Shown here piece by piece: positions 1 to 64,000 of a DNA stretch of 64,000 bases. Origin of the DNA: Squalus acanthias (Eukaryota); contig CM059428.1 in assembly GCA_030390025.1 (NCBI GenBank), positions 146,258,001 to 146,322,000 on the forward strand, read 5' to 3'. The translations under genes and the position numbers were made by a program. The notes under the pieces are model-generated. The model was not told the DNA's origin. It searched no databases and worked only from the letters and a program-made list of their open reading frames with translations. How positions within the stretch are numbered: position 1 is the first letter of the stretch; each line of letters starts with the position of its first letter.

Positions 1-487
1 AGCCTTGAATCTCGGCCTGGAGAGACCTCAAAAGCAATTGTGTTGGAAGCACTAATGGATAGGCCCACAGAAAGAGCTTGGCACTTAGGAACCTCAAAAG
101 TGGTGCTGAGGGCCAAAACTCCTTAGGACAGCGTTAAAACCAAAAATTTTGCCGACAAGAAAAGGCGGGAAGTGCCCGCCTTTAAATAGCGCTCCCCCAG
201 CCCCTTCCCAACTTGAAAACGTTCCCCTCTACCTGTCATTCCTAGCGACAGGCGCTAAGGCAGGGGGCGCGACTCAGTATCCGGTCTGGGGCGCTACCGG
301 GGTGTTGCATGCTTGACTGACGTCACGATCTGCGGGCGCAGGAGATCGTGGCGGTAGTGTTTAGCGCCGCTGCAAAACGACTGGTCAATTTCACAAGCGG
401 CGCTAAATTCGCCGCGCTCGGGCACTAAGTTCCTAGCGCCCCCCGGAGGCGCTAATGGGAGGTGCTAAGCAACCGAATTTCGCCCCC
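1..487. mobile_element. GC-rich non-autonomous DNA-transposon/MITE-like element (right end only)
   Basis: GC-rich island with repeated GGCGCTA/TAGCGCC words, ending in GAATTTCGCCCC; this resembles the termini of other GC-rich inserts in the window. Confidence 0.45.
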
Positions 488-959
488 TTCGTGTTTATCC
501 CTGAGATCCAACCTCATAGACGATATAAGGACTGACTTTAAGAATGTGTACTAACTCACTGGCTGCACATATCAAGAAATTGCAAATGTACTGCCTACAT
601 TTTTCATCCTTTAAAACTAATGGTTGGGAAAACTGTGGATATTGTGCCTGGCCATTTCCTGATCTAAGTGACCAGTGAGCGCAGCTCCCAACCAGGAGCA
701 CGCAACTGTAAAATTGGCCCTATAAGATTTATGGCTTTATACTGACTCCGGACAGGCACCCAGACTCTAGCACAAGGGTACGATATAATCGAGGAGAGGA
801 CCTCGGATGTGCCTTTTTGGTTCTTATTGCTGTGGTGCTTGAGATTTTTGCAAAGCGGGGGTGGTGGGGGGGGGGGGGGGGAGGAAATTTGGTGGCTTTC
901 GCTCCATTTTGGATCTCAGGAAATGAGTCAATTCCTGAAGACGGAAAAGCCAAGTTGGT

Positions 960-2440
960 TTAATGCAGCATATTATGTAAGCTGGGTATTGGTTAGCAGC
1001 CAATAGGCCTAAAGAAGGTGTATTTTCATAGCTATTCAGGCCTATTACTGACATTTCTTGGTTTCATTTTCAGGGTTTAAATTACCAGTACAGACAACTT
1101 GCTATTGAACAATTCAAGAGTCATTCTAAATTGCCTTTCAGTAATTGCTACCTGCCTGCATCGGCAGCATATTAATACGTATCTATCTATTTGGACAATT
1201 AGTTAGTCTTCCACCCAGGACTGTTCCAGGTCAGTCCAGTAGTTAACCTACACTATATATAGGTTGGGCTTTTGGACAATGGTGCATAGTTGCAACTTGA
1301 CCTCTTGACAGGGTGTTCCTGTGCTGGGACAGAATTGTCATGCTCAGGGATTTAATATCTTCCCTTTTAGAAGATGATATCTATAACTTAGTCCAAGTTT
1401 GCTTATAGATATTGGGGCTTATGGCAGCTGCTGTTGTCATGATGCCCTATGCTCTTCAGTTAAATTTGCTCAGGCTGTGGTCTCCCTGCCAAGACTCTTG
1501 CAATATCTGCTTCATGTGGACAGTTAGACAACTTCCTTCCAGGGGTTCCCCTTGGGCCATCTCCCTCTGTGTTTTGCAGAGTGAAGGATGTGCATCCCGA
1601 TTGGGTGAAGGGAGGGAATCCAAGGCAAATGACTCTTCAGGCAGTTGAGATTTTAGACCACATGCTGGCCATACGGGTAAAGTTGGTCTGCATTTGCACA
1701 GATAATACCTCGGTCCATCACATCAATAAGCAGAGAAAGGAGAGCTCATTTTTTCCATCAGAACATAATATGGCAGGCACTCTGTTGCCTGGAACCATAA
1801 ATATCTTAGCCTTTCACCTGCTGGAAGTGGACAACTCGATTGCTTTGCTGTCCATTCTTTTAAGTGGAAAATCTATCCACAGGTGATTCAAGGACCATTC
1901 TGAAAATAAGATTGAGATCAACCTGTTTGCATCATCGGATAATCTTGAGCTTCCATGGAGCTACACTAGGGTAAGAGGCTCATCTATGGAGAAACAGGAT
2001 GGCTTCTCCTTTTCCTGGACGTCGGGGTTGGTCTGTGCATTTCCTCCCTGTGCACTGATCCTCTCGGTGCTGCAGAAGGCACACATACACCAGGCAAAAC
2101 TCATTCTGATTCACTCCATACATACCGGCCCTGTCAACAGATGTTGACAATGAGCCGAGCATGCATTACTCTATGCCTGCAGATGGGATCCTCTCTCACA
2201 GTGCGGGTCAGAATCTGCTTCGAGTTGAAATTCTTTGGCTGACGGCATGGTTATTGAATGACATCGACCTCTAGATCAAGGTCTTCTCTCATCAGCGGTT
2301 GAGACCTCACTTAGTTCCACAAAATTTCCATTATCTGGGTTTAGTGTGTCAAATGGCAGAGGTTTGTGGAATGGTGTGTGAATAACTACACTCCGCCATG
2401 TGAAGTTCATTATAATCCAGAATATCTGCAGTGATTGATC
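960..2440 (+). mobile_element. degenerate DIRS-like (tyrosine recombinase) retrotransposon RT/RNaseH/MT relic
   Basis: Degenerate motifs in DIRS order: IYLDN (RT YLDD-like, about 1185), CTDNTSVHHINKQ (RNaseH TDN..YINKQG), LAFHLLEVDNSIA (HIPG..N..AD), INLFASSDN (DLFAS..N) and AFPP (about 2037). Many stops and frameshifts; boundaries approximate. Confidence 0.65.
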
Positions 2441-3009
2441 CTTTATTACTTGCCAATCTTTCTGTCTAACCTCTCTTAGCCTGTCTTACCTTTTTGCTTG
2501 CTCTCTGTATTTTTGATACCCTACTTGATGTTCATTTGTACTACAAAAGATTTGTCGTGTCTTTTTTGAGGCTCATTTCAATTTTAATATTTCTGCTTCT
2601 CTGAGGAATTCCAGCTTTTGTTGCAACACCATTTGTTCTTGCGGGAATGCGTCTAGGCTGTACTTTAATCATCTGCTGTTAGTACATGAACTATGGGAAA
2701 TGTTCAGTCTCATCTGCCAGGTTTTCTTTCTAATTTATTTGGACAAGTTCCCCATTTCACCTAATTGAAATTGGCTTTTTTTCCAGTCTATTTTTTAACC
2801 CGTGATTGTTCGCTCTTCAGTTTTTATATCGAACCTACTAATGTTATGAATGTGGTTTCCTAGATATTCTCCAACCCTTACCTCTCCCCGCGAGGGCATT
2901 AGGTCAGCCCTATTCAGCTGAAGCCTGCGATTAACTTTTGTAGGCCACTCCTATTCGCAATGTCTCAGGACTTCTCCAGCCACACATTTAACACCATTAT
3001 CTTATTTTT

Positions 3010-3332
3010 TTTATTTGTTCTCCGAATGTGGATGATGTTGGCAAAGCTACATTCATTGCCCATCCTAATTGCTCTGAGAAGTAGGTAGGCACTTCAGAAG
3101 GCATTAAGTTTAGTTCTATAGTGTGGACCAGATTGAGTAGGAACATAGATTCTCTTCCCTGAAGGACATTAGTGAATCAGCTGTTTTTATTTTCACCAAA
3201 CAGCAGCTTTCGGGGTTTTTTTAAAATTCTGGTGCCAGCTCACACATTACCAGCTTTATTGAACTTAATTTCACAACTTTAAACTCATGATCTCTGGGTT
3301 GCTAATCCAGTATCAAAACCACAACACTACTG
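3010..3332 (-). mobile_element. degenerate SINE-like repeat
   Basis: Resembles a common shark tRNA-derived SINE in reverse orientation (ttccctgaaggacattagtgaa...gctaatccagt); family not assigned. Confidence 0.4.
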
Positions 3333-3595
3333 TACCTGTATTCTTATACTGACTAGTGTGTGCCACCAAGAGTAATCCTGAGATTACTCCCCTCAATTCC
3401 CTAATATTTAATATGTCTCCAAACTCCAATTATGTTCCTTCCTTTATTACTGATTTAAAGATGAACCATGGCTTCTGGCTGGTTCTTCCCTCTTATTTTA
3501 TTTATCTTACACCTACTCCATGATATCCATTACCCTGGTGCTTAGGAGGCCGTTCACCATTCTGCACTCTCAATTCCTACTGCAAAAGTACAGGA

Positions 3596-4030
3596 AAGGT
3601 TGAGCAGGCTGGGCCTATACTCATTGGAATTTAGAAGAATGAGAGGTGATCTTATTGAAACATATAAGATACTGAGGGGGCACGACAAGGTAGATGCAGA
3701 GAGGATGTTTCCCCTCGTGGGGAAATCTAGAACTCGGGGGCATAGTTTCAGAATAAAGGGTCGCCCTTTAGAACTGAGATGAGGAGGAATTTCTTCTCTG
3801 AGGGTCGTAAATCTGTGGAATTCTCTGCCGCAAAGAGCTATGGAGGCTGGGTCATTAAATACATTTAAGGTGGAGATAGACAGATTTTTGCAAGATAAGG
3901 GAGTGAAGGGTTATGGGGAGCGGGCAGGGATGTGGCTTTGAGCCCAAGGTCAGCCATGATCTTATTAAATGGCGGAGCAGGCTCGAGGGGCCAAGTGGCC
4001 TATTCCTGCTCCTAGTTCTTATGTTCTTGT
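3596..4030 (+). mobile_element. CR1 LINE 3' fragment
   Basis: Translates RLGLYSLEFRRMRGDLIETYKIL...SRTRGH, followed by the CR1 3'UTR ending cctattcctgctcctagttcttatgttctt. Confidence 0.93.
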
Positions 4031-4771
4031 CTGTTCTTTTGACTCTGCAATGTTCTATTATTACTGCATTCCTGCTCTTCATTTCTCCCTCTTTGGCAAC
4101 TACTTGCACCATGGTGGCATGGCTTTGCTTGTGGCTGCTCTACTCTACTGGGTACCTTTTTTGCCAATCCAACACTGTCCAGATCCCTGCACTGCCTCCA
4201 GTCTTTTCTTCCTACTCCAGTGGGTGGTCACCTACCTCCTTTCCTCTCTAACCTGCTCTGCCTGCATGGTGCTCACCTCCTGGAATGTGCATTACAAGAA
4301 TCTGTCAGCCATATATCAGAGTATCACCAGCTGCTTCTCGAGCTCAGAAATCCTGACTTCAAATGCAAGCAGTCACAGACATTTTCCGCACTATGTGGTC
4401 ATCAAGGACCTCCCATTTTGCACATCGCTGGCTTTAGCTACCTCTCCGCAGTAAACTGGACTGTTTTTGACAACATAGTGATTTAATGTCTCAAGTATAA
4501 TTTTTTGGTCAGCTACACCCAAGGCTGAAAGTTCCTCTTGGTCACGGTGATTGCAGGAGCAAATAGAATATTTAGTTTCCTGTGTGGACTCCAAGGAATG
4601 ATACCAACATTGTAAAGCATTGAGATCACTTGCGGAGTATACTCTAGTTTTGACCACTAAGCAAAGGCAATGAATGGATTCAAAGATAGTTCCAAGTATT
4701 AGATCATCGAGCTGCAAAAACCTATGGGAGCTTGTGTTGTGTTCATAGGAGGAAGAGCCCAATCTTTTTAA

Positions 4772-4885
4772 AGGAAAGGAAAAGACTTGTCTTTATATAA
4801 CACCTTTCATGTCATCAGGTGGTTTCAAAGCATTTCACAGCCAATGAAATAATTTTGAAGTGTAGTCACTGTTGTAATGTAAGGA
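4772..4885 (-). mobile_element. SINE/L2-type 3' tail fragment, interrupted by palindromic insert
   Basis: Reverse complement of the tail of the DeuSINE copy at 14650-15078 (cattggctgt...ctatataaatgcaag). Confidence 0.6.
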
Positions 4886-5121
4886 CATGATGTGGAGATG
4901 CCGGCGTTGGACTGGGGTGGACAAAAATGAGAAGTCGCACAACACCAGGTTATAGTCCAACAGATTTATTTAAAATTACAAGCTTTCGGAGCTGTCGCCC
5001 CTTCTTCAGGTAGGGTAGATTCTCTCACAGCTACCCTACCTGAAGAAGGGGCGACAGCTCCGAAAGCTTGTAATTTTAAATAAATCTGTTGGACTATAAC
5101 CTGGTGTTGTGCGACTTCTCA
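4886..5121. mobile_element. Penelope-like-element-derived palindromic insertion, copy 1
   Basis: Perfect 91-bp inverted arms (4928-5018 and 5031-5121) with a 12-nt loop, a 42-bp unpaired left extension, and a 12-bp direct repeat GTAATGTAAGGA at 4874-4885 and 5122-5133. Confidence 0.85.
5037..5072 (+). ncRNA. minimal hammerhead ribozyme motif (mirror copy on - strand in the left arm)
   Basis: TAC-CTGAAGA-A-GGGGC-GACA-GCTCC-GAAA-GCTT-GTA: CUGANGA and GAAA core, stem II, palindromic stem III (AAGCTT) and short stem I. Confidence 0.7.
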
Positions 5122-5959
5122 GTAATGTAAGGAGATCATAAGGTAGCTGTACAGTGTTTATGTGTAACCAATGAGTGTTTGGGTTATAACTCCTTTTGTC
5201 TACCCTATTAATTAGCTTATTAAGAGTAACTTCTTGAATTATTAGTAATATAATGAATGTTGATTCAGTTGCAGTATTGAAAGGGAACTTGCCGATTCTT
5301 TGGCAAGGAGATAACGATCAGTAAAGGTCTCGAAAAAGTACTTAAATAGGTGGGCTGAAAGAGGTTAATGACCATTTTAAATTTCTGCCTTTTAAAAAAA
5401 AAAGACAATTATATTGGCTTTAATTAATCAACTCGAGAAATGACTGATTAAATTATTCATTTTAGTGTGTGTCAATAACACATTACTACAGTTATTAGTA
5501 CTTGATATGACGCGGACTTCCAGAAAAATTTGTGTCGATGAAATAAAATCATCCCAATGAACTCCTAGTATTGTATAATCATTTGAAAGTAATTTCGAAG
5601 TTATATTCGTATTTTCATGTAACTGGTTTTTCTAATACATTCTGCAGTTGCAGGCTTGTAATCACTTCCGGATATCAATACATTTAATTTCTATTGTATT
5701 GCTTATTACTGCAATTGAAACTACCTAAAGATACCAAAAGATGTTCCTACCAGCAGGAATATTGGTCAAATTTAGCTCATGTACGGCGCCTCAGCTGTTT
5801 GCAACAAAAAAGTATCATATTGGCATCAGCAAAAGTATTTTTTTTTTTCTCACCATTATTATCATCTAATATCTTGAAGATGTTGACTTCTCACTGGGTA
5901 CAGTTTGATGGGTACAGGGTGCCCTCTGGTACCATGCCCAAATGTCATTTATTCATGTG

Positions 5960-6225
5960 TAAGCATTGACTATCAGACTATTTAATCGTGAGAGGCATTG
6001 CAGCCAGGATTGATCCTGCCCTCTGCAATGGCCACACGTCACTTCCAACAAGGGTTACTAGATGGTATTCAGAAGTGGGCGTCTTAATTTTTTTCTTCTT
6101 CTTAATTCAGGAGTGCTGAGGCCAATTATAACATCTTTATCTGCTGAGATCAACTAACTCAATACAGGGCAGGAGTTGAACTTGGGATCTTAAAGATCTG
6201 TGTGTGTCTCACCTACTCATTGGAC
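5960..6225 (-). mobile_element. tRNA-derived SINE-like repeat (same family as 52815-53090)
   Basis: Reverse-complement similarity to 52815-53090 (ctgagatcaactaactca vs tgagttaggtgat; ggccaattata vs tacaattggc). Confidence 0.5.
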
Positions 6226-6351
6226 TAACTTATACTGAAATAGCTTCCTTTTGGTTGTCATAAGATTGCAAATAAACAAATTAATTTGCTGGCATAGATG
6301 GTGGTTCCAAAATGTGAAGGTACTACAAAAAATACACTTGTTTCGTTTCAG

Positions 6352-6440
6352 TTTCCAGAAGGAGTTCTCTTTCGAAGACAAAGAAATTGCCAAGAAAACA
6401 AAAGATATAGACCCTAATCTACTTGCTGTACTTCCTAAAG
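6352..6440 (+). other. SVIL: SVIL upstream exon (5'UTR or coding N-terminal extension)
   Basis: Acceptor tttcgtttcAG and donor AAG|GTTAGT; 89 nt, open as xFQKEFSFEDKEIAKKTKDIDPNLLAVLPK; its phase-1 end joins in frame to the exon at 16829. Confidence 0.7.
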
Positions 6441-6856
6441 GTTAGTGACATAGTGCTTTGACGGAATTGAGTTTTTTTAACTTGGCATAAAAGCAACGAA
6501 TTCACTGGTGGACATAAGATCAACTGCCTTTGGGAGAGGGGCAGTTGATTGTGAGGTGAGCAGAGTCCCTTGAGATGGGATTGGGTAAAGTTCTGTTTGA
6601 GGGCTGCCAGATCATGAATGTTCATGGGACAGAAAAATACATCATTTATATATAAATCTTCATTCTCCATGTCCCTCCCAACTGCAGGTGATGATGATGC
6701 AGAACTCTGCGACTGAGGAAGAAATGGAAGGATTCATAACCTGAAATATACATTTGGGATAATTGTACCGTTGACGACAGAATAGCCTTTTTTTCATTGC
6801 ACATTCCCCATTCCCCACGTACCACAGGAATGTAGCCCAGTTTGATAGGTTCTGGG

Positions 6857-7854
6857 GAAACTACACACTGAGCTTGCACATGAAAATGGGACAATGAACG
6901 TTGGTACTGCTGCACTTGGGCTTCCTAATTCTGTCGTACAAAACCTCAGGAACTGTACCATTGCATCAGTAGATTTCCACCCGCACACCCCCAAAAGATT
7001 AATTCTTTGCTCCTCCTGTCACCAGATGTTTGGGACTACAGCCTCTTTATCTAATCTAACTATTTCCATAGAATTAATCCCAATTTTTGTGTTTTCTTTT
7101 AGAAATTTCACAGCAGTCTAAGGTGCTGGCATAAGCACCTCCACAAAATATACAAGGCTGTCATTTATAGGAAGGGCTTTAGGCTGTGTGATAGTATCCG
7201 TGACTAATTCTATATTCACTAAATGCCCATATAGAGAGCAAATAAAGCAGGTGAAAACAAACTAACTATCTGATATAAGGGACTAAGACACAAGTTAGAA
7301 TTCTACACTCATTACAGAGAATGTGCCCCAGGGGAACTGTGATTGCACAGTATGCCCTTTGGCATTGATCCATGTAAGTCAGCTGCAAGCTCTTATTTTA
7401 GATCAACTGCATTTGATTTTGCATTCTGGCAAAACAGTCCTTACGGCTCATCTAGCGCGTTAAAGCTAGATCTCATTTGTCTGTTTCATTTGGGTTAAGA
7501 AACTGTTTTATCTAATGCCACAGGAATATTGTTTCCACTATTTAGATGCTCTTAAATTATAACTTTTGTGCAAAGTAATTTAGGTAATTCCAGAAGTTCC
7601 TCATGGTGCAAAGACCCAAGACAAATCCTATACTGCTGCCATCTTGCAGGAAAGAAGCCTAGGAAACAGGCTAAGGATAATTTTACCCATTTCATAACTG
7701 TTTCTTGGGCATCTATAAATTTCCAGTTGTTTAGCACATGCAAGATGCAATGGTACAGTTCCTGAGGTTTTGTCCGGCAGAATTAGGAATCCCAAGTGCA
7801 GCACTACCAACGTTCATTGTCCCATTTTCATGTGCAAGCTCAGTGTGTAGTTTC
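6857..7854. repeat. 111-bp inverted repeat pair (6857-6967 / 7744-7854)
   Basis: gaaactacacactgagcttgcac...ccattgcatc and its reverse complement, with only a few mismatches and a spacer of about 775 bp. Confidence 0.9.
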
Positions 7855-9189
7855 ATATATTCATTAAACAATACCATCTATATTGAATCAAAGGACAATA
7901 TCTTTGGCAGATTGCATTGATACTGGATACTGAAATTTTACACTACTTTGCTGCTATAGTCTTTGGAGAATGCGGAATGAAGAAGCGATAGATTAACTTG
8001 GTAGAGTCCTCATTTTTCAAATAATATGCAACCTCCACACACCATGATTTCCATCCACCCATTCCAGCAGGCTCTGCAAGAGTATAGTTTCAGGAGTGGG
8101 GTGAGGGAGTGTGTTAAATGGCTAGAATTCAGTTTAGCTTCAGGTCAAAATGAGCTGGTACAGTATTGCAAGTCCTGGGCATTATATGGCATAAGAGAAA
8201 GGACACCCTATTTGCAATGCCAAGCTGATCTCGTGTGCATGCTCAGGTTCTGCGTAAATCATGTATTAGGCTATATTTCTGTGGGGTGTGGAGGATGGAT
8301 TATATGTGAAGAGTCTATCAGATGGCAATCTCTTTTGTTATTCTGAGTTAGCAACCTGAACTAGAGATATATAGTGCTGTAATACAGTAGTCTCATTTGT
8401 GCCCTCTACCATATTTACAGTAGTATTAAAATGTTTCCTTTTAAAGAGCTATGATGCAGTCAATTGAATTGGGCTAGAATCTGGAGCATGAAGGCAGTTC
8501 TTGGCAAGTGCTTGACTTAGTATATTCTAGGTTACTCTGTTACTTTTCTCTTGGGGCACGAACACCATGGCCATGACCGAACTTTGCAATGAATGGTGAT
8601 GCATATTACGTTTTTTTTATTGGGACTGCCAGTCAAAGGTAGCAATTTAAAGGAATCCATCAGGATTCTTTTTTGGGTTCTCAAATTCAAATCAAATCAC
8701 AGCAGTGATTCCGGGTGTTTTCCTCCACAGGAAAATGACATTGCTGCCTGATTCCAATAGGTAATAGAACTTATGCATGATCTTGCACTACCATCAATAA
8801 CTAAGGCACTGCCAGCAATTTTGTTTTTGCTCCTTTTCTGAAGTTTCGTGCTGAATTATGACCACCGCAGAGATGATGTGTTTTCTCCTTCTGTCTTTTA
8901 ATACATTTGGCCGTCCTATAGTGCAGCTTTTCTACACGGGTACTTTTAGATTTATTTTCGAAGTATGCTTGTATTTATTTATGTGAGAAAGTACAGTAAC
9001 TGTACATTACCAATTAAAAGTCAGTAATGAACCTCAGGACAAGAAAGAATATCAACATTTTGAGTGATGGAGGGCAGTGTAAGAACTTACAAAGGGGATT
9101 TCCAAATGAAGTCACTAAAATTTCAGTTATGGAGTCATAGAAATTATAGCACAGAAGGAGCTTGTTCTTCAACTGGAGCAGACTAGTAC

Positions 9190-11890
9190 TACAACAACAA
9201 CTTGCATTTATATAGTGCCATTAACATAGATAAACATCCCAAGGTGCTTCACAGGAACGTAATTGGACAAAGAAATTGGCACTGAACCAAAGAAGGGGTT
9301 ATTAGAAACATAGAACATAGAAAAATAGGAGCAGGAGTAGGCCATTCGGCCCTTCGAGCCTGCTCCGCCATTCAATATGATCATGGCTGATCCTCTATCT
9401 CAATACCATATTCCTGCTCTCTCCCCATACCCCTTGATGCCCTTTGTGTCTAGAAATCTATCTGTCTCCTTCTTAAATATATTCAGTGACTTGGCCTCCA
9501 CAGCCTTCTGTGGTAGAGAATTCCACAGGTTCACCACCCTCTGAGTGAAGAAATTTCTCCTCATCTCAGTCCTAAATGTCCTACCCCGTATCCTGACACT
9601 GTGACCCCTCGTTCTCGACCCCCCAGCCAGAGGAAACATCCTCCCTGCATCCAGTCTGTCTAGCCCTGTCAGAATTTTATACGTTTCAATGAGATCTCCC
9701 CTCATTTTTCTAAACTCTAGTGAATACAGGCCTAGTCGACCCAATCTCTCCTCATACGACAGTCCTGCCATCCAAGGAATCAGTCTGGTGAACCTTCGCT
9801 GCACTCCCTCTATGGCAAGTATATCCTTTCTTAGGCAAGGAGACCAAAACTGCACACAGTACTCCAGGTGTGGTCTCACCAAGGCCCTGTATAACTGTAG
9901 TAAGACATCCTTGCTCCTGTACTCAAATCCCCTTGCAATGAAGGCCAACATACCATTTGCCTTCCTAACTGCTTGCTGCACCTGCATGTTTGCTTTCAGT
10001 GACTGGTGTACAAAGACACCCAGGTCCCTTTGTACATCAACATTTCCCAATCTATCACCATTTAAATAATACTCTGCCTTCCTGTTTTTTCTACCGAAGT
10101 GAATAAGTTCACATTTATCCACGTTATACTGCATCTGCCATGTATTTGCCCACTCACTCAACTTGTCTAAATCGCCTTGAAGCCTCTTTGCATCCTCCTC
10201 ACAACTCACAATCGCACCTAGTTTCGTGTCATCAGCAAACTTGGGAAATATTACATTTGGTTCCCTCATCCAAATCATTGATATATATTGTGAATAGCTG
10301 GCGCCCAAGCACTGATCCCTGCGGTACCCCACTAGCCACCGCCTGACACCCCGAAAAAGACCCATTTATTCCTACTCTCTGTTTCCTGTCTGTTAACCAA
10401 TTTTCAATCCATGCCAGTATATTACCCCAATCCCATGTGCTTTAATTTTGCACACTAACCTTTTATGTGGGATTTTATCAAAGGCCTTCTGAAAATCCAA
10501 ATACACTACATCCACTGGTTCTCCCTTATCTATTCTCCCAGTTACATCCTCAAAAAAACTCCAGTAGGTTTGTCAAACACGATTTCCCTTTCATAAATCC
10601 ATGTTGACTCTGTCTAATCCAATTGCTATTTTCTAAGTGTCCTGTTATCACATCCTTTATAATAGACTCTAGCATTTTCCCTACTACTGATGTTAGGCTA
10701 ACCGGTCTGTAGTTCCCTGTTTTCTCTCTCCCTCTTTTTTTAATTAGTGGGGTTCCATTTGCCACCCTCCAATCTGCAGGAACTGTTCCATAATCTATAG
10801 AATTTTGGAAGATGATAACCAATGCATCCACTATTTCCATGGCTACCTCTTTTAGTACTCTGGGATGCAGATTATCAGGCCCTGGGGATTTATCGGCTTT
10901 CAGTCCCATTAGTTTCTCCAGCAGTTTTTTTACTAATACTAATTTCCTTTAATTCCTCCTTCTCACTAGACCCTTGGTTCCCTAGCATTTCTGGGAAGTT
11001 ATTTGTGTCCTCTTCCATGAAGACAGAACCAAAGTATTTGTTTAATTGCTCTGCCATTTCCTTGTTCCCCATTATAAATTCTCCCGTTTCTGACTGTAAG
11101 GGACCTACATTTGTCTTCACTAATCTTTTTCTTTTTACATACTTAGGGCAGATGACCAAAAGCTTGGTCAAAGAGGTAGATTTTAAGGAGCGTCTTAAAG
11201 AACCAGAGCGAGGGGGGAGAGGTTTAAAGAGGTAATTCAAGAGCTTGGAGCCTAGACAGATAAAGGCATGGCTGCCAATGGTGTGGTCGAAGGGAGTGGG
11301 AGGATGCAAAAGAGGCCAGAATTGGAGGAACACAGAGTTCTTGGAGGGTTGTAGGGCTGGAGAGGTTGCAGAGATGGGGAGGGATGAGGCCATAGAGGGA
11401 TTTGAACACAGAGATGCAAATTCTTAATTTGAGTCTATATAGAATAGTCAGGTCTGGAGGTAACCAGCATGGGTGAGGGTTTCAGCAGTAGATGGGCTGA
11501 GACAGGGGCTGAGACTGGCGATATTACGAAGTTTGGAAGTGGCCCGTCTTGGCGATGGAGAGGATGTGGGGTTGGAAGCTCAGCTCATGGTCAAATAGAA
11601 CGCCGAGGTTGCAAACAGTCTGGTTCAGCCTGAGATGGTGCCCAGCGAGGGCGAAGGAACAAAGTTTTTGGCTGAATCTGAAGACAATGGTTTTGGTCTT
11701 CCCAGTGTTTAATTGGAGGAAATTTCTGCTCATCATCCAGTACTGGGTGTCTGACCAGCAGCGTGGCAAATCATAGGTAGTGGAGGGGTCAAGAGAAGTG
11801 GTGGTGAGACAGAGCTGGGCATCATCAGCGTACGTGTGGAACCTGACGTGTTTTCGGATGATGCTGCCGAGGGACAGAATGTCGATGAGA
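9190..11890 (-). mobile_element. L2 LINE 3' relic split by a nested CR1 (L2 parts about 9190-9303 and 11142-11890)
   Basis: Tail acaacaacttgcatttatatag; minus-strand peptides WMMSRNFLQLNTGKTK and NLGVLFDHELSFQPHI are typical of the L2 RT C-terminus; the sequence resumes at ttag on both sides of the CR1. Confidence 0.75.
9304..11141 (-). mobile_element. 5'-truncated CR1 LINE (about 1.8 kb), RT domain, frameshifted
   Basis: ORF pieces KSPGPD, GNYRPVSLTSVVGK, QHGFMKGKSCLTNLLEFF, KFADDTKLG and RPHLEYCVQFWSP; (catagaa) tail at 9304. Confidence 0.96.
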
Positions 11891-12110
11891 AATAGTCCAC
11901 TCTAATCCCACTTCCCTGCCCTTTCCCCATATCTTTCCATATTCCTTTTTTATTTTCTTTTAAATGATATAGTTTATACCTCAATAGCCACTTGAGGTTA
12001 AATATTCCTAGCTCTAATGACCCTTACTGTGAAAAGATTCTTCTATCTGCCCCTTCATAATTCCTGAATCAATGACCCTCGTTACCAATTTGTCAACCAG
12101 TAGAATCTTT
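11890..12110 (-). mobile_element. degenerate CR1 3' fragment
   Basis: ctctaatcccacttccctgccctttccccata...atattcctagctctaatgaccct resembles a CR1 3' end in reverse. Confidence 0.5.
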
Positions 12111-13584
12111 CGTCTTTAGGAATAATGTACTAGGCTAACAAAAAACACTTCAGTGATTGGGAAGGGGAGACGGAGGTTAGAGCTTTTTTAATTGCCTGTT
12201 TCATGTTTGCCATCAAGCACATTTCTCCTCCCATATCCTAGCTCCATTTCTATTTTAAAACTCAGATGAATTTTTGGAAGCTATATTCAAGGTCCCCTGT
12301 GAGAATGTTGCTGGTTTCATTGGGCATGAATTTATTACAGCGCTTTGAAAAGTCCACAGGTAGAATAAATGCTTGCCAATGGGCTCAGTGCATCTAAGCA
12401 AGCTTTAAAAAAACTATCTTGTTTTTTTTTAAAGTTACAGTAAATTTCTGGAATGTTTTTCATTTTTTCTCCAGTGGAATAATGAAACTATTCTGGATTT
12501 TGGAAACAAGTAGTTTATTACAGCTTGAAATATGAGATAATTCACTACATAATGCCATTGAGTGACCAGGAACTGCAGTGGAGATGATGCCAAATGACGT
12601 CTACAGTTAAAGCAGCATTTCTTGGGAAAACTGGGTTAACACTCTGGAGTACTGGATTTCCCTGGCAACTTTCAAAATGCTTGTTTTAAGTATGAAACTG
12701 GTATTGAATTTCAATTCTGAATACCCTAAACATAAGAAATCTGATTTTTTTAAATTCTATACTCACAGTAAACTAGTTTAAATACTTTTAAATTTTTTGA
12801 CTTGTGCAAACAAGAAGTTGAACATTGTGATAAAATGATTGCAAATGGAGCTGCCTCTCTGAATTGGTCCCATGCAATAAGAAACCGTAGGAATTACATT
12901 AACACGGTGCACTCCTATATGTACCAACTCTACAATATTTGAAATTTTAGAAAACATTATGCAGGATGACTATCATTTTGCATTTACAGTACAAAATTGG
13001 CCAAGAATAGCATTTGCAGCATTCTATTACCATTAGTACAAGCAGGTAATACTAATCAACATGCAGTTTGAAGAATGGAGGTATCAACTACAAAGTCTGG
13101 CAGAAAATCATTTATACTCCTGTGCCGTAAGAGAAGAGAAAAGGAGAGAAAGTAAGATCATAAATCTTTTTTTTTCCTCCCAGGCTGTTGAGTAGCATTT
13201 TCCATTAACAAGATCCATTTTTCAGAAATATTACTCATCATGTGCTTTAAAAAATTTTTTCCTGTAGTACTGTACTTAATGCATGATGAAAAAAGCTAAC
13301 TGCTTGGAGTCGAGCATTTTTTTTTCTAAACTTGGATTGCATAACTGCAGCATGAGATGCTGCGACAAGGACAGATTTCTCTCTGAATTGCCCTTGGTGA
13401 TTGGGAGCACAAAGGTTTGGAAAAATAGTATGGGATTATGACCAAAAGACTACTAATTTACCTACACCCTAATGCATGCTGCAGCAAGATTTGGTTAATT
13501 CTGTTTTTTAAAAAAAACTCTCTGTACACTAGACCGAGTTCTGGGTGGAGGCACTATCTGGGAGCAGTTTCCATGATTGGGACA

Positions 13585-14070
13585 ACAACAATAACTTGCA
13601 ATTATATAATGTTCCTTATGTAGGAAAGACATCTCATAGAGCTTTACAGATTAGCAAGTGATAAGGATTCTGAGTGGGAGGGCAAAGAATAGATTTAAAT
13701 GGAGTTGAGGGGTAGGGCTGAGAGAGAAATCTCTAGTAGACTTTGGAAAACAGGGATGAGAAAGGAATTCCAGAGGGTATGGGGATGGTGACTGAAAGAC
13801 TGGCCAGCATCAGTGTATCAAAGAAGACTTGGAGCAAGGAGTGCACTGGTGTCAGAGGAGTGAAGATCATTTGCAGGGGAAGATAATCTTGAAATTGTCT
13901 CATAAGGGCACAAGGAGCTTAGCGAGGGCCGCGGTAATGGAAGTGCAGGTCCTCAAGTAGGTAAGGGCACTGCAGTATTCTGGATGAATTGCAGTTTTTA
14001 GAGGCTGGAGGTGAGGAGGCCAGCTAGGAGACCTTTGAAGAAGTTTAGCCTTGAGATGAGCACCACATAA
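13585..14070 (-). mobile_element. old L2-like fragment
   Basis: Tail acaacaataacttgcaattatata followed by purine-rich sequence (gaattccagag, ttctggatgaattgcagttt) similar to the L2 at 11142-11890. Confidence 0.45.
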
Positions 14071-14649
14071 AACTTTTAGACAGATACAAAATGTTGAGAT
14101 GCAGTTGTAGCAACTCAGGGATTCTTAAATCAAGCTTCCATGTTTATTCTAGGTGTCAGCATCCCTTATGGTGCTTCCAACTCAAACCAACAACGTTTCT
14201 TTGATGTTGAAGGAGGAGGGATCTGTTTAAAAAAAAAAAAAGGCCATGCTCAAGTCCGGTGGCTTGATTGGCTTTGGACAGTACTGGTTCCAAGCACAAA
14301 TATTCATTTTTTACTGTAGCCTGCCATGCAGGGTCCATAATATTCTGTCAATGGAAGGTATAGACTGCAGACCACTAAAGTTGTCAATAGTGATCAGTAG
14401 GACTCAGCTTTGCAAAGCCAAGAACCCAAGAGTTAGCAATCCTTATTTGGAGGTGGATAGGTAACATCAGCCATTCTTCTGTATAGAGTTATTGACTTGG
14501 TCTTTTGAAGTAATGTCCATTCTGTCTGGGGACTTAATGCCACCCTCCATGGAGAGGGAATGACAGCCTTCGGGACATTTAAAACGAGGAGGGCCAAGTG
14601 CAATTTCCTGAGGCACCCTAGTGAAGATATTGCAGTGAGACTGGCAGTC

Positions 14650-15078
14650 ACTTTAAGTCAGAAGGTCGTGAGTTCAAGCTCCACTCTAGAGACTTGAGCA
14701 CATAATCTAGGTTGGCACTTCAGTGCTGTAATGAGGGAGTGCTGCATTGTCAGATGCCATCTTTCATGCGTGATAAACTGAGACGCTGTCTGCCCTCTGA
14801 GGAGAACGTATAAGATCCCACGGCAGTATTCAAAGAGGATTAGGGGAGTTCTCCCAGTGTCCTAGCCAACATTTATCTCTCAATGTACACCTAAAAAAAC
14901 AGACGATCTAATCATTTAATTTATTGTTGTTTGTGGGACCTTGCTGTGTGTAAATTGCCTGCCGTGTTTCCTAGATCACAACAATGACTATACTTCAAAA
15001 ATATTTCATTGGCTGTAAAGCGTGATGGGGCATTCTAAGATTGTTAAAGGCACAATATAAATGCAAGTTCTTTCTTTC
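14650..15078 (+). mobile_element. DeuSINE (SacSINE1-like)
   Basis: B-box-like gagttcaagct, Deu-domain-like aagatcccacggcagtattcaaagagg...gtgtcctagccaacattta, and tail tataaatgcaagttctttctttc; near-matching copy at 59190-59632. Confidence 0.75.
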
Positions 15079-16828
15079 TATCTACACGTTTTCATCCTTT
15101 CAAGAACATTTAACCTGTTCAGCAGCTCACAAGAGGGCCAATTTATCAGAGGTACTCTACTGCATAAACATTTGGGACTACTGCTGTAACTTTGTTGAGC
15201 ATTGAGAGAATTGTTCCATTGTGGAGGACATGAAATTTAGAATATTACAAGTTAATTGATTTAGCTCTGATTGCTCACCAGATAGGTGGTATTAAGTTGC
15301 CATGGCTTCCTAATCACTAAAGCTTTCATGAACATTCCTACCATTAGCTTCAGCAATACTGCTCTGCATCCTTTTGGGTAGACAACAATTTTGCTGTTTT
15401 TTTTACTCAACTGAAATAAGCCAGTTGATTAGGATATTAAAGTAGAGCAGCCAGGGTAATAGTTATTTCCTCCGACAGCACTTGGAAGAGCAGATCATGT
15501 GCACAGTTGAAGCTTGTAGTGATTTCATGATCAGCCATTTGCTGGAAACGTTTAACTTTCCTATGCCGAAACTTGGTGCAACTGACCCGGTTTCTATAAA
15601 TTGAACTTTCGGTATTTGACCCAATTTATTCAGCAAAGTGAGACTCAACTACTTAATTCACAGAGGTGTGACACCTGATTGTCCTTGAGAGCAGAAATGG
15701 ACTTGATACTGGAAACCTTTCTGGAACTTGTTTGAGAATTATTCAGTTCGGAAGTGATCTCAAGCATGAATCTCTGAAGAGCTGACTTGAAGAGACATTC
15801 CTGGCAACAGTATAGGTTAATTTTCTTTTAAAGGTCCTCCTGGATCTCCTTTGGTGTTGATCACAATAAACACAAGGTAGGGTGCGGATGAAGTGGAGAT
15901 ATAGGTTGAGTTGGTAAGAGGAAATATTTGGGATTTTGTCAGTGAAGGAAAGGATTTGAGCTGCAATAAGGTCTGTTTTGAGAATACTAATAGAGAGGTT
16001 TTAAATATGTGGATCTGCTTTCATATTGCTCACAGAAAGATGAAGCAGACATAGTCTGTCTGAGGTACTTGTTTTATAGAATCTTATCTCACTTTCTTAT
16101 TCTGGTTATCGCTGTTGTTTACTCCAAGTGCTTGGTGTTACCTTTTTATCCATTTCTCCCAAGCTGTTTTTTCTGCTTAACCATATTGCTCTGGGGAAGT
16201 GCCAGAGGACTCATCACGGAGCTGTTTGAGTGTCTCCAGCTGGCTGGTTGAGTGATGTTGGCAGGGGTCCAGGATCAGGACAGCAGATGGTGTTCGGGAT
16301 GAGGAAACCAAAGCGGGTTCATTTGGGGCCTGGGTATTAAATCCTGTTTTTGTTTTTAATTGCTAGAGCTCCCTTTTAAATGAACTAAGTGTAGACGCCA
16401 GTACTCATCTGTACCTCACTCCATGTGTTCAATCATTTTTTTGCAAGCTTCTCCAGAGTCCAATGTTCATTTATTCCAGAGTGGATAGGCTGAGGTGATG
16501 GAAGTCAGGGGATCCATTTACAGTCTTCCTGCTCCTTCTTGCCAGTGGATTTCTGTTTAGAATTGTGCCAGTTTTGCAGAGCATATGAAAACATACATTC
16601 AGGGCTTCGCAGGAATAGCCCAATAAGTAAATACAAATAACAGGATCAAGATGAATCTGAAATATCTACTTTCTGTTTAATGAATAGTACCACTTGCCTG
16701 AAATCTTGCCTACTGTACAGTTGTGATTACTTAATGGCATTACGTATACTAACCAAAATGCTCATGAAGGTCTCTTGTGGGGAGGGTCTTGCATTCTGAC
16801 ATGCTTTTACGTATTTACTATTTCTTAG

Positions 16829-16886
16829 TTTCAGAACTTCGAAAACTTTTTGAAGCTGGCCAAAAATCCACTGTGGAAATGAACAG
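16829..16886 (+). CDS. SVIL: SVIL exon with canonical start ATG at 16879 (ATG AAC AG|gt)
   Basis: Acceptor tttcttAG and donor AG|GTATTG; encodes M-N-R(split), which joins the next exon to give [10 protein letters not shown]. The upstream 50 nt are open in frame (VSELRKLFEAGQKSTVE). Confidence 0.9.
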
Positions 16887-17106
16887 GTATTGAGGGAATT
16901 TTCATAATGTTTAAGTTTGGATGGAATAACTAAATGCCAATAAATGGGTTACACTTTAACTTGTAAGTAAATGCACTGTTGGCATCATTGAGCAGTTCTG
17001 AGTGTTTCTGCACTCAGCGCATTTTCTTTGTGGATTTATTTTCTAAAATTGTTTTGATAGGCTACGACTTTTTCAGTGTTTTCATCTCTCAAACTATTCT
17101 GTGCAG

Positions 17107-17258
17107 GAAAGAAAGAATTGCTAGACGTTTGGAAGGAATTGGAAGTGATACACAGCCAGTGCTGTTGCAGAATTGTCCTGGGTTAGTTACTCATCGCCTG
17201 TTAGAGGAAGATACTCCTAGATACACACGAGCTTCTGATGCTTGCAGTCCACCTCTAG
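17107..17258 (+). CDS. SVIL: SVIL coding exon (152 nt)
   Basis: tgtgcAG|G...CTAG|GTGAGA; [50 protein letters not shown]. Confidence 0.97.
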
Positions 17259-17999
17259 GTGAGAGGCATTTTAGAATTGAGTCCAATGGGATCATTCTTT
17301 TGTCAAAATATATATTTGAGTAACGCTCATTGCATAGATGATGTATGCTGAACCTTTTTACCACAAAGGTACTCAAAACGCTTTTCCCCCTTGTGTAAAA
17401 GCTCTAGAGTTTCCCAATGAAGGGAATAAAGAGTAATTTTAGTTATTTGTGTTTTGCAGTTCTCAAATTCTCAATTTTTTCAATATTATATCACAAACGG
17501 CTCCTTCCAACAATGTTGTACGATAAATGGCGAAAGTAGTCTTTCTTAAAAGTTTACATAGAGATTAACTCCCCTTCTCTCCTCCGAGAACTTTGTACTT
17601 TTCTGAAGTTATGAATGACCCTTAATTGATGTCAAAACTGGTATATGGATAAAGTGCTTGTGTAAAAGTATCAGCAACTTTACAAACAAATTAATGTTGA
17701 TTGATTAGCTGTGCTAACTGAAGTAAAGTGATAAATCATCTTCGGCTCTGTTTTTAAGATAATCTGTCAAAATATGCTCAGGATGTTATTGGTCCATTTA
17801 ATAAGACTGAAATGGTAATTTATAAGCAGACACTAGAATAGAAACGGAGCACCTTTTTGTGCTTTTAATAAACTTGAGATTCTTTTGCGCCAGTAAGACC
17901 AAACTTAGACTAAACTTGCTCATAAATCCAGTTATAACTGGAGTAGCTTAAGGAGGAGTTAAGAATAAGTATAACAAAGGGAAAAAGTATTCTGAAATA

Positions 18000-19450
18000 G
18001 TAAGCTCGAGAGGCTATGAGAGTTAAGGAGAAGGCTACAGAAGAAAAGAATAAGAATAAATACAATGGAAAAATGTACTGATCAGCATGTAGCTTACCGT
18101 TTTTACATACCAATGTGCGAGGCATTAGGAATTTAATCAGGGGATCTAAAGGCATTACACTAATTAGAATAGAGGTACATGATATTGTCGTGTTGATGGA
18201 AACTTCAGATGTAACGTTTACAGGGATTAAAGGGAGTTGGGTGGCCTTATTAATTAAGGACACCATCATAGCCGTAGAAAGGAAAGTTTTTATTCACGGT
18301 AGTACCCAGATTTAAGCCCCAATTTTAACCTAACCCACCCGGCAGGAACAGGGCGGATCCAGGTCGGATGTCCCTCTTGCTACTCGCCAGATTTTACTCT
18401 CTATTGAAGTAAATGCAGCGTAAAATCAGACAGGCTGTAAATCGGGCATCCAACCCATTGGGCGAGTTAGGATAAAATGGGGACTGTCTTGGCTGAAGGC
18501 ATCTGTTACCATATTGGGAGTACATTATAGATCACTGAATAGCAAGAAAGATCTCCAGAATTAGATTTATAGGCAATTTAGAGAGGTTTGCAGTAGTAAC
18601 AGTCATTTTAAGGGCCTTAAACTACCCTAAAGTAGTCTGGGATAAGATAGAGGTTTGTGGTCAAAATAGGGAGGGCTTCTTGGAATACAACAGTATTGAC
18701 CGAGGTAGGTGAAAGTGGAGCTGTAGGAGAACCCACTGCGGATATGCAAGAGCTACTACTGGAGATAAACATTCAAAAGGATACATTATTAAAGTTGATG
18801 GGTCCAAAAGTTTTTTAAAAAGCTCACCAGGCCCAGATGGAATGCACCCTAGAATTCGGAAAGAGGTTGGGAAGAAGTCAGTCGAGCCACTAACCATAAT
18901 TTTTCAAAAATCTTTGGAAACATAAACAGAGCCCTAGGACTGCAGGGTGCTACATATTACATCCTTGCTCAGAAAAGGGGCAAAGGACAAAATAAGACAT
19001 TAGTGGATCCATGGAAAGAGTACAATGAACATTCCCTGGTTTGAGTGGTTGTAGTTATGAAGAAGGGCTCAAAAAATTGAAGGATTGAGGGATTGAATAA
19101 ATGTTTTCAAAATTATGAAAAGCTTTGAGAGGGCAAGAGTGAAATATTTCCACTCATTAGTGAAATGAAAACAAAGGGATATAGATTAAGGATTGTCACT
19201 AGAAGGGGGAAGTTAGAACTCTTTTTTCACAGACATGATCATTAGAATGTGGAATGTTTTACCACAAGGAGCTATTGAGGCAGAGGCTGTAACATCACTT
19301 ACAATGGAATTTGGTAAGTAATTTGAAAAGAAAGAACATAAAAGAATACAGGGAAATGTTTCAGAGTAGATAGCCCCAGATGAAGAGTTTGCACTGCCAT
19401 AGATTCAATGGAACAAATGGCTGCTTTCTGTGCTGTAATTTCTCTAATTC
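18000..19450 (+). mobile_element. highly degraded CR1 LINE
   Basis: Endonuclease-like start (YTNVRGIRN), SPGPDGMHPRI at about 18820, and a CR1-like 3' end near 19250-19450. Confidence 0.65.
18316..18484. mobile_element. small MITE-like insert with ~25-bp imperfect terminal inverted repeats
   Basis: gccccaattttaacctaacccaccc ... gggcgagttaggataaaatgggg, lying inside the old CR1. Confidence 0.6.
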
Positions 19451-19843
19451 TATTTTGAGTACTTGACTAAAGAGATTAGACATGACATACTATGGATCTG
19501 TAACAGTGTTTTCTTTGTTTCACCCTGCTACTCTTTTTTAAAGTGTTGAAATTCCAGCAAATTGTTGCAGGGAGTTTTGTAGTATGTTGGTATGCATCCA
19601 CGGTTCTGTGTAAAGTGAATTTCTGATTAGTTACGGGGAAGTGTAGTGTAGTGGTCAGATACCTCTCCACAAAGGAAAAATTGGAGGGAGAATTGCCCTG
19701 AAACACAGTAGTGACCATTTATAGAGCAGTGTTGGTAGAAGCCTGCAGCCAGGTTGACTTTTACTGTCAGAGATGGTATGTGGCATTTGGAGGACACAGA
19801 AGGAAAGAAAAGGCAAATCTTAACAAATAAATGTTTTTTCCAG

Positions 19844-20522
19844 TTAGAAGATCAGATAAGGAGGGCTTGGAGCATCATCTGACTGAAGATCCTCCTTCAG
19901 AAAGGAAATCAAGACCTAGATGCCGAGGACAGGCTGAACACATGGATGCTGAGTCTCCTTATGTTGTTGGCATGGATACTGAAGCATTAGATGCAAAAGC
20001 AGAGAGAATAGCTAAATACAAGGCTGAGAGAAGGCGACAGCTGGCTGAGAAATATGGAATTGCCCTGGACTCTGAACCTGATGGGAGTATTGCATCCAAA
20101 TACTCAAGAGCACGAAAGGAGATTGATCTAACTGAAAAAGTGCCATCACAATCAGAAAAAGATTATAGCAGTGACTTGATTAAGTTGAACAGTTCCAGGG
20201 ATGCAATGGTTAGCGAACCACAGACCCTGTCACCTGGTGAACCTAAAGAAAGTTTCTCCCTGGATGGAAATGATTTCGCAGAGAGAGAAACTTTATTGAA
20301 CAAAGAAAATCAGAAAAAAGCACTTGAAACAAGTGCCAAAGGAAGAATTTTGGATCAGGCACATGTTCATGAAACTCCTGCAAACTTCAGGGATTCTACT
20401 ATGACTGATGTGCCAGGCTCCCCACCATCTTCTCGGAGGGTTTCACTTACATCACCAAAGCAGTTCTCAGAATCGTTTAATTCAGTTAGTGACCAATCCC
20501 AAAATTTGCAGAATAACCAAGG
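19844..20522 (+). CDS. SVIL: SVIL coding exon (679 nt)
   Basis: ttttttccAG|TT...CAAGG|GTAAGA; contains LDAKAERIAKYKAERRRQLAEKYGIALD; phase 1 to phase 2. Confidence 0.96.
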
Positions 20523-22944
20523 GTAAGAATACATTTATGGAATTTATTTATCTGAGTTTCTTGTTTTAGTCAGACTGGAGATAATTTTTGAATTTGGTTG
20601 ACTACAACCGCACAAAATTTATGTAACCATTGGTGTGTGCACATTCCTATGCTCCGATTATGGAGCTTGGATATTTTACTGACTCCCTGACATGGATGTG
20701 GAATTAGTTGGATCAGTTAATTACTAATCATCAGATTTTAAAGTAAACTTCTGGTAATATACTTCCAGTCCTCTCAAATATTTCTATAGCATTTAAAAGG
20801 GTTGTATAATTTTCCTAACCATAGCAGTGTCACTAATATGGCAATGTCCACATTTTAGGTAATCTTTAATGTAAGGTTGCATTCCACTGGTTTCCAAATT
20901 ATGTTGTTTTTTGCTAGATGCAAAATTGTTCTAATTTGTTCTTGATCACTTAAATCATCCATTTTAAACTAAGAGTACTTGTGTGTTGTATGTTTGCTGA
21001 ATTATTTCAGTTCTGTTTGAGAGCACATGTTCAAATTTTGTTTAGGGTCACTGGCAAAACTATACATTTGCTGCAATTGGTTGTCTTTTTGGTAAAACCC
21101 CAGGGTCATACATTTCAAATTTAATAATCCCTGAGTGTTACTTGTTCCTGCTGCCGGTGCAGTGCCATTTAGATTCAGGTCAGTCTATTATTAATAGAAT
21201 TTGAGGAAGGCTACTCATCTGATGGCAGTTGTCCATGGTGGGGGTTTAACCATGCCAGCAATTCATTTGGCACTTTTCTGCATTGCAACAGAACCACTGG
21301 CATAGTAAAACTGCCATATAAGTATTCACTATCTAATTTACTCACTTAATTGTCATCTTCCTCAATTAAATTGTAAGCAAAGTTTTAAGGTTAAAAGTCA
21401 ACTGTATAAATTGCCCACTATCCCCATGCATCTTCAAAGTTCCAAGTCTTCTAATGTTGTTTATTTTCTTTAAATATGTAATGTAGGGTAAGTATTTCAT
21501 GTTAATGAAATTTTTATATACTGTAATAAGGACAATATTTATGTTAACTCTTGTACTCTAGATGATGCATGATAGTTTAACATTGATGTTAGCGTGTAAC
21601 TTTGATCCAGGCCTTTTCTTTGTTTTTCTCTCTTGTTCGTTCTCTCTTTCTTTCTCGCTCTTTTTTTTGTCTCCCTCCCCCATCATCTTTATTATCACCA
21701 AGTCCAAACCCTATATGGTTTGCCCTATCTTATCTCTAATGTTTTACAGGCTTAGTTCCTTACTTCTCTTTCCACTCCTTTGACTTCCACTTCCAACTCG
21801 TCCCCCGGTCTTTCACCGGAGACCAAGCTTACAATCATTATGCCCCTATTTTTTTGGAACGATCTCCTAAACATCTTGAGCTTGCTACCCCTTCTCCCTT
21901 GCTTCAAAAGTCTCATAAGATCCTAAATCTTTGAATTATATTTTAGGTTACTACCTGCCCCCGGCATAATCCTCACAAGTTGCACAGCGTGTAAATTCCA
22001 TTTGCTAAAAAGAATTAGAAAGAAAGAATTTACATTTATATAACACCTGTCTCAAACATCCCAAAACACTTCACATACAATAAATTGCTTTGAAATGTAG
22101 ATGAACTTGGCAGTCATGCATGTCAAGTTTTCACAGATGCTTTATTTCCAAGAACAGATTAAAGCTGTTGCGGTGATTACTGGTGGCCGTGAATGACAGG
22201 AGCCATTAAAGACCCAAAACCACAGTGGAGAAAGCTGCATTGCACATCCCTTGTTTAATGTGCATTCCAGCCACATTAATGGATTTATAAATAGTTTCTT
22301 TCAATTCAAAATTATACTTTTTTTGGTCATCCCATTTTAGGTTTACTGTAGTATACAGCTGTTGGCAATGCTTTTACTTAGTTGCTTGAGAACAAAGACA
22401 TTGAAAGTAGAACAATTACATTTCCTGATCCATAAGATCCAAATCATGGAAGGGTATTTTTGTTGAAACTTGGATTGTTGTGGCCCACAAACCTCTTGTG
22501 AGCATTTGAGTACAGGATGTCTTTGCCAACTTTAATTTCAAAAAACCTACAATAATGGTTTCTTTGAATATTTTTTTGGGGGGGAGTGGACACGGCAGTA
22601 GTGTAGTTTGCATGGTAGAGCACAGAGCAGAAACTTGGATTTGACTTGCACTAACCAAGCAATATCTACTTCTTGTATAGAAAAGAAATGTCTTATGTTA
22701 TTTACAGCAGTTTTGAAGAAGTCAGCACACATCTCACCCTCCTGGCTTTTTTTCAGGGGGAGAGAGGAAGGGAAGTTATTGCTGAAAGTGTTAGTTCAAG
22801 AGAGTTTGTTGCTGAGCATCAAGCATTTGAAGGCTGATCACTAGTAAAAGTTAACGCAAGTAGTCCTTTTATTCTGTGGTACTCTACTCTGATATCTTGG
22901 AAACTGAATCTAGTGTACTTTCTGTGCCTAAACAGGTATGAGCC

Positions 22945-23285
22945 ATAGAAATTAACAGCATAGAATGAGGCCATGTGGTCCATTGTGTCTGTGCTAGCAC
23001 AAGCAAAAAGTAATCAAACTACTGTGCTGTCTCCCCATAGCCCTATATCTTTCTCTGTTTTAAATATTTATCCAGTTTTCCTTTAAAAGATGCAACGGTC
23101 TCTGCCTAAACTACTCCCTATGGCAAAGCATTCCATGCTCCAACACCTGCTGTGTAAAGAAGTTATTCCTAGTCCTTTCCTCACTCTTTTAGTGACCGTT
23201 TTAAATTGATGATCCCCCTCGTCACAGACTCCCCAACCAGAGGAAAGTCTTTCCCTATGCGAATTGAAATCCTGTAATATCTTCA
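22945..23285 (-). mobile_element. CR1 3' fragment
   Basis: catagaa tail, ggccatgtggtcccat, and gcattccatgctccaacacc, typical of CR1 3' ends in reverse. Confidence 0.65.
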
Positions 23286-24542
23286 ATTATATTTGTTCAT
23301 AAACATTAACATATTGGCTTTGTATCCTCAGACCTAGTTAGATTTGGAATCTGGTCATTCTTTCAAGCTTCCTAAAGGTATTCACACCAATCCTTAGTTG
23401 GCTTTCCTCCGCAATGCCTCAAATATACCAGAGCAAACTACTCCCAGGGTTTTGCTATTACTGCTTTGAAGCCACCAACTAGAAGGGAGCACAAGAATGG
23501 TCTGGGATAAAGTCAGAACGCTGTGTGAAACTGCCATTTGACGCAGTATCTGTGTATTTAATAAGTATTACCGTGACCCCCCCTCCCAGGAGTTTCAGCC
23601 TGAGGGAGCAGTTCTTAACCTGGCCTAGTCAAATGAATTTCTCTTGCCTCCTGTGGAAGCTCTGTTGTATCATTGCTTACCCTGGTATATGTTTGAGGCC
23701 TGAAAACAGGATAACTTGCTGAGATGTAGTTATCCTCTTCCCCCTCTCTCCTTTCTGAACTCCTGCCACAGAAAGTGTGTATATGTGCTTGCTTGGTAAG
23801 CACACTGAAATGTGACTGACAGCAGTTCCTGAGGAAAATAGGTTGTTAAAGCTATTGCACTAGTACAGATTTCCAGAGGAGCTGCAAACTGGCAAGTGCT
23901 ACTTTAAAGGAATTTAATGGGAACATAATCAAAGCAGAGCATTGCGTTCTGCCATTGTTGATGAGTAATTTCTGGTTTTTTTATTATGATTATTACTGGG
24001 TACTGTTTTTATAGAAATGCACCATATTATTTAAATGTCCTGCTTCACCCCTTCCCATGTATATATGCACATTCTTCACATTGGAGATGGTTTGTAAAGT
24101 CTAAATTTTGCCGAACACATCTTTAGCTAAAAGTATGTGGAATTGTCAGTGTACTTTCTAATTGGAAATAAGAGGGAATGTGATTTTTTTGGTGTCCCTC
24201 ATTCCCCGACCGTTCCAAAATACTCTAATGACACCTGGCAGGAATTGTGCTCATGATCTTGGTGTAGCGAATCACGTAATCCTTTGTTCTACCACATTTT
24301 TCACTGCTGTCCCCTTTTGGGTGCTGCCATCCACAGTGGTGCTTAATGCTTTCACAGGTGCAGAATATATTTAGATTTTGTTTAGACATTCCACCTCACG
24401 TAGGTTTATTTCAACATTTATTTTCTTCTTGTTTTGTTTATATCACTTGTTGTTACAGCATTAGAACCCATTACAGGGCCTTCTAAAGGTATAACTGCCA
24501 GCTCAGATGGTAGTTGCTGATCAATAATGTATTTAAAATAAT

Positions 24543-24716
24543 AACAGAAAATGCTGGAAACACTCAGCAGGTCAGGCAGCATCTGTGGAAAGAAGAATGT
24601 TAATGTTTTAGGTCTTGACCCTTGGTCAGGATCCTACCTTCCACAGATGCTGCCTGACCTGCTGAGTGTTTCCAGCATTTTCTGTTTATATTTAAGTTTT
24701 CCAGCATCTGCAGTAT
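24543..24716. mobile_element. Penelope-derived palindrome (second family), 48-bp perfect arms 24543-24590 / 24639-24686
   Basis: acagaaaatgctggaaacactcagcaggtcaggcagcatctgtggaa and its reverse complement; the same arm sequence occurs at 46722-46765. Confidence 0.8.
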
Positions 24717-26930
24717 CTTTCTTTTTGAATAGATTTATTTTCTAACCCAAAATTGTATTTGTTCAGCTTCCACTATGGGTTCTATTGACTTTGGAATTTT
24801 TATTTGTTCCTATCCCGGGAGGAATTTTATGGGATAATCATTTGAACTTCCCAAAGGAGTGGTAAACCCTTTTTAAAACAAAGCATGCTTATTTATCTAC
24901 TCCCTATCTCTTTTGCCTCCCTGCCCAGCTTTCTGATTTAAAAAAAAAGAAGTGATCTAGGATAGTGCTCCATTAAACCAACTTTCCCCTGATCTGTAGC
25001 ACGGACTCCCTGGGAAACTGGGTCAGGTGTGAGTGGAACTGCTCAACCACATTAAATATGGTGAATCTAGCAGAGTAGCAAGGGTACTGCATCAAATTAT
25101 TGCCAAATTTGCCAGGTGTTTGAAGAATCCGAATTGTGATTTTACTGCTGTTAATTCCAAATTAAGATAATTTGAGGGTTTAAGACTGTTGTATAGTTTT
25201 GTGATCAGAATTCTGGCTGCCATTACACTCAGCCATGCCAACAGGGCATATGTATATCATAGCTGCTAGAAATGTTTACGTAATGCATAGGTGCCTACAA
25301 CCAGGTATAGCTGTAACATTTTCACCTACATGTACAGAAAACAGTCCAGTCAGGTGCAAACCAGTTGAATTATTTTAGTTTAATTATTAATGGAGCGTTA
25401 AACCAGCCTTACTGCTATGGTATTATAGTGTAAGGATAAGGTTTATATATTTTTTTTAAGGATAAAATATATACATATTAGAAGAATAGCACACACTAGG
25501 TATGTGTATAAAGCACAGGAGAAAGTCTTGATACAGTATAGGGAAAGCAGCTAAATGTGGTTAACATATGGATCCTTAAAGGGGCCAAACACATGAATAA
25601 TTTGTTTTGGACTTTCTGCTTTGGGGGGCTATACAAATAGTATAATAAAATAAGGGTATTTACAGAGTCAAGATTGCTCTGTTTTAGGTGAATAAAGTAC
25701 CAATTTGCATCTTGTTCTAAATGCAGCATGCAATAGTTTCCCCTACAACTTAACGCCCATCATCAGTGCTGATTTGCTTAAATAAAGTTGGTTTTAATTA
25801 GGATTCATTTTGAGTTCAGGAAGGTATTTTCTTTATGAAGAAACTAGTTGCCACGAAACTTTCTTCCTCCCCAGATGTTTTACTTTCTACCATAGAGAAT
25901 TTTCTGTATCTTATAAACCTCTCACTTCTTCTGACATCTCCACGCACCTTTTCCACAGCCAATGGGACCAGCAGGAGACTTGCCTGTAGATCTCTGCTTC
26001 TTTAAAGCTGGTTGCAAGGAGGTGCCTGAAAGTAGACCAGGGTAACTAGCATGGAGGTGGTGTACATGAGCAGCCTACGATGGCTTCCAGTTTTCCCCCT
26101 CTCGTGGTGAAGCACCTGGCCTCTAGTTATTATGACCACAAGGGGACAAGAGTTGTACAACACTTGAAACACCAAAATACTTTGGCAAGCGCAGTTCACT
26201 GTATGTTTTGTAATAAGAAATTGTACAGTGCAACCCACTTTTTGCTGCTGTTCTCTTTTGGGTGAGGCCATCCATGATGATGCTTAATATTTTTACAGGT
26301 TCAGAATATATTTAGATTTCATTTAGACATTCTACCACATGTGTATGTTTATCTCTTTTTTTTTTGTTCTGTTTACATCATTTGTTTAGATCTAGTGCGA
26401 AGCAGTTGTGTCCATCTCAGCCTTGCCAATCCAATATTAGATGATGATCAGTAATTTGCTTAAACAATTTTCTAATCCAAAATTGCATTTGAACCTAAAA
26501 CTGGTTTAAGTGTTAGCCAAAAACTGTCTATTTACTTTCTATGAATAACTGGCTTCTGATGTTCATTGGCTGTTGTGTAGCTCGGTATTTGGTGGCTTTT
26601 TTGCAAGTTGCGTGTGCAGGTGTGGATGGGATCGGGCAACTGCGATGGCCATGGGTCAAATAGCCTGATTCACTGTCTATCTCACACATGAAAAAGACAA
26701 CTTGGGTGAGGTACCAGAGGGCCGCAGGTGCCTGGGGAAACTCACTCCAGCAAGTGTACAAAACTTTAGGAGAGCAAAGGAGATTATTGGCAGGGTTGGG
26801 TGAAAATGCCACAAGAAATTTCTGCAAACTTTGGTAACCTCACAATGGATAATTGTACCCAAAGAAGGAAAGAGGTGTGGAATTCTGGCAGTAAATTGAC
26901 TCTAGCTGTCTTTGCTATACTTCCATATAG

Positions 26931-27014
26931 CAATGCAATGAAAGTAAAGAGTGAATGGTTTCTACAGAGAGATTCCAATGGCGAGACACCTTCTCTTATC
27001 AACTGGCCTTCCAG
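26931..27014 (+). CDS. SVIL: SVIL coding exon (84 nt, symmetric phase 2-2)
   Basis: ccatatAG|C...TCCAG|GTACTG; [28 protein letters not shown]. Confidence 0.95.
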
Positions 27015-29185
27015 GTACTGTGGAATGTGATTTTCTTTTGTAATTTTCAGATCATTCCTAACTACACATTTTAGTCATTGATGTGTGTTTTCCATATTGC
27101 TCATCAGATCATTGTGTGTTCCCAGTGTTGGCCAGCATTTTATGTTGGTTTGACATCTTTCCTGGTAGAAAGATCTATCTCGAAACTTCACATACTAAAC
27201 TCATTGTTCATTTTCATGTATCTCCATAATTGATTTGTTGGGTTTTGGGTGTGCATGACTAATCCTTATCCGGACCTCAGACAACACAAAAATGTGGTTT
27301 AGTTCCCAGTCACATTTTAACCATTCATCAAAAATCCTCCCTTGCCATGTTTTGTGTGATTATTGCTGTAAAGTCCATAGTGCTCTTCCAATGCCAGCAT
27401 AAACCAAGGAGTTGGTCACATGATGGATGGAGAAGCAGCTCAATCAATAGTTTAATATGCATTTACTAAACTTTAAAATACAAATCTAGATTGAATTGAT
27501 GCTGGATTTGTTTTTATTACTATACTGAGATGTAAATAATGGAATTGGCTGGATTACTGTTAGCTAATCTGACATTATTTTGGTCAAGTATGGGGACACT
27601 GATTACTTCATAGAGATAGAAAAGACAAACTGGGAGAGGTATAGGCATCTACTGTAGACCACCAGGTCAGGAGGATGGATTGGACCAAGCACATTGTAGT
27701 CATATAAGGGAAGTGTGTACAGGAACAGATGCAGTTGTTAGGGGTGGTGTCAACTTACCAGACATAGATTACAAAATCTATAAAGTGTGCTACAGGAATG
27801 AACACGTGATCCTAGATACAATGTTCGATAGTTAAATTAAATAATGAGTCATGGATCACACTTGGGCAGGGGTGCTATTGGGGCCAATATTAAGTTACAA
27901 CCAGGAGATGGTAAAACAGATCAGAATCGGAACACGTCCTCAACGGTGGCCACTATATGGTGGAGTTTCATTCAAGTTTAGAAAGGCAGATTGAGGGGCG
28001 TGCTGAGGAAGTGGTGCTGGACTGTACTGTTGAAGGGGAAAAGCAATGAAGAAGGCTAACGAGCAAAAAACCAAGGTAGGCAAAATGGAAGTAATGTGGA
28101 GAATAAGGGCAACAGGATAGTATTTCTAAAGTATAAAGCTACAGGTAGCATAGTGCACTTAGATAAATATAATAAACAAGGTAATGGAGGTTGTGGAACT
28201 GGTCAGAAGAGCTAAATTATAAAATAAGATTAGAATATCAGAGGATTTTTAAAAGAAATGTCGAGCATTTCTAGAAATATATTTGCAGCAAGCAGGTTAG
28301 AAAAGGAAGCGGTGGAGCCATCGAAAGATCCCAAAGCTGACATGATATCAAGTGACCAAAGACAGCAAATATACTAAATGAATTCTTCTGTGTTCATAGA
28401 AGACTACGGAACACTTCCCAGTGTAAAAGGCAAATTTCAGAGAATGGTGGTGGGGACGGTGAAAGTGCTGAAGGATTTAGAAATTTCAGATAAGGCGGTC
28501 ACTGACAGGCTAGGGACTAAAGGCAAGGTGCAAGATCCAATGGACTTCATGCAAGAGGATTTAAAGAATTGGTTAGCAAAATCAGTTGCTTCTTTGCAAT
28601 CTTTAGGGAATCATTAGAAACAGAAGTGGTGCCCAAGGATTGGAAAGTAGCTAATAAAACAGCCATCTTTAAAAAGCAGAGGTCGTTCAGGAAACTACAG
28701 GCTAGTGAGCTTAACAGCCAATGTGGGTAAAGCCTTAGAATAATTGCTGAAAGTGGCTAATGAAATACCTAGATAGGTATGTCATAGAAGAGGGAGTTAA
28801 TATAGATTTATGACAGACCACCTTTGACAACAGAAATTCTGTGGATATGATTTCAGTAAGTCTTTGAATTTTGCGCTGCATGAGATTAGTTAACAAGGTA
28901 GGAAGGCAAGCTTCTGAGGTGGATTGAAAAATGACCAAACCAGGGAAAGCAAAGGGTGGCTTTGAGTGGAGTTGGATTGCTATAGCATTGGGTCACTGGA
29001 GGTACCACAGCGATCTATGCTGGAGCTGGTGCTGTTTCCAGTGTATTTAAATGATTTGGATCTCGAGCCAGAAACAAAGTTATCTGCAGATGACTCTGCT
29101 TTTCTGGTGGGGGTGGGGGTAGGGGGTGGTTCAAGCAATAGCATCAGGTAAATCAAATACAAAGGGCTCTGGATAGGTTGGGATG

Positions 29186-29410
29186 ATGCGGAGATGCTGG
29201 TGTTGGACTGGGGTGGACAAAAGTGAGAAGTCGCACAACACCAGGTTATAGTCCAACAGTTTTATTTGAAATCACAAGCTTTCGGAGCGCTGCTCCTTCG
29301 TCAGGTGAAGGAGCCTGACCTTCACCTGACGAAGGAGCAGCAGCTCCGAAAGCTTGTGATTTCAAATAAAACTGTTGGACTATAACCTGGTGTTGTGCGA
29401 CTTCTCACTT
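29186..29410. mobile_element. Penelope-like-element-derived palindromic insertion, copy 2
   Basis: Arms 29221-29311 and 29319-29410 (one 1-nt indel) with a 7-nt loop; same left extension as copy 1; 12-bp direct repeat TAGGTTGGGATG at 29174-29185 and 29411-29422. Confidence 0.85.
29322..29359 (+). ncRNA. minimal hammerhead ribozyme motif (mirror copy on - strand)
   Basis: TCAC-CTGACGA-A-GGAGC-AGCA-GCTCC-GAAA-GCTT-GTGA. Confidence 0.75.
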
Positions 29411-29778
29411 TAGGTTGGGATGGTAGGCTGATGAATTGCACTTGGCACTTAATGTGGACAAATGTAAGCTGATGGACTAGAGAAGGGAAAGTAAACAGTG
29501 AGAATATAAATTAATTGGTGTAGGCTACAAGACATGACACAGGAGAGGAATCTGGGGGTAATTGTGGATAGCTTGTGTAAAGCAGCAGCATAGTGTACAT
29601 TAGCAGTAAGGAATTCCTACTCCAGTCTCTGGATATACAACACGCATCCTAAGAGGCGATGAGTGTACCAGGGACTGGTGTTGCCAGACCTGGATTTCTG
29701 TGTACAATTATGGTCACCGTACTACAGTAAGGATGGTCAAGCATTGGAGCCTGAAAAGAGCAACCAAGCTGACACCTA

Positions 29779-30458
29779 GGCCCCGATATTTGCAGGGAGG
29801 GAGCAGGGACGCATGTCTGCGGCCGGAAATGCCCGGAATGCTGAGGTCCCGTCGAATTTAACGGCAGGACTTCATTAACATTTTTTTTACCCCGTTTCCC
29901 ACCCGGCAGCCCGCCAGATTGAGAGGCTGGTCAGCTACCGGGTGGGAAAGCCACTGGTAGAAGGCTGCAGCTGGGGACTGTCTCCGGCATTTGGGAAAGG
30001 ATCGGGGCATGGTGGGTGGGGGGGGCGGGTGGTAGTGGTGCTCGGAGTGCGGCAGCAAGGAGGGAGAAATTGCGGGAGTTGGGTGGGGGGGGGGGAGGGG
30101 CTGAAAATTGCGGCAGAAGATTTGCTTGAGGGGCCGGCGGAAGCACTCCTGGCCCACAAACCGTGCTCTACAAAGCACTTACCTGCTGGATCTGGCCGTT
30201 CCCACCACCCTTTAGCTGCTGGGTTTCCCGAGCCCGGGGAAACCCAGCCTGCAGCTGTTAAATTCAAATGGCAGGAATGGAACCTGATTAACATATATTA
30301 AAATCACTGACCCACCTCGCCAGAGTGGGTTACCCGGACGCCCCCAAACCCGCCGCGGTTAAACCGGAAGTAGGCGCGTTCCCGGCAGGTTGGGTTCGGG
30401 TTTCACATTTACCGATTTACCCTCTGCTGCCCATCGTGAGGGGATTAAAATACCCCCG
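29779..30458. mobile_element. GC-rich non-autonomous DNA-transposon-like element
   Basis: GC-rich block interrupting the CR1 between TKL(T)P and SVKQLNYEERL; shares sequence in opposite orientation with 46277-46600 (ggttgggttcgggtttca vs tgaaacaggaacccaacc, and a gggtttcc...ggaaaccc hairpin). Confidence 0.65.
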
Positions 30459-30821
30459 CCCCAGTGTAAAGCAGCTGAACTATGAGGAGAGGTTGAAAAG
30501 CCTAGGATTGTTTGCTCTGCTGAAAAGAAGGCTCAAAGGAAGATGATAGTCACTTATCTAAAGGGAATGGTGAAATTGAACTGTGATAATGCGTTTGAGA
30601 TTGCTGCTACAAATCCTAAAACCCGGGCTCAAGTTTAGAAGGGAAGGTGCCGAGACAGTTCTGATTCAACTATTTCACGTCGTAGGAGGCGGCTTCTCTG
30701 GAACAGTGTCACAGGAAGGCAGCAGGCCAGATAGTGTAAAAAAAATTAAAGGAGAATTGGATAGATATTTGAGGGAGTGGACAATTAGAAAAATATTAAG
30801 ATTTTAGGACAGATAGACTGA

Positions 30822-31452
30822 AGAGAGTATTTTAACCCCTCCGATTGGCGGGAATGGTGCGGGCAGGGGGGTTAAGCTAGCGAAGTTGGGGTTTGCGCTG
30901 CATTCCCAACAGACCACCACCTTAACTTCCCTGAAATCAGGTACAGGAAGGCTGCTCACTCCAGAGGAGCGGGGGCTTAATTTAAACGGCAGACCGACTA
31001 AGGGCTGCACAGTCTCGTAGCCGCCAGTAAAAGCTGCCGACAGGCCACATCCGAGCCACAGAATGCCCAGGTAAGTGTTTTTTTTTAATAGTATTTTGCA
31101 AAAGTTCCTTGTGGCCCAGGAGGAACAGGAGCGCTCCTCCTGGCCCAACAAGGATACATTGGACCTCCCCCCGCTCTCTTTCCCCCCCCCCCCCCCCCCA
31201 CCCCATGGTCGTCGACTGTACCGATTTCCCCCCTTCCGCACTTCCCATGCTAGCGACTGTTTGCGGCGGCAAATGTTGACGTCATTCCCGCCAACTTAGG
31301 CGAAACTCAGTGTTGTGCATTCATCTAAGGCTCAGGAGTTAAAATCTCCTGGGTCTCACGCTTTGGGGGGGCCAGATGGATCGCAGCCTGCTTCGGCCCT
31401 CACATCGTCGATTCCCACCCCGATCGGGGTCTCTTCTGGTCCTGTATTTTCT
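30822..31452. mobile_element. GC-rich MITE-like element(s)
   Basis: GC-rich island starting agagtattttaacccc, with poly-C and ggagcgctcctcc; termini resemble other GC-rich inserts. Confidence 0.45.
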
Positions 31453-34029
31453 GCCAATACGTTGCACAATTGACTTTGCGGCATCTCACACTATTAACAG
31501 TGTGAAATATTTCCATCAATGTAGAACTGTTCATTCAGTGTGTGATTTTAAATTTTCTTGTTTGAAGTGACTACTTCGATTATTGGCACAATTAAGAACA
31601 TTAAGCTATGATATATTGAACCACTTAATGTTAGCACATATGTAAAGAAGACATGTGTGAAACTTGGAATAAATGTGCCAGTGCCTATGGCCACCTAAAC
31701 CTTTCTTTTGTGTATTTACATATACACTTTTTCACTGAATTATGAAAACCAACCAACCCACTGATGAAGTCCTAGCCCTTTTCGGACTACCCCAGATCAG
31801 GCGTATTCCCCAGACGTTCACCTTCAACTGAAGTTGGCAGTAGCCGAAGCCTAGAGACGCTTAATTGGGTCTAAAGGTTCAGACTATCTCTCCCTAAAGG
31901 AAAGAAACGGCCTGAAGATGTTACCATCCTCCGGATAGCACGTTTAACTAGACTGTAACCTTCCGGATATTATGAGGGTCCGGAAAATCCCCCAGAATTC
32001 TGCAACTCCTTACCGAAGAGTGTACAGAAATTGAGTTCGCAAGATTGATACAGAAATACTCTTTGAGACAATTTTAAAAATATATAGATTTATTAAAGAA
32101 CCGACATTTAGCTGGTATGGCAATCGCAACTTTAACCATTCAAAATACAAATAGCTTACATTTCTTATCAGAGATCCTTATTCTCAAATCTTAACTTCGT
32201 TACATTTCCACACTTCTACTTATTTCTTAATCCAGAATATCCACCAAAATCAAATACCTTGATTACCCGAGACTCAGAGTTAAAAACTTAGAGCGTGTCT
32301 GTGAAGTTGAGAAACGCTTGCCCTTCCAGCGACTTCTGACTCTATCTGAAAAGCTCTATTTTTATACCTTTTTTAGTGGTATTTTCTTTGAAGTTTTCTT
32401 TTTGATGTAAGCTAATTGTCTCTAGTGATACTCTATTGAATTCTTTTCTATTCTTACTGTCATTTCAGCTGCCAACTTTTAGAATTCTGTCTCTACCTTT
32501 AGGTGTTTCAAAAACTTTTCATTTTTATGGTTATTGTCGATTTATCTATTTGATGCTATTCTTAGGAAGTCTTTCGATTGAATTCTTAATATCACTTAAC
32601 TGCTTGTAAGCCAGACCTCGTGACTCTGTGGTGTTCCAAGTTTAACACACAAACAATGTAATTGCTTGGTGTCATCTATTGATATTATATTTTCAAAGCC
32701 TCTCTGTAGGTATATTTTACAACTTGTAAATTGAAAACACTTCTCTTAAGGTGTTTACTTGTTTTCTTGCTATCTCAATTGGTTGTATATTTAATCGTGT
32801 TTCCTGTCTTATTTGATGTTACTTTATGAAGGCATATGGTTGTTTAATGTTCTGTGTTTCTTGTTCGAAGTGTTAGATTTTGTTCCAAACTCTAGACATT
32901 CTGGAAGTGCCAATGGTTTGCTTCAACAGGGGCATTGTTTTTGTGTTTACAAACCAATTTCCATTTCAAAGCTTGTGGTGTTTTACAGCTTTTGTGTTAA
33001 CACTTCATCTTATCTCCGAAGCCTGTATTGTGTTTGCAGCCTGTGTCTCCGAGGCTTTCCAGACTTTTAAACTCAGTATGTCTTGTATTAATAATATCAG
33101 AAATCTGTTTATAGGATGGTGTATTTTTCTGAAATATGGCTATTCCATTACAATCCGTGCATATCAACACATAGTCAGTTTTATTCATTCAACAATGTCA
33201 TACAGAATTAATTCACTCAATCATCCAATCAAGCAAAAAGACCTGGACAGTGTCATTTTGACCTCATTACCATACTCCGGTGTTCTTCCTTCCCCCTTTC
33301 TTTGTGTATGTGTGTTAGCTCAATCGTTCTATTTCTGGCCTTGTCAGCAGTAGTCCTACGTTGCACTTAGTGAAGGAAAAGATCTCACCTGCTTAATTGA
33401 TCTCCTGGTGCTCTTGAATAGTGTTTTTTTTTTCTCTTACAGAAGCGATTAAAAGTGTTTAAACTTGTTTCTCCACAATATTTCAACCTCAGTCATCAGA
33501 GCAGTTCCAAGATATTTATTTGTAGTATTGTTCCATCAGGCCCTGTTGTCTCCAGCCGATCTGCGCTGATCAGTTTCTCTTCAGCTCTGGTTTATGCTGA
33601 CCTCTAATTGAGAGTTGCATTAAATGCCATGGATCCTCACCAGTTACCAACACCCATAATATTTGCCTTGTTAGTTCATTGATACCTGGATAGCGAAACC
33701 AGCTCCAAACTGAAAATGAAATATACATTTTAACCATTTAGTTCACTGGCAGCGTTCCAAACTGGAATGGCCTCCTTCACTCCCCTATGCAAGGAGTCCT
33801 ATTGTTTTGATTTCTTTAAGACCCACGTCTCTAGGTGCATTAAGTGCAGGTAGGGAGTGTTCTCGAACAATCATCCTAAAAAAGGTAACATCTGTTAGCC
33901 ATATTTCAAATTAGCTCCAAAAGCCACCAAGTTATTGAGGTCCTCTGAAAATGGAAGAGAATTTGTCATTCTTAATCATAAGACTGGTCAACCTTAAAGC
34001 TCTAATGTTGCCCTTTAGCAGTCTAATAA

Positions 34030-34906
34030 CAGGGGTTGGTTCTAGGACCACTGCTTTTCTTGATATATATTAATGACTTGGACAGGGTGTACAGGGCACA
34101 ATTTAAAAATTTGCAGCTGACACAAAACTTGGAAGTATAGTGAACAGTGAGGAGGAGAGTGATAGACTTCAGGAAGACATAGACAGGCTGGTGAAATGGG
34201 CGGACACGTGACCGATGAAATTTAACGCAGAAAAGGGATACATTTTAGTCGAAAGAATGAGGAGAGGACATATATAAACTAAATGGTACAATCCTGAAGG
34301 GGGCATGAACAGAGAGATTGGGGGTATGTGTGCACAAATCGCTGAAGGTGGCACGGCAGGTTGAGAAAGCAGTTAAAAAAGCGTATGGGATCCTGGGCTT
34401 CATAAATAGAGGTATAGAGTACAAAAAAGTGGAAATTATGTTGAACCTGTATAAAACACTGGTTCGGCCCCAACTGGAGTACTGTGTCCAATTCTGGGCA
34501 CCACACTTTAGGAAGGATGTGAAGGCCTTCGAGAGGGTGCAGAAAAGATTTATGAGAATTATTCTAGGGATGAGGGACTTCAGTTACATTGAAAGACTAC
34601 AGAAGCTGGGGTTGTTCTCCTTGAAGCAGAGAAGATTGAGAGTAGATTTGATAGAGGTAGTCAAAATCATGAGTGGTCTGGACAGAGTAGAGAGAGAGAA
34701 ACTGTTCCCATTGGCAGAAGGGTCGAGAACCATAGGACACAGATTTAAGGTGATTGGCAAAAGAACCAAAGGCGACGTAAGAAAAAACTTTTTTACGCAG
34801 CGAGTGGTTAAGATCTGGAATGCACTGCCTGAAAGGGTGGTGGAGGCAGATTCAATCACGGCTTTCAAAAGGGAGTTGGAAATCAATTTGCAGGGCTATG
34901 GGGAAA
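34030..34906 (+). mobile_element. 5'-truncated CR1 LINE
   Basis: QGLVLGPLLFLIYINDL, KFAADTKLG, LYKTLVRPQLEYCVQFWAP and FFTQRVVKIWNALP. Confidence 0.95.
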
Positions 34907-35208
34907 GTAAGTCAGTTGTGAAGGTTCCTTAAATCAAAGTCCTAACTGCATGTATGCAGAATCTTACCTTAACTTGTAGTCAGTCTTACTTATTTTTTAT
35001 TCACTAATCAGAAATGCAATTAGCCACATCTGAATTCCTAATTGGCCACAAGGCTAGTGGCCTAACATATTGGACAACATTACATTGGGGCCATGTAACT
35101 GACATGCTTCTGGCTCATACCAGGAGGCAGCAATGAGAGGGCGCAAATTGATAATCACAAAGAATTAAAGGGAGTGCAGAAAAAAAGTCTCCACACCGAA
35201 GGCGGTTA

Positions 35209-35891
35209 GAATGTGGAATTCTCTGTCTCAAACCTTTGGTGACGTAGAGTCCCGAACTGTTTTGGAAGAGAATTCGATAGTTGTTTCAAAAAGAATAATA
35301 ATAAATGATATGAGGAGCAAACGACTGTGGGGTTAGACCAGGTGGCTTGTGGAGGAAAATACTAGTGCACATTAGATGGGTCGGATGGTCTGTTTTAGTG
35401 CTTGTAAAAATCTATGATTTTCATAATTCGTGAGAAAAACAATTTGTGCAATAATCTCAGAGAGATTTAGTCATTGCAGCTTGATTGGGTAGTGGCTTAC
35501 ATTTTGAAGTAAGGATACACTAGACTGAGCCCGCGGCTTGTATTTCTAGCTTGCTCAGCTCCAACTGCTTCCCTTGCCAGTCAGGGCAAGTAGCTGCCTA
35601 TAGTCTGCACATAGTGTTCAACTTCAAGCAGTTTGGCTAGCTCTGTTGCTCAAAGAGTCTATGACAGATTCCACCCCCTCTCCATTTCCTTGCCAGTCTA
35701 TGCAATAATTTCTTTCTGTTAATACAGTAAACCAACCCCATCACCAAGCTGAGATTGGTGAATTGAATGCATTTCTTTGTGTGGAATGTGGAATTCTCTG
35801 TCTCAAACCTTTGGTGACGTAAAGTCCCTAACAGCTTTGGAAGAGAATTTGATAGTTGCCTCAAAAAGAATAATAATAAATGATATGAGGA
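35209..35891 (+). repeat. ~108-bp direct duplication (35209-35316 / 35784-35891) of an old CR1 3' fragment
   Basis: gaatgtggaattctctgtctcaaacctttggtgacgt...aataataataaatgatatgagga occurs twice with roughly 90% identity. Confidence 0.85.
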
Positions 35892-38611
35892 ACTCCAGAA
35901 GTTAAATCTCATTGTACTTCTGTTCTGGCTACTTCATTGAATCAGTATGTAGAGATGATTCTCGACTCCATAGGGAAAACGTAGAGTAGCATACATAGAG
36001 TAGCATAAGTGCTTTTCTGAGCATTAGCCTCTTGATCTAACAATTTGAGCACTTTGAGATGGATGTGTCCCAAACCTCTTTTAATATTTAAGAGTTCTCT
36101 CATTCAAGTTCCTGGAATCCTTTGATATAATCTTTTATATTTTACTACCTCATTCAATCTTCATTCCTCCTATTGTAGGTTATGGTAACAGATGGCCAAA
36201 CAGCATTGACTCTCCTGACTTGCCACATTACACAACTTGCAATGTGTGACCTGTTCAAAGCATTTGAAGCTGTTTCATGAAGATTTGAAATGCTATGAAA
36301 GCTATCCTGGAAAAAATTATTGTGCTGCTCAGTATTCACACACTACAATTTGAGGTCTTAGATTGCAGGTCACAGTCCAAGTATAGTCAGTTCAGCTCTG
36401 AGAATGGTATGTGGGAAATGGTCTTTAAACCGTGCCCCTTTAAAATCACTGAGTTATACTCTGTGACAGTCTGCCCCCACAAGTAATCTTCCATCTCAAG
36501 AAACTTTATGATCTCATATAGGGTTATTGAGAATTCAATCTTATGGCAATCCTCTGCCACAAATGTGGCTTGATTTTGCTACATGAGTAAAGGGAGACAG
36601 ACATGTGGCCTCTCACCACCGATGTCTATAGATTCCCTATTTCCCATATCCCACAGATTTTGAGACCACTCTTGAGAGAAATACCAATCTCTCCTCGACT
36701 CTTTGTTGGCTAGATTGAGGGAGAAAGTTGGTTTTCCATCCTGCTAGCCTGTCATTGTCTGCAAGTAGGACCTGGGCTAGATGAAGGACAAGATTCAACT
36801 GAGCCTCCAGTTGATGGCATGGCTCTTGAGATCGGCATCATTTTCTTTCTTTAGTGGGTACTCTTGTTAACACCTGCTCTCAGTATACAATTCTAAGTGG
36901 AGAAGGTTTACCTTCTGGTTCCAAGATATCCCTTTCAGCATCTTGAATTGTAATATCCTAATTGTTTTGCCATCCTTCCTCCTTCAGTTTATCACCCAAT
37001 TTATTAATATTACATGTAGCATTACAGCTTATTACAACATAAATGTTTTGCCTGAATTTAGGCGACTTTTGTCTGAAGAAATGACATGGCCCAAGTTTCC
37101 TCAACCACCAGATTCATCCTTTGGATAGGTTATATGACTTTGTAGAGTCTTCATTTTCTATGTACATGTAGCATTCTAGGTAATTTGTTAACGAAGTCTT
37201 AAGTGATCCCACTACGGAGTCACTTGTAGCAACTTGGGTTGTAGAATGTATTTGGGATTGTGAACCAAAGGCTGCTCATATTGTGACCACTCTTGAGCCA
37301 ACTTACGATGGATCGTTCTTAACTCCAATCTGCAGAACAAGATTCAACTGCTTGAAATTTTTAGGAGCTTCTGTGCTCCAAACTGACCTAAAGCATTTTC
37401 GTCTCATTTATATTTGGAGGATGAATGAGCAGCATTTGGTTGCTGACCAGGGAAGGAGTAAATTTTCCCTCATTCTTTTAGATTTATCGTTCCCTCTACT
37501 GCTCTGTTTTGAAGCTTAGAATGTTCTCATTTCCATATCAACTTGTCTCTTGTACCATCTCTGGTTAAGGGAACTGAAGAGAATGTCAAAAACAAAGCCT
37601 CAGTACAGAGTAGGGCTGGGTGAGGCCCTGTAGTTAAAAGGAAAAATCTTCAATTGGCAATATCCTGTAAATTCATAATTTGGTTGACTGCCTGTTTATG
37701 CAGCATGAACCGCATTCCAAAGAGTGAAGACTCTATTGACAGTAGGGAATCTAACTTCTCCTGTGTGGGGAAAGAAACAGCCAGAGGTTATGTTAATATA
37801 ACTGAAAAATGTAACACGCTAACTTTTTCATAATTATGTTAAATTCCTTAGTGTTATTACTTCTACTACTGATCGTGTTAAACGAACAAAAATATTTAAT
37901 GTGCAGAACCATAAATCAGGGTTATGTAAATGTTGCCTTTTTTTTTAAACTGTTTATTACAGGAAAATGGTATTTTGTAAATTTCCTGTGTAAATTCTAA
38001 TTGGAAATTATACTATTACAAGGAAAATTGCAGACATTAGCAAAGTAAATATTCAGAACAGTTATCTGTGACACTGCACTTCTCTCTTGATTTGCTTCAC
38101 AAAAATGGAAATAATAGAATACTTAAAGCAAATCATGGGTAAATGTTTTAAATACAAGTAGTGTGACAGCAATGTAGAAAATAATGGAGGTCAAAAACCA
38201 AGTCCACTTTGTGCCATTTGTGTAATCTGAATTAATTGCCTAACATAATGATCCATAATTATTTACAATGAAGATTTCAGCAGAAATTTGATTACACGCA
38301 AGAGGCCTGATTATCAGACACCACCCCTGGTGATAAACCTTTATACAGACCTAACCTCATGCCAAATTCAGAAAGAAATCTGCACTTTGAGATCAAGACT
38401 GTGCTGCCTGGCCTCATTCCACATTTTCTTTCTCTCTCTTTCTCCATTTGTAATATTCTGTGTACAGTACTCCCCAGCAAATTCTAAAATGTTTGAAATA
38501 GAAAAAAAGGGTTGCCCCTTTTTCGAGTAGCTGAATTAAAAAGTTTGTTTTGCCATTGGTACATCCAAATGCATCTCTGTGTACAATAGTATCTCCTTTG
38601 CAGCAATGTAC

Positions 38612-38905
38612 TTGCAGCACAGAAACAGACCATTCAGCCCAACAGCTCCATGCCAGTGTTTATGCTCCACACGAGCCTCCCACCCTTCTTTATCAAACCC
38701 CATCAACATATCCTTCTATTCCTTTCTCCCTCATGTACTTATCTACCTTTCCCTTAAATGCATCTATGGTGTTTGCCTCAATCACTCCATGTGACAGTGA
38801 GTTCCACATTCTAACCACTCTCTGGGTAAAGACATTTCTACTGAACTTCCTATTGGATTTATTAGTAACTATCTTATATTTATGGCTGCTAGTTCTGGTC
38901 TCGCC
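38612..38905 (-). mobile_element. CR1 3' fragment
   Basis: Minus-strand peptide RNVFTQRVVRMWNSL...AFKGKVDKYM; cagcacagaaacag tail. Confidence 0.88.
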
Positions 38906-41900
38906 AATGTATATTTCATGGGACATGTTTCTCAGTACAGTGAATTCAGTATATTTTTGGATCTTTCCGGCCTCCTTTTTGTTACAGTATAAACACAATG
39001 ATCATCTACCCATTTCTGAACAGGGATTCCAAGAGTTAAGAAGATCTAAATTGAAGTTCTCTTTCCAAACAAATCTTTCCTCTGTTAGGTTGCAATGGGG
39101 TTTTTTGGCTGCATTTCTATATGTTTTTAATGCACTTGTCATCACCACTTGATCTCTATTACCTTGCTTGCAATTTCCTTGTGTTTTGGATTCCAAAAGT
39201 TTTCCTTTTTTTCCATGCCGTCTCTTTTTTTGTCAGTTAAATTTAAAGTTCAATGTGAATTTATTTTTTTCAGTCCCTGTTTTTCTGTTTCTGCTAAAGG
39301 TTATTTTTTCCACAGCTTTGCCATGTTTTATTGAAGTTTCTGTAAAAACTAACACATGATGTGAGATTTTGGTTTCAGACATTCACCATCAGACTTTGTT
39401 TTGTTTTTGTCTCGGTCTCTTTTTTATATATCTTACAGCGCCATGCGATGCACTGTTCTGTCCTCCTCACACCTGCCAAATCCACCACAAACTTCACTGC
39501 TCATCAGACAAAACTTTCAAAAACCTGGCAGAATCCTCAATATACATCCCAAAGATGATAGAAACTTTTTTTTTATTAGGCCTGAGAGGTACATTCAGTA
39601 ATTTAGTAATTATAATGAGATCCTGCCCTGAAATTGAATAATTTAGTTCCATTCTTGCCCACTATTTAAACTCCTGTATAAACTTATCCTAATATATCCC
39701 TTGTTATATTGAGAACTGATATTAAAGATTCCTTTTTCTATTGAAGATGTCCACTGCCTGAGCTTTGCGTTCATAACTCTGACTCACCTGGCCTCTGAAT
39801 GAGAAAGGGCACCATTGCCTAATTTAACAGCCTGGTGCTGTTGCTATTGAGATGTACAATAGAGATAGAAAGAGAACAGAGTGCTGGAATCTAAAATAAA
39901 AACAGGAAAAAGCCAGAAATGCATAGGAGGTGAACCAGCCATCCAAGATACAAAGCCTTCAAAGGAGGGAAAGTACAGAGCATTTCCCTTGCTTGAACAA
40001 ATTGCTGCTAATGGGCAATGCTTTTAAACAATATATTGAGATTTAATATTGTGCTAGTATCTTTTGAATATAATTAATGTGCCCGTATTATGAAAGATAA
40101 ACAACCTTCAGCTATTGAAATATGGGTATTTTACATAAATTTGGGTGACACTGAGTGTACCACGGAAGGTTGAAGGCAGAGCGTTTGTTAGTGGATGCAA
40201 TACATTTACTGCTCAGAGTCCTCTTTACACATTGCAGCTCCCTGATTTCTTTGCTCTAAATAATTGAAAACTGTATATTGCAGAACTTTGTTGATAAACT
40301 GAATCTTGACACTGGATGCTTTTTAGCCTCCACATAGAACATCGGTTTCTTTAAGAACTAAAATTTGTTCAAATAACATGATGATTGGACAGCCTGACCT
40401 CTTATTGGAGAGCTGGCTCTCTCAGATTCCCCTGTGTGTTTACAGTGGCTGTTTTTGAAGGACAGAGACAGGGTGATCACTTTTTAACCACTAATCCTAA
40501 ACATTATTAAAAAATTATTTGAACTGCTCATGTGAAGAATTAGGCCTTCCTATATTTAACTTGCGTAACTGGGAATAGTAATTCCAACAATCAGGTAGGT
40601 GGATTTGGAAAATACTTTAGGAGGGCAGTGAAGCAGCCTGCCTACTTTTAAAACCCAGGGATGGATTGACCGTATTTCCCAAATGCCCCCGTGAATAGTT
40701 TCCTAGTGCTGTATTATCAGCACCCCCTCCCTTTTTCAATGAGAATCTCGAAGAATCGCGCGCCCTTCCAAGAGAGTAAGTCCTCCCCTGTTAAAACCGC
40801 CTGTCATTTTTAGAACAGTATAGTGTACATATTGTGCATCTTCTGGGCTACGGTTAGTTTGGTATAATATGCAGGTGTTTTGCCATGGGATATGGACTTG
40901 TAGCTCCACCCACAATCCTCCAAAAATGGATCGCCTGACTTGTGTGCAAAACCATTGAGTGAATGCCTTGCCACAGTTGAAGCTAAATTGCTCTTGTGCT
41001 AATGGCATTGATGATGTCCAGGAAGCAGGTGGGGAATATGTGATATAAAGAAAGGAGAAAAGGGAATGAAATTTAAACTGAAGTAATTTTTGGTCCCCTG
41101 TACAGTGGAAGCTGCCCAACTCGATTCTAAAATGTTTTGAAGTTGATCAAAGCTGGGAAATGCTACACAGGATAATATCTGTGCCAGGGAAGCGGCATCA
41201 AAGTCATTTAGAATGATGTTTAAAAGGGTTGCTTTCTAGTGTTAATTTGAAGTGATTATGCCAATGGTTTGAGATATAAATTAAGATGTTTTAAATGGTC
41301 TAACTTCTCATGAATAACATTAAACATCTTTGCAAAAATATATTTAGTTACTGAAAGCTTATCCCTAATGGCTGTATGTTCGTGATATTTATCATGTCTT
41401 CAGTAAAGTGGATGTGAAAGGGATAGGTTTGTGTTCCATGTGGCGACACATGCTTTAACAGATTGGTAGTTCCGGTTCCTTGATCAAAACCTGTGGGGTA
41501 CACCAACATTAATAACAAGTAACTGTATCTCGCCTCTAGAAATGTGGCTGGCCCACTGCTTCTGTACATTACTGTTCCTTTAGAATGATGGGACGTAGGA
41601 TGAATTACATATCTTGGGCCTTCTGAGGAGCACAAGGGAGGTATTTCTTCAGAGGAAAGGAAAGGCAGGAGATTCAAAGTCAGGTGGTTGGAGCAGCAAA
41701 AGACTGGGGATAGATCACTCGTACCTTTATACAGGTAGTGGTAGATAGGATATCGGGGTCAAGCGGTAGAAGTGTGTGGAGCAGTTATAAATGGTTAATT
41801 ATGGAATGGGAGTCAAAGTCTTGTGAACCTAATGCTTGAAAGAACTTTTGTATGAGCAATATGTAAAATGTGAATGTTACGTGAGAGAATATGTTTCAAT

Positions 41901-43216
41901 TGTTAGGACAGAAGAATTGCATGTCAATCTTGTACATTCTGATTCTATTTTTTTTTAAACTATTGCTTTCTGTCAACTGTCATTTTTGGAATCTAGATAC
42001 AATTATGTCTCCCAATCCCCCCCCCCCCCCCCCCCCCCGCCAAAAAAATAGTTCATCCTTTAAAACTTGTTCAAAAATGTATAGAATTTTGTAGCTATAG
42101 TAGTAGATGTGTGTGCATATTATTGAAGACCTTGAAGAATGTTCAGCACTTGACAGGCATCTAAAGATGTGTGCTGTGCAACATGACATACTATAAGTGC
42201 AAAGTAGTGCAGTAAACTGTAGCTGGCTTCCCAGTTTCTGGGTTAAATAGATATCACCCATTTCCTCTCCCCCATTCACCTCCCCCCCCCCCCCAAAAAA
42301 TGGATTCAGTGTTAATGCTGAAAAAAACACTTCTTTATGTTTAATATTCATAATTGGTATGATTTTGCTTTTAATAATGCTGAATTGTTTGAGCTTGAAA
42401 GAGAAAGTTCCTGCAAAGAATCTTTATACCCCAATGAATGGTAATCCATGCAGGTTGGATACAACACAGCTGATCCAGTAAAGGCTGTGGGAGTAAAAGT
42501 AAAATATTTTCTCTGATACTTAATTTTTCTTGTGTTGAAAGCACCAATAAAACACACAGTAGCACTGCTGGAAAAAATCAGCACCGAAGATAGATAGGCA
42601 AAATAAAGGCTGAAAACCAGAAAGCCTAAACAAAGCACATCTTTTTTCATTGAATGCTCGAGGTTATAATTATTTCTTTTGAAATATTTGGCTGATCTGG
42701 TCCAAGTGCAGTTTGGAAGAATACAGAAAGCCCATATGTTTAGAGCTGAAAAAGTTTGATGCCTTTTAGCTAATCCAGCTGCTTGCAGTAAAGGTGTTTT
42801 TTTCCCCCCCCAACAAATAGAATTTTGACTGAACAGTGAGGAGAATTTTGTAATTTACAAAGCATCCCCTTTTTCTGAAGGTTGTTGAAAGTACCCTGTC
42901 TACAAACATTTCTATGTAAAGTTGGCCATCACCTGTTCAGTGAGTGAGTGGAATATACACAGGGTTATGGAGAATCTGCGACTTGGATAATATCTTTGTT
43001 ACAGTTGTCTCCTGCGCCTCCCTGTTACATCAACTAATGTATAAAAGAAAATAGACTTTCTCCCTTTTGTCGCCTAAAAGAAACTGCTCAGTTTGTCCTG
43101 TTGTGTTAAGGTGTGCTGGAGCCCCTCTGTTATTTGGGGGTGAGATGAGACATAAATAAAAAGTGACTGTTCTTTTTTTTTATTATAAATGAGTGGTTTC
43201 CTCCTTTTCTCTCAAG

Positions 43217-44128
43217 AGTAAAAGTTAGAGAAAGAATGTTGAAAGAGGAAGGGATTCGGAGCAGCCCTGAAATAGTCAAAGACATCACTCATAGAAGACC
43301 GCAACAAATGCCAGTTCATTATATCTCCCTCCTGTCGGAATCTCCAACTGTTAATACAGTTAGTAAGCCCAGTGCAGTCCACCAGCCAGTCTTTGTTCAG
43401 CCAACTGATCCTGTAGACAGTGCCAACGTAATGACAAAAGAGTACAAAAGCAGCGTAGTTGGTAATCGTGTACCAGGCAGCACCAACCTTTCAACAAGAG
43501 CTGAAGAAACATATGACACAGAGTTTGGAAGAAGATCTGTTTACAGTCCTGAATCAAAACTAGACGAGCGTGGCAGCACTAGGAACTTGTTGAAAAGCCG
43601 TAAAGCAGTTTTACCTTCTCAAGTTCGCAAGCAAGAGAAGGGTCTTGAAGAAACTGTCTGTGACATGAGAGTCGTACATTCACACATGTACATGGCAGGG
43701 GAAGATGAAAAGCCAGGTTTTCAAAAGCTTCCTTTTCACAAACCTAGCAGTACTGTGCCAGAGCACTCTGAAGAACTAGAATCTTGTTTTCTGGCACCAT
43801 CTGTAATTGACTGGTATAAACCTAAGGATACTAATCAGAGGAGTGAGAGAGCCTTGTATATTCAGAAAGAAGCTGGGGTGCATTCTCATGCAGATGCTGG
43901 AAGAGGAAAAGCCCAAACCAGAAAAACATCCCTTGAAAAACATAAACTAAAATGTTCTACACTAGATAATTTGGAGCCATCGAAAGTAGAAGTCCCAGAC
44001 AGTGAAGAACTTCAGGGCACCTGTGGCGTACTTAGTGGCGATACTGGTACAGTGGACACGAGGGTGTCTGTTGCCAAACTTCGAAGCGCCTACCTGGAGA
44101 CAGCCAATGCCAGCAGAAACCAGGACCT
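43217..44128 (+). CDS. SVIL: SVIL coding exon (912 nt, symmetric phase 2-2)
   Basis: ttctctcaAG|A GTA AAA GTT AGA GAA (RVKVRE) ... DTRVSVAKLRSAYLETANASRNQD CT|GTAGGT. Confidence 0.95.
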
Positions 44129-44445
44129 GTAGGTGGTACTTTGAATGCTGACTTTTTTTGCTCAACTATTGTGCATTTGCACCGATCTCAGTTTAGAAAT
44201 TAAATTTGCAAGACACACTTAAGCTTTAGCTTGCAGCCTTTTTTGTGAAAAGTAGTCATCTGAAATCTTAATATTGCAATTTGCTTGTTGCTGGCCTGTG
44301 CAAGCTGTGATGCTGTGTAGTTGCTAAGTTTGCTAACTACCATGCATGGTATAAGCATGCGGTGTGATGTAATCTATTGAGGGAATATTTCTCTGGGGTT
44401 CTTTTTTATAATTTTCCTTTTTTTCTCTTTTTCTTCTCCCTCGCT

Positions 44446-44449
<4 letters not shown>

Positions 44450-44501
<52 letters not shown>
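44450..44501 (+). repeat. (TC)n microsatellite
   Basis: About 22 uninterrupted TC units, within the polypyrimidine region upstream of the 44531 exon. Confidence 0.95.
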
Positions 44502-44502
<1 letters not shown>

Positions 44503-44530
44503 CCGTGCATTTTCTTTCCTATGCTTAAAG

Positions 44531-44701
44531 TGAAGATAATGTTGACTTAATGACGTCGGGCCTTGATTTGGCCGCCCCTGCTGAAATGGAGAAGGCCCAT
44601 CGTAGGCCAAGACGTTACATTTCCTTTGGTGAGAATAGGAAGACCTCTGAGAGGTTTAGAACGCAGCCTATAACTACAGCAGAGCGACAAGAGACAGCTA
44701 G
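44531..44701 (+). CDS. SVIL: SVIL coding exon (171 nt, symmetric phase 2-2)
   Basis: cttaaAG|T...GCTAG|GTAGGC; RRPRRYISFGENRKTSERFRTQPITTAERQETAR. Not shown in the ORF track. Confidence 0.94.
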
Positions 44702-45520
44702 GTAGGCCGGTGTGTGCGTATAAATTATAATGAATGTTTTTGCAGTTACAGCTGCAGTGCCCAATAAAACTGTGTAGTTTTAAAGAGACCAGTCAATCTT
44801 CCAGTGGAATCCCATGAGGCTATTTTTGTTTGTGCAGATAATGACAAGGAAGCGTGCAGTTTGTGACCTTGGCACTGACCTCTACTCTCTGCCTCCCAAT
44901 TCTGAGATTGACGAGAAATATAAGGATGAAGAGTATTGGTCAGAACTGTTAAGCGTACAAACTGCATGCTACTTGATCTCTGTCCCTTCAAAGAAAATTT
45001 TCACTTTTGTTTTTCCTTTTACTTTTCTGTTAAGTTTCAGAATGTGGAAAGAATGCAGAACTCAAGATAGTGTAGTATTCAGCCAATGGTTAAATGTCTA
45101 TTTACTTTACTAGAATGCAAAATACTGAACCTTTTTACTTGGTCAGTAGTGTGTAGATATTGTAGCAATCAAATAACACTGCTGAAATTACATTTGCACC
45201 AAACGTCATAAGAGATTCAGTAACAGCAATAAACTTAAATTATTGGAGATGCCAACATTATGAACTTATCAAGTGGACCTTTAATTAACTCTCCACACCA
45301 TATCAGAACAGTAACTTCTAACTACCTAAAATATCAAATTGAGTAGCAGAAATCAATCCTAACTTTCATTCAGTGTTGTAAAGCAATTCAAACATAAATT
45401 GCAGGCTTGTATTTTGGTATTTTCTGGCATGCCGTTCAGCATTGGTGTATTTATGGGTATTGAATCAGAATTTAGACCCACAGTTTTCATCAAAGTAATT
45501 TGTTAATCTTTGTTTTGTAG

Positions 45521-45555
45521 GCCAGGGCTGATTGCACAAATGGTCGCTACTGAAG
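45521..45555 (+). CDS. SVIL: SVIL small coding exon (35 nt) with GC donor
   Basis: ttttgtAG|G CCA GGG CTG ATT GCA CAA ATG GTC GCT ACT GAA G|GCAAGT; supplies the phase 2-to-1 bridge needed between the flanking exons. Confidence 0.78.
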
Positions 45556-46714
45556 GCAAGTATTGGCTCTTGTTCTTACCTGTACTATGTACCTGTACTT
45601 GCATTACAAACGAATGTGAGATTAGCAAGACTAGAAGCATTTATTTTATACACTGGCATTGAAGGATGTGAATTCTTAATTGTATACGTAAATATTACTT
45701 AAATTGGAATGTGTGGGGGGGGGGGGAAATAGACGTGCATGTTGTACACTGCATTTATACTATGCATTGTATATCTCCAATTGCCAGTTTAGAAAATAAT
45801 TGTGTCAGGATATTTATCTATTGTTTAGTACACTTGAGCCTGGATTTTCCAATTGCCATAATTTTAGTGATGATGGTAACTCATTTATTTTAAAAGGTTT
45901 ATCGATGGCATCAAAATACTGCTTAATCGGAAAATCCAGACTTGAGTCTCACTGTGGCTGTTTTGCTTTTGAGCATTTAAAACACTTAGTTGCCAAATTC
46001 CTCAGACCAGTTGCTGTTGAAGAGTAATTTCACTACAATCACTAGAATTTTGTTTTCTTGGTTTATAGTAACGCAAGAAAAATGATCATTACGCTAATTA
46101 AGGAATAGATATGACAGGACTCAGTTAGAAATTGTTTCTAACCATTGCTATGTAATTCAACAAAGAAAATCTGAGCTGAGGCTTGTCGAACCAAAGTTTT
46201 TCACCATGACTGTTTATTTTGATAAGCAACAAAGATTTTGTTTCATTGTTATGACTTTAATATTAAAAAAACATAAGGCTGAATCTTAACTCCTTAAAAA
46301 CAAAACGGGTGGGTTGGGATCGGGTCAGAGGTTAAAATGCAAAAAATCTGAAACAGGAACCCAACCCGCCCACTGCTGGTTTTAACGGAGGCGGAACGAG
46401 GATGGGTGACCAATTCGCTCGCGGGAGCAGGTTGGTCATTTTAAATATTATAATGAGACTGCCTACCTTTATTTTAACAGTCATTCTATTTTGAACTAAT
46501 TTCATCCGGGTTTCCCAGGTTTCGGGAAACCCGGCAGGTGCAAGGAGGCAGGGATCTGTCTGCTGCCCCCCACACACGATCTCCCTCACTCCGCCACTAC
46601 ACCTACGTGCTCTCATAGGCTGCAGCCTTGTGAAGCAGGCTTCCCGCCCAAAAGGCCTCTAGCCTATCAATCAGGCTGCCTGTGGGAAGGAACCCAACAG
46701 AATTTTTTTTTAAA

Positions 46715-47025
46715 AATAAAATCAGAATGCTGGAAATACTCAGCAGGTCAGGCAGCATCTGTGGAGAGAGAAACAGAGTTAACGTTTCAGTTCGATGACC
46801 TTTCGTCAGAACTGGAAAAAGTTAGAGACATAGCAGGTTTTAAGCATGTGCAGAGGCAGGGAAAAGAGGGAGGGGAGGAGAGGAAAGAACTAAAGGGAAG
46901 GTCTGTGATAGGATGGAAGGCAGGAGTGATTAAATGACAAAAGGAATGATTGTACAAAGCAAAAGGAGATGGAAATGGGACAGGTAAAGAAACAAAAAAT
47001 GGGTCTAGAAGAGGTGTAAATGGGT
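46715..47025 (-). mobile_element. Penelope-like element 3' fragment
   Basis: aatgctggaaatactcagcaggtcaggcagcatctgtgg terminal sequence (as at 24543), followed by a hammerhead and a purine-rich tract. Confidence 0.7.
46777..46813 (-). ncRNA. minimal hammerhead ribozyme motif
   Basis: Minus strand AGTT-CTGACGA-AAGGT-CATCG-AACT-GAAA-CGTT-AACT: core, stem II with one mismatch, palindromic AACGTT, and stem I AGTT/AACT. Confidence 0.65.
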
Positions 47026-47300
47026 GTAAAGAGGTACAAAAATTTAAGGAGCCCTGCGTTTTAAAAACTGCAGGAAATTCGGGGAAACCCGTTCTTCACA
47101 TGGAACTTGCCTCCGGGCTAAAATCCAGACCATAATTTCCATTTTGCTGCATGCATTTGGTGGTGGTTTTAATTGCATGTCTGTAGAAATGGACTGGGGT
47201 TATTCCCTCTCCCCTTCCTCCTCTACACCGGGCAATTTTAAGATTTATATTTCTTACTCTGATACCAACCAAAACTAACTGCACTTTTCTTTTGCAGTAG

Positions 47301-47362
47301 ATGAAGAGAAGTTGGATGAACGAGCAAAAATGAGTGTGTCTGCAAAGAGGTCACTTTTCCGT
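47301..47362 (+). CDS. SVIL: SVIL coding exon (62 nt; 65 nt if the upstream CAG is used)
   Basis: ttttgCAGTAG|AT GAA...TTC CGT|GTATGT; DEEKLDERAKMSVSAKRSLFR. Confidence 0.95.
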
Positions 47363-47650
47363 GTATGTAATTTGTTTTTATTGGTAATATATAGTACCGT
47401 GAAGAAACGCCTCTGATCTCATCTGAGACTCCAGCAACATCTGGTTTTCTGTCTGATTTGTGATGTAATGCAAAGATTTTTTTTGTATTTCTTAACTCCC
47501 TTTAAAGTTCCAACAGCCTTACTCACTTGTTTTAAACTAAGTTTTAGCATGGCCTCTTGGCTTTCTCCCTGAATATTTAGATAGATTTACTACCCCTTTG
47601 GTAAATTTTAAAATCTGTCACTATATGATTTCAATAACTTTTGGTGTTAG

Positions 47651-47799
47651 GAGATGGAAAAAGCAACAAAGACAACGGATGCATCTCTGGCTGCCAAACC
47701 TCGGTCAAGAAATTCAGCGGTGGAACGAAGATTACGTCGTATGCAAGATCGTTCCCGTACACAACCTATCACAACTGAAGAAGTAGTTATTGCATCCAG
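47651..47799 (+). CDS. SVIL: SVIL coding exon (149 nt)
   Basis: gtgttAG|GAG ATG GAA AAA...TCCAG|GTACAT; EMEK...[34 protein letters not shown]. Confidence 0.95.
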
Positions 47800-50339
47800 G
47801 TACATTTGAAAAGGCGCAAGCTTTTATTTATTTTATAACCTCTATATGCAAATGTTTCCCCCCTTTGATGAAGGGTAAAGGTTGGGGTGCAGCCTGTATG
47901 CAGGGCAGCTTATATGTGTCCTGATATGATAGTTAGAATATACTTCGCATACCAGTTGTCTGGCATGGCAATGGCTAAGGGTACTACCAGGAAAAAAGGC
48001 ACTTTGTTGGCTAATTACAAGAGAGTTTACCTTAAGGATTCATAACGCAGGCACTTGTAGTATTGTCTGTATATTTAATCAGCATTGCAGGCTATATCTG
48101 CCTTCCTCCAAAGATATGTGATTTGGCAACATGGTTTTGCTTTAACTGACTTTTGATCAGAATTCATAAAGCAGGCTTCAAGCTAGGTTCGTGGTATATG
48201 GGGAGACTTGAAAATAAAGGATAAAGTTAGCCATTCTCTTCATGCGATCATCTGCCTTGCCACAGACAGTTGTGGTTCAGGAAATGGAGCAATAAGATCA
48301 AATGTTCTAGAATTTTCTCTTGTGTTTGCGTTGCATGTTGTTACCCAAGATCCTTTATAGTGAGCAGCCGTTTAGTGTTTTGTCATTATTCAGATTTGAG
48401 ATGGTTGATGTGTATATGAGGCTGGACGACTTCTGTTGGCTGGCAAACTGAGGAACAGGAAAACTGTTTCATCTTGGGTGTTAGTGCTGGCCTTTCTAAG
48501 AATAGGTTGAGGATATAAGCCATTATACAGTTTAAGAGAGGTAAATAAAGTGTTGCTGTGCTCCTATGTCCTGTGCCGTGCTATAGGGCACAAGTATCGT
48601 GGCTGTGATTTCTCCCAGATAAAAGTTAAGCCGAGGTTAGCTGCTTCTGCGCCACACCACCCCCCCCCACCACCCCCACCCCCCGAGAGAGGCAAGGAAA
48701 AGAAGGCAGTGCATCATGCTAGGATGTGTAGCTGCTGACAAGAGCTTGGCAGGCAGAGTAGTGAGAAAAGGTTCCCTGTCTGCATGCTTGGCTAGTAAAA
48801 GATATATGGAGCAAACGAGCAAGATTGAAAACAGTAAGAAAGGGACATCGTCCGTTTTAACTTTGGATTAGAACCTGATAGATGTGGCACTTTTTAAGGT
48901 ACATAATTCAAGAATGTTGCACAATATTGTGGGAACAGATGGGGAGAGGGGTCCAATGCAGATTCTTAAAGGTACATGTGTTCAGATGTTTCCATTTGGA
49001 ATTGGTTTTATGCTAAACATCTGGTATGTGAAATATAGCTTCCTTTTGAGAATGAAGATTAGTCCACCTCAGGTGGGTAATATATTTTATTCAAATATCT
49101 GCCTTATTCAAATATCTGCCAGTTAGTTAACTGAAAGCAATATTGCAATGGTTTTTGTGTTTGTAGCATATGCAAATAGTGTGAATGTAAATATTTCAGT
49201 TCCTTTAATTAACACCTGATGGGTACACATGGACCTTATGAAATTCTGATACTACACATGCAGATTATTTGCAAATTTTACAACTGCAGAGCCCTGTTGT
49301 TTTGATCGCTTTTTTTTAACCTTTGGTGCCAGTTATGTAGACAGTGTGAGAAGAGGATAGAATAGACTGCAGCATTTTAAAATTTATTTGCTTTTATTTT
49401 TCTACAAGAGTAGTGAAATATTCAAACCTTTTGAGGACTAGAGTAATTTCTGATTTATTAATGTTTTCTATAATCTGTGAAAGAAATCAGTAATACGGTA
49501 TAAAAGTCTGAAATAGAAACAAGTCTAAATGTACTTTTTAAAAAGAAAAATTGAAAATTGTAATCTCGTATGTCGTCAAAAGATCAAATAATAGGACAGA
49601 ACTTGTCTTCGGTAGTTCAATGTGCAAATAATAAAATAGGAAATGTCTAGCGAGGTAGGCAATAGTCCTGTTTAGACCAAACACACAATAAAATTAGATT
49701 CTTTACTCGTCACATACCATGTCTGTTCTCCAAACCAATCCCACAGGATGAGTCATCTTGGGACACTTTACCTTTACAGGAGATTGTGTTAACATTCCAT
49801 CACAAATCTTTCCCTTTCCCGGTTTTGAACTTCGACATTCAGAACATCAAGGTGTCCATCACACTGACCTGTATAGGTATTTCCACCACTCTAAAGGCAG
49901 ATGTCCTTCATTTGTCTGATTCAGAAACACTGAGACTTGGGATGACAGTTGTTACCTGGAGGCCGAGTACAAGGACGTGCACATTCATATATTCAGGGTT
50001 TGTTACCTACTGTGATGGGACAAGCAGGTGATGCTGAAGCTCTATATCTCTAACTAGTATGTCTGCTCCTTCTGTGCGAGCACAGTGACAATGTGTGCAC
50101 ACATTTTATGGTGAGTTGTGCTATTTACCATGCTGCTTGTGAGAAGCACCTGTTATTTGCAGCCCAACAAGCGAGGACTACTCCAGGGCATTGTTGATTA
50201 TCCAGATGGTCGGGCTCACTAAAGGAACTTGGAGGGGTCACTGGGGGCTGGGATTCTTCTCGGTCTGCTCCAGATAACTCTGCACGTTAGTGCCCTAATG
50301 GGATAGGGTGACCCTAGATGGACAAGGAGTGGGAAGATA

Positions 50340-50782
50340 ACCATAAGAATGTTACAGCACAGAAACAGGCCATTCAGCTTACCAATTCTGCACCAGTGGT
50401 TTTCTTCACATGAACACCTAGTCTAATGCCACTCTGCTGCTTCCTCATTAGCCTTTAATATTGCTCTTTTCAAGAATCTATCTAAATCCCTTTTTTTTTA
50501 AATATGGACTCTAGTTTGTGATGGAGAATTCCATATTTTAGCCACCTTTTCGAACTAGTTTTTTTTCCTAATCTCTTTTTGCCATCATAAATTTATGTCC
50601 TATGGCCAACTCACTGACCAGTGGAAACAATCTATCAGTATTTACATTATCATAACTTTATAATAATCTTGAAGTTCTCTATTGGGTTACCCCTTAACCT
50701 TCTCAGCTCTAGTGAAGAAGCCCTAACTTCTTGGGTCTCTCTTCATAACTGTAACCCCTCATCTCTGGTAACATCCTAATGA
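50340..50782 (-). mobile_element. CR1 3' fragment
   Basis: cataagaatgttacagcacagaaacaggccattcag tail and gaattccatatt...ccccttaaccttctc...ctctagtga, typical of CR1 in reverse. Confidence 0.7.
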
Positions 50783-51747
50783 GAAACATAAGTTAGTGCT
50801 CCTAAACAGCTGAGATCCAAATTCATTCGGGATATTTTCACAGGAGCCTAGAACAGTACTTTTCTGAGATCTCAGCCCATCAAAAATCAGCCTCTTCTCA
50901 CCAACCTGTCTATGGCCTCAATAAAATCCTTGTTCCTCATAGCTAGTCATCACATCATTATCATGAGCCTCAGCATCAGCGTAGTACTGTACCTGTTCCC
51001 CATTGTTCTACAAGATAACTGAAGACCAAGCAGTCAATGCACTAATAACTTCAGTGATTTATTACAATTATGAGACGAGGTAAAATATTAAACTGGAGCT
51101 TCAGACTTGCAGTACCTTCCATTTGGGGCCCTGCTTTGTATTCAAAGCAATACTCCTGCATCTGGCTTAGTAACTCACCAGGCAGACAAAGATAGCTGAA
51201 CTTTCTTTTAATAGCAGCCTGTCCTTTAAGGATTAGTTCAAGGATATACATGGAGGCTCTTTGAATTGTACCAGTGTAGCTGGTATTGGAGTTTGTACAC
51301 ACTGTTAGTATTGGGCCTGAGTGTGACTGAAGTCCACTGTAGGCTTGTGGATCATACTTGGTTTAATGCACTGTTTATCAACTGTGTTCTGAGTGCACCT
51401 TCTCAAAAGAGTTATTCCAGAATTTAAGTGTTTGATAGATATTTGCTACAGCATGCTGTGAAAGGCAGATTAGGAAGGTAGTGTTCTTGAAGGGGAAGAT
51501 GCCCAATTAACACTCTAGCTGTCAGCTTTTCAATCTCAGTGGTATTTATTTAAGGGATTTATCATGGTATGTGGAGATAATTATCATGTTATTTGGAGAG
51601 CCGAGCTCTGTTACAACTGAGGTGAGTAATATATTTCTGTTACTATTTTGTCTTTCTGCATATAATTTCATCCTTGTAAATTTGCTGCTTTGCTTAATTC
51701 TTTTCTCTCCTACATGGCTTGCTCTTTTTTTTTCTCCCTGTCTCCAG

Positions 51748-51843
51748 TGAACCCACCCTTGTCTCTCATACGGTGACTGTCCACACAGTCATGGCAAGAA
51801 CCTCTAGCCCCACTGTAGTAAACTCCAATTCACAACCAATCAG
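51748..51843 (+). CDS. SVIL: SVIL coding exon (96 nt, symmetric phase 2-2)
   Basis: ctgtctccAG|T GAA CCC...ATC AG|GTACTT; EPTLVSHTVTVHTVMARTSSPTVVNSNSQPIR resembles human [23 protein letters not shown] (recalled). Confidence 0.9.
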
Positions 51844-52814
51844 GTACTTTGCAATTTGCATGCCCAGCTAAGTGAATGGCTGTGCCAGTTAAAATACTAT
51901 TGATCATCTAGTTCTAAAAGCATTATCTTGCGTTCTTTTCAAAGTTAAACCTGTACCTTTTGATCTAACTTAATATTTTTACTTTTATTGATTAGTATAT
52001 AATTATGGTACAAGCCACTTTAGAAATCTCTTGTCACAGTTGCTTCGACCGAGTTGTATGAACCAAAAATGTTTTTAATTAAATAAAAATTACTTCAATT
52101 CTGTAACTTATCAAATGTGTGTATGCAGGTACTGCATCCCTATAAATGATGTGATTTGTATACCCTGAACTTAACATGAAAGTATTTTGGTTAATAGGTT
52201 GCCTATTCAAAATCTCAACATGAAGAACTTGTGATTTTTCTTTTTGTTTCCTCCCATAAAAAGTTTCTCATTCCTTTCTGGTTCACCCTAAGCTTTACTC
52301 TGCCCAAAACGGTGCAGATGTGCCCTTCTGCCAGGCCTCTGCTAATGCTACTTTTGAGCTGAACGTAGAGAGGTTTGGAAGAGTTGTCTGAGGCAACTAT
52401 TTGTTACTATTTTTCTCTCATCTTTCCCCAACCCCACTCGCCTCTCCCACCACGAGAGGAGCTGTCTAACTACCACCTGCAGGTAGTTTCCTGATGGCAT
52501 TACTGAGAACCAGACTTCCTGTGATGGTGAGAACCATTGGTGTAAGCCAGTGTTCGGTCACCTTTATAGAAGACCAATATGCTAGGCTGTGGCACCACAT
52601 GGCGAAGATATTTGTGTTCTTTCTACACATTGAGTCGATACTATCATTACAAATTTTTCACTCAGGTTACCATTATCAAAATTCATTCCTAGCTTAATAA
52701 ATTAGTGCTCAATAGCATTCTGCAATAAAACATATAATATGCACTGATTAAATTTAGAAATTAACCAAAATTAAGTTTTTCCTCAATGGCCTAGTAAATA
52801 AAGACATTAAGTCA

Positions 52815-53090
52815 AAAAATAGCAGATGCAATTCCTGGTCTTTGTTGAGTTAGGTGATTGTAACTAGGGCAGCAGTCAAGCACTACAATTGGCTCCGTGC
52901 CCCTGAGCTGGGGGGGGGGGGGGGGGGGGTAACATCCTGATCACTATCCAGCGTCCCCTGCTGGAAACTGCATGTGACCACACGTTGGTTGGTGACGGCA
53001 AGAACTGGCTCAGCTGTGATGCCCTCCACAATCAAATAGCCTTACTGACTACTGATTGTCTTGACTCACACGTGAAGGTTGGCCATTGTC
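52815..53090 (+). mobile_element. tRNA-derived SINE-like repeat
   Basis: Internal similarity to 5960-6225 (reverse); family not assigned. Confidence 0.5.
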
Positions 53091-53176
53091 CATAGAACTG
53101 TCCCTTTCAGGAGAGACGGGGAGAAAATGGCAGGAGGAGGAAGAGAGGGCAGAAGTAGTTGGCCAGTATCTAATTG

Positions 53177-53418
53177 CACAGAATCACAGAATCCCCACAG
53201 TGCAGATAGAGGCCATTTCGGCCCATCGAGCCTGCACCGACACATATCCCACCCTATCCCCGTAACCCCACGTATTTAATCCCCCTAACACTAAGGGTCA
53301 ATTTATCATAGCCAAATCAACCTAACCCGCACATCTTTGGACTGTGGGAGGAAACCGGAGCACCCGGAGGAAACCCACGCAGACACGGGGAGAATGTGCA
53401 AACTCCACACAGTCACAC
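53177..53418 (-). mobile_element. HE1-type V-SINE
   Basis: V-domain in reverse, tgtgggaggaaaccggagcacccggaggaaacccacgcagacacggggagaatgtgcaaactccacac, plus a CR1-derived (cacagaat)n tail. Confidence 0.88.
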
Positions 53419-53604
53419 CTTTTGTATTTTGATCCAAGTGTTGGCAGAAGGTGAATCTTTTAATCCATATTCAAATTTGTCGAAATACAAGAAGCACAAG
53501 TGTAAGCGCATTGGGCAGTTCACTTTTCTTTGTTCAAATGGCAGAGTTGTGTGAAGCACACGGTGCAGAATACATCTTTGTGTTTCAATTCTAGAACATA
53601 CTTT

Positions 53605-53830
53605 ATTACAGCTATCTAGGCCCCAAGCTCTGGCATTCCCTCTGCAAACCTCTCCGCCTCTCTACCTCTCTCTCCTCCTTTGAGACGCTGCTTTAAAACC
53701 TACCTCTTTGACCAAACTGTCCTAATAGCTCCTTCTGTGGTTCGGTGTCAAATTTTGTTTGATAACGCTCCTGTGAAGCGCTTTGGGGCGTTTCACTATG
53801 TTAGGCACTATATAAATGCAAGTTGTTTTT
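53605..53830 (+). mobile_element. L2 LINE 3' end
   Basis: ctttaaaacctacctctttgaccaa...gtgaagcgctttgggg...ctatataaatgcaagttgtt; reverse of the L2 at 9190/11142. Confidence 0.8.
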
Positions 53831-56800
53831 TGCTAAGCAGGTTACAGGTAGGTTTAATGGTGTTTAAGTAAAGCCAATCGATAGTTAACTTTTAACCATT
53901 CAGATTCTGGATTTTCATGCAATAAAATTAAGACAAATAATTCATTAGTGAACGTAGTACAGTAGTTGGAACCTAATACTTGTCTGGTTTAATATTTACT
54001 GCCTGGTTAGGGTATTTACAAGATGGTAATTGGGGGGAAAAAAGGTGAGCGGCAGCTCATGTAAACTAATTAGGATATGTGTTCAAAACTAATATTCATT
54101 ATCTGCAATTTTTTGCATCAAAGCTCTCAATAAAAATGAGAGAGAAGCATGCAGTTTGTTTTATTGGCCTTCACTGCCAGTTCGTGAGCCTTTTCAGTTG
54201 TGAAATAAAGTAGGTATTCCAGTATTAGAACATTTCTGCTTAAGGTTACTTTGCTTAAGGAGTAGGTCATTGTGTAGCCTCCATCTGCTTTTGAATTTTT
54301 TTAAATCATGGCTTTTTAGAATATCCTCGGACTGCAATTTTAAGCGTGCCACATGTACGTAGTGGGTTCCCATACATATTGGGCTCATTTTTAAGGCAAT
54401 TTTGTTGTTGTTGTTGTTGTTTTCCCCCTCCACCCACCCAGTCAGGTGTTTAGTTTAGTCTTTCTACCAAACTAGATTATAGTTCATTTACTTGTCCAGT
54501 TGGAGTATTGTATCTAATCAACAAACAACTTGTAAAAGATGATGATCAACTCTTCTACAGCTGACTAACAATAGTGTTGAAGCACAGATGAGAGGCAAAC
54601 TGTAATTAATGTGGCATGGACACCATCCAGGGAAAGTGGGGAGCCTGGGTTGTCTGAGCGACACACCTGTGAAACTAAATTATTCAGGGTGGCCTCAAAT
54701 CCAATATTTAAACCTGATATTGATAAAATAAGAAAATAGTGTTCTGAGTTGGATATAAAACGTTGAGCACAAATTATGAAATAACAAATTACTAAGCAGC
54801 AAAAAGTTGTCCATGGCTAAGAAACCTAAACAGCACCATCTGCTGGTTTGGATAATAAATTGCACTTTGTCTGAGTTTTAAATACTGAATAAATAAAACA
54901 GAATTTCAGAAGTCTAGTAATAGGTTATCAAACCTATTGGCCATAGCTTTTCAGCTTATCTCATGTGATGAAGATTCAAAAGGTGCTATTTGTTAATCTT
55001 GTATATAAATTGGTTCTGAACTCTTAACTGAGTTAATTGTAAATTTGTGTAAGTCGATGTATTTAAGCTGAGCCACTTCATTCTTGCCATCCAGAGCATC
55101 CAAATATACAGGCGTGTCTTGTGTTTCGCTTGAAATACGTACGCTTTGTTTTGCTAGATTAGGTTTAAAGTGCGATTACAGAATTTAACATTGCATTTTA
55201 ATTGCGCCTATGTTTTCTGTTGGTGGTTAATAACTTGCTGCAACTCTTGATAATTAAAAAGAAAATAGAATGCAATGTATGTATAATGTAATAACATTTT
55301 AAAAGGGAAAATTAAAAACTGCAGCTGTGACCTGTTCTGGCTGAACAATACTTGTGAGTCTTCATACGATTCCTCTTTTTTTACTGCATTCTTTGAGATT
55401 CTCTCTACATTGCACGTTGTTCTCAGGCCTTTGCTAATAGTGCTCTTGAATCAGCTGTTGTAGGCCTGGGAGAATAGCAGGCGGCGATCCTCTTCTCCTC
55501 CTAAAGGGAAGGACCTCTTGGGCTTAAATTGGGAATTCACCATGTGTGGCACAGTCCTTGATGCACATTTAATGCTGGGTTAGGTTATTTGCAAGATGAA
55601 GGCTGAGAAAGATGCCACCTGCTTTTCTTTTAACTTCGTTTTCAAATAAAATATACCAGTTTTAATTAATACTAATGATTTTAACAGTCTTAAAAATATA
55701 AAATTCTGTTCTTCCCCCAGTCGATCTGATGTGTGTACTGCTCCAGACTAGTTTTCGGGATTTACATTATATTGAGGTGTGTTGTGCTCCTGATTCAATT
55801 TAGACTTGGCACTTCTTTAATCAGTAAGATGTGCCATGCCCCTCAACATGAAGAGTTCCCAATCTCTGCTGCACAGCTTTCCCACAAAGAGTGGGGAAGT
55901 TGACTCCAGGCCACATTTGTCTCCTATTAGCCTGCTTGGAGCAGCATTGGCAGAAGCTCAAGAATCTTCCCCTGCTCAATTGACTGTAGTTAGCTCATGA
56001 CCTCCGAAGAACATATTGGGGGCGGGGGGGGGAATAAAGATGTTTGTACCCTTGCCAAAAGTATTGTGCTTATGAATTTGGTATACCAATATTTGAAAGT
56101 AACCTTAAGCAGAAATGTGTAATATTAAACCACAGTTTTAAATATGATCAGTAATTGTGCTGTATCATTGCACTTTAATTTAAAAACAACAGTTAACTAG
56201 CTTAATAGTTCTGTCAACATTAAGCAGGCTTTTTTAATCTAGAGAAAGAGACTTTTATTTAGCAGTTATCATGTCTCTCTAAAATGCCCCAAAGTGCTTC
56301 ACAGACATTTAATTTGCTGTAACTGTAAACACAAAACTCACTGGGTATAATGTTTTAAGCAAATATTGTCAAGAAAACCATAATGAACTTGACCTGAAAT
56401 TTAACTATAACTACTATCTAACTGGAGGAGTTCAGTGTTAAAATGTCCAAGTTCTCATTGAATGAAGTTCGAATTTTTTTAGCCTTCCATTAGGTACCTG
56501 CACAATAGCTATGATGATGAGGTTACAAGACCCCCACCCCCCACCATATAGTGAGATACTATCTGTTCTTTGCCCATACAACTTCTGTTTCTCATTGAAT
56601 TAAAATTTTTAATATTCAGATGTGCACAAGCTAATACCATACCACCCCTTAGTGAGCATCCGGTATTGGAATTGACAGTACAAATAAAATATTTGCTCGG
56701 GTGCTAATTCGTTTACTAGGTATTTTACCATGTATCCATAGTGGGTTTTTAAATTTGCCTGACTGAGATGATGCCTGGAAAACCGGTCTCCATAATTCTG

Positions 56801-57628
56801 CCACAGCCGGTCATGAGCTATTCACCAGTAGGTGTGTGAGCACAGGCATAGCTTACTTTTCCCTCCTCCCGTGTGATTACCTTTCACTCCGGACAAAATG
56901 GCACAGCCTGTGCCCAAATCCTGTCATTGCATGATGCAACACGCTGCCCTTGCATTCTGGAATGCAGATATTTGAATGCAATATTTAAGTCCTTTCTCCT
57001 TTAAATGGTGTTGAACATTTTGAAATAACAATCTCACTTGCTAGATATATGTAACAGATAAATACAGGATTGTAATTAAACTTTGATTCTAACCAGTCAT
57101 TAAACCCTAGAAATATATTTTTCATTTCAGATCTATTTGATTAAACTCTAAACCTTTCATACGCTGGGTTTCCATGCAAACATTGAAAGCTTAACTTGTA
57201 CAACTTTAGTGTATAAACTTTTACAAAACAAAGCAGTTAATTAACTGCACATTTGAGTGCCAAGTGGCCAGTGTATAAAATTGGGTAGAAGTAGTATATT
57301 ATAATGAGTTTCAACCACCATTAAGGTCATTTGTATAGCCTTTAGTAACTTCAGTTTGTAACTTTTTAATGATTTGGATTATTCAGGCTACCGTCTAATA
57401 TTTAAATGTTATTTTTGAAAACCCGTATATCTAGAATAAAATCTAATTACTTTGTTCTTAATGATATGGTTTTCAAAAAAAAAAGACCATTTTGAAATAA
57501 CAGGAAGCTGCGTACATTTTAAGTGATGAATTGTAAAGTTCTAATTTTAGAGAGACATTTTTGGGACAGGGACTATGTAAGTGTACTGCAAAACGATGAC
57601 CTAAATATCAAACCAATGCATTTCCTAG

Positions 57629-57878
57629 ACTACGAGCATCTGCACAGTATACTGCGGAAGAACAGCAGGCGAGTGAAGCCAAAGAATTGACAGAACAAGG
57701 TCAGCATGAAGAGCCAGACATCTCCACACTGAGCCTGGCGGAAAAGATGGCCCTGTTCAATCGCCTTTCGCAACCTGTGACTAAAGTAAAAGCAGCAAGG
57801 AGTAGAAGCGATACTAGGCAGAGACGGTCAAATGCCCGATATCAGACTCAACCAATTACACTGGGCGAAGTTGAACAG
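57629..57878 (+). CDS. SVIL: SVIL coding exon (250 nt)
   Basis: tttcctAG|A CTA CGA GCA...GAA CAG|GTACGT; [23 protein letters not shown]...[21 protein letters not shown]. Confidence 0.96.
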
Positions 57879-59189
57879 GTACGTGTTTACAAGTTACAGT
57901 GACATCTAGTGTTCTTAAGCTTCTAGGCCACTTTCTCTGCAGAAGGTCGGAGCTTGAATATTATTCAGCAAGAGGATGAATTCTATTCCGTCCATTGGGA
58001 AAGATAACCGAGCAGTGGTAGTTTCAGAAACGAGGGTGCACTTTATTTGGCAACGCTGTCTTTAAAAGGTCTGTGCTGAGAATGTGAAAAACAGATGTGG
58101 TTAAAATAGACGCAGTATCTTGATGATGTAGATGAAGTGGAATAGGCTCTGACTCTCAAATGTTTCTTGAACCCAGTAACTGTGTAATCTGGCAACAAAG
58201 ATGGGGAAGAAATTAAGTTGCTTGACTGGATATTTTCAATTTGCAAATTGGAGCATAGTCGTCCAGAAGCTAAATATAATTGCAAGATATAGGGCTATAA
58301 GCTAAATCCGAGAAAAATGTCTCTTGAATATAACGGGACGAAGTGAAGGAAGAGGAAACTTATGAAGTGAGGTAGCATTTCAACAGTTCCAAGTTCTGCC
58401 TCTTTTGTGGACCTTTTGCAATTACAGTAAATAAGCCCTTTAATCTGTAAATGGAGATTTATGTGAAGCAGTTGTATAGGATTACAGTGTTATTACAGCA
58501 CCAGTTATTTTTATCCTTGGAACATTAGCTAATCTGTTATAAAATGGCATTTGGTATTAAAATATGCGCAAAATTTTAATGTATAATAGAAGTATGAATC
58601 TTAAAAGATCTCTACGCGCTGGGGTTAAGACTTCGAGCAAGCCGAAACTTCATAACAGAACAAGATGCTGCATTGCTCTTGGGTGTGGCTTTTTAACTTT
58701 AAGGGCCGAAATTCTATTCCAGTGCAGTGAAACCTGAGGCCATGTAGGACAGTAAAATAAATGTACAAACCTTGCTGCCAGATCTAAGTAATTATAGTCA
58801 CCCTGATTCAAATGGTCAGAGTTAAAACACTCTTGCGTTGTAAGATTGGATTCATGTCCTAGAGCTTAGTTTGATTACTCCTAAAGGTCACAAAATTTCA
58901 AAGTGTTCATATTTTTGAAAGCTTTATCTATAGCTGGTTGCTTCATGCAGGAGATTTACTGGTTTGGGTATATTCTGTGAGAAAATTTTACATGGTCTAA
59001 GGAGGAAACCGGCTTGGTGGGCCAAATTAACCCATTGTTCTTGCTTTGTTAAATCCATAATAGTAGTTACTTAAAGTTCCTCCAGGATAGTAATATCAGA
59101 TTGGCTACGTATGTGTAGAAAGTAGACATTGCTTACCCAAATGTCTGATTTGTAAAATTCTGCATATGTTGTACAATAATGGCGGCAGG

Positions 59190-59632
59190 GGTGTTAGTCT
59201 TGGCTCCATGGTAGCACTCTCGCCTCCGAGTCAGACGGTCATGGGTTCAGGTCCCGCTCCGGATGACTTGCACACACAATCTAGGCTGGCACCTCGGTGC
59301 AGTACTGGGGGAGTGCTGCACTGTCGGAGGTACGATCTTTCGGATGAGACATTAAGCCGAGGCCGCATCTGCCCTCTCAGATGGACTTTAAAGATCCCAT
59401 GGCACTATTCAAAGAAGAGCTGGGGAGTTTTTGTGGTGTCCTGGCCAATATTTATCCCTCAACCGACATCACTAAAACCGATTATCTGCCCATTTATTTC
59501 AATGCTATTTGTGGTATCTTGCTGTGTGCATATTGGCTGTCACGTTTCCCTACATTGCAACAGGGAGTACAAAGTCCTTCATTGGCTGTGACGTGTTTTG
59601 GGCCAACCTGAGGAAAGGAAAGGTTCTATATA
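59190..59632 (+). mobile_element. DeuSINE (SacSINE1-like)
   Basis: tRNA-like head (A box tggctccatggtagc, B box gggttcaggtcc) and Deu-domain aaagatcccatggcactattcaaagaagagc...gtcctggccaatatttatccctcaacc. Confidence 0.8.
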
Positions 59633-59981
59633 ATTTTCTTTCCTCCTCTCCCTCTTTCCTCTTCTAGTTTTTCTCCTCCCTCTTTGACCAATTTTGTGTG
59701 TTAAGGGGTTAATTCATTATACACAGGGTGGCTAAAGTAGCATCCAAAGTTTATTTTAATTTCTGTACAGAAATACATGTATGCAAGTTCAGCAATGAAC
59801 TGCTTAAGGTGTTTGTCTGCCATGTGCTTATTGTGCATTAGCGTTTTGAGTCTAAACAGTCTTGAAAAGTTTAAAGATCTTTGGGAAGGAGAACTTGCAA
59901 GCTTTTTATGCTTTGCAGCAATATATGCTTTTATTTCACTTATTAGCTTATGAAAACTTTTACCTGCCTTTTTTATTACAG

Positions 59982-60573
59982 GTGCAAAATGAAAATGGAA
60001 TTATAAGGCCCTTGTCACAATCTCTGGTAAAGTCGATGGCCAGTCAGGCTGCTACGGTCTCCACAGCCTGTGCTGGTGACCTACACCTTGGAAAGTCTTC
60101 CATTGCTGAGGACAGTTTACATATTACCCACATGTCAGCAGCAAAATCAATTCTTACTTCCCACAGCTCACTTGCCAGTGCTGATATTTCAAGTAAGAGT
60201 GTGCTTCCATCAGAACCCATGCACTCGTCACAAGAAAAAACCTATGGATTCAGTGGAGTATTCGGAGAGGGCGCTGGAGAGGACTACAAAAATGATGAGA
60301 CAAAAGAGATGCTGCAAGAGAGCAGCATATATAATCGTGGCTTTACAGAAACTGAGCCCCAAGTACCCACTGGGAGGTGTATGGATAGTAAACATGGAAC
60401 CCCAGAACGAGAGAGTGGGGAACAGCTCAGTCCAGAAGCCTTGCCACGGGCAGCCGAAAGGAAAGAGATCATGAAATCAGAAAACTTATATGAGAGCTGG
60501 GAAATTGAAGAGAAAAGCTTTGATGAAATGGTGGAAGTGGAAAACACCATGAAGAACAAGCGAGCCGTTACAG
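59982..60573 (+). CDS. SVIL: SVIL coding exon (592 nt)
   Basis: tttattacAG|GTG CAA...GTT ACA G|GTAAGC; VQNENG...AGDL...FDEMVEVENTMKNK, similar to human VQSGK...AGDL...FEEKVEVENVMKRK (recalled). Confidence 0.92.
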
Positions 60574-61094
60574 GTAAGCTGGACTTGATTCTTCCTTTAA
60601 ATCAAAGTTTCATTGTTACTGTAAAGTAGGCGACTCGAACAGTTGGTTGGGTGATTAATGGCCAACCAAAAGATTCTGAGTGTAAATTCAAAGAGTGTCA
60701 TAATTTGGGTGAGTGCTTTTTGAGTCTAGTTTTAAATCCCAAATGCCATTTTGGTTTTCTCCTTCGGAGGAGCTGGAAATTCGCCCTACTTGAATCACAC
60801 TTCTTGTTGGCTAAGCATGCAGTGGTGTTGATGGAAGCTAACTCCATCACAGACTGCAGTGTAACATCCTCCAGGCAACTTCATAGCTGCAGCCAGGAGC
60901 TTTATCATTCCGGCTATCCTGAGCTCCAAGTCTGTGCAACAATCAGGAGCACTTGTTGTGGAGGGAAAACGCAAAACCGATTCGAGGAGTTCTTAGCAGT
61001 TATCTGAAACCAACTTCTTTGCTAAAATGGTCATAAGACCCCTGGACACATGTCACTGTGAATCCATGCATCCACTGAGTACAGGCAGGAGGGA

Positions 61095-61770
61095 TTGAAC
61101 ATAAAATATTACATACAATTTACAGCACAGAAACAGGCCATTCTGTCCAACTGGTCTATGTCAGTGTGTACGCTCCACACAAGCCTCCTCTCCCCCCCCA
61201 CCCCCTACTTCATCTCACCCTATCAGCATATCCTATTCAGGATAAGGGGTCGGCCATTTAGGACTGAGATGAGGAGAAATTTCTTCCCTCAGAGGGTTGT
61301 GAATCTTTGGAATTCTCTACCCCAGAGAGCTGAGGATGTTCAGTTGATGAATATTCAAGACTGAGATTGATAAATTTTGGGGCACTATGGGAATCTAGGT
61401 GTTATGGGGATAGGGCGGGAAAGTGGAGTCGATGTAGAAGTTCAGCCATGATATTGAATGGCAGAGCAGGCTTCTAACATTCTAACCACTCTCTGGGTAA
61501 AGAAGTTAATAAATATTCCTGTATGCTGCTGTTATATGTAACACCCTAACCACACCACTCCCTAGCATCTTTCAAATTGTATAATTGTAGCCTTTTCTCT
61601 GCCTAGTGGATTGTGGGAGATAGGACCATCAAGGCCATGGAATTAATGATCCCCATATCCTTGATTCCCTTAGTGCCCAAAAATCTATCGATCTCAGTCT
61701 TGACTATACTCATCCACTGAACAGCCACAATCCTCTGGGGTAGAGAATTCCAAAGATTCACAACCATCTT
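61095..61770. mobile_element. cluster of CR1 3' fragments in both orientations
   Basis: Minus-strand tail at 61120-61230, plus-strand FRIRGRPFRTEMRRNFFPQRVVNLWNSLP at 61235-61470, and minus-strand pieces at 61475-61505 and 61620-61770. Confidence 0.8.
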
Positions 61771-61789
61771 ATGACTTGGCCTCCCGAAC

Positions 61790-62900
61790 TTAAGATGCTG
61801 TTATTGGGCAACCCAGATCAAACTAATTGTGGCCTAATCTTTAGTCCCCCAGCAAAACCCATGACTGGGAATGAAAACCTGACCATCCCTACCGTCCCCC
61901 TGCACAGCTTACTATTCATTCACCCTCAGAAGAAACCAACAGGGTGCTGGAAGCATCCCTTGGTGTTTGCACCCCTCAGCCTGGAGGATGGTCTGGGGCT
62001 TGCTGAAGATCCAATCTTAGCTGTCTCCTAATTTGCCATAGTGGAGAGCTCGCAGGAGGATTGCCCTCCATGTCTTTGGCATGAGAAAGAGATCACCAGA
62101 CGAGGCTAGCTCCCCTACAAAATTACTTAACAAACTGCACCTCTCCCAGCATGAGCACTACTGCTATTTTCAGATGAGGTGCAACCTCTTGAATCCTGCA
62201 ATACTTTGCAGACTTCCACGTAAGCCAAAACCCCTTGGATCTCTCCCTCCACTCAGCAGACTCCTGCAGACACATCTCCACTGTCTTCACCATGCTAACC
62301 TCCATGTTTTGTGATAGGACAGAGTATCTGAGGAAATTACCACTATGCAACAAAATTGTACAAAAGCCAGTTGAGGATCATGCATCAGGCAAAACAACAA
62401 CGCACACAAGCTCCACAAATTTCATCCCTCCTTACTGGTCGACTGCTGGAGGGACTGCCCCGATGTGCACCCTCAGGCACACACTCAGGTCATGCTCCCG
62501 CATTCTGGAGAGCCATCCAGGAGACCACATGGACCATTACTGGTCTTGCAATTCCAGAGAACCAAGCTATGTGCTTCTTGGGCCTACCTACTGGAGAGCA
62601 AGGGCCTCCACAATGAGCAGGCCAGCACAACTGTTGGTGCTAGCTGCAGGAAGGTGTAGTCCCCCTTTTTGTAGCAAAATGTAGTCCTCCCACAACATGC
62701 ATGTGGCTGATGCATACAAACATATCGTAGTCAGCACAAATGTATGGCCTCCACCTGGCTACTTGAATACCAAGTAGCTTGGCACCCAGCTACTCAGCGG
62801 TCAATGCCACATTCACCCAAAGCTCAGTAACCCACCCACTGACCATGAAAGGCAAAAAGCCACAACTGATATAACCACTAGATGCAGGGACTTCCCAGAC
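61790..62900 (+). mobile_element. degenerate L1/Tx1-type LINE 3' region
   Basis: Frameshifted C-terminal motifs CTLRHTLRSC and FWRAIQETTWTITGLAIPENQAMCFLGLP, then LLVLAA; resembles the L1-clade ORF2 C-terminus (H..W.CP...FW...I.G..IP...CLLG). Confidence 0.5.
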
Positions 62901-64000
62901 CAAGGAGGATGCCCCAGCCCACTGGCCCGCATTTCTCCCAGTGCAGGCTCAATTTTGCCAAAGCACTCCTCCCACCAGCATTGTGTGATCAAAGTGTACC
63001 ACGGCTTCATATCAAATATATGTCGATGTACACTTTTGAAAATTCTAATAAATGGTTAGTGCAGGAAGTGGGAAAAATTCACATTGGTGCATTGGGGGGT
63101 GCTACCCTGAGAGTGACAACGGTATATTGTAGATGTAAAAGGAAGTTTACTCTGCAGCTAAGTTTACTCTGCAGTTGACTCGGCTATACTAATGTGCGAG
63201 TGCTTGAAATGAGCACTGGGTGGTGATGTTCCATTCCCTCCCCTCGAGCACAAAAACTCACTGCCAAAAACTATTAATTCGATAATGACTCTATGTAAAT
63301 TTCTTCACTGCCTCATTAGATTCATAGGTCAAACATAACATGTCAGTGTGCCTTGAGCAGTGAGTTTACTACAAGCAGGCAATTGAAACCAAAGTTGTTC
63401 ATGTACAACTGTTAGCTCACTGAACCATATGTTCAAGAGGGGGTCCAAGTGGCTGCACGGAAGCTGCAACCAATGTACTGTGGCTCCTCCTATTAAATAG
63501 TCAAACTCCACACACACACACACATTGTTTAGACAACAGTCTGGTTTGTGATGGAGCTGACAGAAAACATTTTTCTATAAACCAGTAGCATAAACATTTA
63601 CTTTTGTCACATTTTACATTTAGTAGCAGCTGTCTTGTTATCGTGATTAAAGTGAGAGGCAATGAGAAACTTGGTAAAAATGAATTCACTGATTTTAGAA
63701 TTTTGTGAGTTAGTTTGCATAATTGAGGTAAGCGTTCCAAAAGCAGGCTGAAGTTTAAAAGCGAATCGATATCTGTAAATCTCATAATCTGGCACATGTA
63801 TGAAAGATGTTAGTGTATTATTTATGATTGTACTAATGCTACCCTGTTCTTGTTGAGTAGAGTGTATGGAACATACTCCTGAAATGAAAGCAGGATCTGC
63901 AGCAACATTAACTGCATCACAGGTTTCTGCTGTAACATCCTCCAGACATACTTCATATCTGCAGCCAGCCACACAAATAGAAAGTAAGGTGTCTTCTGAT

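Follow-up and report, generated by a model that had tools for sequence, protein, structure and literature searches.

A palindromic insert in Squalus acanthias is probably a one-off truncated and inverted end of an autonomous Penelope-like element, with both target ends likely primed on the same RNA

Complex insertions of Penelope-like elements (PLEs) are described as combining an inverted, 5'-truncated pLTR, a tail of 30-40 bp on one side only and a target site duplication (TSD) (PMC3846280 for Pen2a_Av of Adineta vaga; PMC2377424 for Penelope of D. virilis; PMC8557442), and the inverted ends and the one-sided tail have tentatively been ascribed to endonuclease cleavage or resolution (PMC8557442). 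The Neptune clade of PLEs is defined by a zinc-finger-like CX2-5CxxC linker between reverse transcriptase (RT) and GIY-YIG (PMC8557442). In vitro, the protein encoded by PAc (Poseidon of Anolis carolinensis) cuts both target strands and elongates each of them, synthesis beginning at two sites that delimit the tail. Its targets are rich in AT, and the hammerhead is dispensable for insertion; the main text of that report draws no link from double-strand extension to the inverted genomic structure (PMC11167929). Metazoan PLE pLTR hammerheads are minimal and of the dimer type, show weak cleavage in vitro and are already known as opposite-strand motifs 100-700 bp apart (PMC4209133; for hammerhead background, PMC6765202). 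Within the literature on Penelope-like integration screened by title and abstract, with most subscription papers outside its scope, double priming was not proposed for PLEs.

The window analysed here comprises 64,000 nucleotides of Squalus acanthias (GenBank assembly GCA_030390025.1, contig CM059428.1, positions 146,258,001 to 146,322,000 of the forward strand) and contains an insert of this kind, copy 1, at 4874..5133. Copy 1 is a single head-to-head palindrome of 236 bp, and the exact 12-bp direct repeat at its borders (4874..4885 and 5122..5133, + strand) shows it to be a true retro-insertion. It consists of a 42-bp extension (4886-4927) and a perfect 91-bp inverted repeat (4928-5018 and 5031-5121); insert, TSD, repeat and extension of the original prediction were all recovered exactly. 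Counting from window base 4886 as q1 into the element, copy 1 corresponds letter for letter to q1-133 of a natural long copy of its parent, followed by q145-43 inverted. Arm A (4886..5018, - strand; parent 1-133) comprises the tail and the 3' part of the pLTR and is 100% identical at 21 other loci among the best 40 of 453 candidates from a search of the 3.7-Gb genome itself. Arm B (5019..5121, + strand; parent 145 to 43, inverted) is without tail and includes an apparent 12-nt loop (5019-5030), which is not a separate loop but parent sequence 134-145 reversed. The extension (4886..4927, - strand) represents the last 42 nt of the 5' leader including the start codon of the parent ORF (ATG at 4888-4886, - strand), at which it ends, and was identified as the known Penelope tail. 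Its outer end is the putative priming site 1, and a U5 tract (4927-4923, - strand) the putative priming site 2. The inverted truncated copy, the tail at one end and the TSD are the same as in published insertions of endonuclease-bearing PLEs; compared with those, the direct copy in copy 1 is cut to 133 nt with only two pLTR ends left, the tail has 42 nt instead of 30-40 bp and ends at the ATG, and the TSD fits exactly 12 nt.

A related insert, copy 2 (29174..29422, unstranded), has its own 12-bp TSD at 29174 and 29411; predicted as a second copy of the same element, it belongs to another subfamily with a junction different from that of copy 1 and is an independent stump. Two further inverted repeats were seen in the window, one with 63-nt arms 32 nt apart (24536-24693), related to a repeat at 46708 and of a different family, the other of 111 nt (6857-6967 and 7744-7854; 96% complementary, 776 nt apart).

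By its sequence, copy 1 derives from the 3' end of a young autonomous PLE, Neptune-type by its linker motif, and the match to this end confirmed the predicted Penelope origin. The parent ORF of 892 aa was intact in four of the 39 loci fetched around the RT region (98-100% alike) and is a single frame with RT motifs, a CX4CX2C linker at residue 753 and GIY-YIG-type motifs at 791-881, RT preceding GIY-YIG as in endonuclease-bearing PLEs. Pfam scored RVT_1 (E=2e-8) as the only domain, GIY-YIG being read from the motifs; PF01541, which we take to be the GIY-YIG domain, is present in 33 of the 120 listed homologues of the ORF. The single ORF, the RT motifs, the linker ahead of the endonuclease and the GIY-YIG-type motifs are the same as in Neptune, a likeness at the level of motifs, and the linker is common to Neptune and Nematis (PMC8557442). 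The closest named relatives among the homologues listed are uncharacterised shark proteins with 79-94% identity. An annotated shark epsin-2 isoform (P0019) contains a 94%-identical stretch of the parent ORF, which may reflect exonisation or a faulty annotation. Direct repeats spaced by about 3.03 kb (L094, L102, L104, L128) correspond to the partial-tandem organisation of pLTRs, and such partial tandems and a TATA-like box in the pLTR are also features of published endonuclease-bearing PLEs. The family is large, as a 26-mer present in the arms of the two window copies led to 97,107 exact matches genome-wide (48,587 + 48,520) and its reversed sequence, used as control, to none. For a second subfamily, matches spaced 3,138 bp were found in one array. 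Head-to-tail full-length arrays of this subfamily with the 3,138-bp spacing lie at C2:211213590-211223298 (L220-L223), C3:129328243-129331677 and C1:223721177-223725971 and are candidate source loci.

The predicted minimal hammerhead motif of the dimer type could be recognised on each strand of copy 1, with core, stem II and palindromic stem III (CUGAAGA-A-stem II (5 bp)-GAAA-GC-UU) and a stem I of only 3 bp. The putative type I motif of arm A spans 4977..5012 (- strand; C3 at 5009, predicted cut at 4980/4979) and that of arm B 5037..5072 (+ strand; C3 at 5040, predicted cut at 5069/5070), and cleavage would be expected after ...GAAAGCUU. Type I topology, an extra nucleotide 9.1, G10.1-C11.1, palindromic 15.2-16.2 and a short helix I are the same as in PLE pLTR hammerheads, helix I having 3 bp in copy 1 and 4-5 bp in PMC4209133. 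The suggested covariance-model check was negative, as an Rfam scan of copy 1 revealed no hammerhead model at E<=5 and matched two generic miRNA hairpin models only, below their gathering scores; the assignment therefore rests on the motif and its variation among relatives. A complete core is present in 74 of 104 arms, counted as related copies and not as independent events, with G10.1-C11.1 in 74/74, all four bases at N7, U (63) or C (11) at H17, and C-G (54), U-A (15), U-G (2) or no pairing (3) at pair 3 of stem I. The core, G10.1-C11.1, a free N7, H17 other than G, a palindromic stem III and covarying stems are those of a minimal type I hammerhead, and in the parent the motif appears to be functionally conserved. 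Five of the 74 complete cores form a U4C subfamily (e.g. C1:906661, 1072552, 2004953). In copy 1, each strand of the palindrome was computed to fold to one hairpin of about -180 kcal/mol, with a probability of the G10.1-C11.1 pair of ~6e-23 compared to 0.78 in a single arm. As the motif lies in the second half on both strands, behind its own complement, the hairpin is predicted to mask both hammerheads and to keep them inactive, and the original idea of a ribozyme placed in a transcript in either orientation is doubtful, since the motif would be fully paired with its earlier-made complement.

The outer ends were analysed in three samples. The first 100 matches of the arm 26-mer gave a position sample of 72 insertions, of which 32 are inverted with a TSD of at least 8 bp and 40, non-inverted or unresolved, were excluded from the tail count. 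One tailed and one tail-less arm were observed in 32/32, the longer arm ending from about q104 to q3489. The young-family set comprised 61 loci, 35 of them inverted and 33 with a TSD of at least 9 bp; in 33/33 one arm starts at about q-4 to 10 and the other at q36-46, with the tailed arm preselected by the similarity search with copy 1 and the partner arm free. Together with nine of the ten recurrent-junction loci, the pairing of a tailed with a tail-less arm is found in 74 of 75 inverted insertions. An exception to the one-tail rule is L237, a perfect palindrome with both arms without tail and a 12-bp TSD. Apparent TSD lengths range from 12 to 15 with a mean of 12.82, compared to 12.80 in a simulation where a constant 12-nt stagger is lengthened by chance matches, and the 33 TSDs are AT-rich (72.5% AT). 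The overlap between TSD and template totals 4.27 nt versus 1.67 nt under a null model allowing for chance overlap of either kind, and the observed value was reached in 0 of 1000 null sets. The target matches the bases around the ATG at site 1 and the U tract at site 2; the TSD ends of copy 1 have no exact target/template overlap at either end. At L032, L037 and L039 (also L010, L014 and L190), another repeat family was noticed to have been hit independently at one identical base, with a target of the ...TCTTGAATATACT... type. Further recurrent insertion targets occur in the C1 sample, and a site preference within host LINE-like repeats is suggested.

From genomic sequences alone, we infer double priming on one RNA as the simplest model. 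The endonuclease would cut both strands 12 nt apart and generate two 3' overhangs, one of which would anneal through a few nucleotides in the region of the start codon (site 1), while the second would use the U tract, located about 40 nt further upstream (site 2). Each primer would then be extended towards the 5' end of the RNA, probably with strand displacement and with a stop point of its own, and the two cDNA ends would be joined, mostly via a microhomology of 1-5 nt, and filled in, giving the order TSD-tail-arm-inverted arm-TSD. In twin priming of L1, both target strands use a single RNA as template and produce an inversion with microhomology at the junction, the two segments not overlapping. 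In contrast, both primers would here be placed at the 3' end, so that one stretch is copied by each of them, which leads to a palindrome. Extension of both strands, two start sites bounding the tail and AT-rich targets are the same for PAc, which differs in that synthesis begins 111-118 nt within the ORF, at a position described as lacking homology to the target (PMC11167929), whereas the putative sites of the shark family, the ATG and a point ~40 nt upstream of it, share short microhomology with the target.

The two arms of an insertion usually derive from the same template lineage. At shared polymorphic sites, the arms of 35 insertions show 15 differences in 21,767 nt (0.07%), compared to 1.15% between loci, and carry the same minor allele in both arms at 139 sites, 11 of them private. 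Two random RNAs as templates were rejected as the rule, since arms rarely differ at polymorphic sites and ribozyme haplotypes are identical in 17/20 arm pairs of the position sample, compared to ~5% at random. Two identical transcripts of one source locus would look the same as a single RNA molecule, and differences between the arms could have been erased by gene conversion. A correlation of arm lengths in the position sample (p=0.0006) was not relied on, as it is driven by the short class and used ungapped estimates of short arms, which are too low for several loci. That both target ends prime on two separate RNAs held by a dimeric protein is unlikely: the arms rarely differ though dozens of variants coexist, so both RNAs would need one source locus, and independent RNAs alone leave the pairing of one tail with one tail-less end unexplained. 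It would agree with the dimer predicted in PMC11167929, would not need strand displacement and would fit the locus without tail on either arm as well as the unlike arms of window copy 2, whose loop II sequences are separated by a single 1-nt indel and match two different common variants; several loci selected for likeness to copy 1 also have unlike arms, fitting two templates.

Very unlikely is an inversion of truncated parent copies by self-priming (fold-back) of one cDNA or of an antisense template with later asymmetric central loss. It would also give the same alleles on both arms, has been proposed as self-priming for rotifer Penelopes (PMC3846280) and would suit the seven of 28 clean junctions at which the arms end no more than 50 nt apart. 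Among these 28, whose long loci had been chosen for the RT region, the arm without tail exceeds its partner in length in 16 and by more than 100 nt in 11. Such a length would not be possible by fold-back of a single cDNA without large one-sided deletions, which argues that both arms were copied from RNA; a cDNA begun at site 1 cannot yield a longer second arm, and one begun at site 2 is without tail and so offers no template for a tailed second arm. Target/template microhomology at both outer ends also speaks against fold-back. An overlap of 1-5 nt was detected at 23/28 clean junctions. Copy 1 is probably a one-off truncated inverted end of an autonomous shark PLE, with both target ends likely primed on the same RNA, and the counts favour double priming on one RNA. 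For PLEs in general, we lean towards two-ended priming on one RNA, with a 12-nt staggered cut, two sites 40 nt apart, the same stretch copied twice and many short palindromes as footprints of transcription start.

The original prediction had further regarded the palindrome as a non-autonomous element, complete in itself and mobilised as one piece. A 23-mer across the central junction of copy 1 occurs once in the 3.7-Gb genome, and the 21 loci identical over q1-133 extend past q133 to varying lengths, the longer ones into the RT ORF on the opposite strand. Nineteen loci of the best 40 of 453 candidates, copy 1 included, resemble the whole insert; no common centre is seen among them apart from a perfect fold at the self-complementary AGCT. 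This is the commonest junction seen, at ten loci with four parent haplotypes, different starts and different flanks, and must therefore have arisen repeatedly. Across the family, arm lengths range from about 80 to over 3,000 bases with continuous inner ends. One central junction with the tail on opposite arms was observed at two loci of the position sample, C1:2938175 and C1:3042029 (L164, L166). In the copies compared, outer boundaries and TSDs are common while arm lengths and junctions vary, and the boundaries are common because they are the two start sites of the parent. For the palindrome, neither many copies with the same boundaries and internal structure nor head-to-tail tandem monomers, as in a non-autonomous unit, were found. 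Animal non-LTR retrozymes are likewise short, derived from PLE pLTRs, hammerhead-bearing and present in a chondrichthyan, but form head-to-tail repeats of a fixed monomer, whereas copy 1 is head-to-head with a unique junction (bioRxiv 10.64898/2026.07.22.740005). For copy 1, a palindromic mini-element transcribed and mobilised as a 236-nt unit is largely refuted and extremely improbable, since frequent short palindromes, common outer boundaries and a junction recurring at ten loci are outweighed by the single occurrence of its own junction, the self-complementary 4-mer at the recurrent one on four haplotypes, the continuous variation of inner ends to more than 3 kb, the two loci with one junction and opposite tails, and a tail-less arm end varying over positions 36-46 and following the parent sequence.

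Many of the palindromes are short like copy 1; in the position sample, 17 of the 32 with inverted arms measure at most 300 nt. In 17 short palindromes, the longer arm retains 7-21 nt 5' of the hammerhead C3 in 12 cases and 37 nt in one, and ends inside the core in four; among the 40 remaining arms, 25 extend beyond 80 nt, 8 stop at 6-17 nt and 7 within the core. Copy 1 retains 9 and 21 nt. In 87 of 89 parent haplotypes, the distance between C3 and a TATA-like box is 30-39 nt; these haplotypes were chosen for such a box within 10-50 nt, so that only the spacing is informative. The usual offset from TATA to start is 30 nt, and the predicted start site therefore falls where the stumps end. Short stumps may be run-off copies of the 5' leader of the element, a reading we favour slightly and the weakest step of the explanation; RT stalling just past the ribozyme is a possible cause as well. 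A sharp 5' end at the putative start site was not seen in 60 loci chosen by ORF start, the ends of which are broad. Cleavage by the hammerhead was rejected as setting the 5' end of full-length copies, with 0/60 ORF-start loci ending at the predicted cut and 3/60 near it, two of these already in the earlier full-unit set; in that set 4/9 copies end within 6 nt of the predicted cut and 2/9 at it, which was not upheld in the 60 loci.

The host gene is plausibly SVIL, as originally predicted: a compatible villin-headpiece match was located ~75 kb beyond the window, on the + strand. A gelsolin search gave no match near the window. An exon-like frame (…EFSFEDKEIAKKTKDIDPNLLAVLPK…) was noticed at 6239-6445 (+ strand), 1.1 kb downstream of copy 1. 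The locus itself is ordinary, one of tens of thousands of stumps, and its layout of inverted pLTR, one-sided tail and TSD is already known; what the copies add is a mechanistic lead. As the family is young and huge, the origin of the inverted ends and the one-sided tail of PLEs becomes testable and, if the model is true, two-ended priming alone would account for the tail, its one-sidedness and the inverted pLTR. The effect of such inserts on the host would be intronic double-stranded RNA rather than active ribozymes.
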